The notes under the pieces are model-generated. The model was not told where the DNA came from, did no database searches, and saw nothing but the letters and a program-made list of their open reading frames with translations. Positions 1 to 64,000 of a DNA stretch of 64,000 nucleotides are shown one piece after another. Both the position numbers and the translations under genes were made by a program. Position 1 is the first letter of the stretch, and each line of letters begins with the position of its first letter. The DNA is from an uncultured delta proteobacterium (GTDB taxonomy: Bacteria > Desulfobacterota > Binatia > UBA9968). The DNA is taken from assembly GCA_963816145.1 (NCBI GenBank), contig CAWFJP010000031.1, positions 320,001 to 384,000 on the forward strand, written 5' to 3'.

Positions 1-207
1 CGCCACTTCGAAAAGAATAGGAGTTTACCTGACGTTGAAAGCGACCGAGACAACCATCGTACAGCTCTCAAAAAGCAGAAAATTGGGATGTCGCGTCAGT
101 GGTGGTTATGCGGGACTCTATTTCAAAGTGGCGGGTAATCCGGAGGTACATTCGGCAGTAGTAACCCGATCCGTGATTGAGGATCCGAACCATAGGGGGA
201 GACAGAT

Positions 208-420
208 ATGTGGAACAAAGATGAGATCAAAGGCAAAGGCAAGCAAATTTCTGGAGCGATCAAAGATAAGACGGGGGAATTGATCAAAAGTCCCAAGCTC
301 GAAGCCGAAGGGGAAGCGGAACAGCTAGCGGGAAAGGTTCAGGAGAAAACCGGCAAGGCGCGCCGCAAAACCGGTGAAGCGATTGTGAAGACGGCCAAAT
401 CGATTGCGGGCAAATTATAG
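208..420 (+). CDS. CsbD family stress protein
   Basis: 70 aa, MWNKDEIKGKGKQISGAIKDKTG...EAEGEAEQLAGKVQEK CsbD pattern; GGGGAG RBS. Confidence 0.9.
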   Translation: MWNKDEIKGKGKQISGAIKDKTGELIKSPKLEAEGEAEQLAGKVQEKTGKARRKTGEAIVKTAKSIAGKL

Positions 421-535
421 TATCGACCTCAGTTGATTATAAGAAATGGCTGGCGGCAGAGAGCGGGTTTTGTCGATCAACTCTTTGCCGCCAAGTATTA
501 ACCCATAGAAATAAAGTCCAAAAGTAGATTATAGC

Positions 536-958
536 GTGATTTATTCTGCATCGCCTTTTTCTAATTTCGCCAAGTGGACGGCACGAGCGACCGGTCATCC
601 AGCGGCATTCATGAGCGCGGCTGCGATCATCGCGGTCTGGGGCGTCACGGGGCCGATATTTGAGTATAGCGATACCTGGCAACTGGTCATCAACACTGGC
701 ACGACGATCATCACATTCCTGATGGTATTCTTGATTCAAAATACCCAGAACCGTGACAGCCACGCGGTGCAATTGAAACTTGACGAGCTAATTCGCGCCG
801 TGAGCGGCGCGCACAACGCGCTACTCGATCTCGAAGGCCTTGAAGAAGCGGACTTGGAACGGTTTCGCGCGCGCTACGAAGGACTTGCGCGCGCAGCGCG
901 CGAAGCGCTGCGTCGCGGCGAGTTGGATACCGGCACCCCCGAGGTCAAAGCGGATTAA
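536..958 (+). CDS. Low-affinity iron permease (Fet4-like) family protein
   Basis: YSDTWQLVINTGTTIITFLMVFLIQNTQNRD..A.QLKLDELIRA signature. Confidence 0.9.
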   Translation: MIYSASPFSNFAKWTARATGHPAAFMSAAAIIAVWGVTGPIFEYSDTWQLVINTGTTIITFLMVFLIQNTQNRDSHAVQLKLDELIRAVSGAHNALLDLEGLEEADLERFRARYEGLARAAREALRRGELDTGTPEVKAD

Positions 959-963
959 GTGAG

Positions 964-1644
964 ATGGCGATGGTGAGGCACGAGTGGTTTGGGCTGGACG
1001 TCAAGCATTGGAAGGAGATTAAGCAAATGAACCAGCTTGCGGTACAGAGCGCAGCAGTGTCTATTGACCAAATGGAAATTGGCGAACCGCGACAAGTCTT
1101 TCTTTTCAGTGGACATATGGTTGATGCTCCCGATCGGTCGCCGGCGCGCTTTCCGCCTGAGATGGAACCGCACGCGGCCGCTGCGATCGCTAAACTGCTC
1201 AATGAACTAGGCGCCGGCGCCGATGATGTGGCGATCTCAAGCGGCGCTTGCGGAAGCGATCTGCTTTTCGCCGAAGCCTGTTTGAAGCGCAACGTGCGAG
1301 TAGAGATCTACTTACCATTTGTCGAGGAGGAATTTCTCAAAAATTCCATCGATTTCGCCGGCAAACAGTGGCGGGATAGGTTTTTTGCGGTCAAAAAGCA
1401 GATCCAAGGTTGGCGCATAATGCCGCAGGAGTTGGGACCTACGCCGGCACGGGAAGATCCCTTTGCCGGCGTCAACCTGTGGATGCTCCATCAAGCGCTC
1501 GCGTATGGAACAAAAAAAGTCTGTTTCATCTGCCTCTGGGATCGCCAAGCGGGTGATGGACCGGGCGGCACGAAACACTTGCACGATGCCGTCGTTCAGG
1601 GCGGAGGAAAGGCTTATGTGCTCGATACCGCAAAGCTCTGGTAA
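964..1644 (+). CDS. SLOG-like domain protein (start may be 1027)
   Basis: FSGHMVD..R..RFP, SSGACGSDLLFAE and LWD..GDGPGGT motifs. Confidence 0.6.
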   Translation: MAMVRHEWFGLDVKHWKEIKQMNQLAVQSAAVSIDQMEIGEPRQVFLFSGHMVDAPDRSPARFPPEMEPHAAAAIAKLLNELGAGADDVAISSGACGSDLLFAEACLKRNVRVEIYLPFVEEEFLKNSIDFAGKQWRDRFFAVKKQIQGWRIMPQELGPTPAREDPFAGVNLWMLHQALAYGTKKVCFICLWDRQAGDGPGGTKHLHDAVVQGGGKAYVLDTAKLW

Positions 1645-1982
1645 TGTTCCGCAATCATCGAGCTAAAACTAAGATGGATCATTAATTGTAGGCAAGAGCG
1701 TTCTTGAATGCGCGGCAGATGTTGGTCGGTTGAGTGACGTTGATGTGCGTCTACACACCCCGCCAGCCGAGTTGGAATAGTCGGTTTCCGCAGATTGGTT
1801 GATAGATGGGTTTGAGCCTGTGATCTTTTTGAATGTCGATGACGAGTAAGTCGCACGTGACCTGGAGGTAGCCGCCGGTGAAAGCCATCTCTGAAGTTAC
1901 CGACTTAGGTCTTGGGTCGGCGTCCGAGTGAACCGCCAACGCAAGCAACCTTCGATTCGATCGCTATTCACCTGATCCGTTC

Positions 1983-2010
1983 CGACCATTTGGTCGACAG
2001 TTTCGACGCT
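1983..2010 (+). promoter_or_regulatory. Enhancer-like double palindrome, copy 1
   Basis: CGACC-ATTT-GGTCGA-CAGTT-TCGAC-GCT; near-identical copies at 4243 and 11238. Confidence 0.75.
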
Positions 2011-2090
2011 AATGGCTAGCGGTTTCTTGATTTTCCTCTGTCAGCCTTACGAAGTGATCGAAAATAAAGACTTTTCCCCGTTGGAAGGCC

Positions 2091-2105
2091 TGGCACCGAT
2101 CGTGC
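2091..2105 (+). promoter_or_regulatory. sigma54 (-24/-12) promoter
   Basis: TGGCAC-CGATC-GTGC, with the GG 109 bp after the enhancer start. Confidence 0.7.
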
Positions 2106-2147
2106 GCTGCTAATACGTAGAATCAACGAAACGGAAAAGGAGTGACT

Positions 2148-2228
2148 ATGGATACTTTATTGATCGTTCTCATCGTGTTGTTTGTACTCGGCGGTGGCGG
2201 TTGGGGATATTCTCGCTGGCGCCGGTAG
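2148..2228 (+). CDS. 26-aa single-TM microprotein (MDTLLIVLIVLFVLGGGGWGYSRWRR)
   Basis: AAGGAG RBS; hydrophobic helix then GGGGWGY and a basic tail; not in the ORF track. Confidence 0.8.
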   Translation: MDTLLIVLIVLFVLGGGGWGYSRWRR

Positions 2229-2267
2229 CACCAGCGATTAACCAGATGAAAGAAAGGAAAAACAGGC

Positions 2268-2342
2268 ATGAACAACATATTTTACATTGTCGGTGTTGTT
2301 GTGGTGGTGATCTTCGTTGCCGGGTATCTCGGTCTGAGGTAG
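2268..2342 (+). CDS. 24-aa single-TM microprotein (MNNIFYIVGVVVVVIFVAGYLGLR)
   Basis: AAGGA RBS; pure TM helix; follows the previous microprotein. Confidence 0.75.
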   Translation: MNNIFYIVGVVVVVIFVAGYLGLR

Positions 2343-2400
2343 GCCGGAGGGCCGGACTTTGGCGATGAGCTTCTTGGTTATCTGTTTAATCGCCACGGTC

Positions 2401-2475
2401 TAACTCCCCGCAGCTTACTGCAATTGTTTGATAGGTTCGAACTGACACCCCGCTGCTTGCGGCGGGGTTCTTCAT
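2401..2475. repeat. Short hairpin element resembling IS200/IS605-type end remnants
   Basis: CCCCGCAGCTTACTGC...CCCCGCTGCTTGCGGCGGGG paired hairpin motifs. Confidence 0.4.
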
Positions 2476-2563
2476 ACCTGTCCAGTACCGGACGGTACTC
2501 TCTAATGAGTAAGCTAAAGTTAACCACTCAAAAAACCCATACTGAATGACGGAGGAATGCTCG

Positions 2564-3094
2564 ATGAACCAAGACATTTTTGCAGGGCAATGGAAGCAAA
2601 TGCGCGGCGAGTTGAAATCGTGGTGGGGCAGACTCGCCGATGACGACTTGGAACGAATCGGCGGTCACAAAGACCAGCTTATCGGTTTAGTGCAGGAGAA
2701 ATACGGTTACGCCCGCGAGCATGCCGAGCAAGAGGTGGAGCGGCACCTCAAAGAGTTTAGCGACAAAACGGATGGAGCCGTCGCCAATATGACTGCCAAG
2801 GCGCAGGAGCTTGGTACGGCTGCCGCGAACAAGGCCAACGAAGCGGCCACAGTCGTCGGCGAGAAAATCGGTTCGCTGGCGCATGTGATTCGGGAAAATG
2901 CTCCGCACGACGGACCGGTGGCAACCGCGGCGACTGTGGTAGTCGATGGGCTGGAATCTACAAGCTCTTACTTGCGCGAGAAAAAATTCGACCATCTGGC
3001 AAAAGACGTCACGGCTTTGGTCCGCAGCTATCCTGTGCGAGCGTTACTGATCGCTGTCGGCCTTGGCTATTTGCTGGGTCGGCGCCCGAGATAA
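2564..3094 (+). CDS. CsbD family protein with ElaB/DUF883-like C-terminal membrane anchor
   Basis: MNQDIFAGQWKQMRGELKSWWGRLADDDL..; C-term VRSYPVRALLIAVGLGYLLGRR; GGAGG RBS. Confidence 0.85.
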   Translation: MNQDIFAGQWKQMRGELKSWWGRLADDDLERIGGHKDQLIGLVQEKYGYAREHAEQEVERHLKEFSDKTDGAVANMTAKAQELGTAAANKANEAATVVGEKIGSLAHVIRENAPHDGPVATAATVVVDGLESTSSYLREKKFDHLAKDVTALVRSYPVRALLIAVGLGYLLGRRPR

Positions 3095-3385
3095 AGCATG
3101 GACACCGGGGGTCCAAATCCTAGAGACCGACTTACTAGCCATTACTCTGTCCTGCAATAAATGGATGCATCAACTGTAATCAAAAGTTTCAATGGCCTTT
3201 TACCGAGATACACTAACGAATTTGCCTCTGGAACGGCGGTTGACCAAAAGGCACGACTTAGACCCATGTCGGATTGCCCGCAATGCGGATGGTGATTGCG
3301 AGGTGTCGTGCCACAACCTTACCCCTACGGTAGATCGTGTGAGAGATCAGAACAGAAATATTTTCTTTGGAAAGACGCTGACACT

Positions 3386-4033
3386 ATGAAATCGTGGGCC
3401 GACTTTAAAAGTATCCTGCCCTACGCGAGTGACTTATTCGGAGTTTATCAGCCGCTACGACGCTGGAAATTTCGCATTATTGGCAATCTTTTCGACAAAT
3501 TTCGCAACGCGCTCTATCCTAACCTTGCTGAGCAGGTGCGGTCGTCGCAGCTTGCGCCGTTGCAAGGGCAACTCGAACGGGAGACAGGCGCAGAATTGGC
3601 GACCGATACCGGACGTCAAGCGCCAAGTATCAGCGACCCCAAGCCGGTTGCCTTTGTCAGCGAGGTGCCGCCCCCACTGGCACCCGCTATCGACTGCGGT
3701 ATTGCTCGGTTGTTACAACGCGATATCGGCAGCAACCCGCCGCGGGATTGGGGGCGCTTGATCACAACCGAATCGATGACGACGCGGCTGGAGAAGTTGA
3801 AAACCATTGTCGCCAAACCTGCTGAATTACAAAATTTTCCCGATATCGCTGATTACGTTCAAAGCTTCACCCAGGCGATCGCTACCAGCGATCAAGCCCA
3901 GCTCATGCAATCGATGTTCGATAAGGAAGCACGTCTCTCGGGTTTTTTGCTCTTCCTCGCACGGCACAAGCCGACTCAATTGAACGAAATATTTTTCACC
4001 GCGCCACAGGCGGATAATCGTCCGGCTGCCTGA
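3386..4033 (+). CDS. Hypothetical protein (possibly a truncated fragment)
   Basis: Long ORF, no recognised motif. Confidence 0.45.
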   Translation: MKSWADFKSILPYASDLFGVYQPLRRWKFRIIGNLFDKFRNALYPNLAEQVRSSQLAPLQGQLERETGAELATDTGRQAPSISDPKPVAFVSEVPPPLAPAIDCGIARLLQRDIGSNPPRDWGRLITTESMTTRLEKLKTIVAKPAELQNFPDIADYVQSFTQAIATSDQAQLMQSMFDKEARLSGFLLFLARHKPTQLNEIFFTAPQADNRPAA

Positions 4034-4242
4034 AAATCACGGCTTGGACCGCGTGGCATTTGGGGCACGTGTGTGACGAGCCAACGTGCATTTACCGAGC
4101 TACGTCCACCCCTTTGGCACTGTAGTAAGGACGCGGATTGCTTGCGGCCGGGAATTACCCGCCAGCCTCTGAACTGATGGCGGCATGCCGCACAGTCGCC
4201 GGTAATCAATCTTTTTTAACTTACTCACCGCTGGTTCTTATT

Positions 4243-4270
4243 CGACCTTTTGGTCGAGAGTCTCGACGCT
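4243..4270 (+). promoter_or_regulatory. Enhancer-like double palindrome, copy 2
   Basis: CGACC-TTTT-GGTCGA-GAGTC-TCGAC-GCT. Confidence 0.75.
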
Positions 4271-4350
4271 TTTAACGAGCCATCTGTTAAATGCAACCAG
4301 CCCGCCTCAATAAGCTCTCGGAAACATGGTCTTTCCCTTGCCGTAATGTT

Positions 4351-4365
4351 CGGCACAGATAGTGC
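4351..4365 (+). promoter_or_regulatory. sigma54 (-24/-12) promoter
   Basis: CGGCAC-AGATA-GTGC, with the GG 109 bp after the enhancer start. Confidence 0.65.
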
Positions 4366-4414
4366 TCCAGATAATTGGCGTTAGAAAACTAAATCCAAAA
4401 CTAGGAGATACACT

Positions 4415-4561
4415 ATGCGGTCGATCATTTTCGCAGGAGTTATGTTGTTGCTGTTAGGCACGAACGTGGCTTGCAACACGGTTCATGGTGTCGGGCAAGA
4501 CATCGAGCGGGCGGGCGAAAAGACTCAGGACGCGGCGGACGCCGTGAAGAAAAAATTGTAG
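4415..4561 (+). CDS. Entericidin A/B family lipoprotein (48 aa)
   Basis: MRSIIFAGVMLLLLGTNVACNTVHGVGQDIERAGEK; ACNTxxGxGxDI motif; AGGAG RBS; not in the ORF track. Confidence 0.9.
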   Translation: MRSIIFAGVMLLLLGTNVACNTVHGVGQDIERAGEKTQDAADAVKKKL

Positions 4562-4726
4562 TCCGATCAAAGAAATGAAATGCACGGAGTCTTTAACTCG
4601 GGCCAGCTGGAGCAGTCATTTCGTGAATACAGGCCTAACCATATTTCTTTGCAAACTCGTCCAAAATTAGACAGCCAATCCTGACTTGTCAGCGTAGAGA
4701 AGGGCTCCATCGCTTATTAGGCGGAT

Positions 4727-5062
4727 ATGATGAATGTTTTCAGTCGTGCGGCAGCGGGTTTAACTATGGTCTTGGCGGTGACGGTAAGCACGGGTTGCAT
4801 GGAAAACATCGCGCTAGTGGGCAGACCTACGCTTCAATTGGATCAAGATGAGGCCAGTCCAGGTGCCAGGATGCAGACGCTTGACGGGCGAGTGGAGCAG
4901 CTGGATTTTCAGCGCCGATACTTCCAAATCCGCGATCAGTCCAGAGAACTAGTCATCGTTTCCCTTTCGTCCAACGCTGAGAGATTAGATGTGGATCGTT
5001 TCCGGGCGCTTCGAGATGGCGATTACGTACGAGTCGAAGGGAGATTTCTCGATCGACAATGA
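4727..5062 (+). CDS. Putative lipoprotein, probably degraded (frame continues past the TGA as FELATFLRDNR)
   Basis: Lipobox STGC; OB-fold-like 'GDYVRVEGRF' end. Confidence 0.55.
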   Translation: MMNVFSRAAAGLTMVLAVTVSTGCMENIALVGRPTLQLDQDEASPGARMQTLDGRVEQLDFQRRYFQIRDQSRELVIVSLSSNAERLDVDRFRALRDGDYVRVEGRFLDRQ

Positions 5063-5140
5063 TTCGAGTTGGCTACTTTCCTTCGCGACAACCGATAACG
5101 ATTTACCATCGGCGCTGTTTAAGCCGATGAGGGAGAAACG

Positions 5141-5812
5141 ATGAGATGCCTTCGGGCTATAGCCATTTTGATCCTTGTCGCACTGCCAATCGGTTGCGCG
5201 CTGGAGACTTCATCTCGCAGGCCGGCACCACAGGAAACGCGTCCCGCCGCGAGCAGCCGACCGCTGGATGCGAGGCAGACGGAGCGAGTGCAGCGAATCA
5301 TGATGCCGTTGCTCCGCGCGACGAATAACCCGCGCCGTTTAAACGAGATCCGAGTTCGCGTTCTTGACGATCCAAACATCAACGCTGCCAATGCGGGGGA
5401 CGGCGAGTTTCAAGTGACGACCGGTCTTCTGCAAAAAGCCAACGATGAGCACCTAAGAGGGGTGCTGGCTCACGAGATTGCTCACGACGATCTTGGCCAT
5501 GTGGCCAGAGCGCAGACTTTGGGTACGGGTCTCAATATTGGCGTGATTCTACTCGAACAGCTTTTTCCGGGCAGCAGTGCGGTGACCCCGATCGCGGGCG
5601 CACTGATAGCCAATAGCTACAGCCGCTCAGAGGAACTCGAAGCGGACAGTCACGGTGTCGAGATCTTACGTCGGGCTGGTTACTCTAAAGAGGTAATGAT
5701 CGACTCGCTGACATGGCTGCTGCAGATCTCAGGAGGCGACAGTGGTGGTGGTTTCTTGTCCACTCACCCGGCGACTGAGGATAGAATCGCCGCTTTGAGA
5801 AAGTTGGCATGA
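5141..5812 (+). CDS. M48 family zinc metallopeptidase lipoprotein
   Basis: Lipobox PIGC, NA.N, HEIAH, YSR..ELEAD, FLSTHP. Confidence 0.9.
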   Translation: MRCLRAIAILILVALPIGCALETSSRRPAPQETRPAASSRPLDARQTERVQRIMMPLLRATNNPRRLNEIRVRVLDDPNINAANAGDGEFQVTTGLLQKANDEHLRGVLAHEIAHDDLGHVARAQTLGTGLNIGVILLEQLFPGSSAVTPIAGALIANSYSRSEELEADSHGVEILRRAGYSKEVMIDSLTWLLQISGGDSGGGFLSTHPATEDRIAALRKLA

Positions 5813-5913
5813 AGGGCGCGTCTTTAGTGACTGCACAACTTCTGAATGAGTAAGATGAAGGAAGAACAGGTTGGAAATAATTACGTTTCAAAAACAAGCC
5901 ATTGAGGTGATTT

Positions 5914-6225
5914 ATGGTACGGACATTCAAAAGGTTAGCAGCGACGGTGGCATTTCTATTCTTGATAGCCGGCTGCCAAGCGATGACAGGCGAGACCGCG
6001 GGGCAGAACATCGATGACGGAGTTCTCACATCATCGGTCAAAACCTCACTCGCAGGCGAGCGGGTTAACACCCTGTCACGTGTGGGAGTCGAGACCAACA
6101 ACGGCATTGTGGTCCTTACCGGCGAAGTCGAGACCGCCCAGGAGAAGTCGCGTGCTGGAACGGTTGCCTCGCAGGTAAAGGGCGTCAGACAGGTCGTCAA
6201 CAACCTGCAAGTCATCAAGCGTTAG
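5914..6225 (+). CDS. BON domain lipoprotein (OsmY-like)
   Basis: IAGC lipobox; DDxxLTxxVK, VETNNGIVVLTG, VKGVRQVVNNL. Confidence 0.9.
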   Translation: MVRTFKRLAATVAFLFLIAGCQAMTGETAGQNIDDGVLTSSVKTSLAGERVNTLSRVGVETNNGIVVLTGEVETAQEKSRAGTVASQVKGVRQVVNNLQVIKR

Positions 6226-6269
6226 ACGTGGCTATGAAACGCGAGCGCATTCGATCGGAGGAGAAATCT

Positions 6270-6572
6270 ATGACAAGCAATAGCGAATCCAAATCTACCC
6301 ACTTACTTATCGGCCTGGCAGTGGGAGCGATCGGCGGACTCGTCGCCGCGATCCTGGCCCATAGAGAGACCCGCGAGGCGTTGCGTGAACGCAGCGAAAA
6401 AAGCTTGGACTACCTCAATCAGCAAGCGGGCAAGCTGCGCGAGACCGCCGATGTTATCGTGCAACAGGGGAAAAAGCTCATCGCTTGCAGCGGCTCCGGC
6501 TCGGTCGATCACTCTACGGAGGCCAGTAAGCAGGCCTATCAGGAAGGCAAGCGAGAAAACTTAGGCGGCTAA
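6270..6572 (+). CDS. YtxH domain-like stress protein
   Basis: LIGLAVGAIGGLVAAILA..ETRE.L; GGAGGAG RBS. Confidence 0.75.
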   Translation: MTSNSESKSTHLLIGLAVGAIGGLVAAILAHRETREALRERSEKSLDYLNQQAGKLRETADVIVQQGKKLIACSGSGSVDHSTEASKQAYQEGKRENLGG

Positions 6573-6614
6573 AGTATCGCCAGCCAGTTTTATAGAAGGA
6601 TAAGGACCTAAAAA

Positions 6615-6788
6615 ATGCTTTGGCTTATTTTTGCACTGCTTTTAATGATGGGCGTCGTCAGCTTTTTCACTTCGTACACGATGCTTGGCGGAGGGGTTCA
6701 GATTGTACTGATTGGCGCGCTGGGGGCGCTTGGGGTCAAGCGCATTGGTGCAGTATCGAGCCGCATTCGGCGCTATCAGGTGGATTAG
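6615..6788 (+). CDS. 57-aa lmo0937-like membrane microprotein
   Basis: MLWLIFALLLMMGVVSFFTSYTMLGGGVQIVLI; AAGGA RBS; not in the ORF track. Confidence 0.65.
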   Translation: MLWLIFALLLMMGVVSFFTSYTMLGGGVQIVLIGALGALGVKRIGAVSSRIRRYQVD

Positions 6789-6821
6789 CCATTTCGTCTC
6801 AAAGACGAAGGAATAAATACG

Positions 6822-7053
6822 ATGCGTCTTAAATCCGATAACGCTTGTGGGAATCGCTCTGATCGTGCTGGGCATCGTCGCGTTCGCCTACAAGGGGATC
6901 ACCTACACAAGCCGCGAGAAGGTGATCGATATTGGCCCCATCCATGCCACCGCGGATACCCAGAAAACCATCCCGTTGTCGCCTCTTTTGGGCGGATTGG
7001 CGCTGGTCGGTGGCATTGTGTTGGTGGTGGTCGGAGCGAAGAAGTCGTCGTAA
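6822..7053 (+). CDS. DUF3185-like two-TM small protein (1-nt frameshift near the start; alternative GTG start at 6847)
   Basis: GIALIVLGIVAFAY.GITYT.REKVIDIGPI..T..KTIPLSPLLGG; the RBS-led ATG at 6822 is off by one base. Confidence 0.75.
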
Positions 7054-7213
7054 CGGCAAGGCAGCGCCGCACCGAGGAAGTAACTGCGCGGCGAAAGCGA
7101 CCGAGGGGCGAGCTGCACTACCTTGAACGGGAAGCAGGTCGACGGGGCGAGTTGGCATTGTAGGAGTCCTGTCGCGGCGATTGGGCTAGGAATACAGATG
7201 ATCTGGAGAAATC

Positions 7214-8434
7214 ATGAACCACGGTGCCATCGCTGGAACGCATCGTCGAATCGCCATGCTCGGCAATCACTTGCCGCGCCAGTGCGGTATCGCTACCTTT
7301 ACGACCGACCTCAGCGGCGCGATCGCCGCGGAGGTCTCTAACGCCGATTGTATGGTGGTTGCGATGAACGACGCCGGTAAACAGTACGCGTATCCCCCGC
7401 GGGTTCGTGTAGAGGTGGCCGAGGGCGACATCGGGTCGTATAACCGGGCAGCCGATTATTTGAACGCTAACAAGATCGACGTCGTGTCCGTGCAGCACGA
7501 GTATGGCATTTTCGGCGGCAAGGCCGGTAGCTACTTACTCACGTTTCTGCGCAAGTTGCGCATGCCGATCGTGACCACCCTTCACACCGTCCTCGGCAAG
7601 CCGGATTCCATGCAGCGTCGAGCCATGAACGAGATCACCCGACTCTCGAAGCGACTCGTTGTCATGAGCGCCCATGGCGCCGTCCTGCTTCATAATGTTC
7701 ACGGCGTGCCTGAGCACAAAATCGATACCATCCCGCACGGGATTCCGAGCGTGCCTTACGGATCAAGCACTAAGAAAGAACTCGGGTTCAAAGGTAAGTC
7801 GGTGATTTTTACCTTCGGACTGCTATCGCCGGATAAAGGCATCGAGCATGTGATCGATGCCCTGCCGGCGATTCTTGTGCGGTATCCCAACACGATTTAC
7901 GTCGTCCTCGGCGCTACCCATCCACATGTCAAAGAGCGCTATGGGGAAAGCTACCGCGAAAGCCTAGAGCTTCGGGCACAAGAACTCGGGGTGGCATCGA
8001 GCGTGATCTTTCACAACCGTTTCGTGAGCCGCGGTGAGCTCGTCAAGTTTCTCGCGGCCGCCGACATCTATGTCACGCCGTACCTCAAACCGGAACAGAG
8101 CACGTCCGGGACATTGGCCTATGCGGTAGGCTCGGGCAAGGCGGTCATTTCCACGCCTTATATTTATGCCCGGGAACTCCTCGCCGATGGGCGCGGGATA
8201 CTGGTACCGTGGCGAGATTCGCAGACCATCACCCGCGCGGTGGTGGATCTCTTGGGCGACGATGTAAAACGAGCCGCCCTCTGCGCCCGTGCCGCCGCTC
8301 ACGGCCGCAGCATGGTCTGGCCCGCGGTGGCGCGTCGCTACCTGCAGAGCTTCGACCGGGCATGCAGTCGAGAACAATCGATGCCTCGGGTTGGCCTGGA
8401 ATTAGACGATCGAGATCGCCGGGTCTTAACTTAA
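7214..8434 (+). CDS. Glycosyltransferase family 4
   Basis: PRQCGIATFT, QHEYGIFGG, FGLLSPDKGIE, SGTLAYA.G.GKAVISTPY. Confidence 0.9.
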   Translation: MNHGAIAGTHRRIAMLGNHLPRQCGIATFTTDLSGAIAAEVSNADCMVVAMNDAGKQYAYPPRVRVEVAEGDIGSYNRAADYLNANKIDVVSVQHEYGIFGGKAGSYLLTFLRKLRMPIVTTLHTVLGKPDSMQRRAMNEITRLSKRLVVMSAHGAVLLHNVHGVPEHKIDTIPHGIPSVPYGSSTKKELGFKGKSVIFTFGLLSPDKGIEHVIDALPAILVRYPNTIYVVLGATHPHVKERYGESYRESLELRAQELGVASSVIFHNRFVSRGELVKFLAAADIYVTPYLKPEQSTSGTLAYAVGSGKAVISTPYIYARELLADGRGILVPWRDSQTITRAVVDLLGDDVKRAALCARAAAHGRSMVWPAVARRYLQSFDRACSREQSMPRVGLELDDRDRRVLT

Positions 8435-8475
8435 GAAACTGGCGAGACGCAAAAACTCAATTGGAGGTTTACTCA

Positions 8476-9129
8476 ATGAACAGTCTCTCTGTATATCAAA
8501 CCGCACACATGAAATATCCGTATACCCTGCCTACGATCGAGTATGCGTATGACGCACTCGAGCCGTACATTGACGAGCCAACGATGCATTTGCACCATGA
8601 CAAGCATCATCAGGCTTATATCGATCACGCCAATGAAGCGGTCGGCAAATATCCTGAGCTGCAGAAAACCGATCTAGTGACCCTATTGGCTAACCTTAGC
8701 GATTTGCCTGCCGATATCAGGACGCCGCTGCAAAGCAATGGCGGCGGCCACCTCAACCATGCGTTATTCTGGGAATACATGACGCCACGGGGTGGCGGCG
8801 AGCCTCAGGGCAAGCTACTCCAGGCGATTATAAAGACATTTGGCGGATTCGCTCATTTTAAAGAAGAATTTGATGCCGCTGCTAGAAATCGCTTGGGCAG
8901 CGGATGGGCTTGGCTTACCGTGACGCCTACGGGGGACTTGGAGACTAGTTCAACGCCAAACCAAGATACTCCGTTATCAAACGGTCAACTGCCGATTTTA
9001 GCTCTCGATGTCTGGGAACACGCGTATTATCTCAAGTATCACAACCGGCGGCCCGAATACATTACGAACTGGTGGCACGTGGTGAACTGGAAAAAGGTCC
9101 AGGAACAGTTCGACAAAATTACCGGTTAG
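8476..9129 (+). CDS. sodA: Superoxide dismutase, Mn-type
   Basis: HHDKHH, NGGGHLNH, GSGWAWL, NQD, DVWEHAYY; GGAGG RBS before 8476. Confidence 0.9.
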   Translation: MNSLSVYQTAHMKYPYTLPTIEYAYDALEPYIDEPTMHLHHDKHHQAYIDHANEAVGKYPELQKTDLVTLLANLSDLPADIRTPLQSNGGGHLNHALFWEYMTPRGGGEPQGKLLQAIIKTFGGFAHFKEEFDAAARNRLGSGWAWLTVTPTGDLETSSTPNQDTPLSNGQLPILALDVWEHAYYLKYHNRRPEYITNWWHVVNWKKVQEQFDKITG

Positions 9130-9600
9130 CCGGGCCGCAAAACACCCGACGCTTAACTGCGGTTTTAGAGTGAAAGGAACATCGACGTCAATACCAGCCG
9201 CAGCGATAATCAGATCGAAACTTCATTGGGAGGCCTTAGATAGCTGCCGTCAGCGAATGCACCTTTGAATATGCCGCCGATACCAGGAAAGCCTATGGTC
9301 TCGCCCATCTGGTTTTGGTTGAGTTGCTGAAAAAGGTTAGTTTCGGAAGCAAAAGCCGCGAACGGTACGTTCCCGGAACCCTGCTGCAGCATTGAGTAGG
9401 TGTCACTGCGCAATAATGCCCGATAGGGATAATCTAATATAAGTCCTTCTTTTCGCAGATTGATGACTTAACGAACGATTACAACGTCTAAGAGGGTGTG
9501 GCCCAGCAAAAGTAACGGCACCGAGGATAGCGACTCGTGGCAGTGTTCACGATCGCGCATTATCTCAAACTTACGCACCCGAGTCTGCAGGAGGAGAACC

Positions 9601-10647
9601 ATGAAAAGTAATATCGTAAATCGGATGGTGATGGCACTTGTCATCAGCACTCTGGCGATGCCGGGGATCGGCCTTGCGGCCGAAGGGCAGCAAAACGTGC
9701 AGGAAGAGCAAAAACGCGCAAAGGATGAAAAGCAGCAACAGCGAAAGGAAAATCAGCAGCAGGATCAGGTTCAAAGAAAAGCTGAACAAGATCAGAAGCA
9801 ACAGCAACAACGCGCTCAGCAACAGGAAAAGCAGCAAGCGCAAAAGCAGCAAGCGCAAAAGCAGCAGCAAGTCCAGCAGCAGCGCGAGCGCGCGCAGCAA
9901 CAATCAGAACAAGACCAGAAAGAAATACGCGCGTGGCAGGAGCAGCAGCGCGAGCGGATTGAGCGCCAGTCGGAACAAATCGAGCAGCAGCGCGCGCAGC
10001 AACAGAAGCAATACCAAATTCAGGAACAGAGACAACAACAGCGTCTGTCCCAGCAGCAGCAACAACAGCGGATCAAAGAGCAGCAACAAAGTGTCGCGCA
10101 GTACCGCCAACATCTGGAACAGGAGGAGCGTCTCGCACGAGAGCATGCAGCGCAACTACAGCAACAAAGGCGCATGGCCCAGTATCGCTTTCAAGAAGAG
10201 TATCTAGAGCGCCTACGGCAGCAGAATAACTACCTGCGGGACCATCGGTTCGACTACGATAATGACCCGTATTTCTACACCCCGCCGATCTATCGTTACA
10301 ATCGTGGCGGCAAGTACTATCAAATCAACGAATATGGTGCGAAGTGGTTACGCCAGGCGGTCAGATATGGTTATGAAGAAGGTTTCCGCGCCGGCAAGGC
10401 AGACCGCGAAGACCGTTGGCGTGGCGGCAGTTACAAAGACTCATATGCTTATAGGGACGCAAACTATGGTTATAACGGCTATTACGTAAACCGGAGCGAT
10501 TACAACTACTACTTCCGTGAGGGTTTCCGACGCGGTTATGAGGATGGTTACAATAGCCGCTATCAATATGGCCGCTTTGATAACGGAAACTATTCGATCT
10601 TGGATAACATTTTGTCACAAATCCTCGGTTTCCAGAATCTTCGCTAA
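9601..10647 (+). CDS. Secreted Gln-rich low-complexity protein with Tyr/Gly/Arg-rich C-terminal domain
   Basis: AGGAGGAG RBS; signal peptide; long Q/E/R/K tract; GYxxG repeats. Confidence 0.85.
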   Translation: MKSNIVNRMVMALVISTLAMPGIGLAAEGQQNVQEEQKRAKDEKQQQRKENQQQDQVQRKAEQDQKQQQQRAQQQEKQQAQKQQAQKQQQVQQQRERAQQQSEQDQKEIRAWQEQQRERIERQSEQIEQQRAQQQKQYQIQEQRQQQRLSQQQQQQRIKEQQQSVAQYRQHLEQEERLAREHAAQLQQQRRMAQYRFQEEYLERLRQQNNYLRDHRFDYDNDPYFYTPPIYRYNRGGKYYQINEYGAKWLRQAVRYGYEEGFRAGKADREDRWRGGSYKDSYAYRDANYGYNGYYVNRSDYNYYFREGFRRGYEDGYNSRYQYGRFDNGNYSILDNILSQILGFQNLR

Positions 10648-10658
10648 CCAATGGTCAT

Positions 10659-10692
10659 CTATGCCTCGGGGTTGCGCAACCCCGAGGCATAG
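10659..10692. repeat. Perfect 34-bp palindrome (hairpin or terminator-like)
   Basis: CTATGCCTCGGGGTTGC|GCAACCCCGAGGCATAG. Confidence 0.8.
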
Positions 10693-10779
10693 CTCGCCAA
10701 CCCAGAGCGGCGCGCATTTTGGACTGCTGTCAATGAACGCGATGGAATCGCCAGCGACCTGTGCTGCTTTCGATACTCG

Positions 10780-11023
10780 GCGATGGTTATGGATGGCGTC
10801 TGGGCAACCGTGGGAAGCACGAACCTTTATTACCGTTCCCTCGCCATCAATGAAGAAACTCAATCTTGCCGTCAACGACGCAGGTGTCGCTGCGCAACTC
10901 GAGAAAACTTTTCAGGAAGATCTGCAGCATGCTAAAAAGTTGACTTACGAAGCTTGGGAGTCGTGTCCCTTGAACGGTAAGATCCCGGAATTGTTTTCCA
11001 TCCCGATCAAAGAGCAGTTGTAG
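10780..11023 (+). pseudogene. Cardiolipin synthase/PLD C-terminal remnant
   Basis: MDGVWATVGSTNL..RSLAINEE, then frameshift into LNLAVND..VAAQLE..FQEDL. Confidence 0.7.
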
Positions 11024-11237
11024 GCAGCGCCGCCTTTATCGTACGGCATTCTTCTCGGTAGCGCTGCTTTTGCTCAACTCAGGCTTGCGCAGGATCGTTG
11101 GTTACAGCGCATCCAGCACCGGCTTCGGACGTCGGCTCGACCGCGACCGCCGGCGTTTTCCGACTCGCTGCTGCAACCGGCCTGGCGCAACATGTGGACT
11201 GCGCCTGGACTCATGCCTCACATAACTCGCTGTGACT

Positions 11238-11265
11238 CGACCTTCTGGTCGATCGTTTCGACTCT
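11238..11265 (+). promoter_or_regulatory. Enhancer-like double palindrome, copy 3
   Basis: CGACC-TTCT-GGTCGA-TCGTT-TCGAC-TCT. Confidence 0.75.
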
Positions 11266-11346
11266 TTCACCGACCTCGACCTCATTCCGCTTCTGGCCCT
11301 ATCGATAATCCCTAACGAAATCGAGTTCCTCCAGCTTTCCGAAGCG

Positions 11347-11361
11347 TGGCACGTAAGTTGC
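11347..11361 (+). promoter_or_regulatory. sigma54 (-24/-12) promoter
   Basis: TGGCAC-GTAAG-TTGC consensus, with the GG 110 bp after the enhancer start. Confidence 0.8.
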
Positions 11362-11407
11362 CCTATATCGTTATTGAGAAAAGCGAATGGAAAGAAGGTA
11401 ACTGACT

Positions 11408-11557
11408 ATGAGCCTGATTCTGTTGATCGTATTAGTTGTGTTGTTGGTGGGTGGTCTGCCTAACTGGGGTTATCACTCGTTTGGTTTTGCGCCGTCGGGC
11501 CTAGCCGGCGTGGTGCTGCTGGTGCTGATTGTGATGCTCTTGACGGGCCGGCTCTAA
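11408..11557 (+). CDS. DUF3309 family microprotein (49 aa)
   Basis: MSLILLIVLVVLLVGGLPNWGYHSFGFAPSGLAGVVLLVLIVMLLTGRL; not in the ORF track. Confidence 0.9.
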   Translation: MSLILLIVLVVLLVGGLPNWGYHSFGFAPSGLAGVVLLVLIVMLLTGRL

Positions 11558-11629
11558 ACGCCTTGCTACCAAGTGCTCAAGAGCAGCCGAGATTGGGCTC
11601 AGAGCCGGAATGATTGAGAAAAGCGACCG

Positions 11630-12310
11630 ATGATTCAGCAGACCCCGGAAGCGGAACGATTCAAAGAACAAATGCGCGAGTCGCTGCAGCACGAGACCAT
11701 GAACTCTCGCGCGGTGACGATCCCGCGGCACTCAAATATTTACACGTGCGGCGACCAGGACGAGATGGTTTATTTTATTGAGAGCGGCCAGGTCAAACTA
11801 CTCATGCTCTCGCCCGAAGGCAAAGAGTGTCTCTTGGCCATCCACAGCAGAGGCGATATTTTTGGTGAGTTATGTTTGTCCGGGTTAGGCGAGCGCCACG
11901 AAACTGCGGTGGCAATGAAAGAAACGAAAATAAAGCAAATCGCCTGCGATCAATTTTTTGCGCGTTTAAACCGCGACTCGCTGTCAGAGGGGTTCGTGCG
12001 CTACCTTGCCGTGCGTATAGCCGACCAGCAGCAGGTCATTGCCAACCTTGTGACCGTGGACAGCGAGCAGCGGCTGGGCCAGACGTTGTTGCAGTTGGCG
12101 CGCACCATGGGCAAGAAGGATCCGCGCAGCATCCGCATCGAGCTCAAGATTTCCCATGAAGAATTGTCTGAAATGGTCGGCACGACGCGGCCGAGGATCA
12201 GTTTGTTTATGCAGAGATTTCGCAATCTTGGGCTGATCGAAACGAATGCAGACCATTTTCTCGTCATCAAGGAACACAAACTCACCGATTACTTGGCGCA
12301 GATCGCCTAG
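11630..12310 (+). CDS. Crp/Fnr family transcriptional regulator
   Basis: cNMP-binding fold (YFIESGQVKL, GDIFGE) and HTH (SHEELSEMVGTTRPRIS). Confidence 0.9.
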   Translation: MIQQTPEAERFKEQMRESLQHETMNSRAVTIPRHSNIYTCGDQDEMVYFIESGQVKLLMLSPEGKECLLAIHSRGDIFGELCLSGLGERHETAVAMKETKIKQIACDQFFARLNRDSLSEGFVRYLAVRIADQQQVIANLVTVDSEQRLGQTLLQLARTMGKKDPRSIRIELKISHEELSEMVGTTRPRISLFMQRFRNLGLIETNADHFLVIKEHKLTDYLAQIA

Positions 12311-12646
12311 ATCGGGTGACCTTGCAGCGCCAGGAGTGGCGATTCGGTCAAGGCCGCTAGTGAAGTCGATAGACATAATTATTGGCGTGAACGACGGAAG
12401 ATTCTGGGTAGATACGAGCCCCTCAGCCGCGCCGATCGAGTCAGGAAACGACCCATGCAATGCTTTGGATAGTTTTTGTGCTATTGTTAGGAATAGCACT
12501 GGTCGGCATACTTGCGACCTGCACGTTAATCGGTGGGGTGGTGCAAATCAAATTGATTTGTGCGCACGCCACTTTCGGCATCCATCGCATATGGCGCATG
12601 AGAGCCGGTTGACCGTTTAGACGCGGGTGAGAGGAGTGAGGATTTT

Positions 12647-12874
12647 GTGGAAGCTAAACCGCTAATACAGGTCGGGATCGCCTTCATCTTTCTCGGCATC
12701 GTCGCTTTCACTTATCGTGGCGGCGACACTCGCCGTGAACAGACCGTGCAAATCTGGCCGGTTCAAGCCGGTGTCGACGCGATGAAAACTCTTTCGCGTT
12801 CGCCGCTCATGATTGGCTTGGTGCTTGCCGGCGGGGTTGGGCTGGTTACTCTCGGGGTCAGAAAATCTTCTTAA
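12647..12874 (+). CDS. DUF3185-like small membrane protein, paralogue of 6822-7053
   Basis: VGIAFIFLGIVAFTY..GGVGLVTLGVRKSS; GAGG RBS. Confidence 0.7.
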   Translation: MEAKPLIQVGIAFIFLGIVAFTYRGGDTRREQTVQIWPVQAGVDAMKTLSRSPLMIGLVLAGGVGLVTLGVRKSS

Positions 12875-12953
12875 GCGCCGCGTAGCGGCGAGCTCGATCG
12901 AACCGCGGCGCTATAACACTGGCGGCTGCGAAAGCAACATGACTTATCGACTC

Positions 12954-13631
12954 TCACTGTTCGTGCCAAGCTAGGCGCAGTTGTTGCATTGCCGCGGGAT
13001 GGCGGCGGATCAAGAACGCAAACATGGCGATGGCCGCGAACAGATTGCCGCAGGCGACCGCCACGGTGCCGATGGTGCCGATGAGGTTGGGAAAGATCGC
13101 TGCCGCGGCGGAAAATAGAATCGATTCGAACAAAAGAAACAACAGCAATATCACGATGCCGAACTGCGGGTTGTGCTCGAACATGGCAAACATGCGGGCG
13201 ATAACGAATCCGGCGATGAGAAATAGCACCCCGTGCAAGCCGGTATAGGCGAAGATAATATAGGGATTGATCGATATTATCCGATCGGGGCTCTGGCCGA
13301 GAAAGATCACGCTGCCGAGAAGCGAAGGGGTGAAGAAAATTTGGCCGCGCGCGGTGTCGAGGATCAAGAACCAGATGGCGACGACGGCGGCGCCGGTCAT
13401 GCCGGTGAGAATGCCGTCTTCAAAAAGACTTGGCTGGGCGCTGCTGATTCTCGCTGGGCGAAGACGCTTGGGCAGCGGATGACGTGGCACTTTCCATGAA
13501 CCCTCCGTAGGCACCGAGTTTTGGCCGGTGCGGTTTTGCTGTGGCGCCGGTGCGCTAGCGCCGCTTTCAAGCACCGCTTCGACATCTAACAAGCGCTCGC
13601 AGGCGGCTCGATCCGCGAACACTCGGTACAC
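12954..13631 (-). CDS. Hypothetical multi-TM membrane protein
   Basis: Four hydrophobic segments after DGILTGMTGAAVVAIWFLILD. Confidence 0.7.
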   Translation of the reverse strand: MYRVFADRAACERLLDVEAVLESGASAPAPQQNRTGQNSVPTEGSWKVPRHPLPKRLRPARISSAQPSLFEDGILTGMTGAAVVAIWFLILDTARGQIFFTPSLLGSVIFLGQSPDRIISINPYIIFAYTGLHGVLFLIAGFVIARMFAMFEHNPQFGIVILLLFLLFESILFSAAAAIFPNLIGTIGTVAVACGNLFAAIAMFAFLIRRHPAAMQQLRLAWHEQ

Positions 13632-13741
13632 TCTCAGCGGAGAGATAACTCAGTGCGGGCGACAGTGTCAACCTAATCTGGGCTGGCTTAATCCATCATT
13701 GCCGCCCGTCTCAAGCGGGAATCCAGGTAGCTCGCGCATCG

Positions 13742-14245
13742 TTACCGGCGAGCGGCCGACGACGCGCGCGTCACGCACCAAGAAAGCATCTCCATCTGCG
13801 GCATGGTTTCCACCATTGATCCCGCACGTGACACGAGGCTTTCTGCTTCAGTGATGGGTTTGCCCATGGCGAGCAGCACGGAGACGGCCAGCAGCGCGGT
13901 GCGGCCAACGCCGCCCGCGCAGTGAACCAGGACGGCTTCACCGGATTGCAAGCGGTTGGCGACGTCGTTGGCCAAAGCCCAGAAGGCATCCTTGTTCTCC
14001 GGAACGCCGCCTTCGCGGATTTCAAACGGCACCACAGAACAAGGGACGGACCCTGTATCCAGGGCCTCGGCGTACTTCAGAGATTTTTGCCGGATCTCGA
14101 AATCTTCGGTTAAACAGACGATGGCGTCCACTGCTTCGGTTTTCACCTGATGCCACACTTTGTCGATTGTTTCAAAGCGACCGGGCATGCTGTGCAGCAG
14201 CAACCGGCCAGGAACCGAGTCGGGCAGTTCGACATTACGAAACAT
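13742..14245 (-). CDS. Dual-specificity/tyrosine protein phosphatase
   Basis: HCAGGVGRT (CX5R) motif; GGAG RBS. Confidence 0.85.
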   Translation of the reverse strand: MFRNVELPDSVPGRLLLHSMPGRFETIDKVWHQVKTEAVDAIVCLTEDFEIRQKSLKYAEALDTGSVPCSVVPFEIREGGVPENKDAFWALANDVANRLQSGEAVLVHCAGGVGRTALLAVSVLLAMGKPITEAESLVSRAGSMVETMPQMEMLSWCVTRASSAARR

Positions 14246-14521
14246 TTTGCTTTCTCCAGTTAGAGATTCGCTTCACCATCCAGTTTAGAAATATGCAATC
14301 GACACCGAATACACAAGCCAGACTCCGACCCCCAAAAGCATGGACCGAACCACGTGATATGCGCAGCAATTCTTTATAGCGCGGCAATTGTCGGAAGCAC
14401 GACTGAATAGGCAAACCAATCAGGCAGCCGAAGGGCTCTGTCCCGCGTAGCAATTCGACTTTCGCAAGTTTATATTGTCAGAGCGCTGAAACGACAGTCA
14501 AAATAAAGGGGTAGACAAGAG

Positions 14522-16174
14522 ATGGCGATTCATCCACTGGCCGGCAAGCCGGCGCCGGCTGAGATTCTCATTGATGTTGCCGCGCTTGAGAAGGCGTATT
14601 ACGAGCGCAATCCGAATGTCGACGACCCGGCCGAGCTGGTCAGCTTCGGCACCAGCGGTCATCGCGGTAGTCCGTTCAGCGCAAGTTTGAACGAGGCGCA
14701 TATCCTGGCGATCACCCAGGCGATTTGTGAATACCGGGCGAGCAAGCAAATCACCGGGCCGTTGTATATGGGCAAAGACACCCACGCGGCCTCCGGCCCG
14801 GCCCAGCGCACGGCGCTCGAAGTACTGGCCGGAAATTCCGTCGAGACAATCATCCAGCGCAAAGACGGCTTTACGCCGACTCCGGCGATCTCGCGAGCGA
14901 TCCTGGCGCATAACCGCGGCAAGAAAGACAGGGTCGCCGACGGCATCGTGGTGACGCCGTCGCATAACCCGCCGGCCGATGGCGGCTTCAAGTACAATCC
15001 GCCGGACGGCGGGCCGGCTGATACCGATGTCACCGATTGGATTCAAGCACGGGCAAATCTTTTACTGCGCGACGGCAATCGCGGGGTGAAACGAATTAGC
15101 TACGACTCGGCGTTAAAAGCTGCGACGACGCATCAAGAAGATTTGCTCAGCCCCTATGTCGACGATCTGCCGGCAGTCATCGACATGGAAGCGATTCGCG
15201 CGCAACAGGTGAAGATCGGTGTCGATCCGCTCGGCGGCGCGGCGCTGGGCTACTGGCAAAAAATCGCCGAGCGCTACCGGCTCGATCTCACGGTGGTGAA
15301 CGCGCAAGTCGATCCGACGTTTGCTTTCATGACATTGGATCACGACGGCAAGATTCGCATGGATTGTTCGAGCCCGTACGCGATGGCGAGCCTCGTGCAG
15401 TTGAAAGACCGATTTCAGGTCGCGTTCGGTAACGACGCCGACGCGGACCGTCACGGCATCGTCACGCCGGCTCTCGGGCTGATGAATCCCAATCACTACC
15501 TGGCGGTAGCGATTCACTATCTTCTGTCGCACCGGCCCGCGTGGAATAGGTCCGCTGCGGTCGGCAAGACTTTGGTCAGCAGTTGTCTGATCGACCGCGT
15601 CGTCGAGAGTCTCGACCGCAAACTGTTCGAAGTGCCGGTGGGCTTCAAGTGGTTTTCGCCGGGATTATACGACGGCTCGGTGTGTTTCGGCGGCGAAGAG
15701 AGCGCCGGCGCGAGTTTTCTGTGTCAAGACGGCACCGTCTGGACCACCGACAAAGACGGCATCATTCTCTGTTTGCTCGCCGCCGAAATGATTGCGACCA
15801 CGGGACGCGACGCGGCGAGTTGGTACGACGAATTGACCCGCGCCATGGGCAAGCCTTATTACACGCGCGTCGATCTAGCGGCGACCGCGGCGCAGAAGAA
15901 TGCTTTGAAAGCGTTAAAGCCGGATGCGCTCACGGCCAACGAACTCGCCGGCGAGCCGATCTTGGCGAAGCTCACCCATGCACCGGGCAACGGCGCGGCC
16001 ATCGGCGGTCTCAAAGTCGCAGCCAAAAGCGGCTGGTTTGCCGTGCGTCCTTCGGGCACCGAGGATTTGTGTAAGATCTACGCCGAGAGTTTGCGCTCGG
16101 AGGAACATTTATTGGCGATCAAAGACCAGGCGGCGGCGATTATGCAGGATGTTTTCGCCGCGGCAAATGCGTAA
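14522..16174 (+). CDS. pgm: Phosphoglucomutase
   Basis: [35 protein letters not shown]. Confidence 0.95.
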
Positions 16175-16186
16175 CCCGAGCCGATT

Positions 16187-17074
16187 ATGGAACTAAAGAT
16201 CAATGCAACGATCGAACTCAATGACGGCCAGGCGATTCCGCGGTTCGGCTTGGGTGTTTGGCAGATCAGCTCGGGCAAGAGCTGCGAGTCGGCGGTGTGC
16301 GCGGCGCTCGACGCCGGCTATCGCCATATCGACACGGCGGCGTTTTACGGCAATGAAGAGAGCGTCGGCAACGCGATCCGCGACAGCGGCATCGCCCGCG
16401 AAGAGATCTACGTCACCACCAAGCTGTGGAACAGCGCCCACGGCGATCCCGGGCAAGCGCTGGAACGCAGTCTCAACAAGCTCAAAATGGATTACGTCGA
16501 TCTGTACTTGATCCATTACCCGGTGCCGGAGCGGCTGCGCAGTTGGCGTGTGTTGGAAGGCTTGCGCGCCAGTGGCAAGACCCGTTCCATTGGTGTGAGC
16601 AATTTCACCATACGGCACTTAACTGAATTGCTCGCCAAGGGCGAGACGGCGCCAGCCGTCAATCAGGTGGAGTTCCATCCGTATTTGTATCAGCGCGACT
16701 TGTTGGAGTTTTGCCGCAAGAACCATATCGTCATCGAGGCTTACAGTCCGTTGACCCATGGTGAGCGGCTCGCCGACCCTAAGCTGGTAGCGATCGCGCG
16801 CAAGTATTCAAACAAGGCAGCGATGGCCGATGCTGCGTCGTCCGGTTTTCTCAACAAGTTGAATCGAAACGCCGGCGCTAAATCAACGGCGCAGATCCTG
16901 ATCCGCTGGGCCTTGCAGCACGATGTGGTGGTGATTCCGAAATCGGCGAACCGTCAACGGATCGTTGAAGATGCCGATGTCTTCGACTTCGCGATCAGCG
17001 CGGACGACATGCGGACGCTCGATGGCTTCGATGAAAATTTGCGGACTTGCTGGGATCCGACCCATGCGCCGTAA
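16187..17074 (+). CDS. Aldo/keto reductase (2,5-DKG reductase-like)
   Basis: GYRHIDTA.FYGNE, YVDLYLIH, IGVSNF, IPKS. Confidence 0.92.
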   Translation: MELKINATIELNDGQAIPRFGLGVWQISSGKSCESAVCAALDAGYRHIDTAAFYGNEESVGNAIRDSGIAREEIYVTTKLWNSAHGDPGQALERSLNKLKMDYVDLYLIHYPVPERLRSWRVLEGLRASGKTRSIGVSNFTIRHLTELLAKGETAPAVNQVEFHPYLYQRDLLEFCRKNHIVIEAYSPLTHGERLADPKLVAIARKYSNKAAMADAASSGFLNKLNRNAGAKSTAQILIRWALQHDVVVIPKSANRQRIVEDADVFDFAISADDMRTLDGFDENLRTCWDPTHAP

Positions 17075-17327
17075 GCATGCGATGTACGGGGGCTTAAACT
17101 GCAATATTCGATTCGCACCGGTTAGTTCTTGTTGACGCGCTCGATGACACCGTTCTTTAGCAACGGACGGTGCCGTTGTCGGCGATGTGTTCGGCTCGAC
17201 GGCTGTTTGGTGGCGTAAGGGCTAGGTTCAGCGTGGTGCTCGCGCGTGGACGGGTAAATAGATTCCCGAATGGTCGCGAACCTTTAATGATCGATCATCC
17301 TCGCAGTAACGCGTCGACGCTCTGGGA

Positions 17328-17489
17328 TTATCTCTCCCAGTTCTTGCGCATCCACAGTCCGGCGCTGAATACCGTGATGCCGATGGCGGCGAGAAAGTAT
17401 TCAATCCCGTAGCGCGGCAGAAAATAGGCTTCCAGCAGGCCGATGCCGTAGAGCGTTAAGATGATGAAACTATGTCGGAGTAATCTCAT
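17328..17489 (-). CDS. 53-aa two-TM microprotein
   Basis: MRLLRHSFIILTLYGIGLLEAYFLPRYGIEYFLAAIGITVFSAGLWMRKNWER; preceded by a sigma54-like box. Confidence 0.6.
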   Translation of the reverse strand: MRLLRHSFIILTLYGIGLLEAYFLPRYGIEYFLAAIGITVFSAGLWMRKNWER

Positions 17490-17502
17490 GACCCTCATCA
17501 GC

Positions 17503-17517
17503 GCAGGATTTGTACCA
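17503..17517 (-). promoter_or_regulatory. Possible sigma54 promoter
   Basis: TGGTAC-AAATC-CTGC on the minus strand; palindrome TGTC-N6-GACA at 17602-17615. Confidence 0.5.
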
Positions 17518-17786
17518 ACTCTACTCTTTGGGAAATCTTGTCACGATTCGGCGTTTTTTACAATAAAAGATGACGACCGCGGCGACGCATTCTGCCCGAT
17601 ATGTCGAATGTGACAGTGATTGCCTACGATTGAGACAGAATAGGCGAAGGCATTTCCCGGCGCAAGGTTAAGCAAGCGACGAAATTGACTTTATCGGTAC
17701 TGAAACGAATGTTTCAGACCTTCCAATCGCAAACTCGTTCATCTCCGACGCCATAGTCTTGCCCAACACGCTGCGCGACAGATCTT

Positions 17787-18317
17787 TTAAGGTGCGATCG
17801 ACCCGTCGCCGAAGGTATCGCCAAGCCCGCGGCTCGGTGCAACCTTGCCGCCGAATAGTTTCTTAGCACCTTTACCTTGATTTCCTAAGTCGGTGCGGAA
17901 ATCGTAGAGATCGAATGGGTAACCGCCGGGGGAAGTGTTGAACTTGGAAAGTCCTTGGTTAATCGGTTGAAAACTTTCGGTCTCGGCGCGGATCGTCGCG
18001 AGCGCCATCAGGACCATTGTTTTGTCGCCCAATGCGCGCTCGACCAATCCCTGCAGCACAAATGGCAGATTATCGCGAATGTTATCCACCGGCGTGACTG
18101 GAAATATCTTCGACATCATGGTCACCGTGAGGCCGGGAATCACCGAGGGTAAGTTATCGTTGGCGGCCAGCCCGAAATCGCCATCGATGCGGCCAGGGTT
18201 AAAGCCGACTTTCTTCAGATTGGATTGCAGCTTGGCAACGGCCCGGCCGGTGGACCCTTCCTTGAGAACGAAAGGATTACTGCGCGCACCCTTCAAACGT
18301 AAATTGGATTTTGCCAT
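17787..18317 (-). pseudogene. Peptidoglycan-binding domain plus truncated lysozyme/GH19-like domain
   Basis: LKEGSTGRAVAKLQ..L...GF.PG.IDGDFG; LATIRAET; YD.R.DLGN, then abrupt loss of similarity. Confidence 0.6.
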
Positions 18318-18437
18318 TTATTCTCCTTGCCGAGTCGATACCAATAAATCGATGCTTCCGGCATCAACACAGCCGGAAAAATCGCTGCCGGTTCCGGGGT
18401 AATCATTGATACCGATACAGAGCGCATATTCTGCCAT
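18318..18437 (-). pseudogene. Metacaspase (C14) N-terminal remnant
   Basis: MAEYALCIGINDYPGTGSDFSGCV; only 39 codons. Confidence 0.65.
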
Positions 18438-18789
18438 GTGAAATACCTTCATAGTTCATGTGATTATTTGTTCCTATTTCGGATCTGCTGACTTGTTGAG
18501 GTTGATTCAGCAACTGCGATGTCAGGCTTCTTAATGTTAGCGAGCTTATCGCAACGGCGCCGATCTCGCCGGAATCTCACTCGATTATACCGACTCGAGA
18601 CATCCCATGCGGCGCCGCGCGGTAACTTTTGTTACGCGCTAGTGAATCCGTTTATTGCGTTGGTGCCTCGCCCACTACTTATCGCCCGGGTTTTATGACG
18701 CTACAACTTTAACTGAACTATGTTAGGCTGATTCGGTCTAGTATTTTATCTCAAATCTTGAGGAATCGGGCATGAAAATTTCCATCAAG

Positions 18790-18984
18790 AAAGTCGTCCT
18801 TCCCCGCGAAGCGATGGCGATCCCCATCGGTGGCGGTGACCCGGAAGCGATCAAAGTTACGACCAAGCTAGTGCGCGACACCGGTTTCGATCCGGTGCTG
18901 GGCGGCAACCTCGAACGGTCGCGGCCGTATGCCCATGGTGGACCGTTGTACAGCCAGGAGATCACCGCCAAAGAGATGCAATAA
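18790..18984 (+). pseudogene. C-terminal remnant of an NADP oxidoreductase (F420-dependent-like)
   Basis: AIPIGGGDPEAIKV...LVRDTGFDPV.GG.L. Confidence 0.5.
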
Positions 18985-19838
18985 CGGCTCAATACCTTCA
19001 AGTGAAAAAATCATTGGGTCGACGGGGCCGCAGCATGTGGACAGGCTGCAACCTCGAATAACGGTGGACCAACATTTGAAGTTATATAAAATCGTCCTCG
19101 CAACGTTGCTATTTTTTAGTTTGATACTGCACGCGCGGATGCTCTGGTTCCAATGGTCCCATGTCTCGTCTGGTTCAGGAGATTTTATTGCTTATTATAC
19201 CGCGGGAAAGATCCTGAACTCAGGCAACACTCGCGATCTGTCCAGTTTCGAGATCCAAGAAAAAATTCAACAGCAATTGGCCTTGCCTGGCCAAAAGATA
19301 TTTGTCCCATTCTATCATGCTCCATATCAAGCGCTTCTGGTCGCGCCGATAGCGCGATTACCCTATCCTACGGCACGTTTGGTGTGGGCCGCGCTGAATC
19401 TAGCGTTATTGTTCATAGTTTTTGTCCTTTTGGTAAATATCCTGGGCTCTACGCACAAGTTACTTGACGGACTTATCCTAACGGCCACCTATCCAACCTG
19501 GATTAATTCAATACAGGGACATGATGCGATAATGTCTACATTAATCCTGGTAGCAGTGTTTGACTGCCTAAAAAATCATAGAGAAGGCCTCGCCGGGTGC
19601 ATGCTCGCGCTAGGTTTGTACAAGCCGCAACTTGTTTTGCCACTCGGTGCCATGGTGTTGTACAGCCGACAGTGGGGAATCGCACGCACTTTCGTAATTG
19701 CCGGTTTCTTCCTTGCGTGTGTTTCAGTTTTAATGTTGAGTTGGCAAGGAGCGATTGACCTTTTCCGCATTGTGATTTCCGGTGAGATCCGCGGCACTTT
19801 GACACAAGCCAGCCATATGCCAAACATAAAGGGGCTAG

Positions 19839-21420
19839 GAGTTTGCGCTGCAGAAACGATCGTTTTTAGCAGGCCGGATGTGATGGCAGCAACAGCAGAG
19901 CAAGATTTTACCTCTCGGTTAACCGCTTGGTGCAGCGCGAACCACAACCAACTCAAAAATGGCGTCGCGCATGCCTATGACACCTCAGCAAGCCGTGGAT
20001 ATTTAGAATTGGAGCGCCCACATGCGGCGCAGGTTGAGCGCCAGACACACCAAGCCCCACTCGCCCGCGACTTTGTCGATCCCTCGTAAACTGAATTGAC
20101 GAAACCCCATCGCATGCTTGATCCAACCAAATACCGGCTCCACGATCGCTTTGCGCCGCCGATAGTGCGCTTGACCTTCTTTGCTGGCCAGCCGCTCGGC
20201 CATGCGCACCGTAGCGGGATACAGCTTGGGATCAATCGCCGCTTGATCTTTTCCCTCCCGCCCCAACGCCACCAACACTTCCATCCCCTCATAATTTTGC
20301 GTTGCCAGTTTCGCAAAGCCATCTTCGGAGCGAAAACCCGCATCGCCCAACACTCGTTTGGGCAGAAGGCCGAGATTCTCCTTAACCGCTTCCACCATCG
20401 GCACCAATTGCTCGTTGTCCGCCGCGTTGTTGCCCAGCCCAATCGCCACGATCAGCTGACTGTCACCATCGACCACCGCCTGCGCGTTGTAGCACTGTTC
20501 AAAACTCCCGCCCATCTTCATGATGCGCGACTGGGGATCGGTGAAGTTATCCTGCGCTTTGTCCTGGGGTACCCCGAAGGGCCGCTTGAACGGCCGCCCG
20601 GCTCCATCCCCTCGGCGCTGCTCATCATCGGGATGGCGCCCCCGCTCCCGATCGGCTTGAGCTTGGCGCTCTTCCAAGCGTTGCTTGGCCGCTTCAATCT
20701 TGGCCAAACGATCTTGCCGTCTTTTGAGCTCCTGGGGCAGCGGCTCTTCGCTCTGATCCGCTCCCCATTGTGCGTCCTCTTGAACGTCGGTCTGTTGCGC
20801 TCGCTCCAACAGCGCTTCGATCTCCGCTTTAAGCTTTTGTTCTTGTTCCTTCATCCGCCCGTAGCTCATCGCTTTGTGCTTGCTCGCCTGCGCTTTGACT
20901 TTGGTCCCATCCAACGCCACCGTCCCAAGCTTGACCAATCCCATCTCTTTGGCCAGCCGCGCCACCGCGACAAACAACTCTTTAAGCTCTGGCAAATGCC
21001 TCATCCGAAATTCACAGATCGTTCGGTGCGATGGAAAATTGCCTGCTCCCAAGACCCGAAACCCTACGTCCTCGTAAAGCTTTCGCGCCAGCTGGCGCGA
21101 AGAGAAGACTCGGGTGGCATACCCGTACACCAACACCTTGACCAACAGCGCTGGATCGTACGGCTGGTTTCGCCGCCCGTCTCCTTCGTAGCGGGCATAA
21201 AACTTCCCCAACTCCAACCGATCGATGATCTCGCTGACGAAATACACCAGATGATCTTCGGCCAACCACTCCGACGGCGAGGGCGGTAGCAAAAATGTCT
21301 GATTCGGCTCGTAGGGAAGAAAAGATGTCGACATCTCCACCTCACACTCAGCGCAACATTTCTTTTCCTTATACGCCCTTGCGAATCAGAGACAAGAATA
21401 TTTTTCTGCGGCGCAAACTC
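19839..21420 (-). mobile_element. Complete IS1182-family insertion sequence
   Basis: 18-bp terminal IRs GAGTTTGCGCTGCAGAAA / TTTCTGCGGCGCAAACTC; CTAG direct repeats at 19835-19838 and 21421-21424. Confidence 0.93.
20003..21340 (-). CDS. IS1182 family DDE transposase
   Basis: LDGTKVKA, TDPQSRIM, YNAQ, DAGF, RKAIVEPVFG. Confidence 0.95.
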   Translation of the reverse strand: MEMSTSFLPYEPNQTFLLPPSPSEWLAEDHLVYFVSEIIDRLELGKFYARYEGDGRRNQPYDPALLVKVLVYGYATRVFSSRQLARKLYEDVGFRVLGAGNFPSHRTICEFRMRHLPELKELFVAVARLAKEMGLVKLGTVALDGTKVKAQASKHKAMSYGRMKEQEQKLKAEIEALLERAQQTDVQEDAQWGADQSEEPLPQELKRRQDRLAKIEAAKQRLEERQAQADRERGRHPDDEQRRGDGAGRPFKRPFGVPQDKAQDNFTDPQSRIMKMGGSFEQCYNAQAVVDGDSQLIVAIGLGNNAADNEQLVPMVEAVKENLGLLPKRVLGDAGFRSEDGFAKLATQNYEGMEVLVALGREGKDQAAIDPKLYPATVRMAERLASKEGQAHYRRRKAIVEPVFGWIKHAMGFRQFSLRGIDKVAGEWGLVCLALNLRRMWALQF

Positions 21421-21866
21421 CTAGCAAACGTTATTACCGCGATGATTTCGGTGGTTCTTTTGTGCGGCTGTGCTCGTCTGTGCAAAGACGGTTTCGGTCC
21501 CGCCGATCCCACACTTGAACTTAAATATTCCTTCGCTTTGGTGACCACGCTGCTAATCAATTTTCATTCCCATGCTTACGAGTTCATCGTCCTGTTGGCT
21601 GCTCTAATCATCCTGTTTGACTATGTTTTAAAGGTGAAACCCAAGCTGCGCTACTTTCGCCAAAGCATTCTAGTTGTCTTATTCATAATCTGCATACCGA
21701 TAATTCCTAACGTCCTCCAGAGCTACGAACTGATCAGTATCTACGTGTTACCCGTGCTGGCTTTGTATTGTTTCATTGGATTGGAAATCCGTAAGTGGCA
21801 GTGGTGCCAAGCGGGTTGACGGTTCCCAAGGACCCAAAAACTCAATTGGCACGAGTAATTTGGCAA

Positions 21867-22601
21867 ATGCGCCACGTAAGTCCAAGGAAGAATCCTACAC
21901 GTAAGCCGAGTGAAAATTGGTTTGAGAGTGCCGACGGGGTGAATCTCTTCTATCGCCATTGGCCGGCTCGGACGGATGGGGGTGAGCGGGCGATAATCTT
22001 GTTTCACCGCGGCCACGAGCAATCGGGGCGTTTACAGCACCTCGTCGACCAGCTGGGTTTCGAAGATTTCGCCGTTTTTGCCTGGGATGCCCGCGGCCGT
22101 GGCCGCTCGCCCGGCGCCCGCGGCTACGCCGAGAGTTTCGGCCAATTGGAAAAGGACGTGGACTGTTTCGTTAAACAGGTCTGTCTCTATTATCGGATTC
22201 CGGCGGAGATCCTGACGATCCTGGCGCAGAGTGTCGGCAGTGTGATCGTTGCCGCTGGCGTGCGTGATTAAGCGCCGAAGATCCGTTGCATGGTGCTGGT
22301 GTCGCCGGCGTTCAAAGTGAAACTTTACGTGCCGCCGGCGCGCCTGGGCTTACGGGTGTTGTTGCTGCTGAAAAATCACGCCTTTGTGAAAACCTATGTC
22401 AAGGTGAAGTTGCTAACCCGTGACCCGGCGCAGGTCGCCTCCTATGAAAACGATCCGCTTTTTTTCCGACGCATCGCCGTCAACGTTCTGTTGGACCTGG
22501 ACGATGCCGGCAGCCGTCTGATCGCCGATGCCGCGGCGATTCACACGCAAACCCAGTTGTTGATCTCCGGCGCCGACTGGGTGGTGCATCGCCGGCCGTG
22601 A
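21867..22601 (+). pseudogene. YnbC-like alpha/beta hydrolase, with in-frame stop (22269-22271) and C-terminal truncation
   Basis: LFYRHW, FHRGHE.SGR, AWDARG.G.SPG.RG, AQSVG, SPAFKVKLYVP. Confidence 0.75.
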
Positions 22602-23143
22602 GTCATCGTGAAATCGATGGTGACTCCTCGTGGCTGGCGGCGTCGTTGTGGATGCTGTGTCTCGGCTGGCTATTTTTTCTCGTCTACGGCTTGTGTAACT
22701 TGTTCGCCTCGCGGCTCGCCGATGTGCCGTCCTACTATTATGCTTGGGAGCGGCAGATTCCGTTTGATTCAGCGTTGATCGTGCCGTATTTCACCATCGA
22801 TCTCTTCTACGCCGGCTCGGTGTTTCTTTGCCGTGACCGGCGTGAACTCAATACCCATGCCACTCGCACCGTCACCGCGATTGTGATTTCCGCCGCGGGG
22901 TTTCTTCTCTTTCCTCTGAAGTTTGTTTTCGAGCGTCCGGCGGTGGCCGGGGTTCACGGGTTTTTCTTCGCGCTCTTGGAGGGAATCGATAAGCCGTCTA
23001 ACCGAGTGCCGTTGCTGCGTGTCAGTTGGTTGATGATTGTGAGGATACGCTACGCCGACCGTCCCGCCGGGCTGTGGCGGCGAGCGCTGCATGTCTGGTT
23101 TGCGCTGATCAAGCCGGTTTGTCGCGCTGCGCAAATCGCATAA
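22598..23143 (+). pseudogene. YnbD-like PAP2 membrane domain fragment
   Basis: WERQIPF..IVPY..IDLFY, FLLFPLKF.FERP, DKP.N; degenerate PSLH; phosphatase domain absent. Confidence 0.65.
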
Positions 23144-23720
23144 TTAGAAACATCAAAACCAAGCCAGCGCCGAATGCGCCCACGCCGATGTACCAAAGCA
23201 TTTCTTTGTACTCGTCCAACAGGGGATTGTTGAAGACGTTGGTCGATAGATGCAGCGATAGCAATTTCCATTGGCCGTCGACCCTGGCCATGATGCCCGA
23301 CCAGTTGGAGTTGAACTTGAAGACGCCGCGCTTCCACGGAAAAAATTCATCGGCAGTGGTGCCGTCGGCGACGGCGATATCGCCGTAAAATTTCGCCGGT
23401 GCGCCGAGCCTGGCCTTGGTGAGATACTTTTTGAGAATCGCGCCCTCGCCGCCGACCATGCGTTGGTAGTAGGCTTTAATGTCGGCCTTGCCGCGGGACA
23501 CTTCGGCGTTGAGCCAGGTCACGGTGGCATTATCGTCCATCTGTGCCAGCATGCGGTCGATGTTCTGGTCATTGATCCCGTTCTCGACTTCGGTCATTAG
23601 ATGCAGCAACTGCTTGCGGTCTTCGGCGTACGGGTCGGCATCCGCGGCGAAAGCGCTTCGTTCCGCTATTGCTGCGATTGCCGCCAAAAAGAACAACGTC
23701 CGGCACATCGGAACTTTCAT
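23109..23720 (-). CDS. Exported NTF2/SnoaL-like protein with C-terminal TM anchor
   Basis: Signal peptide; DGQWKLLSLHLS; GGAGG RBS. Confidence 0.75.
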   Translation of the reverse strand: MKVPMCRTLFFLAAIAAIAERSAFAADADPYAEDRKQLLHLMTEVENGINDQNIDRMLAQMDDNATVTWLNAEVSRGKADIKAYYQRMVGGEGAILKKYLTKARLGAPAKFYGDIAVADGTTADEFFPWKRGVFKFNSNWSGIMARVDGQWKLLSLHLSTNVFNNPLLDEYKEMLWYIGVGAFGAGLVLMFLIMRFAQRDKPA

Positions 23721-23941
23721 CGATCCTCCACTGAAATAATTCATCTCGCATTACATTCAAAGAATCGTTACGGTTCAGGCCTTGGTTACTCAAGCGGTGG
23801 CGACAATTCAACTCATATCACAAAGCTCAAAGGCTTCTCCCAGTTTCTTCCGCAGCGCGAAGTCAACGGCGATCTCGGCGCTCACCGTCATTCTTCTCCG
23901 GCCGCCAAAGTTCGGCTAAAGTAAACTCTGGACGGGTTTGC

Positions 23942-24523
23942 ATGAGGGAATTCCTAGTCATCGGCGCCCTGCTTATTGGCGCATATTTCTGGAGCGGTCG
24001 CGAGATTAGCCGGCCCGCCGGGGTGCTCGTGGCGGAGGAGCCCGTTCAGCGGCAGGTTTACACCTCGTTGTTTCACGAGAAGCATGGCTACCAGATCACG
24101 TTCCTGGCCAGCTTCGATATCCGAGCGCGAGTGATCGCTGCCAAAAGATATCGGTTCGATCGCGGCGCGGCGCTATCGCCGGTGGATCTTGCTTTGGGTT
24201 GGGGAGCGATGTCGGACAGCGCGGTCTTGAAGCAGATCAGCATCTCCCAAGGCGGGCGCTTTTATAGCTGGTGGGCCAAGAGTTACCCGGTGCCGAAAGA
24301 TATCATCGAGACTCACAGCGCCAACATGCACATGATTCCCGCCAACGGTGACATAGAGCGCACCCTGAAATCGGTCCGTGCCGGCAATTTGGTTCATATT
24401 AAAGGATACCTGGCTGAGGCCAGCAACAAGGACGGCTTCCGCTGGAAAAGCTCGCTGACGCGCAGCGACACCGGTGCGGGCTCTTGCGAGTTGATCTGGG
24501 TCGAGTCGCTGGAGACTTGGTGA
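23942..24523 (+). CDS. Conserved hypothetical exported protein
   Basis: LSPVDLALGWG, HSANMHMIP, SSLTRSDTGAGSCE. Confidence 0.8.
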   Translation: MREFLVIGALLIGAYFWSGREISRPAGVLVAEEPVQRQVYTSLFHEKHGYQITFLASFDIRARVIAAKRYRFDRGAALSPVDLALGWGAMSDSAVLKQISISQGGRFYSWWAKSYPVPKDIIETHSANMHMIPANGDIERTLKSVRAGNLVHIKGYLAEASNKDGFRWKSSLTRSDTGAGSCELIWVESLETW

Positions 24524-24605
24524 GGGTCACCGGTGGCAGAACTTCTAGACATTGCACTGCGCTTGGAGTAAACCGCGCTTAACCATTTCGCGCGTGGGAG
24601 CCAAC

Positions 24606-25610
24606 ATGCGAGCAATCACTCAGTGGATGTCAGGTGTCGTTCTAATCATCGGTTTACTGATGCCGCCGACTGGGACTTTTGCCGCGGAGTCGGCGCTTAA
24701 AGTCGTCAACGTCTCGGTGCCGTCGGTGTCGCTGTTGCAGTCGCCGCTGTTTGTCGCCATCGACAGCGGCGCCTTCAAGAAATACGGCATGGAGGTCCGC
24801 TACATTGTTGCGGGCGCGCGCAGCATTCAAACGTTGATTAGCGGATCGGTGAATTTCTCCCAGGGGGTCTCCAGTCGCACCGTTCCCTCTGCGGTGCTGG
24901 CCGGATTCGGTGCGGTATTGATCGCCAATTTCAGCGACAAGTTTCTGTTCACCCTGCACAGCGCACCGGAAATCAATTCGCTGCAGGATTTGAAAGGCAA
25001 AATCATCGGAGTGTCCGGTCTCGGCGGCAGCACGGACTTCGCCACCCGCGTGGCGCTGCGTGAAGCCGGGTTGATTCCCGACAAAGATGTCATGATCCGC
25101 GGCGTCGGCGGTGTGCCCGAGACTGTGGCTGCGCTGCGCGCTAAATTAGTCCAGGCCGGCACACTGTCGCCGCCGTCGTCGTTCGTGGCGCAGAAGGCGG
25201 GTTTCAAGATGCTCTTCGACATGACCAGCTTGGGTGTTGACTACATATCCTCCGGTCTCGGCGTCAAAAAGACCTGGCTCGCCGCCAATCGGTTGGAGGC
25301 GAAGCAGTTCGTCATGGCGATGATCGAAGGAGCGAAAATCCTCACCACCGATGAAGAGTTTGCCATGCGGGTGTTGGCCAAGCACACGCGGATTTCCGAC
25401 CGCGAGGTTTTGAAGCAGAGTTACAACTATATGAAACCGTATTTTCTCAAGGCGCCCTATCCCTCGACGCGGGCGATCAAAGATACCCTGGATGCTCTGG
25501 CCAAGGATCTGCCCAAGGCCAAGGATGCCGACCCGCGCGACTTCGTCGATCTATCGATCGTCAAGGAAATCGAAGCGAGCGGTTTCATCAATAGCATGTA
25601 TGGCAAGTGA
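24606..25610 (+). CDS. ABC substrate-binding protein, NMT1/SsuA-like
   Basis: Signal peptide; G.FKKYG.EV, DLKGK.IGV, D.SIVKE.EASGF. Confidence 0.88.
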   Translation: MRAITQWMSGVVLIIGLLMPPTGTFAAESALKVVNVSVPSVSLLQSPLFVAIDSGAFKKYGMEVRYIVAGARSIQTLISGSVNFSQGVSSRTVPSAVLAGFGAVLIANFSDKFLFTLHSAPEINSLQDLKGKIIGVSGLGGSTDFATRVALREAGLIPDKDVMIRGVGGVPETVAALRAKLVQAGTLSPPSSFVAQKAGFKMLFDMTSLGVDYISSGLGVKKTWLAANRLEAKQFVMAMIEGAKILTTDEEFAMRVLAKHTRISDREVLKQSYNYMKPYFLKAPYPSTRAIKDTLDALAKDLPKAKDADPRDFVDLSIVKEIEASGFINSMYGK

Positions 25611-25611
25611 C

Positions 25612-26762
25612 ATGATGCCCCGGTTCATTTCGGCCGACGATCACATCGATCTCCGCTGGCTGCCCAAGGATCTGTGGAGTGAACGATTGCCGGCGCGCCT
25701 GCGCGATCGCGGGCCGCGGGTGATTGAAAATGACAACGGCGCTTATTGGAGTTGGGAAGGTCGGACTTTTAGTCCCCATGGTTACTACACTGCGGCGCAA
25801 GGAAGCGGCGCTATGTGGGCGATCGAGCGCGGCGGTGTCATGCGTCCCGGCGAACTGCGTCCGACCACGGCGGAACTGCGCTTGAGTGATATGGACCGCG
25901 ACGGCGCCGAGGTCTCGATCATGTACGGCCCCACCGATCCGATGGCGATCGCCGACCCGGAACTGCGCCGGTTGTGCTCCAAGCCTACAACGATTGGTTG
26001 AGCGAGTTCTGCGCGGCGCGGCCGGCGCGGTTGATCGGCGTGCCGCAGTTGTCGATGGAAGATCCGTTGGCGGCGCGCGACGAGCTGGCGCGTCTGGCCA
26101 AACGCGGCGGCCTGCCCCATGTCAACATTCTTGCGTCGCGCGCCCAGCCGCCGGTGTACGATGACGCTTGGGAGCCATTCTGGGCGCTGGCCGAAGAGAT
26201 CGGCATTCCCATCGGCTTTCATCTGGCGGTGGTGGTCAAGAAAACCCGGCTCGATGAAGCCCAACGCAGCGCGGCGAATTTGGTTGTCACGATTGCGTCA
26301 CAATACGCTCAAGAGCCGCCCGGCATCCAATTGCTCGAATCGATGACCGGAGTGATTTTTAACGGCGTCCTCGACCGCCACCCGAAGGTGAAAATCGTCA
26401 TGGCCGAAGCCGGGCTCGCCTGGGTGCCGAGCATGATCCAGGGTCTCGATATCTGGTACCAACGCAGCCGCGACGGCCGCCGGTTAACAGGCGAAAAGCC
26501 GCCTGCACTGCCGAAAAAATTGCCGAGTGAATATTTTCACCGGCAGATATGGATCAGCTTTGTCGACGATCCGCTGGGCGTGAAAATGGTCGGCAACGTG
26601 CTCGACGCCGACAAGGTGATGTTCGGTTCCGACTATCCCCATCCGGCCAGCACCTGGCCCAACTCGCAAGCGGCGATCGCCGCGCAGATTGAATGTTTGC
26701 CCGCCGCGACCGTGCAAAAAATTACCCGCGACAACGCGCGGTCGTTGTTTGGAATTCCTTGA
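25612..26762 (+). CDS. Amidohydrolase family protein (1-nt frameshift near 25979)
   Basis: ISADDH, DMDRDG, AYNDWL, FGSDYPH across two overlapping ORFs. Confidence 0.85.
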
Positions 26763-27008
26763 ACAGCGCGCCCGCTGTCTCGACGCGAGAATTCGTCAGT
26801 CTGGTTATTTTGAATCGCGCCCGAAAAAGTCGACGATAGAGCAATTGAAGACTTGGATCCATAAATTGCCGGAATCACATGCCGCAATTGTCGCAATCGC
26901 TAGGTCAAGTGCCGTGAAGTTCGGCGCGACTTTCCGTTGCTGCCTGCTGTTCTGGAATCGGAGTGGGTGCCGGCGGATCATTCATTCTATTTCTCATTTA
27001 TCCAGCCG

Positions 27009-28181
27009 TCAGCCCGCTCGCGCTGCCGCGAATGAATAGGCGTCGTAGCCGTCTTCGTGAATCAACTTAATGACTTCGTCCTTGGCCGGATCGAAGTTGA
27101 CGCCGATGGGGTCGGCGCCGTTTTGCACGGCCTGGATCTGTTCCCGCAATAATTTGCGATACATGACGACGCCGCGGTCGCCTTCGGCGAGATGTTCCTT
27201 GGAGCGGTCAGCCAGGGGGCCTTGGGTCTCCCAGGCCATGTGGTCCTGGCTGGTGAAATTGTCCATGTGGAATTCACCAGCTTGGTCGGTAGTTCCGATA
27301 TACTCTATCGGGGTGTTTTCCGGCTGCGCGACCGCACTGCCATCTTTGCTTGGGCTGAAGCGGAATTGGTAGACCTGTGTATTGGTGTCATCGATGGGTC
27401 TGCGGAAATGCATGGCGTAACCGATGCGTACGGGAACGAATAAAATATTGGGGAATATCAACGGATGCGGCGTTTCGACGGGGGCGTCGTCGCCTTCGAA
27501 GATGCGTTGCTTCTGGATGCCCGCCCATGTTGGATAATTGACGAATTCAAAGTCAAACTTATTGAGCATGCGATAGTGATAGGGCACATGATCGGGGTCG
27601 CCCTTGAGCTTGAGGGTGTGCGAGTGCAGGTAATAAGTGTGCGTTGGGTCGACCGAGTTTTCCATCGCTTGCAGCCAATTGCAGCGCAGCGTTTCGCAGA
27701 TGTCGACTTGCTTGTTACCGTCGTTGCGCACCAACAGATCCCACTTGGGTAGGAGCGGCTTCTTTTCTGGCGGCCCCATATAGGCGAACAGCAGCCCGGC
27801 GAGTTTTTCCACCGGGTAGGCCAGGTGTTGGATCTTGGCCTTAAAACCGGCTTCGGGATTTTCAAATGGCTGATCGACGCAGCGGCCGCAGGCGTCGTAC
27901 TTCCAACCATGGTAAGGACAGCGGATGCCGTCCTTTTCGACGAAGCCGTAGTAGAGTGACACGCCGCGATGGGAGCATTTCTCGGCGACCAGACCGTAAC
28001 CGCCGGAGCGGTCTTTGTACAACACTAGGTCTTCGCCGAGCACGCGTACGCGCTTCTTCGGTTTGGCATCGTCGAGTTCCGCAGCGGCGCCGATTACCTG
28101 CCAGTAGCGCCGCAAGAGTTGTCCAGCGGGAGTGCCGGGACCGATCCGGCAGAAAAAATCGTTGTCATCGGAAGTGAGCAT
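27009..28181 (-). CDS. Rieske non-heme iron oxygenase alpha subunit (phthalate dioxygenase/LigX-like)
   Basis: CSH...CPYHGW; ENSVDPTH..LH; QD..AWETQG. Confidence 0.92.
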   Translation of the reverse strand: MLTSDDNDFFCRIGPGTPAGQLLRRYWQVIGAAAELDDAKPKKRVRVLGEDLVLYKDRSGGYGLVAEKCSHRGVSLYYGFVEKDGIRCPYHGWKYDACGRCVDQPFENPEAGFKAKIQHLAYPVEKLAGLLFAYMGPPEKKPLLPKWDLLVRNDGNKQVDICETLRCNWLQAMENSVDPTHTYYLHSHTLKLKGDPDHVPYHYRMLNKFDFEFVNYPTWAGIQKQRIFEGDDAPVETPHPLIFPNILFVPVRIGYAMHFRRPIDDTNTQVYQFRFSPSKDGSAVAQPENTPIEYIGTTDQAGEFHMDNFTSQDHMAWETQGPLADRSKEHLAEGDRGVVMYRKLLREQIQAVQNGADPIGVNFDPAKDEVIKLIHEDGYDAYSFAAARAG

Positions 28182-28483
28182 GGCGGTAAACTCCTTATCG
28201 CGATTGAAGCTGTGCCAAGTCGAGCAGCAACAAGATTGTTTCTGACAGTATTAGAAATTTTGCCAAGGTGTCAACTTCGGGGAAGGCGGCGCAGGCAAAC
28301 GGCATTGGGCAATAGCCGAGCGACTCAGAGTCCTCCCCGCCGCATGATTTAGGTTCTGCAGATTGGGCAATGTCTACGTTTTGGGGCAGTGATTTGAATT
28401 CGGAGATTTGCTGCCGAGCCGGAACGGTGGCATCAGCCTTGGAGAAATCACCCGGCGACGGGAACGAGATCCGCGTGCGAGAT

Positions 28484-29593
28484 CTAGCGACGGTTCAGTG
28501 CAATGGTCGTTGCTGGTTTGTCGTTGCCGGTGACATAGGCGTCATGGAAGCCTTCCTTGGCTATCAATGCCGCGCGCAGATTCTCGGCATCCTGGCGCGT
28601 ATCAAAAGTGCCGATACGCAGGCGATGCCAGGTATTTCCATTGATTTCGGCGTCGATGACGAAGGCTTCGTAACCTTTGGCTTTGAGTTTTTGAAGCCAA
28701 TCGTGAGCCAGCGGTTTGTCTGTCGTCGCCATAGCCTGGACGGACCAAGCGTTAGCTGGGGCTTCGCGCTTCGCAGGATGCTCGCTTGCCAAAGTCTGAG
28801 GCTTTGGTGATGCGACGGCCGCAGCAGCGGTCGCTTGTGCTGCGGCGGTATGCGAACCTGTCGGCGAGCTTGTGGTCGCTTCGGTGTTGAGATTGACTGA
28901 GGCTGCCGGTGCGGCGGCGCTGGGCTCAGCGGCAATAACGGTATTATCTGTACTTTCTGTGGCGGTGGGGCTTTCCGCTTGGGCGAGTTGGATCTTTCCG
29001 CTGTCGATTTGCCGTCTCGGCTCGGCGATTGTCGTCGCGTTGCGCATGACGCTGTGGAACCTGTATTTGAGATGAGGCGCTAGCCCGATCAAACCGACGG
29101 CGACGAATATCATCCCGCACAAGGCCCCCGCGAGGCCGAGTCGCTCCGCGTTCAAATGTAATGGCGCTTTTGCTTTGGCCGGCTTGGCCGGGAGCGCCAC
29201 GACTTTATTGCGAGTGGGCTTCTTCTCGCTGGTCACTTCGGCTTTGAAGGCACGCGCTTCGGGAGTGCGCCAGGAGCGATATAGCATGGCGATGCCGATG
29301 GAAGTTTGCGGCGAGCTGATCGGGTTATATTCTTTGATTAGTTCCTGGGTTCTGTTCTCTCGCCGTTCCGGCGGGCAAATCTCGAATGTGAACCCGGTCG
29401 GTTCGAAGCGGCTGAAGCGAAATTTTGTGTGCCGCCGATGATGCAGCAGGGCATCGCGAACATTTGCCGCGTTGCCGATCACGATCTGGTGGCGAAAATT
29501 AAATAGCCCGTAGACGCCCGACACGGTCGGTGCATGCTGGACAATCGAATCTGGTTTGAAGCTGTAGTAGTCGCCGTTATTTCGCCAGGGCAT
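28484..29593 (-). CDS. Degenerate GIY-YIG-like domain - TM - SPOR domain protein (paralogue 1)
   Basis: AP.VSGVYGL..IVIG; TM LAGALCGMIFVAVGLIGL; SPOR WSVQ..LKAKGYEAF..WHRLRIG.F; GGAG RBS. Confidence 0.8.
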   Translation of the reverse strand: MPWRNNGDYYSFKPDSIVQHAPTVSGVYGLFNFRHQIVIGNAANVRDALLHHRRHTKFRFSRFEPTGFTFEICPPERRENRTQELIKEYNPISSPQTSIGIAMLYRSWRTPEARAFKAEVTSEKKPTRNKVVALPAKPAKAKAPLHLNAERLGLAGALCGMIFVAVGLIGLAPHLKYRFHSVMRNATTIAEPRRQIDSGKIQLAQAESPTATESTDNTVIAAEPSAAAPAASVNLNTEATTSSPTGSHTAAAQATAAAAVASPKPQTLASEHPAKREAPANAWSVQAMATTDKPLAHDWLQKLKAKGYEAFVIDAEINGNTWHRLRIGTFDTRQDAENLRAALIAKEGFHDAYVTGNDKPATTIALNRR

Positions 29594-29911
29594 GATAAAA
29601 CTCCGTTCTTGTACTCCGCGATCGGCAAAAAAGTTTTCTTCGCGCGGCGCCTGCTGCCATGCGCCGGGACGGATACATCCGAAGATCGCCACAAGATTAT
29701 TAGTATTCAGTGTAATAAAGCAGTTATTGCGATGGCACGCAAGAAAAACGGCTAATTTAGTACACTGCGCACGGCGCAAGTCGTCATAAATTTCTTCGGA
29801 ATGTTGCGTTGACGCACATTGACATACTCTTTTCGGCGGTGTTATGGCTGCATCGAGCTGTTTCGTCGCTGAAAATCGTTGTCGTGAGCGGCACGAAAGG
29901 AGTTAACTGAT

Positions 29912-30931
29912 ATGGCGAACTATAAGATAATCGATGCCGACGGTCATGTGCGCGAGTCGAACGCCGGTATGCGCGAGTTTCTAGAGCCGCGCTGGCAACG
30001 GCGCAATCTTTTCCCCAACGACGAGTGGGATCGCGACTTGCGCGGTAAGCTCGGTCAGAAGCCGGAGGGCCCGAAAGATCAGCTCGCGGCTATGGACGAA
30101 GACGGTATCGACGTCATGGTGATGTATCCAACGGCGGGGCTGCATGTCTCGGCGCTGCACGAAAAGGATTACGCCACCGCTGTGACCCGGGCTTACAACG
30201 ATTGGCTCTACCACTTTTGCAAAGCCGATACGGCACGCTTGAAGTTCGTCGCGCTGCTGGCGCCGCAGGACCCCAAAGCGGCCGGCGAAGAGTTGGCCCG
30301 CGCCGTCAAAGAGCGTGGCGCGGTGGCCGGCGTGTTGCCGACCTATTTGCCGCAGATGCCGGACTTCGGTGACAGCTTTTACGATCCGATTTACGCCGCC
30401 GCCGAGAGTCTCGGCATCGGTCTGGGATTTCACACCGGTACCTCCGCCGATTCGCTGGGCGGACAGCGCTTTCGCAAGTTTCTTTCGGCCCATACCATCG
30501 ATCATCCGGCCGAGCAGATGATGGCGATGATCGCGACGACTGTCGGCGGTGTGTTCGAGCGTTTTCCCAAGCTCAGCATCGCCTATCTCGAGTCGGGCAT
30601 TGGCTGGGTGCCATATATGATGGACCGGCTCGACGAAGAGGTGGAAAAACGCGGCGGCGACGAAGCGCCGTACCTGACAAAGTTGCCGAGCCAGTACGTC
30701 AAGAGCGGCCGCATCTATTTCGGTGTGGAGTGCGAAGAGAAGACGATTCCCGACGCCATGCGCTGGGGCTTGGAAGACACGATCCTCTATTCGTCCGACT
30801 ACCCGCACTGGGACGGCGACTGGCCGCATACCGTGAAAGGCATCCGCAAGCGTACCGATCTGTCTGACGATGTCAAAAAGAAAATGTTGCATGACAACGT
30901 CGCGCGGTTTTACGGCTTGGAAGAGGCGTAG
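29912..30931 (+). CDS. Amidohydrolase family protein
   Basis: IDADGH, MDEDGID, AYNDWL, GVFERFP, SSDYPH. Confidence 0.92.
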   Translation: MANYKIIDADGHVRESNAGMREFLEPRWQRRNLFPNDEWDRDLRGKLGQKPEGPKDQLAAMDEDGIDVMVMYPTAGLHVSALHEKDYATAVTRAYNDWLYHFCKADTARLKFVALLAPQDPKAAGEELARAVKERGAVAGVLPTYLPQMPDFGDSFYDPIYAAAESLGIGLGFHTGTSADSLGGQRFRKFLSAHTIDHPAEQMMAMIATTVGGVFERFPKLSIAYLESGIGWVPYMMDRLDEEVEKRGGDEAPYLTKLPSQYVKSGRIYFGVECEEKTIPDAMRWGLEDTILYSSDYPHWDGDWPHTVKGIRKRTDLSDDVKKKMLHDNVARFYGLEEA

Positions 30932-30948
30932 TGATACGGGGAGTGGCT

Positions 30949-31024
30949 CACCACGAAGACGCGAAGAGCACGAAGGCCGGAAATTATACGCCCAAGCCTT
31001 CGAGGTCTTCGTGTCTTCGCGGTG
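30949..31024. repeat. Intergenic hairpin repeat (CACCACGAAG family)
   Basis: CACCACGAAG..CACGAAG / CTTCG..CTTCGCGGTG arms; related copy at 40530. Confidence 0.8.
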
Positions 31025-31097
31025 TGATAGGATTGGTATAATCGGTAGTAAACCACGCCGGAATTAACAGTTTCCAGCAAATCTAGGAATCCATCTC

Positions 31098-31865
31098 ATG
31101 GCTAGGCTCAGACATATTGCGTTCATCTCTCCCGACCCGAAGCTGCTCAGCGACTTTTACCAGAAACATTTCGGCTTCGAAGAGATCAAAGTTTTTCCCA
31201 GCACCTCGCGCATGGTGATCGACGGGCTGTTCAATTTAGCGTTCCTCAAGCGGCGCGACAAAGATTCCGAAGTCGTCGGCACGCACCGCACCGACGGCGC
31301 CGAGCTTGAGCGCGAGCCGGGCCTGCATCACTACGGATTTTTGGTCGACGACTTGCAGCGGGCGGTTGCCAAGCTGCCGGCGGCGTTGACGCGGTGCGTG
31401 AGCCCGCAAGTATCCGACGGCGTCGGCGGCCCGGAGGGCGCGCGACCGGCGGAGATGCGCTTCGTCGATCCTTGGGGCAACAATGTCGATCTGTCGTCGC
31501 GCGGCTTTCTCGGCAGGGAAGAGAAGAAACTTCCCGCGGTTCGGCTGGCGGTTGTGTCGGTGCCGGACCCTGATGCTGCGATGGATTTCTATCAATCGCA
31601 GTTCGAGCTTGAATTGCTTGGGCGCGGCAGCGACGGCTCGATTCGCTTGAGCGACGGCACCGTCACTATATTGCTAACCAAGGATCAGTTCCGCGCCAAG
31701 CGCGGCCTTCAATGCTTCGGCATCGAAACGGCCGACCTCACGGCGTTGAAAGAGTCGCTGCATGGCGCCGGCGTGCCGACGATTGAGTCTTCCTTGGGCC
31801 AGCTCCAATTCAAAGACCCCGAAGGTAATCTCGTAATCGTTTCCGAGCGCGGCTGGGCGAACTAG
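31098..31865 (+). CDS. VOC/glyoxalase family protein (two domains)
   Basis: RLRHIAF, GLHHYGF.V, DPWGN, DPEGN. Confidence 0.88.
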   Translation: MARLRHIAFISPDPKLLSDFYQKHFGFEEIKVFPSTSRMVIDGLFNLAFLKRRDKDSEVVGTHRTDGAELEREPGLHHYGFLVDDLQRAVAKLPAALTRCVSPQVSDGVGGPEGARPAEMRFVDPWGNNVDLSSRGFLGREEKKLPAVRLAVVSVPDPDAAMDFYQSQFELELLGRGSDGSIRLSDGTVTILLTKDQFRAKRGLQCFGIETADLTALKESLHGAGVPTIESSLGQLQFKDPEGNLVIVSERGWAN

Positions 31866-31886
31866 GGCGTCAAAAAGGGAGGCCTT

Positions 31887-32195
31887 GTGATCGTCGTCTC
31901 GAACCGAATCCAAGTGGCCAAGGGGCACGAAGCTGATTTTGAAAAGCGTTTCGAAGGACGCGCTCGGCTGGTCGAGAACATGCCGGGGTTCATCCGCCTG
32001 GAAATTCTCCGGCCGGTGAAAAGCGACTATTACGTCGTGCTGACCCACTGGCAAGACGAGGCTTCGTTCCGCAGCTGGGCCGATAGCGCGGAATTCAAAG
32101 AAGCGCATAACAAGCGCCCGCCGGCGGAGATCTTCGCCGGACCGAATGTTTTCGAGATGCACGAGGTAATTCAGCAGGCGGAAAAGCCGCGGTAA
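31887..32195 (+). CDS. Antibiotic biosynthesis monooxygenase (IsdG-like)
   Basis: VSNRI.V..G...FE.RF, PGF, W..S.EF..AH. Confidence 0.85.
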   Translation: MIVVSNRIQVAKGHEADFEKRFEGRARLVENMPGFIRLEILRPVKSDYYVVLTHWQDEASFRSWADSAEFKEAHNKRPPAEIFAGPNVFEMHEVIQQAEKPR

Positions 32196-32213
32196 CTAAC
32201 TTTACTCGGAATA

Positions 32214-32325
32214 TCTCTCGCAAAGGCGCCAAGACCGCAAAGATCGGAGAATTTTAATGAAGATCTTCAGCGAGAATTTTTATCCTCGTTTTTCGAACTT
32301 AGCGTCTTTGCGCCTTTGTGAGAGA
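32214..32325. repeat. Intergenic hairpin repeat (CTCGCAAAGGCGC family)
   Basis: TCTCTCGCAAAGGCGC... / ...GCGCCTTTGTGAGAGA arms. Confidence 0.7.
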
Positions 32326-32378
32326 ATAGCCTAATCCCAGACTCACTAGACATGGTCGATCGATCAGGAGATCGCCGC

Positions 32379-33368
32379 ATGAAAATGTCCGTCAGGTGGA
32401 TCGCTTTACTCGTGCTACTCGTCTCAGCTTACGGAAGCGCGAGCGCTGCGGTGCCGCTCAATCAACTGCTGATCACGTTCGGCAGCTTGAGCGAACGGGA
32501 AACCGTGATCTTCGTCGCCAAAGATTTTGGCATTTTCAACAAGCATGGCTTGGATGTGCGGGCGGTGCATGTGCGCAACGGCGCGGTGGCGCTGTCCGCG
32601 CTGGCCAACGGCGAAGCGCAGTTCTACATGGGCGCGGCGACCGGCTCGACTCTCGGCGCCATCGCCAACGGTATGGATGCGGTGTTCGTGACCAGCTTGA
32701 TTCATACCCTCGAAGGCACCTTCGTGGTCAATCCGGCGATCAAGACGCCGGCCGATTTAAGAGGCAAAAACATCGGCGTTACCAGCATCGGCGGCGGCGT
32801 GTGGATGCGCTCGATGCTGGCTTTCGAATATTGGGGCCTCGAGCCGCAGCGCGACAAGATTGCTTTGCGCGTAGTCGGCGACGAATCGTTGCTCGCCCAG
32901 GCAATGCCCAACAAGGTGATCGACGGCGCTTATTTCAATTACACTTTCGCCGGCGTGCTCGAACGCCAGGGCTTCCGCGTGCTCGCCGACCTTGCCAAAC
33001 TCAAGATCCCGTATCAGAACACCGCCCTGTTGGCGCAGCGTAAATATCTAAACAGCGCTCCCGATACTGTCGAGCGTTTGCTGCGGGCGCTCTCCGACAC
33101 CGTCGCTTTTGTTCTCGACCCGAAAAACAAATCGCTGGTGCTGCAAAGCGTGGCCAAAGGCCTGCGCCTAACGCGCGTTGAAGACGCTGTCGGCGGCTAC
33201 GAACGCCTTGGCAACATGTACCAACGCCGCATCTTCCCCAACGTCGAGGGCATCCGCTCGACGATCCGATTTCTTGGCGCGACCAATGACAAGATTCGCG
33301 CCTTAAAGGCCGAGGACTTGGTGGATGAGCGGTTTGTTAAGAAGTTGGAGCAGGAGGGGCGGTTTTAG
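32379..33368 (+). CDS. ABC substrate-binding protein, NMT1/SsuA-like
   Basis: Signal peptide; GIF.KHGLDV, DLRGK.IGV; AGGAG RBS. Confidence 0.88.
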   Translation: MKMSVRWIALLVLLVSAYGSASAAVPLNQLLITFGSLSERETVIFVAKDFGIFNKHGLDVRAVHVRNGAVALSALANGEAQFYMGAATGSTLGAIANGMDAVFVTSLIHTLEGTFVVNPAIKTPADLRGKNIGVTSIGGGVWMRSMLAFEYWGLEPQRDKIALRVVGDESLLAQAMPNKVIDGAYFNYTFAGVLERQGFRVLADLAKLKIPYQNTALLAQRKYLNSAPDTVERLLRALSDTVAFVLDPKNKSLVLQSVAKGLRLTRVEDAVGGYERLGNMYQRRIFPNVEGIRSTIRFLGATNDKIRALKAEDLVDERFVKKLEQEGRF

Positions 33369-33616
33369 CTCGCATTGTCACCGGCAGAGGTCGAAAGCTG
33401 CAACGATTTCAATTCTGTCGCCGGGTGGGATCGCCGTTCGCCTGGGTTGGGTTGTCCCCAAAATCGCGCAAGGCCTTGCCGTCGCTCGATCTAGCATCGA
33501 TATGGGGAATTGCGCCGGCGTGTTAAGATGGTTTGTGGTACGGCGGTGAAGTTGTCAATAGCGATCATGTGGTTCCAGCATGGGATTCTCGACAATTGGG
33601 CGCGAAGTGCAGCTAT

Positions 33617-34075
33617 ATGAAGTCAGTTGATGACTATTGCAAGATCTTAGGAGTCGATACTAAAGCTACTTCCAAGGAACTGAAAAAAGCTTACAGAGGG
33701 TTGGTTAAGAAATGGCACCCTGATCAATTTTTGCATGATCCTCATCGGCTAAAAAGTGCCAAGGAAAAACTCCAGGAAATCAATGAAGCATACCATGCGC
33801 TGCAGCTGCTCGTTTTAGATCCCAAAAACCGTTTATCGCAGTCCTCTAAGAGGTCGAGTCAACGTAATCCCGCGCCTCCCCGCAAGACGAACGGCCGAAG
33901 TGTAAAAATGTCCAATGCTCCCACCAAATCATTTGTGGACATGCATTTTGCCTCTTGGCGAAAACCTGTGGCCTTGCTGCGGCGCGTGCTCATAGAAACG
34001 GTGAAAGATCCGTGGATAATCACCGTTTTTATCTTGATGCTGACGTTGGCGATCGCCATGGATTGGTTTTACTAA
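33617..34075 (+). CDS. J-domain (DnaJ-type) protein with C-terminal TM
   Basis: DY..ILGV, KKAYR.LVKKWHPD, EINEAY. Confidence 0.85.
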   Translation: MKSVDDYCKILGVDTKATSKELKKAYRGLVKKWHPDQFLHDPHRLKSAKEKLQEINEAYHALQLLVLDPKNRLSQSSKRSSQRNPAPPRKTNGRSVKMSNAPTKSFVDMHFASWRKPVALLRRVLIETVKDPWIITVFILMLTLAIAMDWFY

Positions 34076-34307
34076 GCTAATTAGATCTTCAATATCGATA
34101 TTTCAGCAAAATCATGCTGAGCGTGCGCGACCAATTGCAGAACGGAACGTTGAGAGGTGATTCGTGAATAAAGCGAACCAGAAACCGATCGGCCTATTCA
34201 GGGCAGAACGATTAACAAAAGCATTCAAGCCCGACTACACAGGGTTTGGCAATTCCGTGGCTCCTAATGAGATAAAGAGTGTGGGAAATGCAGGTAGCGA
34301 CGATACG

Positions 34308-34814
34308 CTATCGTGCACGGTCACGGTTCGACCTTCGGAGATACATATGCACTCCAAGGTCGTATAGTGTGTCAATTCTTAGACTTTCGCTTTTCTGATC
34401 ATATTTGACCGTTAATGAGGTAGTATCGTAGACAATAGCAAATTCATCTGCTCGCTTTCGATCTAAATAGTCGCCGAGTACGCGTAACAACGTCGATAAC
34501 TTGTAGGGGTCTGGTATCGCTGTCGGTTGATCGCGTCGCGATCTATTCTCTTCATCCGCTTGAAGAATTTGGGCGGGGCGCAAGTGAATGGGATTTGGAC
34601 TCTGTGTCGTGGAATCGGGAGAGCGCCGAATCTCCTGGGAGACGCTATTTAGAAATGCATGGGTCCGGCTTTTGCCGTTAGCCTCGCCGCGGTGCATCTG
34701 TACGACATATTCATCCCCGCTTTTTTCTACTTCGAAAGAGTCGATACCAAGTCTGGTCAGTTGCTGACCGATTACTCTAAGAGATTGCGCTGTCGTGATA
34801 GTTTCGATTGTCAT
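34308..34814 (-). CDS. Hypothetical protein
   Basis: 168-aa ORF with internally repeated LRV(I/L)G..L.R motif. Confidence 0.65.
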   Translation of the reverse strand: MTIETITTAQSLRVIGQQLTRLGIDSFEVEKSGDEYVVQMHRGEANGKSRTHAFLNSVSQEIRRSPDSTTQSPNPIHLRPAQILQADEENRSRRDQPTAIPDPYKLSTLLRVLGDYLDRKRADEFAIVYDTTSLTVKYDQKSESLRIDTLYDLGVHMYLRRSNRDRAR

Positions 34815-35030
34815 ATTATGGCAATTTTTGGCAACTTAGCACAATTGTCTTGAAATATATAGAAATTTTAAGCCGTTGAATACGATTTTTAGCCAATAAC
34901 GGAAACCTACGCATCTGGAGACTGCCACTATAGAGACCCAATCCGTATCTCGGTCGATTGCCCTGGTCTGGAATTCGTTCGTCTCAGCGTTGGTTCACCC
35001 ATCAGGCGGGTACAACCAGATAGCCAATCG

Positions 35031-35305
35031 AAATATTGAATAGCTCCCAAGGTTCCACTGTGCGGTTGCCCCGGGCGCTCTCCGATACCATCAATTTCGC
35101 TCTCGATCCAGGCTTCGAAGACGTCGTCAGCGGCTACGAACGGCTCGGCAATATGTGCCAACGCTGTATCTTCCCCAACATCGACGGCATTCGCTCGACG
35201 ATCCGCTTCCTCGGCGCGACCAATGAGAAGATTCGCGCGCTGAAGGGTGAGGAGTTGCTTGACGAACGGTTTGTTAAGAAGTTGGAACAGGAGGGATGGT
35301 TTTAA
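35031..35305 (+). pseudogene. Degenerate duplicate of the 3' end of the SBP gene 32379-33368
   Basis: RALSDT..GYERLGNM.QR.IFPN..GIRSTIRFLGATN.KIRALK..DERFVKKLEQEG.F with an internal deletion. Confidence 0.85.
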
Positions 35306-35881
35306 TTCTTGCGCTGTTGCCGACGGTCGGCGCAAAATTCGATTGATAGCAATTGCGAAAACACGGACCAACAAGCGTTGGTTCAGAACAATTGAAAGTT
35401 CAGACCGGTTAACGAAGACCTTAAAGGAGACGCGACTAGGATTGATGATGTCCAACTTCGCACGCCGGGATTGATCCGCAGCGTCTATCAGATCAAGCTG
35501 CGGCAAAGTTAGGGAGCTTTGTTATAAGTGCACAATTAAGATAAACCGAGCTCCTACTTGTTGACTGGGAGGTCGTGATGACACTGACTAGGCCGGCATT
35601 GGTCGTGTCGGACTCATGCACCATAAGGTGACGAACGAGATGATTTTGAGAAAGTTCGATGCCAATCTGATGGAAAGAGATGATGCGAAAAAGCGGCGCA
35701 AAAAGGAACAGGAAGTAAGGGCGCTGCCTAGCTCTGCGCCGTTGGTGTGACAGCTTTATCTTTCGTTAGTGTTTTGGTGAACTCAGATCCTGTTCTGTGA
35801 TGATCTTCAAACTCTCGTTCGTTTAAGTAACAAGCCGCCAAAATGCCGTAGTTTCCTAGCGAATTCAGGAATCGCTGATTA

Positions 35882-36817
35882 GACACCGGACATCTAGCCT
35901 ACGTCCGATCTCAGGGACAGCCGGCCGTTGATTCGGCGGCTTTGGCTGCGGCCTCTGCAGTCCCAAGCGGGAACTGGTCGACGGTTACGGACCGAGCGGC
36001 AATGTTTAATCCCGGCGGCACCAATCCCGGCACTGGAAACAATTATCTCGACAGTCCGAACAATCAAATTAGTCAAAAGAACGTCACACTTGTGAAATAT
36101 GATAACACGTCGGGGGATTTCACCACGTCAGGTGTCAATATCAATAACGCTAACGGCGCTCGAGTAGCATTAGAAAATAGCAACCCGTATGGAGGCGCTG
36201 CTGCAAAATCTATAAAATCACCGCTATTCTTGGCGCCTCTTTTCAATTTGTTCAGCCAAACCACCAAAAACACCACCGATGTGAGTGTCAGCGCCGTTGC
36301 GGTGAACCAGGCGCTTCCGGGTCTACCGATTGTCGCGATCGAGTCTCTCTGTGGCAAAACCGGTGATGTGGAGCTGGATTTCCAATCGGGAGGCAAAAGC
36401 ACGGCCGGTTGGGAAACTTACCAGATAATTAACGCCAGTTCGGATGAAGTTCGCGGGCTCTTTGAGAAACTGCCTTACTGCGCGGGCCAGCCAGCAATCG
36501 ATACCGGCTATTGTGGGAATGTGGCAAACGGCGTGAACGCAACCGTCTTCAATCAGAATCTTAAACCTATGTTCAAGGCCGACCCGTCGCGTTGCTATTT
36601 AATTCCGGTGATACCGAGTGGGGGTAATTTAACTCAGTGCCAAAACATCACAGACTGGGCCAAATTTTGCCCGTCTCAAGGAAACAATACCGCCGACGCA
36701 TTCCCGAGCCAGGGCGTGCTCAAAGGAAGTGTCACTTGTGGCCAGAATCCTTGGACTTCAAGGGATACTCAATGTTACGTGCAGCGTCTGGTTCGCGATA
36801 AATCATCTGGGATGTAG
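35882..36817 (+). pseudogene. TadG-like pilus-associated protein lacking its N-terminus
   Basis: DTGHLAYVRSQGQPAVDSAALAAA Tad-like motif directly after an in-frame stop; Cys-rich C-terminus. Confidence 0.6.
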
Positions 36818-36990
36818 GGTAAGGCAGGCGGAGATTACGTGATGGCTGCCCGCCCCAACAATAAATTGGTCGTACGTTGCGCTTAGCTGTCACTAATGAC
36901 AAGGGCAATCTATTGTTGGCACTCGGTTCACCGATGAGCTGGACAAAGAAGGTTTTCTCGCCCAAGTGTTTGTGGCCGGTGATTAATCCG

Positions 36991-39383
36991 TTATTTCTTC
37001 TGTTTCGCTTTCTCCAACGCGATGGCGAACAGCCCTGTTGGCGCAGGTGCACGACTCTGTGGGCGAGTGGATAGCGGCGCTTGCCTGTCTCTCTGGTTAC
37101 GCGCTGTATTGGGATCTGCTTCCGGTCGTGCTTGGATTGAGCGGGGTGTATCTCCCGGTGCGTCGGACAGGCGCATGGTGAGGGCGATGCGTTGGCGTTT
37201 CACGTCTACATTCCATCACTCTGACTTTGACTATTTGGCCGGGTTTGACGATCTCGTGGGGATCTTTGACGAACTTGTTCGCCAAAGCCGAGACATGGAC
37301 GAGGCCGTCCTGGTGCACGCCGATGTCGACGAAGGCGCCGAAGGCGGCGACGTTGGTAACCACGCCTTCGAGGATCATGCCGGGCTGCAAGTCTGATATC
37401 GACTCGACGCCTTCCTGAAAGGTCGCGGTTTTGAACTCCGGACGCGGATCGCGGCCGGGCTTTTCCAGCTCCGCTAAAATATCTTTGACCGTCGGCACGC
37501 CGAATTTTTCATCGGTGAACTGTTCCGGCTTGAGTTCTTTCAACACCGCGCTTTGGCTCATCACTTCGCCGATCGTTTTGCCACACCGCGCCAAAATCCT
37601 TTCGACCACCGGATAGGCTTCCGGATGAACGGCGGAGCGGTCGAGGGGATTGTCGCCGTCGTTGATGCGTAGAAAGCCGGCGGCTTGTTCGAAGGTCTTG
37701 TCGCCCATGCGCGGCACTTTGGTGAGTGATTTACGGTTGCGAAACGGGCCGTTGCTGTTGCGGAACTTGACGATGTTTTTGGCGAGCAGGCTGTTGAGCC
37801 CCGATACCCGGGTGAGCAGCGGGACCGAGGCGGTGTTGAGATCGACACCGACGGCATTGACGCAGTCTTCGACGGTGGCGTCGAGTCTGCGCGCCAGGGC
37901 GCGTTGATTGACGTCGTGTTGATACTGGCCGACGCCGATCGCTTTGGGCTCGATCTTGACCAACTCGGCGAGTGGATCTTGCAAGCGGCGGGCGATCGAC
38001 ACGGCGCCGCGCAGGCTCACGTCGAGTTCGGGAAATTCAGCGGCGGCCAACGCCGATGCCGAATAAACCGATGCGCCGGCTTCGCTGACGACGATTTTAT
38101 TGACTTTGCGTTCAGGCATTTTCGCGCCGATTAGTTTTATCACCTCGCCGGCGAGCTTGTCGGTTTCGCGGCTGGCTGTGCCGTTGCCGATGGAGATCAA
38201 GTCAACATTATGTTGCACCGTCAGGCGCGCCAAGGTCGCCAGCGCGCCGTCCCAGTCGTTGCGCGGCTGGTGCGGATAGATGGTGGCGGTATCGAGGAGT
38301 TTCCCGGTGGCGTCGACCACCGCGATTTTGCAGCCGGTGCGGATGCCGGGATCGATGCCGAGCACCGCTTTTGGTCCCGCCGGCGCGGCGAGCAGCAGGT
38401 CGTGCAGGTTGCGGCCAAAAATTTTAATCGCTTCGGCTTCGGCGCCTTCGCGCAACTGCATCAGTAGTTCGGTGCTGATGTGCGGGTGCGCTTTGACGCG
38501 CCAGGTCCAGTTGCAAACCTCGGCGAGCCATTTGTCAGCGTGCCGACCACGATCCTCGATGCCAAAATGGCCGGCGATCATGGCGACGCAAGGATGCGGC
38601 ACCAGGGCTTCCTGTTTTTCATCGAGACTGAGATCGATCGCCAACACGCCCAAACTTTGGCCGCGAAACAGCGCGAGAGCCCGGTGCGACGGAATGGTGC
38701 GAATGGTTTCGGAGTAGGCGTAGTAATCGCGAAACTTCTCTTCCTCGGCCATTTCCTTGTCTTTCATCACCTTGGAGGTGACGACGCCCTGCTCCCACAT
38801 GCGCGCGCGCAGCTTCGCCAAGCAGCTCGGCAGTCTCGGCAAAACGCTCGGACAAGATATCACGGGCGCCGTCGAGGGCGGTTTTGATGTCCGGCACGCC
38901 ATTTTCCGCCGCCGCCTTGTTGTTGACATACTTCGCCGCTTCTTCTTGCGGGTCGAGGTTGAGATCGCCGAGCAGCGCGTCGGCCAGTGGCTCAAGGCCG
39001 GCTTCGCGGGCGATTTGCGCTTTGGTGCGGCGTTTAGGTTTGTAGGGCAAATAAATATCTTCCAGCGCTTGTTTGGTGCTGGCGCCTTCGACGGCTTCCC
39101 GCAGCTCGTCGGTAAGCTTGCCCTGCTCCTCGATGGACGCCAGCACCGTCGCGCGGCGGTCTTCCAGCTCGCGCAGGTAGAGCAGCCGCTCTTCAAGATT
39201 GCGCAGTTGGGTGTCGTCAAGATTGCCGGTCGCTTCTTTGCGATAGCGCGCGATGAAGGGCACGGTGGCGCCTTCGTTCAACAACGCCACGGCGGCCGCG
39301 ATTTGATGGGTGCCGACGCTGAGTTCGCTTGCGATCAGTTGAGTAATCTTGTTTTGGGTAGATTCGGAAATGTCTTGGGCCAT
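36991..39383 (-). CDS. tex: Tex family RNA-binding transcription accessory protein (frameshifts near 38822 and 37210)
   Basis: [39 protein letters not shown]1 domain. Confidence 0.92.
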
Positions 39384-39517
39384 GAATTAAACCTTGTGCG
39401 CTGTAGAAATCGAATGAGTATAGCAATGCTGCGCCAAGAATGAAGCGAAAAGAAACAAAAGTCGCGCGATCAATCAAGAAATAAACGACCGTCGACTCGA
39501 AGCCGATTCTCTCATGC

Positions 39518-39601
39518 GTCATTTCGGCGCAAGCCGGAAGCCATCTTCGTATTTGTGGCGTGAAGCGAATCCGGATGGATGCCGGCGTTCGCCGGCATGA
39601 C
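39518..39601. repeat. Palindromic REP/RPE-like element
   Basis: GTCATTTCGGCGCAAGCCGGAA...ATGCCGGCGTTCGCCGGCATGAC; related copy at 42142. Confidence 0.8.
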
Positions 39602-39663
39602 GAACCTTCGTTTCAGCTGAAGTAAATTCTAGAACCGATTGGCCGGACGAACACGTGTTCAAA

Positions 39664-39698
39664 AATTGATAATGGAGAATGGATAATTGAGAATTGGG
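39664..39698. repeat. Heptamer tandem tract AAT(T/G)G(A/G)(T/G) x5
   Basis: AATTGAT AATGGAG AATGGAT AATTGAG AATTGGG; similar tracts at 42026-42054 and 49287-49314. Confidence 0.7.
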
Positions 39699-39763
39699 AT
39701 TCAGGATCGCCCGTCGCCACCCAGTTCCTTGACCTAGCATCGGGTAACACGTAGCCTCGCGGG

Positions 39764-40498
39764 ATGATCGCACAATCGGTTAGAGATGAACTGGCGCCGT
39801 CGGGCACGCTTCGGGTCGGTATCAACTATGGCAATGCGGTGCTGGCGACCAGGGATGCCACGAGCGGTGAGTTGCGCGGCGTGGCGGTGGATCTGGCGCG
39901 GGAACTGGAGCGCCGTTGTGAACTGCCGGTGGAGCTTGTGGCCTTCGAATCGGCCGGGAAAATGACCGCGGCGTTGAAAAGCGGCGCTTGGGATGCGGCG
40001 TTTCTCGCGGTGGAGCCGGGCCGCGCGGGCGAGATCGCTTTCACCGCGCCTTATCTGTTGATCGAAGGCACCTATTTGATCCCGCCGGGCTCGCCGATTC
40101 ATGCCATCGCCGATGTCGACCGCGCCGACGTGCGGGTCGGCGTCTCGACGGGGAGCGCTTACGATTTGTATTTGAGCCGTAACTTGCAGCAGGCGCAAAT
40201 GATCAAGGCGGTGAACCCCAATATGGCGTTTGGTCTGCTGATCGACGGCAAAGTCGATGTGGTCGCCGGCGTGCGCCAGGCGCTGATCGCCAATGCCGCG
40301 AAACTTCCCGGGTCGCGGGTGTTCGACGAACGCTTCATGGCGATCGAGCAAGCGATGGGCATGCCGCATGGGTGTCCAGCCGCCTTGCATTTTTTACGCG
40401 AATTTATCGAAGCGGTAAAAGCCAGCGGTTTTGTCGCCCAGGCGCTCGAACGCGCGGGTATCCGCGGTGTCGCGGTGGCGCCGCCGGCGGTGCTGTAG
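39764..40498 (+). CDS. Amino-acid-type ABC substrate-binding domain protein
   Basis: LAP.G.LRVGIN.GN, GVAVDLA, FT.PY..IEG; no signal peptide. Confidence 0.85.
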   Translation: MIAQSVRDELAPSGTLRVGINYGNAVLATRDATSGELRGVAVDLARELERRCELPVELVAFESAGKMTAALKSGAWDAAFLAVEPGRAGEIAFTAPYLLIEGTYLIPPGSPIHAIADVDRADVRVGVSTGSAYDLYLSRNLQQAQMIKAVNPNMAFGLLIDGKVDVVAGVRQALIANAAKLPGSRVFDERFMAIEQAMGMPHGCPAALHFLREFIEAVKASGFVAQALERAGIRGVAVAPPAVL

Positions 40499-40529
40499 AG
40501 ACGCTTGGATCTTCGGAACTAAAGATATC

Positions 40530-40611
40530 TCACCACGAAGGACACGAAGATCACGAAGTTCGGAATGATTATTATCCGAAACCTTCGTGTCCTTCGTGAG
40601 CTTCGTGGTGA
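40530..40611. repeat. Intergenic hairpin repeat (CACCACGAAG family)
   Basis: TCACCACGAAGGACACGAAGATCACGAAG / CTTCGTGTCCTTCGTGAGCTTCGTGGTGA. Confidence 0.85.
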
Positions 40612-40686
40612 AAACGACTTTTTCTTCTCCTGCGGATCTTTGCTTCCGCACTTATGCGATGCGGTTGGTTGTGATAGACGAAATTC

Positions 40687-42000
40687 ATGGACGAGGACGA
40701 TAACCGGCCGGCGCTGCACCCGCCGTTTGCATTGCCGTTTTACTACGGCTGGTTCATTATTGGTCTCAGCTTTCTCGCCTATCTTGCCGCTTCGGCGGTG
40801 CGTTCGGCGCCGTCGGTGTTGATTCATCCTTTGGAGCGGGAGTTTGGTTGGGGCCGGACGGCAATTTCTTCGGCGGCGAGTTTAAATCTCTTGACCTATG
40901 GTTTCATGGCGCCGGTGGGCGGTTGGCTGCTCGACCGTTACGGTGCTCGTCGCGTTGTGATCGGCTGCCTCACCACCATTGCTGTGGGCGTGACCGGCAC
41001 GGTGTTCGTGCGCGAGCTGTGGCACTTCATTATTCTTTGGGGAATTGTGCTTGGCATCGCCACCGGCGTGACGCCGGCGCTGTCGGCGAGCGTGGCGAGT
41101 CGCTGGTTCATCGCCCGGCGCGGTTTGGCGCTGGGGATTCTCACCAACGCTAACGCCACCGGACAGGTGATCTTCCTGCCGATTCTGATGGCGTTGATCG
41201 TGTCGCATGGCTGGCGTCCGGCGATGATGTTGATCGTCGCAACCGCGTTGCTATTGCTGCCGGCGGTCTGGTTGTGGCTGCGGGATTATCCCTCTGAACT
41301 CGGGCTCGAACCTTATAGCGATAGCACGACCACGCTGGAGCAGCGCAATCAGGCACTCGCGGCGCCGCGCGCGTTTTCGTTCGCCTCAATCGGCGATGCG
41401 ATCAAGACGCCGACATTTTGGCTGCTCAGCGGCAGTTTCTTCGTCTGCGGCATGACGTCCAACGGTCTGGTCGGCACGCACATGATTCCCCATGCCATCG
41501 ACCGTGGCATCGCGGCGGTAACGGCAGCGACTGCGGTCGGCATTATGGGCGTGGCGAGTTTTATCGGCACGATGTTCGCCGGTTGGTTATGCGACCGCAT
41601 CGACGCGCGCAAGGTCTTGTCGGCGGCCTATCTGTTCCGCGGTTTGTCGTTGCTCGTTTTGCCCTACGTGACCGACGCTTCGAGCCTGTTCGTCTTCGCG
41701 GTGCTGTATGGCTTCGATTGGTTCGCCACCGGGCCGTCGACGGTAGCGCTCATCGCCAAACATTTTGGCCAGGACCGGGTCGGGGTTTTGTTCGGTTTGG
41801 TCTTCGTGTCGCATCAAATCGGCAGCGCCATTGCCGCCCTCGGCGCCGGTTGGATCTACAGTCGCTTCGGCGAGTACTACTACGCCTTTCTAACTGGTGC
41901 GGTGATGGGGTTGCTGGCGGCCGGGATGGCCATGATGATCCGCCGGGATCGCGATCGGGCGCCGGTGCTTCCCGTGATTGCCGAAGCCGCGGGCGCGTGA
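40687..42000 (+). CDS. MFS transporter
   Basis: About 12 TMs; GWLLDRYGARR motif A. Confidence 0.92.
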   Translation: MDEDDNRPALHPPFALPFYYGWFIIGLSFLAYLAASAVRSAPSVLIHPLEREFGWGRTAISSAASLNLLTYGFMAPVGGWLLDRYGARRVVIGCLTTIAVGVTGTVFVRELWHFIILWGIVLGIATGVTPALSASVASRWFIARRGLALGILTNANATGQVIFLPILMALIVSHGWRPAMMLIVATALLLLPAVWLWLRDYPSELGLEPYSDSTTTLEQRNQALAAPRAFSFASIGDAIKTPTFWLLSGSFFVCGMTSNGLVGTHMIPHAIDRGIAAVTAATAVGIMGVASFIGTMFAGWLCDRIDARKVLSAAYLFRGLSLLVLPYVTDASSLFVFAVLYGFDWFATGPSTVALIAKHFGQDRVGVLFGLVFVSHQIGSAIAALGAGWIYSRFGEYYYAFLTGAVMGLLAAGMAMMIRRDRDRAPVLPVIAEAAGA

Positions 42001-42141
42001 ACGGGGGCTCGCTTGGCGAGCCCATTTCAAAATCCAAATTCCAGATTCAAAATTGGTTATTTCGGATATCGCAGAGTTTCCCGCTTAATGTCCCTGTCGG
42101 GACTGGTTGATCTCTCTCGCCTTCAGGCGAAGAGAAAATTT

Positions 42142-42227
42142 GTCATGCCGGCGCAGGCCGGCATCCATCACTTGCTCGTGCTGCAAAGCCAAGAGAGAAC
42201 CTAGATTCCGGTGTGCGCCGGAATGAC
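42142..42227. repeat. Palindromic REP/RPE-like element
   Basis: GTCATGCCGGCGCAGGCCGGCATCCA...GATTCCGGTGTGCGCCGGAATGAC. Confidence 0.8.
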
Positions 42228-42294
42228 CAAAGGAAGAGTCGACTTCCAATCGACAAATTCAGACCTTCTGGGCTTAAAGCCGAGGGTCATTCAG

Positions 42295-43343
42295 TCACTC
42301 GCGGTAGCGCGCCTGCATTTGGGTGAAAAATCCACTGTCGTCCAGTTTGCGGATGAACGAGCTGTCCATCAGGTTCGCGGTGTTGATGTCGGTGAGTTTG
42401 GGGTTTTGCATCGCCATCAGCCGCTGCATGTTTTTCAGTCCTTCCAGGGAGGGGTACGGCTTAGCGTCAAATTCCTTGACGATGTCCGCATAGCCTTCTT
42501 CGGCCAGGTTTGGGTCGGAGAGCTTCAAGCGATTGATAATCGTCTTTACCGTCTGGGTTCTGCCGCGCGGCGACAGGATAAAATACTCCGCTTCGATGAG
42601 CGCCTTGATGACGTTTTCCATGGTTGTTTGATTTCTTTCGATGAAGCTTTTGCGCGCGACGATGCCGGTGGACGACATCGCGGGAAACACTTCGGCCAGG
42701 ACATTGAAGCCCTTCTGCTTGAGCGCCAAGGCGTAGGCCCTGGTCGTCATCACGGCGGCGTCGACAATGCCGGTTTCAAGGGCTCGCACCATGACAGTCT
42801 GGTCGCCGACGACCAGGAGCTGAATCTTATCGCGGGCGAGATCAAGACCGAGCTGTTCCAACGTCAACATGGCGTACATCCAAATCGTCCCGCCGATGCT
42901 TTGCACGCCGAAACGCTTGCCGGCGAGATCGGCGGTCTTGCGGATCTCCGGCTTGACCGTGAGAAAGCCGCGGCCGCGGCTGATGAAGCCGCCGACCATT
43001 TTCAATTCCGCGCCCGCGGCGGCCGCGCCGAGCACGGTCGTGCCGCCGGTGTAGCCGACCTCGAGGTCGCCGGAGATCAGCCCGGCGCTGAGCATTTGAT
43101 TGTTGCGCACGAGGACGACCTGGGCGCTGCAGGCCATACTTGCCGAACAAGTCCAAGTCTTGGGCGACCCATAGCGGTGCGACGCGCGGGCTGGGACTTG
43201 GGTAGGCGATGGTGACTCGGGTGGGAACGCTGGCGCCATGGCTCTCGCCGAGCATTACGATGGTAAACGCGACGATGACTGAAAGCGTGATGCTGCGCCG
43301 CCACGAGCAAATGGCCTTAGGAAAAAAACCCGAGTTGATCCAC
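42295..43343 (-). CDS. ABC substrate-binding protein, NMT1/SsuA-like (frameshifts near 43325 and 43135)
   Basis: PLWVAQD.DLF.KYGL / AQVVLVR, DLAGKRFGV, DSSFIRKLDDSGF; AAGGAG RBS before the GTG. Confidence 0.8.
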
Positions 43344-43510
43344 GCCCCGTGTCTCCTTGCGTCATTCTGGAAATCCTCGACTACTTATCAAGCTCGGCGT
43401 TGGATGCAAAGCACAATCGCGCCGGTTGACGCGCTGTACGGCAATTTCTGATTAATCGTGAGGTGCTGGAATCAAACAAATAAGGAATTGGGAGATCAGT
43501 AATAGCAATA

Positions 43511-43545
43511 AATAAAAGCGGCTGGAGCGTTGCGCCCCAGCCGCT
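43511..43545 (-). terminator. Rho-independent terminator after the fasciclin gene
   Basis: AGCGGCTGG/CCAGCCGCT stem followed by TTTTATTT on the minus strand. Confidence 0.7.
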
Positions 43546-43562
43546 AAAGGGTTGCTAGCCAG

Positions 43563-44058
43563 TTAAGGGATTACAACCGTGTCGATGACATGGATCACGC
43601 CGTTGCTCGCCATAATATCCGTGGTCACCACTTGCGCGTTGTCGACCATGACCTTGCCGTCGGCGACATTAATCTGTAAGGCGCGACCGTTTGCGGTCTT
43701 CGCGCTTTTAAGAGTTACGACTTCGCTGGCGGTCACTTGCCCGGGCACTACGTGGTAGGTAAGAATCGCTTGCAGTTTGCCAAGATTCTCCGGCTTGAGG
43801 AGACTTTCCACCGTGCCGGCCGGCAACTTTGCAAACGCTTCGTCGGTCGGCGCGAACACCGTCAACGGTCCTTTGCCCTTGAGTGTATCGACCAATCCCG
43901 CCGCCTGGACTGCGGCCACCAAGGTCTTGAATGATCCGGCCGACACCGCGGTATCGACTATGTCTTTTTCCGGCGCCATTTCAGCTTTCGCCGCTCCGGC
44001 CGAGACCCAAACCCACACTGATCACCATCGCCCCTAACGCTGCTTTGAAGATTCTCAT
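43563..44058 (-). CDS. Secreted fasciclin (FAS1) domain protein (1-nt frameshift near 44001)
   Basis: [37 protein letters not shown]; AGGAGG RBS. Confidence 0.9.
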
Positions 44059-44112
44059 TTCACTTTCCTCCTTTTTAATTTTTTTTGTGAACCTTCCTGA
44101 TCCGAGTGTAGA

Positions 44113-44127
44113 GCAAGCGCGGTGCCA
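44113..44127 (-). promoter_or_regulatory. sigma54 promoter of the fasciclin gene
   Basis: TGGCAC-CGCGC-TTGC consensus on the minus strand. Confidence 0.85.
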
Positions 44128-44199
44128 GATCTCATTGGGGGTGATTTCTATTGGATTTAACAGGACAAAATCGCTGCGCAGAAAATAGTCGCAGTTGGA

Positions 44200-44261
44200 T
44201 GAGACAACCCATGAGACAGCCAACTGTCTCAAAGCTGTCTCACGCTGTAGCAGCTGAGACA
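44200..44261. promoter_or_regulatory. Enhancer with five TGAGACA/TGTCTCA half-sites
   Basis: Copies at 44200, 44212, 44225, 44236 and 44255. Confidence 0.75.
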
Positions 44262-44266
44262 GTGAG

Positions 44267-46054
44267 TTACTTTTCGCGTGAGGGAATATTGAGATCGGCG
44301 AGGCGGCGATAGAATGTCGCCCGGCTGATGCCCAACAGCCGTGCCGCCTTGGCGCGATTGCCGCCGGCGCGATCGAGCGCTTGCTGCAATCTGGTCTTCT
44401 CATCCGTCGCTGAGCCTGCGGCGACTGGTTCGACGAGGTCGTCCAGGCTGGGGTGGACTTCCGGCGGCAGGTCGTCTTCCTGAACGACGCTGCCCTTGCA
44501 ACCGATGACCGCGTATTCGACAGCGCTTTTCAGTTCCCGGACGTTACCCGGCCAATCGTATTCGGAGAGCAGTCGAAGCGCTTCCAAACTCAGTTCCTTG
44601 ACCGGTTTATCGCTCGCCGTCGCGAATTGAGCGAGAAACGACGCGGCCAATAACTGAGTGTCTTCACGCCGTTGGCGCAGCGGCGGCAGCAGGATGCGCG
44701 CGACCCGGACACGGTAAAGCAAGTCGGAGCGAAAGTTGCCTTTAGCCACTTCGTCGCTTAGCGTTCGGTGCGTTGCGGCGAGCACGCGCACGTCGATCTT
44801 GCGCGGCTTGGACTCGCCGAGACGCAGGATCTCGCGTTCCTGGAGCACGCGGAGCAGTTGGTTCTGCACGGTCATCGGGATATCGCCGATCTCGTCCAAG
44901 AACAAAGTGCCGCCATTCGCCGCTTCGAATAATCCCTGGTGATCCTCGACGGCGCCGGTGAAGGCGCCGCGCTTGTGGCCGAAGAGTTGACTGCCGAGTA
45001 GAGAGTCGGTGAGGCCGGCGCAATTGACGGCGATGAAAGGTTTGTCTTTGCGGTGACTCGACGCGTGGATGGCGCGCGCGACCAACTCCTTGCCGGTGCC
45101 GGTCTCGCCTTCGATGAGCACGGTGGCGTCGACCCGGGCGACATCGCGGATTCGCTGATAGACCAACTGCATACCGCTGCTCTTGCCGAGCAGGTCGTGA
45201 AAGCCGGCGCGCTCGTTGAGCAGCAGGCGCAGGTCATGAACTTCGCTGACGTCATAGAGCAAGAATATCTTGCCGCGGGCGTCGCGCGGATCGTCTTTAA
45301 TCTCGACCTCAAGCCAGGTCCGTCGCCCATCCTCGAGATCGAGATGCACCGGCACTTTGTTGCGTTCCGGTTGCGGTTTTCGTTGCAGTTCCAGCAGCGT
45401 ATTGAGATCTTCATGATCCAGCGGAAATACCTCGTGCCAAACCTGGCCGTAGGCGCTGGCGCCGCGGCTGCCGAGCAATTGACGCGCTATGCGGTTCAAA
45501 AATACCAGCCGGCCCTGTTCGTCGGTCATCGCTGTTCCAAGGCGCAGCTCATTCAGGATTGAGCTCAGATCATTGCGGCTTTTTTCTACCTCCGACAACA
45601 GCTCGGCGAGCTTGGCTTCGGCCAGCTTGCGCGCCGTGACGTCCCGTTGGATCGACAGATACTGGACGGTCTGGCCGCGCTCGTCGCGCACCGGCGAAAT
45701 ATCCCAGGCGACAACGTACTCGCTGCCGTCCTTGCGATAGTTGATGGTTTCGGCCGAGTAGCTCCCGCCGTTGCTGAGAGTCTCGCGCAGCCGTTTGAGC
45801 ATGTCGCGATCGGTTTTGGGCCCCTGGAGGATGCGCGGCGTCTTGCCGAGAATGTCGCTTCGGCTATAGCCGGTCATTTCGGTGAACGCCGGATTGATGA
45901 AAATCACCTCCGGCCCCGGAACATCGAGGTTGGCGGTGGTGATCAGGATCGCTTCCCGGGCTTGTTGCACCGCGGCATCGAGCAGACGGAGCATCTGCTC
46001 TTCATTCAAGTGACTTAGAGAATGCGCCGCGGTGTCACTTTTCTGCTCGCTCAT
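44267..46054 (-). CDS. sigma54-dependent activator (PAS-PAS-AAA+-Fis HTH)
   Basis: GETGTGKE, GAFTGA, LFLDEIG, WPGNVREL, HTH; N-terminal LOV-like PAS. Confidence 0.93.
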   Translation of the reverse strand: MSEQKSDTAAHSLSHLNEEQMLRLLDAAVQQAREAILITTANLDVPGPEVIFINPAFTEMTGYSRSDILGKTPRILQGPKTDRDMLKRLRETLSNGGSYSAETINYRKDGSEYVVAWDISPVRDERGQTVQYLSIQRDVTARKLAEAKLAELLSEVEKSRNDLSSILNELRLGTAMTDEQGRLVFLNRIARQLLGSRGASAYGQVWHEVFPLDHEDLNTLLELQRKPQPERNKVPVHLDLEDGRRTWLEVEIKDDPRDARGKIFLLYDVSEVHDLRLLLNERAGFHDLLGKSSGMQLVYQRIRDVARVDATVLIEGETGTGKELVARAIHASSHRKDKPFIAVNCAGLTDSLLGSQLFGHKRGAFTGAVEDHQGLFEAANGGTLFLDEIGDIPMTVQNQLLRVLQEREILRLGESKPRKIDVRVLAATHRTLSDEVAKGNFRSDLLYRVRVARILLPPLRQRREDTQLLAASFLAQFATASDKPVKELSLEALRLLSEYDWPGNVRELKSAVEYAVIGCKGSVVQEDDLPPEVHPSLDDLVEPVAAGSATDEKTRLQQALDRAGGNRAKAARLLGISRATFYRRLADLNIPSREK

Positions 46055-46279
46055 GACGGCAAGATCAACCGAAAATTTCGTCCGAACCGAGCATACGAAC
46101 GAATGTTGTTCGTTGCGCCCGCCATATGCTGGGAGTCGCAGCGTCAATCGCTCGGCGCGGCTAATAAAAAAGGCTAAGACCCAATCCAAGTCATACCGAC
46201 GGACAGCGACTTTGAAGTATTCCTCGAAACCCGCCTGACGCCGTTAGTCGCAATACTCGCAGAAGAGCAGTGTATCGGC

Positions 46280-46780
46280 TTACACAGCTTTGTACGGGTA
46301 GCGTTTCAACTTGGTTGTATTTTTGCCCTCGATGCGCAGCAAGCCCGTTGTCGCAACGCGCTTGGGCGAGTGGACATCGCCTTCGTTATAGATATGCGCC
46401 ATGCCCGGCCTGAGCGTGTAAACGCGGCCGCGTTTGACCTTTCCCGGCTTGCCTTCGGCGGCGGCTTCGAGGACCTCCCAGTCGCTCATTTCGGTCTCGC
46501 CAAAGGCTTGGCCATAGATCGCCCAGGAGTTGCCGTGATCATGGGGATTGGCTTCGCGCGCCTCGCGATTCACATGGGCGCAGACGCAGAAGCCCAGCTC
46601 GGCATCTTCGTAGATCACCTGGCGATCGGCGGTGTTGTCGTTGATGTAGGTCGAGATGAACTTTTCGTCTTTGAGCGCCTCCTGTACCAAATCGCGGACT
46701 TTCTCCCGGCCGGCTCGGCTCGGGTCGGCTTTGAGAATGCGCTGCACGTCCGCTGCGAAAGATTCAAGCGTGAAACTCAT
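46280..46780 (-). CDS. Cupin/cysteine dioxygenase-like protein
   Basis: PHDHG.SWAIYGQ..G, GDVHSP; GAGG RBS. Confidence 0.8.
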   Translation of the reverse strand: MSFTLESFAADVQRILKADPSRAGREKVRDLVQEALKDEKFISTYINDNTADRQVIYEDAELGFCVCAHVNREAREANPHDHGNSWAIYGQAFGETEMSDWEVLEAAAEGKPGKVKRGRVYTLRPGMAHIYNEGDVHSPKRVATTGLLRIEGKNTTKLKRYPYKAV

Positions 46781-47258
46781 GGTTCATCCTCCTATTTAAT
46801 CTGACTCTGATGATTAAACCCTTAACAAAGTCGTGTGGCTACCGTCAATGGTGATCCGATTGACTGATCTACGGCGGAGCCATATAAGCGCAGTCATGCG
46901 GCGATATTTCATCAAGGCGCGCGGGCCGGCCTTAGTCTTTGTGTTAGCGTCGACTGCTCTGTTGGTCGCTGGCTCTTCGGCGGCGCCGACGAGCGATCCT
47001 TATGACACCCAGCCGATTCCAGACGGCTCCAGGTTTCAGGGCAAATGCATCTTTCTCGGCGAGACGGTTGCAGCTTGACGTCATTTTTCTCCGGTGACGC
47101 CGGCTATGAGCGGCGCTGGGCGTGCATCGCGTTTGTCGAACCGAACGGCACCACGGCCGAATAGTGCGGTTCCGTTCCCGGCAGCAGTCGTGTCCCGTGA
47201 AGCATTGCGTCATGTGGTGAATCTTAGAATTCGGCCGTTTAGTTCTAAGCTAATTACT

Positions 47259-48215
47259 ATGGAATACAAAATTCTCGGCCGCACCGGTTTAAAAGTTAGC
47301 GTGGCAGGATTGGGCTGCGGCGGGCCGAGCCGGCTGGGGTTGTCGGGATTGAAGGACCAGACGCGCAGTGAGAGCGAGGTGGTCGCGCACGTGCGCGGTG
47401 CCATCGATCTCGGCATTAACTTTTTCGACACGGCGGAGTGGTATGGCACGGAAGTGGTGGTCGGCAAGGCGATCGCTGGAGTGCTGCGCGATCGCCTGGT
47501 GATCTCCACCAAGAAAAATATCGTGCCGGACGACCATCCTGATCCCGAAAATGAAATTCGCCGTTCCTTCGAACAGAGTCTCAAGAATCTCGGCACCGAC
47601 TATGTCGATCTTTACCATGTCCATGGCGCCGAGCCGAAGGATTATCGCAACGCCGTCGAACGCCATCTGCCGACGCTGCTGCGGCTGCGTGACGAGGGAA
47701 AGATCCGCGCCGTCGGGATTACCGAACGCTTCGTGGTCGACTCACCGCATCAAATGGCCGAGCGTGCGGCACGCGACAATGTCTGGGATGTCGTCATGGT
47801 GGGTTTCAATCTACTCAATCCCTGCGCGCGCAAAAATATATTTCCGCTGACTACGGCCAACGGCGTCGGCGTGCTGGTCAGCTACGCTCTGCGCCGCGCG
47901 CTGAGCCAACCGGAGCGGTTGAAAAAACTCTGCGCTGAGCTTGTCAGCAAGGGTGCGATTCTTCCTGCTGCTATAAATTTGGATGAGCCGTTGGATTTCG
48001 TTACGAAGGACGGTGCCGCGGTTTCGATTCAAGACGCAGCCTACCGATTTTGCCGCCATGAACCGGGCGTCGATGTCGTGCTGACCGGCACGGGGAATCC
48101 AGAACATCTCAAGGCCAACGTCGAATCGCTGTGCCGGCCGCCGCTGCCGGCGCCGGTGCAACAGCGATTAAAAGACCTATTCGGCAACATCGACGGCTTG
48201 ACCGGCAATCAATAA
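47259..48215 (+). CDS. Aldo/keto reductase
   Basis: LGRTGLKVS..GLG, GINFFDTAE.YG, SLKNLGTDYVDL. Confidence 0.9.
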   Translation: MEYKILGRTGLKVSVAGLGCGGPSRLGLSGLKDQTRSESEVVAHVRGAIDLGINFFDTAEWYGTEVVVGKAIAGVLRDRLVISTKKNIVPDDHPDPENEIRRSFEQSLKNLGTDYVDLYHVHGAEPKDYRNAVERHLPTLLRLRDEGKIRAVGITERFVVDSPHQMAERAARDNVWDVVMVGFNLLNPCARKNIFPLTTANGVGVLVSYALRRALSQPERLKKLCAELVSKGAILPAAINLDEPLDFVTKDGAAVSIQDAAYRFCRHEPGVDVVLTGTGNPEHLKANVESLCRPPLPAPVQQRLKDLFGNIDGLTGNQ

Positions 48216-48241
48216 TTCAAGTCAACCAAGGGAGGATGACT

Positions 48242-49270
48242 ATGCTCGATCTCATGCTTCGTCAAATCACGATGGTGATATTGGCTGCGATGCTCATGTG
48301 GCCGATGCCACTGGTGGCGCAGGAGTCCTTTTTCAAAGGCAAGACCGTGCGCATCGTCGTTGGTTTTGCCGCCGGCGGCGGCTTCGATACCTACTCGCGG
48401 GCGATGGCGCGCTACTGGGGCCGGCATATTCCCGGCAATCCGTCGATCATCGTCGAAAACATGGCCGGCGCCGGCAGCTTGATCGCGGCCAATCATGTTT
48501 ACAAAGCGGCGCGGCCGGACGGCTTGACTATCGGTAATTTTGGCGGCGGTTTGTTCATGCAGCAACTCAAGGGCGGCGCCGGCATCGAGTTCGATGCGCG
48601 TAAGTTCGAGTTCTTGGGTGTGCCGGTGCAGGATAATCGCTCCTGCGCGTTCACCAAAGCCAGCGGCATCACCAGCATGGAGCGTTGGATGGCGGTGAAA
48701 ACTCCGGTGAAAGTCGGCGCCACTGCACCGGGCGATTTGGTCCATGACGGACCGAAGATTTTGCAGGCCGCTCTTGGTCTGCCGATTCACCTGGTATCGG
48801 GTTACAAGGGCACGGCGGATATTCGACTGGCCGCGGAGGCAGGCGAGTTGGCCGGCGGTTGCTGGGGTTGGGACTCGATCAAAGCCACCTGGTCGCGGGC
48901 GCTCGAGAGCGGCGATGCGGTCGTGGTGGTGCAGATGGTCTCCAAACCGCATTTCGACCTGGCAAAAGTGCCGCTGGCGATCAGTTACGCTAAATCAGAT
49001 GACGCGCGCCAGCTCATCGAAGCCGGCGTGACAATTCCGGCGATAACCAACCGGCCCTACGTCGTCACACCCGGCACGCCGAAGGATCGCGTGCAGATGC
49101 TGCGCAAAGCCTTCGATGCGACCATGAAGGATCCTGAGTTTGTTGCCGACGCCAAGAAATCGCGTATCGATCTGGAACCGATCGGCGGCGAGGAAGTGCA
49201 GAAAATGGTTGGAGACATGTTCAACTTATCGCCAGCGCTGATCGCCAAGTTGCGCGACGCGCTGAAGTGA
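48242..49270 (+). CDS. Tripartite tricarboxylate transporter substrate-binding protein (TctC/Bug)
   Basis: IVVGFAAGGGFD..R, IPGNP..IVENMAGAG, PDGLT, GYKG. Confidence 0.9.
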   Translation: MLDLMLRQITMVILAAMLMWPMPLVAQESFFKGKTVRIVVGFAAGGGFDTYSRAMARYWGRHIPGNPSIIVENMAGAGSLIAANHVYKAARPDGLTIGNFGGGLFMQQLKGGAGIEFDARKFEFLGVPVQDNRSCAFTKASGITSMERWMAVKTPVKVGATAPGDLVHDGPKILQAALGLPIHLVSGYKGTADIRLAAEAGELAGGCWGWDSIKATWSRALESGDAVVVVQMVSKPHFDLAKVPLAISYAKSDDARQLIEAGVTIPAITNRPYVVTPGTPKDRVQMLRKAFDATMKDPEFVADAKKSRIDLEPIGGEEVQKMVGDMFNLSPALIAKLRDALK

Positions 49271-49388
49271 GCCCGGCGCAGAATATTACAAATTCACAAT
49301 TCCAGATTTCAAATTTGCTGACCGCGATGGAACGGCGCTATGAGTTGTAGTAGGTTTCGGGCGAGCGAGCGAATTTTCGGGGGGTAAG

Positions 49389-50420
49389 ATGATCGGCAAG
49401 ACTCGATGGTTGGTACTCAATATCACGGCAGCGTTGACGCTGACTATTTCGCTCACCGCGCAGGCGCAAGATATTTTTAAAGACAAGACGCTGACCTTCA
49501 TCGTCGGTTATTCACCGGGCGGCACTTACGACCAGTACACGCGGCTGATGGCGCGCCATATCGGCAAGTATTTGCCGGGCAATCCGACCCGGGTCGTCGA
49601 GAATATGCCGGGCGCGGGCGGCATCATCGCGGCGAATCATCTCTACAACAGGACCAAGCCCGATGGTCTTACCATCGCCGCTTGGGCATCGCCGCTGATT
49701 TTGCAGCATGTGATGGGTAATGAAGCGATCAAGATCGACGGGCGCAAAGTTGGCTGGCTGGGCATCCCCGGGCCTTACGATACTGCCTGTCATTTCGGCA
49801 GTGCGAGCGGCATTCGCACTATGGACGACTGGATCAACGCCAAACGGCCGATGAAAATTGCGTCCATCGGTCCCGGCACAAGTTTGTCCGATGTGCCGAA
49901 ACTTTTGAAGGCCGCATTGAATCTGCCGCTGGAGATGGTCGAAGGTTACAAAGGCGGCGCCGAGGCGCGCATCGCCGTCGAGAGCGGCGAGGTGGACGGT
50001 CTCTGCGCTTCATGGCAAGCGACCAAAGTGACTTGGCGAAGCCAGATGGATACGGGCAAGATTCATGTTGTCTTGCAGGCGACGCTCAAGTCTCATCCCG
50101 ACCTGAACAAAGTCCCGCTGGCAATCAACTACGCCAAGACCGAAGAGGCGAAAATTCTCCTGCGGGTCGCCGACAATGTGCATGTCTATCAGTTTCCCTT
50201 CTCGGTCGCGCCGGGCACGCCGGCCGATCGGTTAGCAGCCCTACAACAGGCGTTCGTCAAAACCTTCCGCGACCGAGAATTGGTTGCCGAAGCGAACAAG
50301 GCGCAGTTGGAAGTGGCGCCGATCGACGGACCGACCACGGCGAAGACGTTTGCCGGCTTGTATGAATTGAACCCTGCGCTGATCGCGAAGTTGAAAGACA
50401 TTCTGATTCCCAAGAAATAA
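49389..50420 (+). CDS. TctC/Bug family substrate-binding protein
   Basis: VGYSPGGTYD, PGNP..VENMPGAG, PDGLT, GYKG. Confidence 0.9.
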   Translation: MIGKTRWLVLNITAALTLTISLTAQAQDIFKDKTLTFIVGYSPGGTYDQYTRLMARHIGKYLPGNPTRVVENMPGAGGIIAANHLYNRTKPDGLTIAAWASPLILQHVMGNEAIKIDGRKVGWLGIPGPYDTACHFGSASGIRTMDDWINAKRPMKIASIGPGTSLSDVPKLLKAALNLPLEMVEGYKGGAEARIAVESGEVDGLCASWQATKVTWRSQMDTGKIHVVLQATLKSHPDLNKVPLAINYAKTEEAKILLRVADNVHVYQFPFSVAPGTPADRLAALQQAFVKTFRDRELVAEANKAQLEVAPIDGPTTAKTFAGLYELNPALIAKLKDILIPKK

Positions 50421-50429
50421 ATTTATCGT

Positions 50430-51299
50430 ATGAAAAAAGTTGTCGTTACCGGTGGCAGTGGCAAGTTGGGTCAGTTTGTCATTCGCGATTTACTCGAGCG
50501 GGATTATTGCGTGCTCAACCTCGATCGCGTGGTGCCGCGGGAAAAGCTTAGCATGACCTGGCAGGTCGATTTGCGCCATGCCGGCGATTTGTTCGAGGCA
50601 ATGCGCGGCGCCCACGGGATTATTCATCTTGGCGCTTACCAGGCGCCGAATTTGGCGCCGGACGCGGAGACCTTGAGCAATAATGTCTCGGCAACTTACA
50701 ACGTGCTGCGTGCTGCGGCGGACATGGGCGTGAAACGCGTGGTTTTGGCGTCGAGCACGGCGGCGTTCGGGTTCATCTACGCGACCAAGCTTTGGGCGCC
50801 GAAATACTTGCCGATGGATGAAGCGCATCCATCGACGCCGCAGGATTCCTACGGTTTGTCGAAGGTGCTGGGCGAGCAGATCGCCGACTCGATCGTTTCG
50901 GCACATCGGGACTTGAAGGTGAGCAGCCTGCGTTTCCCCGGGGTGAATTTCGATCTGTCCTACGAGAGTTTTCGCGACCGCTGGCGCAATCCGGTGACGC
51001 GGGCCAGCGGCTTTTGGACTTACATCGACGCCCGCGACGCGGCGATGACCTGCCGCCTGGCACTGGAAGCGAAGTTCACCGGCCACGAAGTGTTCATCGC
51101 CTCGGCGGCGAAGAATTGCATGATCCAGCCGACCCGTGAGCTGGTCAAAAAATATCTGCCCAAGGGAACGCGATTCAAAAAAATTGCCGGCACCCATTGG
51201 AGCTGCGTCGATTCAGCCAAAGCGCGGCGCATGCTTGGCTTCAAGCCGCGGCATCTTTGGCAGGATTATTTGCCTGAGGGGCGCGAACAGAAATATTGA
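50430..51299 (+). CDS. NAD-dependent epimerase/dehydratase
   Basis: TGGSGKLG, YGLSK. Confidence 0.9.
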   Translation: MKKVVVTGGSGKLGQFVIRDLLERDYCVLNLDRVVPREKLSMTWQVDLRHAGDLFEAMRGAHGIIHLGAYQAPNLAPDAETLSNNVSATYNVLRAAADMGVKRVVLASSTAAFGFIYATKLWAPKYLPMDEAHPSTPQDSYGLSKVLGEQIADSIVSAHRDLKVSSLRFPGVNFDLSYESFRDRWRNPVTRASGFWTYIDARDAAMTCRLALEAKFTGHEVFIASAAKNCMIQPTRELVKKYLPKGTRFKKIAGTHWSCVDSAKARRMLGFKPRHLWQDYLPEGREQKY

Positions 51300-51341
51300 A
51301 ATATTGTCCGTCGCCTGGTCGTGATTTCATGCCGCTTCATC

Positions 51342-51375
51342 GCCCCACTTTCCGTACGGAGGTGGGGCTTTTTAT
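51342..51375 (+). terminator. Rho-independent terminator
   Basis: GCCCCACTTTCCG-TA-CGGAGGTGGGGC-TTTTT. Confidence 0.75.
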
Positions 51376-51462
51376 TTCCGCTTGACGGACGCTGGGCACT
51401 TCAACTAGCTTTGCCGCAGTTGTTCGTTCGCCTATCTCAAGTCGACAGTAAGGAGCCCCGCC

Positions 51463-52485
51463 ATGATCAGAAACTTGCTGACTGCGATCGTCGCCATTGC
51501 CTGGTTATTCGCCGCAAGCGAAGTTCAGGCGCAAAGCGATTTTTATCAAGGCAAAACCATCCGGATCATTGTCGGCTATTCTCCCGGCGGTGGCTACGAT
51601 GCCTTGGCGCGCATGCTGTCGCGGCAGATGCCGAAACATATACCCGGCCATCCGACGATTCTGGTCGAGAACATGGCCGGTGCCGGCAGCTTGCTTGCGG
51701 CCAATCACATTTTCAAAGTCGCCAAACCGGACGGATTGACCATGGGCCATTTCAGCGGCGGCTTCGTCTACAGTCAAGTCATGGGGCAGCCGGGCATCGA
51801 GCTCGACATGCAGAAGTTTGTCTTCGTCGGCGCGGTGGCGCGGGATGAAAGCGCCATCGCCATATCTAAGGCGAGCGGCGTCAACAGCATGGAGCGCTGG
51901 GTCGCCGCCAAGACGCCGTTGAAGATGGGCACCACCGGTCCGGGCGCGTTCGGCACCGATAATGTGCTCAAAGTCGTTAAGGTGGCGCTCAATCTACCGA
52001 TGCAAATCATCTCCGGCTACAAAGGTACCGCCGACATGCGCCTGGCCGTCGAGAGCGGTGAGCTCGACGGTACGACCTGGGGTTGGGACTCGATGCGCGG
52101 TACGTGGCAGAAATCCCTCGAATCCGGCGTGGTGTCGGTGCTGCTGCAAACAGTGCCGAAACCATTTGGCGATTTGCCGAAAGTGCCGCTGGCGATCGAT
52201 CTTGCGAAGACGGCGGAGGCAAAACAATTGATCGAGTACGGCATTCACTTTCCAAGTAAAATCACCAAGACTCTAGCCCTACCGCCGGGCACGCCGGCCG
52301 ATCGCGCGCAGATTCTGCAAAAAGCCTTGCAGGAGACGGTGAAAGATCCCGAGTTCATCGCTGAGGCGGACAAAGCGAAAATCGGCCTCGCGCCGGTTAC
52401 CGTCGATGAAATGAAAAAGACCGTGGAAGGGGTCTTCAAACTCGACCCCGCCCTGCTTGCCAAGCTGAAGGCGATTCTTTTTTAG
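51463..52485 (+). CDS. TctC/Bug family substrate-binding protein
   Basis: VGYSPGGGYD, VENMAGAG, PDGLT, GYKGTAD; AAGGAG RBS. Confidence 0.9.
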   Translation: MIRNLLTAIVAIAWLFAASEVQAQSDFYQGKTIRIIVGYSPGGGYDALARMLSRQMPKHIPGHPTILVENMAGAGSLLAANHIFKVAKPDGLTMGHFSGGFVYSQVMGQPGIELDMQKFVFVGAVARDESAIAISKASGVNSMERWVAAKTPLKMGTTGPGAFGTDNVLKVVKVALNLPMQIISGYKGTADMRLAVESGELDGTTWGWDSMRGTWQKSLESGVVSVLLQTVPKPFGDLPKVPLAIDLAKTAEAKQLIEYGIHFPSKITKTLALPPGTPADRAQILQKALQETVKDPEFIAEADKAKIGLAPVTVDEMKKTVEGVFKLDPALLAKLKAILF

Positions 52486-52625
52486 AACCTCGGCAAGAAC
52501 GATTCACGGCGAAGCTCGAGAATGACAGGAAGGAGCGATTGAAAGGGCAAGGCAATCGCTTGCCGTTACAAGGCCTATTGGTGGTGAGACCTCCGTAGGC
52601 CCAATCCGAAAGATATAAGGACACC

Positions 52626-53639
52626 ATGAAATTTGGTATTCACATTCTTCCGACGTATATGCCCGATGTCGAAGGGGCATTGCCGGACTTTTACCAACAG
52701 ATGTACGACCAGATTATCGAAGTCGAAAGGCTCGGCTTCGAACAAGCGTGGGTGACCGAACATCACTTCGGCGGTTATGGCGGTACTCTGCCGCATCCGC
52801 CGACATTTTTAGCGGCGGTTGCCGGTAAGACGACGAAGATTCGCTTGGGCGTCGCGGTGGCGGTGTTACCGTTGCACAACCCATTACAATTGGCCGAAGC
52901 CTATGCCATGGCCGATGTGATCTCCGGTGGCCGGCTCGATTTCGGCATCGGCAAGGGCAGCGAGCCGGTGGAGTATCGCAAGTTCGGCATGAACCGCGAT
53001 GAAGCGACGCAGCGTTTTGGCGAGTGCACGGAGATTATCCGCCAGGCGTGGTCCGACGGGCCGGTGAATTTTCATGGCGAATTCTACAATTACGAGGGCG
53101 TCGACATTCTGCCCAAGCCGTTGCAGCGGCCGCACCCGCGCATCTGGGTTGGCGCGACGCGATCTGAGGATACCTTTCGTGGTGCCGGTGCCAACGGTTA
53201 CGATCTAATGACGGTGCCGTTCGTCCATCCGACCACCGACGCGCTGCGCGATTTGGTGCTGATGTACCGGAGCGAGCTGTCGCGCGCCGGCCATGATTTC
53301 GTCGGCCGCGATGTGCTCGGCAAGTTTCACATCTATGTCTCCGATAGTTTCGAACGCGGTATGCGCGAAGCCGCGCCGTTCATGAAGAACTACAGCGATA
53401 TTCACACCGCGGTCGATCCCAAACGCAAAATCACCGAGCGCGATATCGGTTCGGACATGGCGCGCGGGTTTATCATTGTCGGCGACCCCGAGCGGTGTAG
53501 CGACACGATTCGGCGCTGGCAGGAAGAGGCCGGGATCACCGTGTTCTCAGGGACTTTTCATTTCGGCGGCATGCCGCAGGATATGGCGCTCAAAAGCCTG
53601 CGTTTGTTCGCCGACCGGGTGATGCCGGCGCTGGCGTGA
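52626..53639 (+). CDS. LLM class flavin-dependent oxidoreductase
   Basis: W.TEHHF, T..IRLG, LHNP..AE, SGGRLDFGIG. Confidence 0.92.
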   Translation: MKFGIHILPTYMPDVEGALPDFYQQMYDQIIEVERLGFEQAWVTEHHFGGYGGTLPHPPTFLAAVAGKTTKIRLGVAVAVLPLHNPLQLAEAYAMADVISGGRLDFGIGKGSEPVEYRKFGMNRDEATQRFGECTEIIRQAWSDGPVNFHGEFYNYEGVDILPKPLQRPHPRIWVGATRSEDTFRGAGANGYDLMTVPFVHPTTDALRDLVLMYRSELSRAGHDFVGRDVLGKFHIYVSDSFERGMREAAPFMKNYSDIHTAVDPKRKITERDIGSDMARGFIIVGDPERCSDTIRRWQEEAGITVFSGTFHFGGMPQDMALKSLRLFADRVMPALA

Positions 53640-53736
53640 CTTCAGGGTAGCGTGGTGAATTGCGATCGGACAGTGTCCCCGTGGCCAACCGGATGCATGT
53701 CCTTACTGATCGACGGGCATAAGTCGACCCGAAGGA

Positions 53737-54831
53737 TTATTTGCCGGTGACGAAAGCGCTGGCGAGGTTTTCTTTTGACTGTAAATCTTGGCGCGTCTTT
53801 TCAGCTTCTTGGTTGGTGGAAAAGCGGCCGACCCGGACGCGATACCACAGGGCCGAGTTGATTTCGGCTTCGACGATAAACGCGTCGAACCCTTTGCTCT
53901 TTAACTTGTCCTGCAAAAACTGCGCGGCTGATTGATCCTTGGTGGCGGAAATTTGCACAGACCAGGTGTTGGCCGTTAAATCTTTTTTCGCAGCGGGGCT
54001 GGTCACCGGTTTAGATTCTGCGGTGTCCGGTTGGGTGACGTTGAGGGCGCTCGCTTCCAGGTTTTTCTTCATCTTCGCCGATGGGGCGTCGCCGTCTTGG
54101 GCGATGGCGCTGACGACCTTCAGCGGCGGTACCGCCGTCGTATTTTCGGCCAAGCGTTCGCCTTCGATTGCTCTTGTGTCTGCGGCGGTGTCCTCGGATA
54201 CCGCTTCGGCTCGAGATGACGTGTTAGTCAGGTACGCCAGCACCGGCCGGCGGGCCGCAGCCAATTGCAGAGCGGTTTGCCGTCTTTCGGCGATTTTTTG
54301 GCCGGCAATGAAGCCGAAAAATCCCGCTGCCGCGGCGGTGATGACAAAGCTCATCCCGAGAGTCACCAGCTGGCTACGCGAAAAATAAGTCGGTTGTGGA
54401 GTTGCGTCGGGTTCGCTAGCTGTTGGAGCTTCCGGCCACTGAGGAATTGGCGCTAACATTTTTTCTTTGCTGGTATCGTCCTCTGTCGCTTTACGCTCCG
54501 ATTTTGCCGGCGGCAGAGTGGCCAAGGAAAGCAGCTGCAGGGTTTGAATCGATGGGCGAAACTCGGCGATCAATGCCTGAGCGCGGCTTGCGCGCAGATT
54601 AGTTTCACAGACTTCGAATGAAAAATAGCTCGGTTGCTGGCCACGAAACAACTTTTCTGCTTCTTTTCTATGCAGGAGCAGCGCTTCGCGAAGGTCGGCC
54701 GCTTCGCCGATGAAAAGCTGCTGGCGCCGAGTGTGCAGTCCGTAGACACCGGAAACGGCCGGCACGATTCGCTCGACGACCGCGCCCTCGAATGGGTGGC
54801 AATGGCCTTGCGGCTGCCAGGGGTGTGCCAT
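53737..54831 (-). CDS. Degenerate GIY-YIG-like domain - TM - SPOR domain protein (paralogue 2)
   Basis: VP.VSGVYGL..LFIG; TM LGMSFVITAAAAGFFGFIAG; SPOR WSVQISA..LKSKGFDAF..WYRVRVGRF. Confidence 0.8.
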   Translation of the reverse strand: MAHPWQPQGHCHPFEGAVVERIVPAVSGVYGLHTRRQQLFIGEAADLREALLLHRKEAEKLFRGQQPSYFSFEVCETNLRASRAQALIAEFRPSIQTLQLLSLATLPPAKSERKATEDDTSKEKMLAPIPQWPEAPTASEPDATPQPTYFSRSQLVTLGMSFVITAAAAGFFGFIAGQKIAERRQTALQLAAARRPVLAYLTNTSSRAEAVSEDTAADTRAIEGERLAENTTAVPPLKVVSAIAQDGDAPSAKMKKNLEASALNVTQPDTAESKPVTSPAAKKDLTANTWSVQISATKDQSAAQFLQDKLKSKGFDAFIVEAEINSALWYRVRVGRFSTNQEAEKTRQDLQSKENLASAFVTGK

Positions 54832-55142
54832 CAAAAAAGTTCCCCCGTATTTGGGGTGTGTCCCGGACGGTAAGTCGTAAGGTTCTGCAGGCGTCGGTTC
54901 ACGTTCGTTTGGTTTTGTTTCAGTCGGCTAGATGAGCCGTGCTGTTACTGTGCTGCAAAGATTCTATCGAGGCTAAACAACGTCGCTTTGGGTTGGGCCA
55001 GTATCCGGCACCGATTCCAGATAATTATTAGCTTACGAGCCGGATTTGGACAAGTTCTTTGTCGAACAATTCGCGATTTTTTTCGCGTCAGGCGGGAATT
55101 TATGCCGTTCTACCGAATCCGTTTTTGTGCTACAGATGACCA

Positions 55143-56465
55143 ATGGAGTCGAATCCAGCCAAGGACCGATCGCCGCGTATCCTGAACCTGCTGCCGTTTT
55201 ACTATGGCTGGTTCATCGTCGCGCTCAGTTTCCTCGCTAACCTGACCGCGGCGGGTATCCGTTCGGCGCCGTCGGTGCTGATTCATCCACTCGAAGCGGA
55301 GTTCGGTTGGAGTCGTACGGAAGTTGCTTCGGCGGCAAGTCTCAACTTGCTGCTTCTGGGTTTGTTTGCGCCGGTGGGTGGATGGCTGATTGATCGTATC
55401 GGCGCGCGCCGCGTCATAATCGGAAGTCTCGCGACAATTGCAATTGGACTCGTCGCGGTGACGCAGGTGCAGCAGCTCTGGCAATTGATTTTGCTCTGGG
55501 GCGTGGTCCTGGGTGTCGCTACCGGCATCACACCGGCGCTTGGCGCCAGCATCGCCAGCCGCTGGTTTGTCGACCGACGCGGTCTGGCGGTGGGCATCAT
55601 GACCAATGCCAACGCCGCGGGGCAAATTGTCTTTCTTCCCTTGTTGATGTCGGTTATTGTCGTCGCTGGCTGGCGCAATGCGCTGATGTTGATCACCGCG
55701 ACCGCTTGTGTGTTGATCCCGGCGATCTGGTTTTGGATGCGCGACCGGCCCAGCGAAGTCGGTCTTGAGCCTTACCGCTCCGGCGCGGGCGCCAACGTCA
55801 AGTCCGGCAAGAGTTTTACCCGTGGTGAGATCCGGCCAATGTCGTTCGCAGCGATTTCCGAGGTGATGAAAGCGCCGACGTTTTGGATTCTCGCCGGCTG
55901 CTTTTTTATCTGCGGCGTTACCGCCAACGGCCTGATCGGTACGCATTTGATCCCGTATGCCATCGAACGCGGCATCCCTCAGGTGACCGCGGCGACCGCC
56001 GTGGGCATCATGGGTGGCGCGAGTTTTATCGGCACGACCGTTTCCGGTTATCTGGTCGACCGTGTCGATCCGCGCAAAGTCCTTTCCGTGGTTTACTGTT
56101 TGCGCGGAACGGCGTTGTTGATGCTGCCGTTTGTTTCTACCGCCGTGGGGTTGTTCATGTTCGCTGTCTTATACGGGCTCGATTGGTACGCCTCGGGACC
56201 AGCGACCACGACCATGATCGCGCGGAAATTCGGTTCGGAAAGAGTTGGCCAAGTCTTCGGCACGATCTTTGTTTTTCATCAGCTGGGCGGAGCGGCGGCG
56301 GCCATCGGCGGTGGCTGGGTGCGCGTTCACTTTGGTGATTATCAAAACGCCTTCTTGATCGGCGGCTGCTTGGGTTTGGTCGCCGCGTGCTTGGCTCTGA
56401 CCGTTGACCGGCGCGCAGTGGCGCGGCCGGAGCTGCCGGCGGCACCGGAACTTGCCGGAGCGTGA
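55143..56465 (+). CDS. MFS transporter, close paralogue of 40687-42000
   Basis: LPFYYGWFI..RSAPSVLIHPLE shared; GWLIDRIGARR. Confidence 0.92.
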   Translation: MESNPAKDRSPRILNLLPFYYGWFIVALSFLANLTAAGIRSAPSVLIHPLEAEFGWSRTEVASAASLNLLLLGLFAPVGGWLIDRIGARRVIIGSLATIAIGLVAVTQVQQLWQLILLWGVVLGVATGITPALGASIASRWFVDRRGLAVGIMTNANAAGQIVFLPLLMSVIVVAGWRNALMLITATACVLIPAIWFWMRDRPSEVGLEPYRSGAGANVKSGKSFTRGEIRPMSFAAISEVMKAPTFWILAGCFFICGVTANGLIGTHLIPYAIERGIPQVTAATAVGIMGGASFIGTTVSGYLVDRVDPRKVLSVVYCLRGTALLMLPFVSTAVGLFMFAVLYGLDWYASGPATTTMIARKFGSERVGQVFGTIFVFHQLGGAAAAIGGGWVRVHFGDYQNAFLIGGCLGLVAACLALTVDRRAVARPELPAAPELAGA

Positions 56466-56521
56466 GATTCTTGAGGTTCGGCGCATCCCCTGTGACTTGA
56501 ACCAGGAGTGGAAAAATCATC

Positions 56522-57349
56522 ATGGTAAAAACCGGTGATCATGATTCGATCGTAAGACGCAGTTCGTCGTGGTGGTTGTTTGGCTCGTTGCAGAAGTTTC
56601 TAGCGATCCTGACGGTTGTTGCAATTGTCGCGAATTTTGGCGTGAAGGCTCATGCCGCTTCGAGCCAGCCAAAGTTACCATTCAACGCGCAAGTTGATGT
56701 TTTTATCTCGGCCGATGAAACAGCAACGTTGATCGAGACCGTCAGTGACGGCGCGTCGCTGACGCCGATGGGCGAGATGATGGGTGCCGGCGGCGTTAAG
56801 TGGTTCATGGTAAAGACGCCGGCGGGTAATGTCGGTTGGATCAAAGCCGGCGCTAATTCCGCGGCGCGCCAAGTTGACGATCACTTTCGCTCATTGCCGA
56901 AGGAGTCGACGTCGGTCGGGCCGGCTCGCAACCCCCCCCAAGGTGGCTCGGGGATTTCTGCCCAGGGGAGCACGACGATCCCTATCCAAGTGCGAGGTCG
57001 TCACATTATTGTTCCGGTCACTTTCAACGATTCTGTTACCGGCAACTTGGTGTTGGATACCGGAGCCGGCCAGACCATGATCTCGAAACGGATCGCCAAC
57101 GATTTGCGGCTTTACACTACCGGGGCAGGAACTCGGATCGGCATCGGTGGTGCGGTTTCAGTGTCTACTGCAACCCTTGATGCTGTCCGAGTGGGAGATG
57201 CTGACGTTAAGAATCTGCGCGTGAGTATTCACGATATTCCTTTCAACGCGTTTGAAGAAGGGCTCCTGGGAATGGACTTTCTTGGCCGCTTTCAAATGTC
57301 CTTGGACATCGAGAAGCGGGTTTTGATTCTTGCGCCGCGAAAAGGATAA
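56522..57349 (+). CDS. Exported SH3-like domain plus retropepsin-like aspartic protease
   Basis: KWFMVKT..G.VGWIK; LDTGA; GLLGMDFL. Confidence 0.82.
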   Translation: MVKTGDHDSIVRRSSSWWLFGSLQKFLAILTVVAIVANFGVKAHAASSQPKLPFNAQVDVFISADETATLIETVSDGASLTPMGEMMGAGGVKWFMVKTPAGNVGWIKAGANSAARQVDDHFRSLPKESTSVGPARNPPQGGSGISAQGSTTIPIQVRGRHIIVPVTFNDSVTGNLVLDTGAGQTMISKRIANDLRLYTTGAGTRIGIGGAVSVSTATLDAVRVGDADVKNLRVSIHDIPFNAFEEGLLGMDFLGRFQMSLDIEKRVLILAPRKG

Positions 57350-57360
57350 ATTTGGCGATC

Positions 57361-58368
57361 ATGCGGCGGCAAAATAGAGTGTTAAGACGGGCCCATCGGA
57401 AAGTATCCGCGACTATGGTAGTCATTGGTTGGTTGGCGTTATTCGCGCCGCCGACTCAGCTGGTCGCCCAAGACCGCGTCAAATTTCCCGCTGGCGTCGG
57501 CACCAAGACACTCGGCACTGGTCTGATCTGGCTAGCCACCAAGAAGGGCTTCTTCGACGAATTTAACCTCGACGTTCAGCCGGTGCTTTTGCGCGGTACG
57601 CCGGTGGCGGTGCAAGCCCTGGTCGGCGAGTCGCTATATCTGACCATGGGCTCGGCCGATGCGATGGCGAGCGCGGCGGCGGGCGGCGCGGAATTGGTGA
57701 GTGTCGCCGGCGTCATCAATGGACTGACCCAAGCAATTGTCGCCGGCAAGAAATACAAGAGTTTCAAGGAACTGCGCGGCACCACTGTCGGTGTGCAGTC
57801 GTTGGCTTCGGGCGCGACCACCGTGCTCAAACGCATCTTCAAAAAGAATGGTCTGGACTATCCCGCCGACTACAAGCTCTTGGCAGTGGGCGGCGGCAAC
57901 TTCAATCTCGCGGCATTGAACTCCGGTCAAGTAGCGGCGGCGTTTCTGGTTGTTCCGTTGGTTTTCAGCGCCGAAGAACAAGGCATGAATGTTCTCGGCT
58001 ACTACAAAGACTATTTTCCGAACTACCAGCTCACCGTGATGTCAGTTAAGCGGGGCTGGGCTGAAAAGAATCGCCCCCTTCTAGTTCGTTTCATAAAAGG
58101 CACGCTGCGCGCGAACCGCTGGCTATTTGCCAATCGTGACGCCGCGAGCGAGTTCTTTGCCAAAGAAATTCAAATGTCGCCGGACATGGCGCGTAGGGGT
58201 TGGGATTACTATACGTCAAACCGCATCTGGCATCCCAATTTGGACTTGAACGGCGATGGGATGAGGTTGGCGCTGGAAATTCTCGCCGAGGAAACCAAAG
58301 CCGCGCCGCAGGACGCGACCAAGTACATCGATCGTAGTTATTTGCAGCAGGCGCTCAAGGAATTATAA
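57361..58368 (+). CDS. ABC substrate-binding protein, NMT1/SsuA-like
   Basis: A.KKGFF....LDV, ELRG..VGV, YIDRSYL. Confidence 0.88.
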   Translation: MRRQNRVLRRAHRKVSATMVVIGWLALFAPPTQLVAQDRVKFPAGVGTKTLGTGLIWLATKKGFFDEFNLDVQPVLLRGTPVAVQALVGESLYLTMGSADAMASAAAGGAELVSVAGVINGLTQAIVAGKKYKSFKELRGTTVGVQSLASGATTVLKRIFKKNGLDYPADYKLLAVGGGNFNLAALNSGQVAAAFLVVPLVFSAEEQGMNVLGYYKDYFPNYQLTVMSVKRGWAEKNRPLLVRFIKGTLRANRWLFANRDAASEFFAKEIQMSPDMARRGWDYYTSNRIWHPNLDLNGDGMRLALEILAEETKAAPQDATKYIDRSYLQQALKEL

Positions 58369-58382
58369 GACGCGAACGGGAT

Positions 58383-58763
58383 ATGAAAAACCAAATCAAA
58401 CCTGGACTCAAACATTCCCAAACCTACGAAACCACCAATCACATGCGCGCACCGCAGTTGAGCCATGCCGATGTCTTTTCGACGCCGTCGATGATCGGCT
58501 TGATGGAAGGCACCTGCGTGCGGCTGACAGCGCCTTTTATGGACGAGGGCGAAAACAGCGTCGGTATGCACGTCGACGTGCACCACCTGGCACCGACCAA
58601 GATCGGCCAAAGCGTGACCGTGACCGCGGAAATATTGGAAATCGCCGGCAACAAGATCCGCTATGGGGTCTCCGCGGTGAACGACGCCGGCGTGAAAATT
58701 GGCGAGGGCACCCATCGGCGCGCGGTGATACGGCCGAAAAAGGTTGCCGGCGACCGACCCTAA
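58383..58763 (+). CDS. Hotdog thioesterase (fluoroacetyl-CoA thioesterase FlK-like)
   Basis: VFSTP.MI.LME, SVG..V.V.HLAPT, GEG.H.R. Confidence 0.85.
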   Translation: MKNQIKPGLKHSQTYETTNHMRAPQLSHADVFSTPSMIGLMEGTCVRLTAPFMDEGENSVGMHVDVHHLAPTKIGQSVTVTAEILEIAGNKIRYGVSAVNDAGVKIGEGTHRRAVIRPKKVAGDRP

Positions 58764-59039
58764 CGCATGCCGATTTTACTTCCTTTAGACTTCAGCCGGC
58801 GTATGAGGAGAGTGGAGGATTGATGTTGCCGTGCAAGCGCTCACAATTCAATCTTGGGCAAGTTTTTGTGTTGCTCAGTATAGCGGCTTCCAGTTCCCGC
58901 GGACCGGCGATGGTTTCCCACGGGGAGCAGGCCAAACCGATGCCGGCGATACCGTCGGCCGCAGCGGCGACGGTGCTGGGGCAAGTCAGGTGATTCCGCC
59001 CCTGCAGCACCTGGGCCGGGCGGAACACCGCATCCGGCG

Positions 59040-59498
59040 ATGATCACGCCGGCTTTCTATTACGAACCGGTGGGACCGTTCTTTTTCAAGGTCGAAACTC
59101 TGACCAGTACGGGGCCGAGCAAGCATGGTTTCACGCCAACCGTGCCCCGGGTGGACGGCGGTGTATTCAAACGCGGCATGCCCATCGTCATGGGTTTGGA
59201 AATTTTCAATACCGAGACTGGCCCGCATGTGACCAACACGCTAGCGGTAACTCATGACGATGCAGCGACGGGGTATGCCTGCGGCTTTAACAGCAACGGC
59301 GATATCATCATCGATCTGATCGCCACCGGCAAACCGGGAACGCATTTGATCAATCTCTACCCGGCGATCTACAAAGGTAAAGACCGCGTGCCGTGGAATT
59401 ATCAGACGCCGTTTTTGACTTACGCACAGGAATTTCCGGCTCGATTCGCAGGCTACCGTTTGTCCGCTTATCGGTTGGCCATCGAAGTCTCTCCGTAG
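59040..59498 (+). CDS. Hypothetical protein (N-terminus possibly disrupted)
   Basis: 152-aa ORF with coding-like composition. Confidence 0.5.
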   Translation: MITPAFYYEPVGPFFFKVETLTSTGPSKHGFTPTVPRVDGGVFKRGMPIVMGLEIFNTETGPHVTNTLAVTHDDAATGYACGFNSNGDIIIDLIATGKPGTHLINLYPAIYKGKDRVPWNYQTPFLTYAQEFPARFAGYRLSAYRLAIEVSP

Positions 59499-59591
59499 CG
59501 CGCTCTTTGATTTCCAATCACTGCGATTTGTTTCCTGTAGCTTGCTCGGTCGAGTTGATTGCGGCTCCGGGAGGCGTCATTTGGCTGGGTT

Positions 59592-60491
59592 TCAAATTTT
59601 TTCCTGTTCGGCCCAGAACTCCGCTATGTCGATGCAGCGGCAAAACCACACCTCGGGATGGGTTTTTACGTATTCCAGAAATTGTTCGAAAACCTTGGCC
59701 AGTCCCGGTCGACCGCCCGTGAAATTATGCATTGCATAGCGAAATTTCATCGGATGGGTGACGCTCTCATCATAATGCGCGTCAAATTCATCGCGCAGTT
59801 GTTGTAGAGCACCACTTAGGCCGAGGGGTAGAAGGTCATTGTCGGTATAGGATGGGCGAACGTAACCGACTGAAACAATCTTCTTGCCGCCGACATCGAT
59901 GATATAGGGCACGTCGGAGTCGCAGTAGTCGCCGTTCCAACGAAAACCCAAAGACGCGCTAAGCTCGAGGGTGAATGGGCTTGGTCGAGGCCCGGGCGAC
60001 ATGTAGCCGAGCGGGCGCACGCCGGTCGCCTTCTCGATCGCCTCGATCGATCTGACAATCGCTTGCCGTTCCTCTTCCCGGTTGTCGTAGTCGAAGGGAT
60101 GCCGGCTTTGGTCCCAGTGGTGGCAGGCGATTTCGTGGCCACGTTTGACGGCTTCTTTCAACGTGTCGGGGAATAGCTCGGCCATCAGGCCGCTGGTAAA
60201 CACTGTGACTTTGACATCAAACTTGCTCAGGACGTCCAGCAATCGGCGAAAGCCGAAGTTGGCTCCGTACTCTCTCGCGCCTAGGGCTAGAAAATCGAGG
60301 CAATTTGTTGCTGCAGACATCGTGCGCTTGCGGATCGTGTTTGAGCGCGGCGCCGACTCCCACTCGTGCATGATATTGAAAGTCACGGCGATGCGGTTGC
60401 CGCCGGGCCATTGCGTGAACCAGGTCGGCCGTCGTGGTGATTGGGGTCGATAATTCCATTGATAAACCTTGGGCAGCTCTCGGCTATCCAT
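59592..60491 (-). CDS. Polysaccharide deacetylase family (PuuE/allantoinase-like)
   Basis: WPGGNRIAV, EYG..G..RLL, GHEIACH, DSDVPY, VWF..DIAE. Confidence 0.88.
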   Translation of the reverse strand: MDSRELPKVYQWNYRPQSPRRPTWFTQWPGGNRIAVTFNIMHEWESAPRSNTIRKRTMSAATNCLDFLALGAREYGANFGFRRLLDVLSKFDVKVTVFTSGLMAELFPDTLKEAVKRGHEIACHHWDQSRHPFDYDNREEERQAIVRSIEAIEKATGVRPLGYMSPGPRPSPFTLELSASLGFRWNGDYCDSDVPYIIDVGGKKIVSVGYVRPSYTDNDLLPLGLSGALQQLRDEFDAHYDESVTHPMKFRYAMHNFTGGRPGLAKVFEQFLEYVKTHPEVWFCRCIDIAEFWAEQEKI

Positions 60492-60812
60492 AGCAGGTCG
60501 CCTTTCCCTGAAAAATGATTTGGTTCATTTGAGCTTGCCATCATCCTACGACGCCACTTCGCGGCCGGCGCATTGCGCCGGCCTCATCCAAGCGGGATGC
60601 TCGCCCGCTTTGGAAACACCGGTTAAAGGTTCCATGCTCATATCAGCATGTTCCACGACAAAGTTCCGGCAAAGTTCGGGCCAAACTAACTAACGGGGAC
60701 CGATCATTTTAGACCGAAAGATCATTGGCAGAATGGGAGGGATGAAGGTAAATCGAACGGAAGGACAACGAAAGCGGGCCTGGCTGGCGCAAGTCTTTCG
60801 AATGCAAATAAT

Positions 60813-60847
60813 AAAAAGGGCCTTCGGACTGACCGGAAGCCCTTTTT
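60813..60847. terminator. Bidirectional terminator-like hairpin
   Basis: AAAAAGGGCCTTCGG-ACTGA-CCGGAAGCCCTTTTT. Confidence 0.65.
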
Positions 60848-61424
60848 GACCGGAGCGTTCGTACGCTCTAAGTTCTTTCAAAATTTTTAATTCGGCGGCG
60901 AAAGAACTCAACAGGTTGCCGAAATCGGCCTTGGTATTGTCTGCTCGTGTTTAGCCTTGCTATGTACTCGCCTCAGCGAGCCTGTAACCTTTCGGGGTTT
61001 TGCGTGAAGGCGTAACAGCTAGCAATTCGAACCCTGAATCCGCTCTTCCGCAGCGCAATTCTACTGTTTTTGATTCGGTGGAGTTCCCTCATTCATACGG
61101 TGCACCTCCTGTACACCGCTTGAGCAAAGGCGATGCCAAGCGCCCCCGCGATCAATTGCTGGTACTTTCAAGGCTTTGCAGTGAGATCGGTCTGCTCGAC
61201 CATATCATGGGTCGGAATTTTGTCTGTGGGTTTTCCACGAGTTGGGAATTCTCGCGTGCTCGATTTGATCGGAATGATGGCTGCGCAAAAGTTTTCGGGT
61301 CCTAAAGTTGGGCGACTGACCTATCCGGGGAAAGGGACGATGTTGTTTAGCCACGGCGGTTGGCAGGGACAAAACTCTTCTCGACGCCTCGCCGTGCAAG
61401 TGTCCGGAATGCACCCGTACTGCC

Positions 61425-63050
61425 TCAGCTCACGCCGCTGATGGTTCCGTCATCAGCGACGTTCATCTTAACCGCTTGCGGTACCTTCGGCAGGCCGGGC
61501 ATAAGCAGCATGTTGCCGGCGACGGCGACGATATAACCGGCGCCGCTGGATAAATTCGCGTCGGAGATCGCCAGCGTCCAGTCTTTGGGAGCGCCGAGTT
61601 TTTTCGCATCGTCGGATAGCGAGTTCTGCGTCTTGGCAACGCACACTGGCAGATGGCCGAAGCCAAGTGCGGAGAACTTGGCGATTTTCTCTTTGGCTTG
61701 TGGGCTAAATTCGACGGCGCTGGCGCCATAAATTTCAGTGGCGATGCGAGAGATTTTCGCCTCGATGCCAACCTCCGCGCGATAGAGTGGTTGGACTTGG
61801 TCGAGATTTGCTTTGTTTGCAGCGTCGATGACTGATTCGCCGAGTTCGAGCGCACCGGCGCCGCCCTTGGCGAAAACATCGGCGAGCGTGGCCTCGACGC
61901 CAAGGCGGGCGCAGAATGTTTTTATCGTTTGCAGCTCTTCATCGCGGTCGTCGGGAAAGCGATTGAGCGCAACTACCAGTGGCAGATGAAACTTGCCGAG
62001 ATTTTCGATGTGCTTGGCGAGATTGTCCAAGCCAGCCGTCAAAGCGGCGGATGCCGGGTCGTGCCGTTTGAGCGCGCGCACGGTGGCGACCAACACGGCA
62101 GCGGCTGGTTTGATGCCCGACGATGGCATGACTATGTCGAGGTATTTTTCCGCACCGAGGTCGGCACCAAAGCCCGCTTCGTTGACGACATACTCGCCCA
62201 ATGCCAAAGCCATGCGCTGGGCGATAACGCTGCATGTGCCGTGGGCGATATTACCGAAGGGGCCGGCATGAATCAGCGCCGGAGTCTGTTCGGTGGTTTG
62301 CACCAGATTGGGGCGCAGCGCGTCATGGAGCAGTACCATCATGGCGCCGACCGCGCGCAGGTCACCGGCATGAACCGGCGCGCCATCGGCGTTGAAGCCG
62401 ACGGTAATCGCGCCGAGCCGGCGCGCGCAATCGTCCGACGATTGGGCGAGGGCGAGGATCGCCATGACCTCCGATGCCGCGGTGATGACGAATCTGGCGC
62501 GGCGCGGCGCGCCGTTCGCTTTACCGCCCAAGCCGGTTTCGACCTGGCGCAAAGCACGGTCGTTCATGTCGACGGTGCGCGGCCAGGCAATGGTCGCTGG
62601 ATCGATGCGCAACTCGTTGCCGTGGAATATATGCGCGTCGAGCATGGCGGCGAGCAAATTGTGCGCGGCCGTGACGGCGTGTTTGTCGCCGTTGAAATGC
62701 AGATTGATCTTTCCCGCCGGCAAGACTTGCGACTTGCCGCCGCCGGTGGCACCGCCTTTGACGCCAAACACCGGGCCGAGCGACGGTTCGCGCAAAGTCA
62801 CGATGGGCCGCTTGCCGAGTCTTTCGAGGCCTTGGGCGAGGCCAATGGAGATTACTGTTTTTCCTTCGCCGGCGCTGGTCGGCGTAATCCCGGTGACCAG
62901 AATGAGCTTGCCTTTGGGCGCCGCGTCGGGTGCCGGCAAACGGGCGAGGCTGACTTTGGCCGAGTATCGGCCGAAGGTTTCAAGATCGGTCTCGGGGATG
63001 CCGATCTTGCGCGCGATTGCGGTGATCGGTTGTAGCTCTACGTCGGCCAT
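61425..63050 (-). CDS. fhs: Formate--tetrahydrofolate ligase
   Basis: TPT.AGEGKT, LREPSLGP.FG.KGGA.GGG, HAGPFGNIAHG, AKTQ.SLSD, MPGLP; GAGGAG RBS. Confidence 0.95.
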   Translation of the reverse strand: MADVELQPITAIARKIGIPETDLETFGRYSAKVSLARLPAPDAAPKGKLILVTGITPTSAGEGKTVISIGLAQGLERLGKRPIVTLREPSLGPVFGVKGGATGGGKSQVLPAGKINLHFNGDKHAVTAAHNLLAAMLDAHIFHGNELRIDPATIAWPRTVDMNDRALRQVETGLGGKANGAPRRARFVITAASEVMAILALAQSSDDCARRLGAITVGFNADGAPVHAGDLRAVGAMMVLLHDALRPNLVQTTEQTPALIHAGPFGNIAHGTCSVIAQRMALALGEYVVNEAGFGADLGAEKYLDIVMPSSGIKPAAAVLVATVRALKRHDPASAALTAGLDNLAKHIENLGKFHLPLVVALNRFPDDRDEELQTIKTFCARLGVEATLADVFAKGGAGALELGESVIDAANKANLDQVQPLYRAEVGIEAKISRIATEIYGASAVEFSPQAKEKIAKFSALGFGHLPVCVAKTQNSLSDDAKKLGAPKDWTLAISDANLSSGAGYIVAVAGNMLLMPGLPKVPQAVKMNVADDGTISGVS

Positions 63051-63261
63051 GAAATTTGCTCCTCGGAAGAAGTTGAACGCTGAATAGCGCATCGCGACGT
63101 TGTTGTCCATGCGCGCGGTTTTTCTTTATCGGAATCAGTTGCTACGCTGACTGTAAAGCAGGTCTCAGTTTGTTAAGATCCATCATCTGAAGTGTGGGGC
63201 AAAATGCTTTGGTGTTGTCACTGCGTGCTCGACGATTGTCGGCTCTCTCATTGAAGCCAAT

Positions 63262-64000
63262 ATGAGTTTATCTCAATCGAATTCTCCTGCCGGTGCGCCA
63301 ACGGATGACGATCCTTACCTGTGGCTGGAAGACGTCGCCGGCGATCGCGCGCTCGCCTGGGTGCGTGATCAGAACGCTGCGAGCGTAAGCGAGCTTGAAG
63401 GCTCAGCTGGGTTCGCCAGCTTGTGCACGCGTCTGCTGGCGATCTATGAATCCGACGAGCGTATTCCGAATGTCACCAAGCATGGCACGTACTACTATAA
63501 TTTCTGGCGGGACGAAAAACAGATCCGTGGCGTGTGGCGGCGGACGAGCTTGGAGGAATATCGCAAGGCCGATCCCGCTTGGGAGATCGTCCTCGATCTC
63601 GATCAACTTGCCGGCGTAGAAAAGGAGAACTGGGTCTGGAAGGGCGCCGATGTGTTGCGGCCAAGCCATGACCGGGCGCTGCTTTTTCTATCCCGGGGCG
63701 GCGCTGATGCTGCGGTGACACGCGAGTTCGATTTGGGCAAAAAAGAGTTCGTGGCGCACGGGTTCACTCTCCCGGAGGCGAAAAGCCGGGTGGCTTGGCG
63801 CCATCGCGATGCCATCTACATCGGCAGCGATTTCGGTCCGGGATCGCTCACGAATTCCGGTTATCCGCGGGTTGTTAAAGAATGGCCGCGTGGCACGCCG
63901 GTGGGCGCTGCTAAAACCGTTTTCGAAGGCAAGTCTGAGGATGTCAGTGTCTCTGCTTCGGTGGTGCATGACCATGGGCGTATTTATGAATTCATTTCCC
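63262..64000 (+). CDS. Prolyl oligopeptidase (S9A), partial; runs off the window
   Basis: DDPYLWLEDV.G..ALAWV..QN, YYNFW, GVWRR, LSRGGADA..REFD. Confidence 0.88.
   Translation, partial: MSLSQSNSPAGAPTDDDPYLWLEDVAGDRALAWVRDQNAASVSELEGSAGFASLCTRLLAIYESDERIPNVTKHGTYYYNFWRDEKQIRGVWRRTSLEEYRKADPAWEIVLDLDQLAGVEKENWVWKGADVLRPSHDRALLFLSRGGADAAVTREFDLGKKEFVAHGFTLPEAKSRVAWRHRDAIYIGSDFGPGSLTNSGYPRVVKEWPRGTPVGAAKTVFEGKSEDVSVSASVVHDHGRIYEFIS

Follow-up and report, generated by a model that had tools for sequence, protein, structure and literature searches.

The three repeated promoter regions found in the window, a 64,000-nucleotide stretch of the genome of an uncultured member of the Binatia, probably (at a probability of roughly 0.78) represent modules, each made up of an enhancer and a sigma-54 promoter, that belong to a lineage-specific stress regulon whose two-component system heads the same 21-kb island. 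The core of the original prediction, that sigma-54 modules unite stress operons led by microproteins into one regulon, is supported on comparative grounds. The wiring is of a familiar kind, while target genes and site are new; no account of the motif or the regulon was found in the literature searched on sigma-54, entericidin, DUF3309, CsbD, Binatia and general stress. The label 'general stress' derives from gene content only; given the large periplasmic domain of the kinase, the cue could just as likely come from the envelope or from outside the cytoplasm.

The motif CGACC-N4-GGTCGA-N5-TCGAC is matched exactly at positions 1983–2007, 4243–4267 and 11238–11262, all on the forward strand, in agreement with the three copies originally reported. 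These are the only exact copies in the whole 7.82-Mb genome, and shuffled controls (n = 100) yielded a mean of 0.07 matches with up to two mismatches counted. The stronger part of the enhancer is a 16-bp palindrome with the consensus TCGACC-nTTT-GGTCGA (site I). The third half-site that had been read in the motif, TCGAC-(G/T)CT, is present, but it constitutes the left half of a second, weaker 16-bp site (site II, consensus TCGACgCTTTcgaCGA) located 21 bp, i.e. two helical turns, downstream of site I. Relative to the predicted transcription start, sites I and II are centred at about −127 and −106.

Each pair of sites is followed by a −24/−12 box. The pattern GGCAC-N5-KTGC begins at 2092, 4352 and 11348, and the measured offsets of the GG from the motif (109, 109 and 110 bp) equal those given before. 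The distance from GG to GC is exactly 10 nt, the sequence context resembles TGGCAC-N5-TTGC, and the paired sites begin 109–110 bp upstream of the GG, inside the range of about 80–150 bp for sigma-54 activator sites. The one other match to this pattern in the window (44113–44126, reverse strand) belongs to a different activator; the activator encoded in the window itself stands beside a different motif, as had been noted, namely TGTCTCA/TGAGACA repeats. The linker between motif and box had been described as not conserved. Identity among paralogous modules is indeed low (0.26–0.53), the two sites and the box being all they have in common, but the linker is not featureless: in addition to site II, the 35 modules compared have recurrent A/T tracts some 39, 28 and 18 nt before the T of TGGCAC. 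These tracts are spaced by about 10–11 bp and are probably a bend or IHF-type site. A leader of about 30–40 nt separates the box from the first gene, and transcription of module C is predicted to start near position 2117. The sequence ACTATG was observed at all three gene starts in the window, as claimed, but is missing in two modules outside of it. The genome harbours one rpoN gene (single Sigma54_DBD match, C11:303484–303957, 212.6 bits).

The three modules originally reported are real, but the regulon in the island comprises five predicted promoters, two of them outside the window. In total, five intact modules and one decayed copy, all on the forward strand, were found at C31:310,120–331,361. 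The intact ones are located at C31:310120, 318985, 321983, 324243 and 331238, with the GG at +109 or +110, and contain the only intergenic GGCAC boxes within C31:300–345 kb. Module A, the first one, is situated 9.9 kb before the window begins and stands at the head of an operon that encodes an OmpA-like periplasmic protein, a histidine kinase of the ZraS/AtoS type and a sigma-54 activator of the NtrC type. Since a copy of the module precedes this operon, the probable activator is encoded next door and is likely to activate its own synthesis. The activator had been expected elsewhere in the genome, which is correct insofar as it lies outside the window, but it is not remote, being part of the same island (Table 1).

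The activator shows the domains Response_reg (109.6 bits), Sigma54_activat (243.2 bits) and HTH_8 (52.5 bits), and its translation contains GAFTGA, Walker A and the receiver aspartates; the genome has 34 strong PF00158 matches. In the kinase, two membrane helices flank a periplasmic domain of about 280 aa. Its best NCBIfam match is ZraS (235 bits, cut-off 479), and among solved structures it is closest to the cytoplasmic domain of ZraS (9jfj, 38% identity, TM 0.80 on target). The OmpA-like protein matches only OmpA (C-terminal) and, weakly, Collagen, its N-terminal domain being without assignment; its structure model (pLDDT 51) was too low in confidence for use. The activator scores below the NCBIfam equivalog cut-offs of AtoC (532.6 vs. 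714), ntrC (435.3 vs. 558.6) and ZraR (433.8 vs. 760). As activator, kinase and first gene product all fall under the NCBIfam cut-offs, function is not transferable from the named systems.

Comparison with related genomes provides additional means to evaluate the modules. A scan for the motif with a box at about +109, as originally proposed, yielded 40 motif matches in the islands of relatives, and 35 of these have the box between +108 and +111 (+108, n = 4; +109, n = 19; +110, n = 8; +111, n = 4), compared to 0.06 expected by chance, and the spacing is constant across genera. Among the 401 genomes of the class, 21 contain the composite pattern (reversed-pattern control, 0 matches), which is restricted to the families f1 (17/63) and f2 (3/4). 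In this genome and in G004, G014, G017, G018, G019, G022, G029, G027, G031 and G381, the genes for periplasmic protein, kinase and activator form an operon immediately downstream of a module; the activator of G381 is read in three frames. At least one composite module is present in 12 of 12 f1 genomes (including the present one) with an activator at least 79% identical, counted among genomes present in both the composite-pattern and the activator searches. No close activator was seen in some module-bearing genomes: in G016 the module lies at the end of a contig, G398 has only a 68% homologue, and the island of G003 lies at the start of a contig. Orthologous modules precede orthologous genes, and the same stress genes lie within the islands of G017, G014 and G018.

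The tiny ORFs predicted behind the three promoters were borne out, entericidin and DUF3309 scoring above the Pfam cut-offs (Table 1). The 26-aa ORF reaches 22.7 bits against DUF3309 (PF11752, cut-off 22.3) over half of the model, and the family search gave no match for the 24-aa ORF. Across genomes, the differences by codon position are 119:19:200 in the 26-aa and 35:8:104 in the 24-aa ORF, the third position dominating in both, as is typical of coding sequence. First genes recurring across genomes code for the 26-aa peptide, the 24-aa peptide, entericidin, DUF3309 and the periplasmic protein. Two of the five modules lead without a membrane microprotein, one with the 296-aa OmpA-like protein and the second with a protein of 74 aa that, judged by eye, shows no hydrophobic stretch. 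A weak terminator-like hairpin is located at 2453–2465, between the 24-aa ORF and the CsbD-like gene; terminator-like sites are not enriched (11 found, 15.8 expected). The genes after module D are also present in the islands of relatives. The pairing of DUF3309 with the Crp/Fnr-family gene is kept in G017, G014 and G018, suggesting that this regulator may add a second layer to the regulon.

Soil metatranscriptome data, available as assembled contigs only, cover the microprotein ORFs. One contig (2195–2350, 0 differences) spans the 24-aa ORF and the end of the 26-aa ORF, and others begin inside the predicted leaders (2127 and 11391). Contig X20 (4317–4478) spans promoter D and contig X17 extends to 2085, upstream of the −24 box. 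Contigs crossing the boxes fit read-through or DNA carry-over as well as any other origin, which makes the assembled-contig evidence mixed.

Table 1 Features of the modules and the genes associated with them (positions refer to the window unless a contig or locus is given)
Feature	Position	Strand	Description
OmpA-family protein	L001:10290-11180	+	First gene of module A, 296 aa
NtrC-type activator	C31:313,046-314,470	+	Same island, behind a copy of the module
Module C enhancer	1982..2018	+	Site I cCGACCATTTGGTCGA (1982-1997), site II TCGACGCTAATGGCTA (2003-2018), 21 bp apart
Module C sigma-54 −24/−12 box	2091..2105	+	TGGCACCGATCGTGC
26-aa membrane microprotein	2148..2228	+	Resembles N-terminal half of DUF3309; conserved in 8 loci
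24-aa membrane microprotein	2268..2342	+	Conserved in 6 loci
CsbD-like protein	2546..3094	+	Downstream of module C; putative shared transcript with the microproteins
Module D enhancer	4242..4278	+	Site I TCGACCTTTTGGTCGA (4242-4257), site II TCGACGCTTTTAACGA (4263-4278)
Module D sigma-54 box	4351..4365	+	CGGCACAGATAGTGC
48-aa entericidin-family lipoprotein	4415..4561	+	First gene of module D; Entericidin (PF08085) 30.9 bits, cut-off 23.3
Co-directional genes after module D	4727..10647	+	Putative members of the transcript
111-aa lipoprotein	within 4727..10647	+	After module D
M48 peptidase	5141-5812	+	After module D
BON protein	5914-6225	+	After module D
YtxH protein	6228-6572	+	After module D
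113-aa ORF	between YtxH and GT4 genes	+	After module D
GT4 glycosyltransferase	7214-8434	+	After module D
Fe/Mn superoxide dismutase	ends 9129	+	After module D
383-aa ORF	last listed within 4727..10647	+	After module D
Module E enhancer	11237..11273	+	Site I TCGACCTTCTGGTCGA (11237-11252), site II TCGACTCTTTCACCGA (11258-11273)
Module E sigma-54 box	11347..11361	+	TGGCACGTAAGTTGC
49-aa DUF3309 membrane protein	11408..11557	+	First gene of module E; DUF3309 (PF11752) 57.1 bits, cut-off 22.3
Crp/Fnr-family regulator	11630..12310	+	After DUF3309 gene, module E

A mobile or REP-like intergenic element with incidental sigma-54-like boxes was rejected as an explanation of the repeats and is extremely improbable. 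The copies show no whole-length similarity, only the sites and the box being common to them, and their distribution is not scattered: just five intergenic copies exist in 7.8 Mb, confined to one island and one strand. Box spacing is fixed across genera and orthologous modules stand before orthologous genes. A Crp/Fnr-type regulator, e.g. the one encoded after module E, could instead bind the palindrome, with a separate activator serving the boxes; Crp/Fnr boxes are typically of the 5-N4-5 format seen here, and a Crp-family gene within the island is conserved in four genomes. This is nevertheless highly unlikely, given that palindrome and box precede the kinase-activator operon in f2 genomes and on contig C4 with no Crp-like gene downstream (judged by eye). 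In addition, sigma-54 requires an AAA+ activator bound upstream, and sites at about −127 and −106 form a same-face pair, the usual NtrC-type geometry.

It is possible, if doubtful, that the modules are sigma-54 promoters driven by the paralogous two-component system on C4, alone or with the island activator. The C4 operon codes for a small Gly/Met-rich periplasmic protein (133 aa, no Pfam or NCBIfam match), a kinase and an activator (C4:419,823–421,229) that is 66% identical to the island activator. Common to both activators is the HTH ...VQTRAAExLGxxERALRYKLxKYGF; its recognition helix ERALRYKL occurs in two proteins of the genome, with ERxLRYKL in no other protein, and is kept in orthologues with matching half-sites in their own promoters. 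The C4 operon promoter contains CGACCAAATGGTCG, the module C palindrome read on the other strand, as well as a second site, and its TGGCAC box lies at +110. Based on the same helix and the near-identical site before its own operon, the C4 paralogue may cross-activate the island modules, and the island activator may not be the sole or even the main one. However, multi-copy islands travel with an island-type activator (79–90% identical), whereas G006 and G015, which have only a C4-type activator (67–68%), lack a match to the composite nTTT pattern. Their sole exact motif match has an AAAT spacer, as has the C4 operon's own site, where the paired sites are 20 bp apart instead of 21. If both systems act together, two sensors would feed one regulon.

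In the preferred model, in which we infer the signal, the site-binding protein, where transcription starts and how far the operons extend, the kinase of the island would sense an envelope or extracytoplasmic cue and phosphorylate the NtrC-type activator encoded behind it. The activator would then assemble on the paired sites, loop to the sigma-54 holoenzyme and open five promoters, including that of its own operon (OmpA-like protein, kinase, activator), resulting in positive feedback. Predicted outputs are the 26-, 24-, 48- and 49-aa membrane proteins, CsbD, BON, YtxH, the M48 protease, superoxide dismutase and glycosyltransferases, along with the Crp-like regulator, which may extend the response.

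Sigma-54 stress regulons under two-component systems are already known from ZraPSR and DVU3305. The former consists of the periplasmic protein ZraP, the kinase ZraS and the activator ZraR. ZraPSR of E. coli and Salmonella is described as a sigma-54-dependent envelope stress system (PMC4987338, PMC7657598). It shares with the island a membrane kinase with a periplasmic sensor, an NtrC-type activator and a sigma-54 promoter before the gene of a periplasmic protein and the system's own genes. In contrast to ZraPSR, kinase (235 vs. 479 for ZraS) and activator (434 vs. 760 for ZraR) stay under the equivalog cut-offs, the first gene product is an OmpA-domain protein without a ZraP/CpxP-type match, the genes are co-directional instead of divergent, and five promoters drive microproteins and general-stress genes. 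The DVU3305 system is reported to comprise an autoregulated sigma-54 response regulator, neighbouring targets that are membrane or hypothetical proteins linked to general stress, and a binding site conserved with the regulator across species (PMC3333781, PMC4641369). By description, the island resembles it in these three respects. The partner genes differ: DVU3305 is accompanied by a Lon-protease response regulator and UspA-domain proteins, the island system by an OmpA-like periplasmic protein, entericidin, DUF3309, CsbD, BON and YtxH.

The textbook paired-site enhancer is that of NtrC at glnAp2. Both arrangements have two same-face dimer sites roughly 100–140 bp upstream of a −24/−12 promoter and a 6-N4/5-6 palindrome per site. 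Unlike at glnAp2, the half-site is TCGACC (TGCACC for NtrC), the centres are spaced by 21 bp and the targets are not nitrogen genes; the activator scores 435 bits with the ntrC model (cut-off 558.6). CsbD, BON/OsmY-like, YtxH, entericidin, superoxide dismutase and YflT genes belong to the content of SigB, RpoS and EcfG general-stress regulons. The island overlaps with these in the first five, and in YflT in one relative, but its promoters are of the sigma-54 type, which needs an ATPase activator. None of the RpoS/SigB equivalogs passes the cut-off in this genome. A duplicated ZraSR-like envelope sensor might have become the master switch of the general stress and desiccation response in this lineage, and the leading single-helix microproteins might, like MgrB in the case of PhoQ, be membrane-embedded feedback modulators of the kinase. 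We consider this unlikely; if true, the sigma-54 circuit would be tuned by its own microproteins.

The island shows that CsbD, BON, YtxH and entericidin, families usually tied to SigB, RpoS or EcfG, can also be found downstream of sigma-54 promoters. The analysis recovered four conserved genes for microproteins of 24–49 aa, which according to the original prediction were missing from the ORF track. The autoregulated operon that occurs singly in sister families appears to have expanded within one genus, where the regulon counts five to seven or more promoters. For this uncultured soil and wetland lineage, the island offers a testable regulon whose operator is defined and for which a list of genes and a candidate pair of sensor and activator are available.

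Three exact matches to CGACC-N4-GGTCGA-N5-TCGAC were found on the plus strand of the window, at 1983, 4243 and 11238, in agreement with the original prediction (shuffle mean 0.07, counting matches with up to two mismatches). Each is followed by a GGCAC-N5-KTGC box (starts at 2092, 4352 and 11348), which confirms the claimed offsets of 109, 109 and 110. These are the only occurrences of the exact enhancer pattern in the 7.82-Mb source genome (G000). Allowing one mismatch yielded seven further matches genome-wide, two of which, just upstream of the window on the same contig (C31:310120 and C31:318985), have a sigma-54 box at +109. The genome contains 787 CGAC-N6-GTCG palindromes, and those with a box at 109–110 are of three kinds: the five copies of this island, one copy before a paralogous operon on contig C4 and one intragenic copy on contig C5. 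The latter (C5:98450, box at 109) was considered as a sixth or seventh target and dropped as a chance match inside a gene. Intergenic GGCAC boxes in C31:300–345 kb are the island's five only.

A decayed sixth module was observed just upstream of the window (L001:18476–18940, C31:318476–318940). The left half-site of this copy is degraded and a properly spaced -24/-12 box is missing. The following Thivi_2564-type ORF is truncated or fused; only about the first 31 of its residues are kept, and the tail fused to them is similar to the C-terminal part of the 74-aa protein encoded next to it. In the related genome G019, the orthologous module (L035:11310) is intact.

The anatomy of the module was derived by aligning 35 modules found in nine genomes. 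This gave the enhancer consensus tCGACC.TTTGGTCGA..gt.TCGACgcTttcgaCGagcc, a strong 16-bp palindrome with a weaker 16-bp site starting 21 bp later. The element TCGAC-(G/T)CT, with which the originally described motif ends, constitutes the left half of this second site. The GG of the box is found at an offset of 109 (n = 19), 110 (n = 8), 108 (n = 4) or 111 (n = 4). Boxes of the same quality occur at a frequency of 3.9e-4 per nucleotide in the G000 genome, so that about 0.06 would be expected at the right spacing among 40 motif matches, compared to 35 observed. A match in the relative G025 (C1:1119792) was left out of the 35, as its box is at +101 and its neighbourhood has neither a kinase nor an activator gene. 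The linker had been described as not conserved, which holds for its sequence (identity of 0.26–0.53 between paralogous modules) but not for its A/T tracts, which recur at distances of about 39, 28 and 18 nt ahead of the T in TGGCAC and probably represent a bend or an IHF-type site. Start codons are located about 155–175 nt past the motif start.

Downstream of module A (C31:310120) lie genes for an exported OmpA-like protein, a histidine kinase and a sigma-54 activator, three in all (see table). The original prediction placed the activator probably elsewhere; the probable activator is indeed absent from the window, but it is adjacent rather than remote. Since its operon directly follows module A, the activator is apparently also self-activating. 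Its sequence contains the GAFTGA and Walker A motifs as well as the receiver aspartates. The nearest families are ZraS and AtoS for the kinase and AtoC, NtrC and ZraR for the activator, with all scores below the equivalog cut-offs; the system does not belong to the ZraR, AtoC or NtrC equivalogs. Among solved structures, the kinase model matches the cytoplasmic domain of ZraS best, and Foldseek matches of the whole model come mainly from the catalytic core. Structure modelling of the OmpA-like protein gave a mean pLDDT of 51. A search with the activator protein returned 80 loci, which were rejected as orthologues: they are generic NtrC paralogues of 40–55% identity from many phyla.

Table: Features of the island. 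Bare positions refer to the window, L001 positions to a stretch of contig C31 (L001:18476 = C31:318476).
Feature	Position	Remarks
26-aa ORF	2148–2228	matches first half of DUF3309, 22.7 bits (cut-off 22.3)
24-aa ORF	2268–2342	
Entericidin, 48 aa	4415–4561	30.9 bits (cut-off 23.3)
DUF3309, 49 aa	11408–11557	57.1 bits
Exported protein, 296 aa	L001:10290–11180	after module A; C-terminal OmpA domain
Histidine kinase	L001: start near 11303, end 13045	two hydrophobic helices flank a periplasmic part of ~280 aa
Activator, 474 aa	L001:13046–14470	REC + Sigma54_activat + HTH_8 (domain matches)

Several genes surround this operon. Two stand-alone receiver-domain genes lie right after the activator gene (L001:14735–15835, C31:314735–315835), followed by a GT4 glycosyltransferase and an O-methyltransferase gene, a pair also present in G017. 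An Hsp20-family and a Lon protease gene are located 3–6 kb upstream of module A (L001:4153–7037, C31:304153–307037) and a dodecin gene just before it; these further stress-type genes have no module of the enhancer/sigma-54 kind in front.

A single rpoN gene is present in the genome, along with 34 strong matches to the sigma-54-activator domain. A second system is encoded on contig C4. Its activator is 66% identical to that of the island. The recognition helix ERALRYKL is found in G000 in these two activators only and is kept in 18 of 18 aligned orthologues and paralogues. The C4 promoter is built alike: CGACCAAATGGTCG is followed 20 bp later by a second site, and the TGGCAC box lies at +110. 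Because the recognition helix is common to both, the C4 activator may cross-activate the island modules, although co-occurrence across genomes favours the island's own activator: all 12 f1-family genomes with an activator of at least 79% identity contain the spaced enhancer–box pattern (G000 included; genomes covered by both searches).

The first gene of the C4 system codes for a 133-aa Gly/Met-rich exported protein, whose conserved core is shared with the N-terminal domain of the OmpA-like protein. The order of exported protein (133–164 aa), kinase and activator, seen at this C4 locus (L129, G000 C4:412001–430000), was also observed at the loci L138, L044, L045 and L128; this operon type is either paralogous or ancestral. 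These exported proteins feature a Gly/Met/His-rich stretch and a core of the form …AKELA..YA…GF.VE…Y.vElKN..GE.R…, and had no family match in Pfam or NCBIfam.

The window's own sigma-54 activator had been assigned to a different motif, and this is the case: on the minus strand of 43900–44400 it ends near 44270 and is followed by TGTCTCA/TGAGACA repeats, a TGGCACCGCGCTTGC box (44127–44113) and a short exported ORF. This arrangement is a putative separate one-promoter sigma-54 circuit.

All four tiny ORFs of the window turned out to be real open frames with Shine-Dalgarno-like sequences. The 24-aa ORF had no family match in Pfam and NCBIfam. Differences between orthologues at codon positions 1:2:3 amount to 119:19:200, 35:8:104, 31:13:87 and 129:45:278; the dominance of the third position fits coding sequence under purifying selection. 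Across genomes, recurrent first genes encode the 26-aa peptide (8 loci), the 24-aa peptide (6), entericidin (5) and DUF3309 (6), as well as the OmpA-like protein, a 74-aa protein, a small zinc-ribbon protein and a glycine-zipper lipoprotein. Genes further downstream in G000 code for CsbD, an M48 peptidase, BON, YtxH, GT4 glycosyltransferases, an Fe/Mn superoxide dismutase, a low-affinity iron permease and a Crp-family regulator. This downstream set is also present in the islands of G017, G014 and G018, the last of which additionally has YflT. The longest ORF of the superoxide dismutase gene (8209–9129) overlaps with the glycosyltransferase gene before it and is about 100 residues too long at the N-terminus; translation probably begins near 8520. 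A terminator scan gave no operon boundaries, and no RpoS or SigB equivalog above cut-off was found in G000.

Contigs from four soil metatranscriptome runs map to the island region. One of them covers 2195–2350 with zero differences, two from one study start at 11391, within the predicted DUF3309 leader, and one ends at 2127. Others extend across promoter boxes, one reaching 2085 and one spanning 4317–4478. Assembled contigs cannot map transcript starts, uncovered parts carry no meaning and DNA carry-over is possible; hence, the contigs show presence in RNA libraries, no more.

Taken together, the proposed sigma-54 stress regulon is supported and extended, and it is predicted to be wired as an NtrC-family two-component system acting at sigma-54 promoters. 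ZraPSR, which combines a periplasmic protein with the ZraS kinase, is one of the two closest known systems and resembles the island in these two components. Family matching of the island's first gene gave no ZraP/CpxP-type accessory protein. The other of the two is the DVU3305 system of Desulfovibrio vulgaris, described as an autoregulated 'general stress' system (PMC3333781, PMC4641369). No description of the enhancer motif or the regulon was found in the literature searched.

Among relatives, a scan for site I followed after 93–96 nt by the box bore out the fixed spacing, with matches in 21 of 401 class genomes and none for the reversed pattern. Matches are confined to the families f1 (17/63, G000 not counted) and f2 (3/4), with at most seven copies per genome. 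Among 40 relatives drawn, G002, G003, G004, G014, G017, G018 and G019 have clusters of copies on one strand with the nTTT spacer, and the sister-family genomes G027 and G029 have a single copy each. A module precedes the operon for the periplasmic protein, the kinase and the activator in G004, G014, G017, G018, G019, G022, G027, G029, G031 and G381. There are exceptions to the pattern: modules lie at contig ends in G016 and G003, G002 has an activator fragment only, G398 has six composite matches and a best homologue found of 68%, and G001 (65% complete) has the activator and no motif match. The activator of G381 (L140:12587–14007, C17) reads as three overlapping pieces in different frames beside seven intact modules; its gene is either misassembled or disrupted.

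The box of the G025 activator operon is preceded, 87 bp upstream, by a degenerate site. The homologous operon of family f3 starts with a gene for an HtrA-like protease, and its promoter features two related palindromes 22 bp apart with a TGGCAC box about 100 nt downstream. From these sequence comparisons we infer that a single autoregulated operon of the envelope type would have been the ancestral unit, which would later have expanded into the regulon with several promoters.

What the first reader, a model, noticed from the sequence alone, without database searches (positions are those of the whole stretch)
28484..29593. Pseudo-GIY-YIG - TM - SPOR fusion: candidate DNA-to-septum tether
Seen: the N-terminal ~90 aa read APTVSGVYGLFNFRHQIVIGNAANVRDALLHH...RTQELIKEYNPIS, followed by one TM, an Ala/Pro/Thr linker and a C-terminal SPOR domain. 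Established: GIY-YIG nucleases use GxY...YIG, a helix-1 Arg, a metal-binding Glu in E-x-x-L-I and a terminal Asn. SPOR domains bind denuded septal glycan, as in FtsN, DamX and DedD. By my alignment the second Tyr, Arg, Glu and Asn positions are V, A, T and S, so the nuclease appears dead. Inference: a cytoplasmic nucleic-acid-binding pseudo-nuclease is linked across the membrane to septal peptidoglycan and could couple DNA state to division. I do not recognise this architecture as described.
Basis: partly seen in the sequence, partly recalled or inferred. Interest (0 to 1): 0.8.

Follow-up and report, generated by a model that had tools for sequence, protein, structure and literature searches.

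The report
Degenerate GIY-YIG domain on SPOR anchor
This gene encodes a membrane protein whose inner part looks like a DNA-repair nuclease that has lost its key catalytic residues and whose outer part is a cell-wall-binding SPOR domain of the kind that targets proteins to the division site, a combination I found described nowhere and whose function is still unknown.

Summary
Window 28484..29593 (-) encodes a 369-aa protein with four parts. Residues ~8-95 are predicted to take a UvrC-type GIY-YIG fold (VIA-align Z 9.4 to 1ycz; family profile vs 1ycz E 8.8e-6). Residues ~149-172 form one TM helix. Residues 173-279 are a disordered Ala/Pro/Thr/Ser-rich linker. Residues 280-356 are a SPOR domain (Pfam E 2.6e-13).

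Among relatives, Glu is at the metal-ligand position in 0 of 89, and Arg is present in 0 of 46 fused members. A family-specific set (Y28, H52, E71, R78, R81) is nearly invariant.

The architecture is a real family. There are 108 full-length homologues, mostly soil or wetland MAGs annotated only as "DedD/SPOR". A second paralogue lies in this window at 53737..54834. The fused clade nests among stand-alone ~100-aa GIY-YIG-like proteins.

Best reading: an N-in/C-out FtsN/DamX-style SPOR protein whose cytoplasmic domain is a non-canonical, probably non-catalytic binding module. DNA binding and coupling of DNA state to division are untested. N-domain charge varies from -6 to +7, and gene neighbourhood is uninformative. 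This is a new variant of a known kind, of moderate interest.

The parts
28484..29593 (-). Whole CDS, 369 aa plus stop (P0001)
   Evidence: Translation; 108 full-length homologues; short contigs from 4 metatranscriptome runs lie on 29004-29791 at 95-100% identity, a weak hint of transcription only.
29601..29604 (-). GGAG ribosome-binding site, 7 nt before the ATG
   Evidence: Sequence; GGAGTTTT block conserved in L006 and L007.
29309..29593 (-). Cytoplasmic UvrC-type GIY-YIG-like domain, aa 1-95 (helix 14-20, strands 26-31 and 36-42, helix 45-55, strand 67-72, helix 75-89). It lacks the canonical second Tyr, Arg, Glu and Asn.
   Evidence: AF2 pLDDT 88-97 over aa 10-90; Foldseek top 5 hits are T. 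maritima UvrC GIY-YIG, TM 0.70; VIA Z 9.4, rmsd 2.2 over 81 residues; profile vs 1ycz E 8.8e-6; residue tallies.
29267..29293 (-). Short helix, aa 101-109, conserved in the closer orthologues (L-W-x-S-W...P-x-A-x-A-F region)
   Evidence: AF2 helix 101-109; consensus.
29150..29266 (-). Basic, disordered cytoplasmic linker, aa 110-148 (Lys/Pro/Ala-rich)
   Evidence: Segment 96-149 has net charge +8 and pI 10.7; pLDDT below 50 for 118-148.
29078..29149 (-). Single transmembrane helix, aa 149-172
   Evidence: Kyte-Doolittle mean 2.39 at 154-172, the only such segment; AF2 helix 149-170; 20 of 25 family members carry more positive charge in the 25 residues before the TM than after it.
28757..29077 (-). 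Periplasmic low-complexity Ala/Pro/Thr/Ser linker, aa 173-279
   Evidence: Composition; pLDDT below 50 for 185-275; unalignable across the family.
28526..28756 (-). SPOR domain, aa 280-356 (beta-alpha-beta-beta-alpha-beta)
   Evidence: Pfam PF05036 E 2.6e-13; pLDDT 90-95; Foldseek hits to CwlC 1x60 and RlpA SPOR 6i09, TM 0.71-0.79; Q286 and R324 invariant in 71 of 71.
53737..54834 (-). Paralogue with the same architecture, 365 aa, 32% identity, same pattern of lost catalytic residues
   Evidence: SPOR E 1e-15; N-domain profile E 4.3e-26; it sits in a different starred subclade of the tree.

Best explanation
This is a bitopic inner-membrane protein with its N terminus in the cytoplasm and its C terminus in the periplasm, built like E. 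coli FtsN, DamX and DedD. The C-terminal SPOR domain should bind denuded peptidoglycan glycan and so concentrate the protein at division septa. A long disordered linker and one TM helix connect it to a ~95-aa cytoplasmic domain. That domain is homologous to the UvrC-type GIY-YIG nuclease domain. It lacks the superfamily's Arg and metal-binding Glu, plus the second Tyr and the Asn, so it most likely does not cut DNA by the canonical mechanism. It probably serves instead as a ligand-binding module held under the septal membrane. A family-specific polar set (Y28, H52, E71, R78, R81) is what selection still maintains. I lean, at about 1 in 3 overall, to a phosphate-bearing ligand such as nucleic acid; a protein partner is nearly as likely. 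The gene arose by fusing a stand-alone ~100-aa GIY-YIG-like protein to a TM-linker-SPOR scaffold, and it then duplicated. Shown by computation: fold, residue substitutions, single TM, SPOR identity, family and phylogeny. Inferred: septal targeting, lack of catalysis, nature of the ligand.
For: Fold. AF2 gives pLDDT 88-97 for aa 10-90. Foldseek's top 5 hits are all T. maritima UvrC GIY-YIG. VIA-align against 48,161 chains ranks 1ycz (Z 9.4), 2lwf (8.8), 3mx4 (7.7), 1ln0 (6.7) and 2wsh (6.7) first, all GIY-YIG; rank 6 (9u75, Z 4.4) I recall as GIY-YIG too, and the next chain scores 3.9.

Homology. The family profile matches 1ycz at E 8.8e-6 over 79 positions. Of 45 stand-alone relatives, 4 pass the Pfam GIY-YIG cut-off and 17 list it at E<=1.

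Lost residues. Glu at the Glu76 position: 0 of 46 fused, 0 of 43 stand-alone. Arg at Arg39: 0 of 46. Tyr at Tyr29: 3 of 46. Asn at Asn88: 2 of 46. PMC8287910 (passages read) states that the first Tyr, the Arg and the Glu are invariant in the superfamily and that single substitutions abolish SLX1 cleavage.

Retained residues (fused members). Y28 in 44 of 46, H52 in 40 of 46, E71 in 42 of 46, R78 in 42 of 46, R/K81 in 44 of 46.

Topology. One TM, no N-terminal hydrophobic segment, and positive-inside charge bias in 20 of 25 members.

SPOR. Pfam 50.5 bits against a cut-off of 21. Fold hits to the RlpA, CwlC, DamX and DedD SPOR domains. The glycan-contacting Gln (RlpA Q270, DamX Q351, per PMC6895207 passages) corresponds to invariant Q286, and an R-x-R basic stretch is conserved.

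Architecture. A bioRxiv paper (10.1101/2022.07.01.498525, passage read) describes DamX and FtsN as cytoplasmic domain, TM, unstructured linker, SPOR.

Origin. Fused proteins form one clade (SH-aLRT 86) nested among stand-alone proteins.
Against: No experiment and no coordinate-level inspection was possible. The canonical residues could have been replaced functionally by E71, R78 and R81. Six of 43 stand-alone relatives keep Tyr, Tyr, Arg and Asn but still lack the canonical Glu, which hints that E71 might be an alternative metal ligand in the wider subfamily. Septal localisation is inferred only from what SPOR domains do in model organisms. Topology rests on hydropathy, charge bias (5 of 25 members go the other way) and logic, not on a dedicated predictor. 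The fused clade has 86% SH-aLRT support, is not starred, and contains 4-5 short rows that may be truncated ORFs. The neighbourhood gives no functional support.
Confidence: 0.58

Rival explanations
1. Rewired but active nuclease. The subfamily moved its metal ligand and phosphate clamp to new positions (E71 on strand 3, R78/R81 on the following helix) while keeping the general-base Tyr (Y28) and His52. On this reading the protein is a septum-anchored endonuclease acting on DNA, or another phosphodiester, near the closing septum.
For: E71 is conserved in 42 of 46 fused and 42 of 43 stand-alone proteins. R/K81 is conserved in 44 of 46 and 41 of 43, and R78 in 42 of 46 and 35 of 43. Six of 43 stand-alone relatives keep the Y-Y-R-N constellation with E71 but never the canonical Glu. 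In the profile alignment E71 and R81 replace UvrC V65 and L75, the latter next to Glu76.
Against: In the fused clade 0 of 47 sequences keep the Tyr-Tyr-Arg-Asn set, and the commonest pattern is Y-F-A-Q. Arg and Glu are described as invariant and individually essential in the superfamily (PMC8287910 passages). I know of no precedent for residue migration in GIY-YIG (recalled, not searched specifically). An E71-R81 pair could equally be a structural salt bridge. Whether these residues face the old active site could not be checked, because no coordinates were available.
Confidence: 0.15
2. One reading: the N-domain binds chromosomal DNA without cutting it and ties DNA state (unsegregated or damaged DNA) to septal peptidoglycan, regulating division.
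For: Every characterised GIY-YIG domain found by the fold searches acts on DNA. The cytoplasmic juxtamembrane linker is strongly basic (+8, Lys/Pro/Ala-rich). Y28 and H52, which contact phosphate or water in active enzymes (PMC8287910 passages), are retained.
Against: N-domain net charge runs from -6 to +7 across 25 members, with no consistent basic surface. The basic active-site positions Lys32 and Arg39 are E/S/A/N and A in fused members. No repair, segregation or division genes are conserved next to it. The simple promoter scan showed nothing special, and I did not run a LexA-box search.
Confidence: 0.2
3. Not a division protein. On this reading SPOR merely anchors the protein to peptidoglycan (for example at poles or generally), and the cytoplasmic domain sequesters or signals to a protein partner in the manner of anti-sigma or other transmembrane signalling proteins.
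For: The genome has 8 SPOR-domain ORFs fused to very different modules: secretin, S11 carboxypeptidase, RlpA-like, a lipoprotein. SPOR is therefore used here as a general wall-targeting tag. A short classical bitopic SPOR protein (L036) already exists that could fill the FtsN/DedD role.
Against: All SPOR proteins studied so far are said to act in division or morphogenesis (PMC6895207 introduction passage). No sigma factor or regulator is a conserved neighbour.
Confidence: 0.1

Closest known systems
E. coli DamX / FtsN / DedD (bitopic SPOR division proteins)
   Same: Same order of parts: N-terminal cytoplasmic region, one TM helix, long unstructured periplasmic linker, C-terminal SPOR (bioRxiv 10.1101/2022.07.01.498525 passage; model). 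The SPOR fold and the key Gln are retained. Sources label homologues 'DedD' or 'FtsN'.
   Different: The cytoplasmic part is a folded ~95-aa GIY-YIG-like domain, not the short tail of FtsN or DedD. NCBIfam DamX scores 21.3 bits against a cut-off of 256, and RlpA 31.5 against 201. No FtsN model matched at E<=10, and the FtsN essential domain was not looked for specifically.
UvrC N-terminal GIY-YIG endonuclease domain (T. maritima, PDB 1ycz/1yd0-1yd5)
   Same: It is the best structural and sequence match: Z 9.4, rmsd 2.2 A over 81 residues, 22% identity, and profile E 8.8e-6. It shares the N-terminal helix plus the 'P-x-x-(P/S)-G-V-Y' entry into strand 1, the first Tyr, and a His/Tyr at position 43.
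   Different: Tyr29, Lys32, Arg39, Glu76 and Asn88 are replaced by V, N, A, T and S. There is no UvrB-binding, RNase-H-like or HhH domain, and the NCBIfam UvrC model scores 16.4 bits against a cut-off of 818. The genome's own UvrC, on contig 29, keeps all canonical residues.
Unnamed stand-alone ~93-135-aa GIY-YIG-like proteins (hypothetical proteins, commonest label Acidobacteriota)
   Same: They are the closest sequence relatives of the N-domain: 86 of the best 150 representatives. They share E71, R78 and R81, and they also lack the canonical Glu (0 of 43).
   Different: They have no TM and no SPOR. They more often keep Tyr29 (22 of 43), Arg39 (9 of 43) and Asn88 (22 of 43). Four of 45 pass the Pfam GIY-YIG cut-off, whereas GIY-YIG is not among the 25 commonest of the 45 Pfam families matched at E<=1 by the 71 fused members.
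SOS-induced division inhibitors with a peptidoglycan-binding domain (B. subtilis YneA, mycobacterial ChiZ). This comparison is recalled and not tested here.
   Same: Conceptually similar: a small membrane protein with a wall-binding domain (LysM there, SPOR here) linking DNA status to septation.
   Different: There is no sequence or fold relation. Those proteins have no nuclease-like cytoplasmic domain, and no evidence here ties this gene to DNA damage.

Membership tests
GIY-YIG superfamily (fold and homology) | Three-stranded sheet with flanking helices (beta-beta-alpha...beta-alpha), superposable on solved GIY-YIG domains | tested here: met
   AF2 elements E26-31, E36-42, H45-55, E67-72, H75-89. 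VIA Z 9.4, 8.8, 7.7, 6.7 and 6.7 for five GIY-YIG structures, with the first chain I do not take for GIY-YIG at 3.9. Foldseek TM 0.70. This is a predicted model, not a solved one.
GIY-YIG superfamily (fold and homology) | Significant sequence-profile similarity | tested here: met
   Profile A2 vs 1ycz E 8.8e-6. Four of 45 stand-alone relatives exceed the Pfam PF01541 cut-off. The protein itself gets no Pfam GIY-YIG hit and only a weak UvrC NCBIfam hit, E 0.0024.
GIY-YIG catalytic nucleases | First Tyr (GIY motif) | tested here: met
   Y28 aligns to UvrC Y19; Tyr in 44 of 46 fused members.
GIY-YIG catalytic nucleases | Second Tyr (YIG motif) | tested here: not met
   V38 here; Tyr in 3 of 46 fused members (F 17, L 11, V 6, I 4).
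GIY-YIG catalytic nucleases | Invariant helix-1 Arg | tested here: not met
   A48 here; Arg in 0 of 46 fused members and 9 of 43 stand-alone.
GIY-YIG catalytic nucleases | Invariant metal-binding Glu | tested here: not met
   T82 here; Glu in 0 of 46 fused and 0 of 43 stand-alone.
GIY-YIG catalytic nucleases | C-terminal Asn | tested here: not met
   S94 here; Asn in 2 of 46 fused members (Q in 31).
SPOR domain (PF05036) | Profile match above the curated cut-off, with the RNP-like beta-alpha-beta-beta-alpha-beta fold | tested here: met
   50.5 bits against 21. SPOR matched in 71 of 71 family members. pLDDT 90-95. Foldseek hits to 6i09 (TM 0.79) and 1x60 (TM 0.71).
SPOR domain (PF05036) | Conserved glycan-contacting Gln on strand 1, a small residue three positions later, and a basic patch | tested here: met
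   Q286 aligns with the DamX Gln and is invariant in 71 of 71. A289 is the small residue. R324 is invariant and R326 at least 90% conserved. Residue roles come from PMC6895207 passages.
SPOR domain (PF05036) | Binding to denuded glycan and septal localisation | not testable with these tools
   Needs a binding assay or microscopy.
Bitopic FtsN/DamX/DedD-type SPOR proteins | N-in cytoplasmic part, single TM, disordered periplasmic linker, C-terminal SPOR | tested here: met
   Topology is inferred from hydropathy, charge bias (20 of 25) and the absence of a signal peptide; DeepTMHMM was not available.
FtsN / DamX / RlpA orthology | Equivalog-level sequence match | tested here: not met
   NCBIfam DamX 21.3 bits against 256; RlpA 31.5 against 201; no FtsN model hit at E<=10.
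UvrC (excinuclease ABC subunit C) | Full-length architecture with UvrB-binding, endonuclease V-like and HhH domains | tested here: not met
   NCBIfam UvrC 16.4 bits against 818, covering residues 16-57 only. The rest of the protein is TM, linker and SPOR.

The most novel reading that the evidence does not exclude
The cytoplasmic GIY-YIG-derived module recognises, or with a rewired E71/R78/R81/Y28/H52 site even cuts, DNA that lies under the constricting septum. The protein would then be a peptidoglycan-positioned sensor or processor of chromosomal DNA at the division site, a physical link between septal wall remodelling and DNA that no known SPOR protein provides. The two conserved paralogues would act as a pair.
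Probability: 0.12. Interest if true: 0.8.

Novelty: new variant of a known kind. Interest (0 to 1): 0.5.

Why it matters
SPOR proteins are the best-understood way bacteria target proteins to the division septum. Their cytoplasmic parts are usually short tails or uncharacterised regions. Here a whole family couples that targeting device to a folded, nuclease-derived domain. The family has at least 108 protein clusters, often two paralogues per genome, from wetland and soil lineages. Standard annotation cannot see the N-domain: Pfam GIY-YIG was not among the 25 commonest families in the 71 members scanned, and databases call these proteins 'DedD' or 'SPOR domain-containing'.

The finding gives two things. 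One is a clear example of a GIY-YIG clade that has lost the residues described as invariant in the superfamily. The other is a tractable hypothesis: residues 1-110 can be expressed, assayed and crystallised, and the full protein can be localised in E. coli. If the domain binds DNA or a divisome component, it would add a new kind of cytoplasm-to-septal-wall connection. If it binds nothing relevant, it remains a well-defined pseudo-enzyme family.

Tried and rejected
**Gene neighbourhood.** I called ORFs in 22 related loci plus both window copies and clustered them. Only the closest orthologues (window copy A, L006, L007, L009) share neighbours: amidohydrolase and Rieske oxygenase. Other recurrent neighbours are hydrolase, UbiD, CMD, enoyl-CoA hydratase, PLD and Lon. 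Nothing is related to division or repair, so context gives no functional clue.

**Promoter and terminator scan of 28150-29950.** It found 3 promoter-like sites against 1.0 +/- 1.0 expected, none obviously serving this gene. No LexA-box search was done.

**Earlier scan notes.** Nothing found.

**ESM Atlas by features.** It returned only unnamed ~100-aa clusters, some with GIY-YIG or DUF7508 on a minority of members. This is consistent with the rest but adds nothing.

**Taxon tallies.**
- In a sample of the genome's own phylum, 3 of 201 genomes matched at E<=1e-6, and only G000 matched strongly.
- In its class, 12 of 151 matched. Strong fused-type matches were only G000 and 2 of 3 other genomes of the same genus.
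- In the phylum of G346, 3 of 251 matched at E<=1e-8.
- Only 19-33 first-look candidates per genome were scored, so these are lower bounds. They show a patchy distribution, not absence.

**Context of stand-alone relatives (L045, L046, L052-L055).** The flanks are too short and high-GC ORF calling too noisy to use.

**N-terminal Pro idea.** I considered an N-terminal proline acting as a catalytic nucleophile after Met removal. I dropped it because a whole subgroup has an N-terminal extension with Ser at that place.

**RNA evidence.** Contigs of 151-218 nt from 4 metatranscriptome runs (4 studies) lie on 29004-29791 at 95-100% identity. Contigs from RNA libraries do not prove transcription, and parts without cover mean nothing.

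**Not run.** Complex prediction was not run because I claim no specific partner.

**Literature.**
- 'GIY-YIG' + 'SPOR domain' gave 1 paper, which lists two unrelated genes in a table.
- 'SPOR domain' + 'nuclease domain' gave 2 papers, judged unrelated from title and abstract only.
- 'GIY-YIG' + 'pseudoenzyme' gave 0 papers.
- 'GIY-YIG' + 'catalytically inactive' + 'domain architecture' + 'membrane' gave 3 papers on toxins or defence, listing only.
Full report
**1. What is there**

The longest possible ORF starts upstream at a TTG (431 aa). The ATG at 29593 is the better start for three reasons:
- a GGAG lies 7 nt upstream;
- most homologues begin at the same M-P-W;
- the GGAGTTTT block is conserved in two syntenic orthologue loci.

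Pfam finds a SPOR domain at 280-349 (E 2.6e-13, 50.5 bits against a cut-off of 21) and nothing else. NCBIfam adds only sub-threshold hits: RlpA and DamX through the SPOR end, and a UvrC model over residues 16-57 at E 0.0024. A single hydrophobic segment (154-172, Kyte-Doolittle mean 2.39) is the only candidate TM, and the N terminus is not hydrophobic.

**2. The N-terminal domain has a GIY-YIG fold**

A phmmer search of residues 1-110 against 1.84 billion representatives found 356 relatives at E<=1e-3. Of the best 150:
- 49 have a TM and SPOR;
- 10 have a TM but no SPOR, at lengths of 164-318 aa (I read most as truncated ORFs, which I did not check);
- 5 have SPOR with a weaker hydrophobic segment;
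- 86 are stand-alone proteins, mostly 93-135 aa.

Of 45 stand-alone relatives scanned, 17 list Pfam GIY-YIG at E<=1 and 4 exceed its cut-off. A profile of the N-domain plus 43 stand-alone relatives matches the T. maritima UvrC GIY-YIG domain (1ycz) at E 8.8e-6 over 79 positions.

AlphaFold2 on a 90-sequence alignment gives a confident model, with pLDDT about 85-94 for residues 10-90. Its elements are helix 14-20, strands 26-31 and 36-42, helix 45-55, strand 67-72 and helix 75-89. The full-length run agrees, with pLDDT 88-97.

Foldseek against the PDB ranks five T. maritima UvrC GIY-YIG entries first (E 3e-4 to 9e-4, target-normalised TM 0.70). VIA-align against 48,161 representative chains, which is independent of Foldseek, ranks these first:
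- UvrC (Z 9.4, rmsd 2.2 A over 81 residues);
- the plant GRXS16 N-domain (Z 8.8);
- R.Eco29kI (Z 7.7);
- I-TevI (Z 6.7);
- T4 EndoII (Z 6.7).

Rank 6 is 9u75 (Z 4.4), which I recall as GIY-YIG too, and the next chain scores 3.9.

**3. Catalytic residues**

I counted UvrC residues from the alignment printed. The numbering agrees with the Y19F, Y29F, Y43F and N88A mutant titles. The map is:

| UvrC | This protein |
|---|---|
| Y19 | Y28 |
| Y29 | V38 |
| K32 | N41 |
| R39 | A48 |
| Y43 | H52 |
| E76 | T82 |
| N88 | S94 |

PMC8287910 (passages read) states that the first Tyr, the Arg and the Glu are invariant in the superfamily. It also states that the Glu binds the metal, that the His/Tyr position varies, and that single substitutions abolish SLX1 cleavage.

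Tallies across 46 fused and 43 stand-alone relatives:

| Position | Fused (of 46) | Stand-alone (of 43) |
|---|---|---|
| Glu at the Glu76 position | 0 | 0 |
| Arg at Arg39 | 0 | 9 |
| Tyr at Tyr29 | 3 | 22 |
| Asn at Asn88 | 2 | 22 |
| Tyr at Tyr19 | 44 | 36 |
| H52 | 40 | 30 |
| E71 | 42 | 42 |
| R78 | 42 | 35 |
| R/K81 | 44 | 41 |

No fused sequence (0 of 47, query included) keeps the Tyr-Tyr-Arg-Asn set. Six of 43 stand-alone proteins do, yet they still lack the canonical Glu. The genome's own UvrC keeps all canonical residues.

The fused clade is therefore not a canonical GIY-YIG nuclease. 'Dead' is an inference, because a conserved polar constellation is clearly under selection. I could not check where E71, R78 and R81 sit in three dimensions, since coordinates are not exposed.

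**4. Membrane topology and the periplasmic half**

The full-length model (71-sequence alignment) shows a disordered basic stretch (118-148), a helix at 149-170, a disordered stretch (185-275) and a SPOR fold at 283-356 with pLDDT 90-95. Its best PDB matches are:
- CwlC SPOR (TM 0.71);
- RlpA SPOR (TM 0.78-0.79, rmsd 2.1-2.2);
- the DamX and DedD SPOR entries (TM 0.46 and 0.33);
- interleaved with these, UvrC GIY-YIG for the N-domain.

Q286 aligns with the DamX Gln and is invariant in 71 of 71 members, as is R324. PMC6895207 (passages read) identifies that Gln, the small residue three positions later (A289 here) and a basic patch as the glycan-contacting features.

Three observations support an N-in/C-out orientation. 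There is no signal peptide. There is a single TM. Twenty of 25 members carry more positive charge before the TM than after it. SPOR also needs access to peptidoglycan. This is the layout described for DamX and FtsN (bioRxiv 10.1101/2022.07.01.498525, passage read).

**5. Family, paralogy and origin**

There are 108 full-length homologues at E<=1e-3, down to about 27% identity. Sources name them only 'DedD', 'FtsN' or 'SPOR domain-containing'. SPOR was matched in 71 of 71 members, and GIY-YIG is not among the 25 commonest of the 45 Pfam families matched at E<=1. Domain databases therefore cannot show this architecture.

Twenty-five loci in species-representative genomes carry MAG labels such as Candidatus Binatia, Deltaproteobacteria, Syntrophobacter, Thermodesulfobacteriota, Verrucomicrobiia/Udaeobacter, Blastocatellia/Pyrinomonadaceae and Chloroflexota/Limnocylindrales. 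Some of these labels may reflect binning error.

The distribution is patchy. In the genome's own class, strong matches occur only in its own genus: G000 and 2 of 3 other genomes.

The window holds a second copy at 53737..54834 (365 aa, 32% identity) with the same architecture and the same pattern of lost residues. At least three other genomes also carry two copies: G206, and MFD05567.bin.2.108 and MFD04850.bin.2.104.

In an N-domain tree rooted on the genome's UvrC, all 47 fused rows fall in one clade (SH-aLRT 86, not starred) together with 4-5 short rows. That clade nests among stand-alone proteins, and the two window copies sit in different starred subclades. The alignment has only 96 columns, so deep branches are weak. 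The simplest history is one fusion of a small GIY-YIG-like protein to a TM-linker-SPOR scaffold, followed by an old duplication.

**6. Context**

The immediate neighbours are metabolic: Rieske oxygenase, amidohydrolases, a solute-binding protein, glyoxalase and ABM monooxygenase. Neighbours are conserved only among the closest orthologues.

The genome carries 8 SPOR ORFs. By my reading of the translations, not by domain scans, they include a short classical bitopic SPOR protein, an RlpA-like lipoprotein, and secretin-SPOR and S11 peptidase-SPOR fusions. The organism is therefore a diderm that uses SPOR widely, and this protein need not be its FtsN.

Near-identical DNA is present in 14 wetland or soil metagenome runs from 13 studies. 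Short contigs from 4 metatranscriptome runs lie on the 5' half and leader, which is a weak hint of expression.

**7. Interpretation**

- **Most likely (about 0.58).** This is an FtsN/DamX-style septum-targeted membrane protein whose cytoplasmic domain is a nuclease-derived, non-canonical and probably non-catalytic binding module.
- **Ligand.** It is open. Nucleic acid is plausible from ancestry and the basic linker (+8). It is weakened by the variable N-domain charge (-6 to +7) and the loss of both basic active-site residues.
- **Rewired active nuclease (about 0.15).** This stays alive because of the E71/R78/R81 conservation and the six stand-alone proteins with an otherwise complete site.
It is a sub-case of the best reading that nothing here tests.

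**8. Novelty**

Four literature searches found no description of a GIY-YIG-SPOR protein or of a GIY-YIG pseudo-enzyme clade (with 52, 43, 69 and 70). The library lacks most subscription journals, so this is not proof of absence.

I rate the finding a new variant of a known kind: bitopic SPOR proteins, with a new cytoplasmic module, plus a newly recognised degenerate GIY-YIG clade. Interest is 0.5. The architecture is real, conserved and hidden from annotation, but its function is still speculative.

Noticed in passing
window 29712-29752 (- strand), upstream of the gene: A ~40-nt block is nearly identical in the window, L006 and L007. It contains two short palindromes, TTGCG-N6-CGCAA and AATAA-N5-TTATT. 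It lies in the intergenic region shared with the divergent amidohydrolase gene and could be an operator for either gene.
   Followed up: no
L036 (G000 contig 4) compared with window 53737-54834 and family members P0048, P0084 and P0092: The genome's short classical bitopic SPOR protein has a juxtamembrane motif Y-Y-L-S-R-G-Q-M just before its TM. This resembles F/Y-F-S-R-x-Q-L/M before the TM in the second window paralogue and several family members. It hints that the TM-linker-SPOR half derives from such a protein. The motif is short and chance is not excluded.
   Followed up: no
L035, L038, L040, L041, L042 (G000 contigs 4, 14, 17, 10): Six further SPOR ORFs exist in the genome. By my reading of the translations (not scanned against Pfam) they include a secretin-like protein with a C-terminal SPOR, an S11 D-Ala-D-Ala carboxypeptidase-like protein with SPOR, an RlpA-like lipoprotein, a lipoprotein with an unknown domain, and a very Pro-rich protein with an open frame of at least 585 aa.
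   Followed up: partly
L053 and L054 (G479 contigs 6 and 13): A stand-alone relative that keeps the Y-V-G and Arg motifs lies in two loci with the same ORF coordinates and the same printed ORF starts over 3.3 kb in one genome (the DNA itself was not compared). This suggests a repeated or mobile segment.
   Followed up: no
L026 6001-7034: In one MAG the orthologue is called as two adjacent ORFs. This may be a frameshift, an internal stop or an assembly error.
   Followed up: no
window 33533-34075 (+): A 180-aa ORF with a DnaJ (J) domain at residues 34-91. From its printed sequence I read a Ser/Pro/basic stretch and a hydrophobic C-terminal segment, which would make it a possible membrane-anchored J-protein.
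   Followed up: no
window 29634-29791: One metatranscriptome contig (run X17) lies wholly upstream of the ATG. If it is RNA-derived, the leader would be at least ~200 nt and would cover the conserved palindromic block.
   Followed up: no
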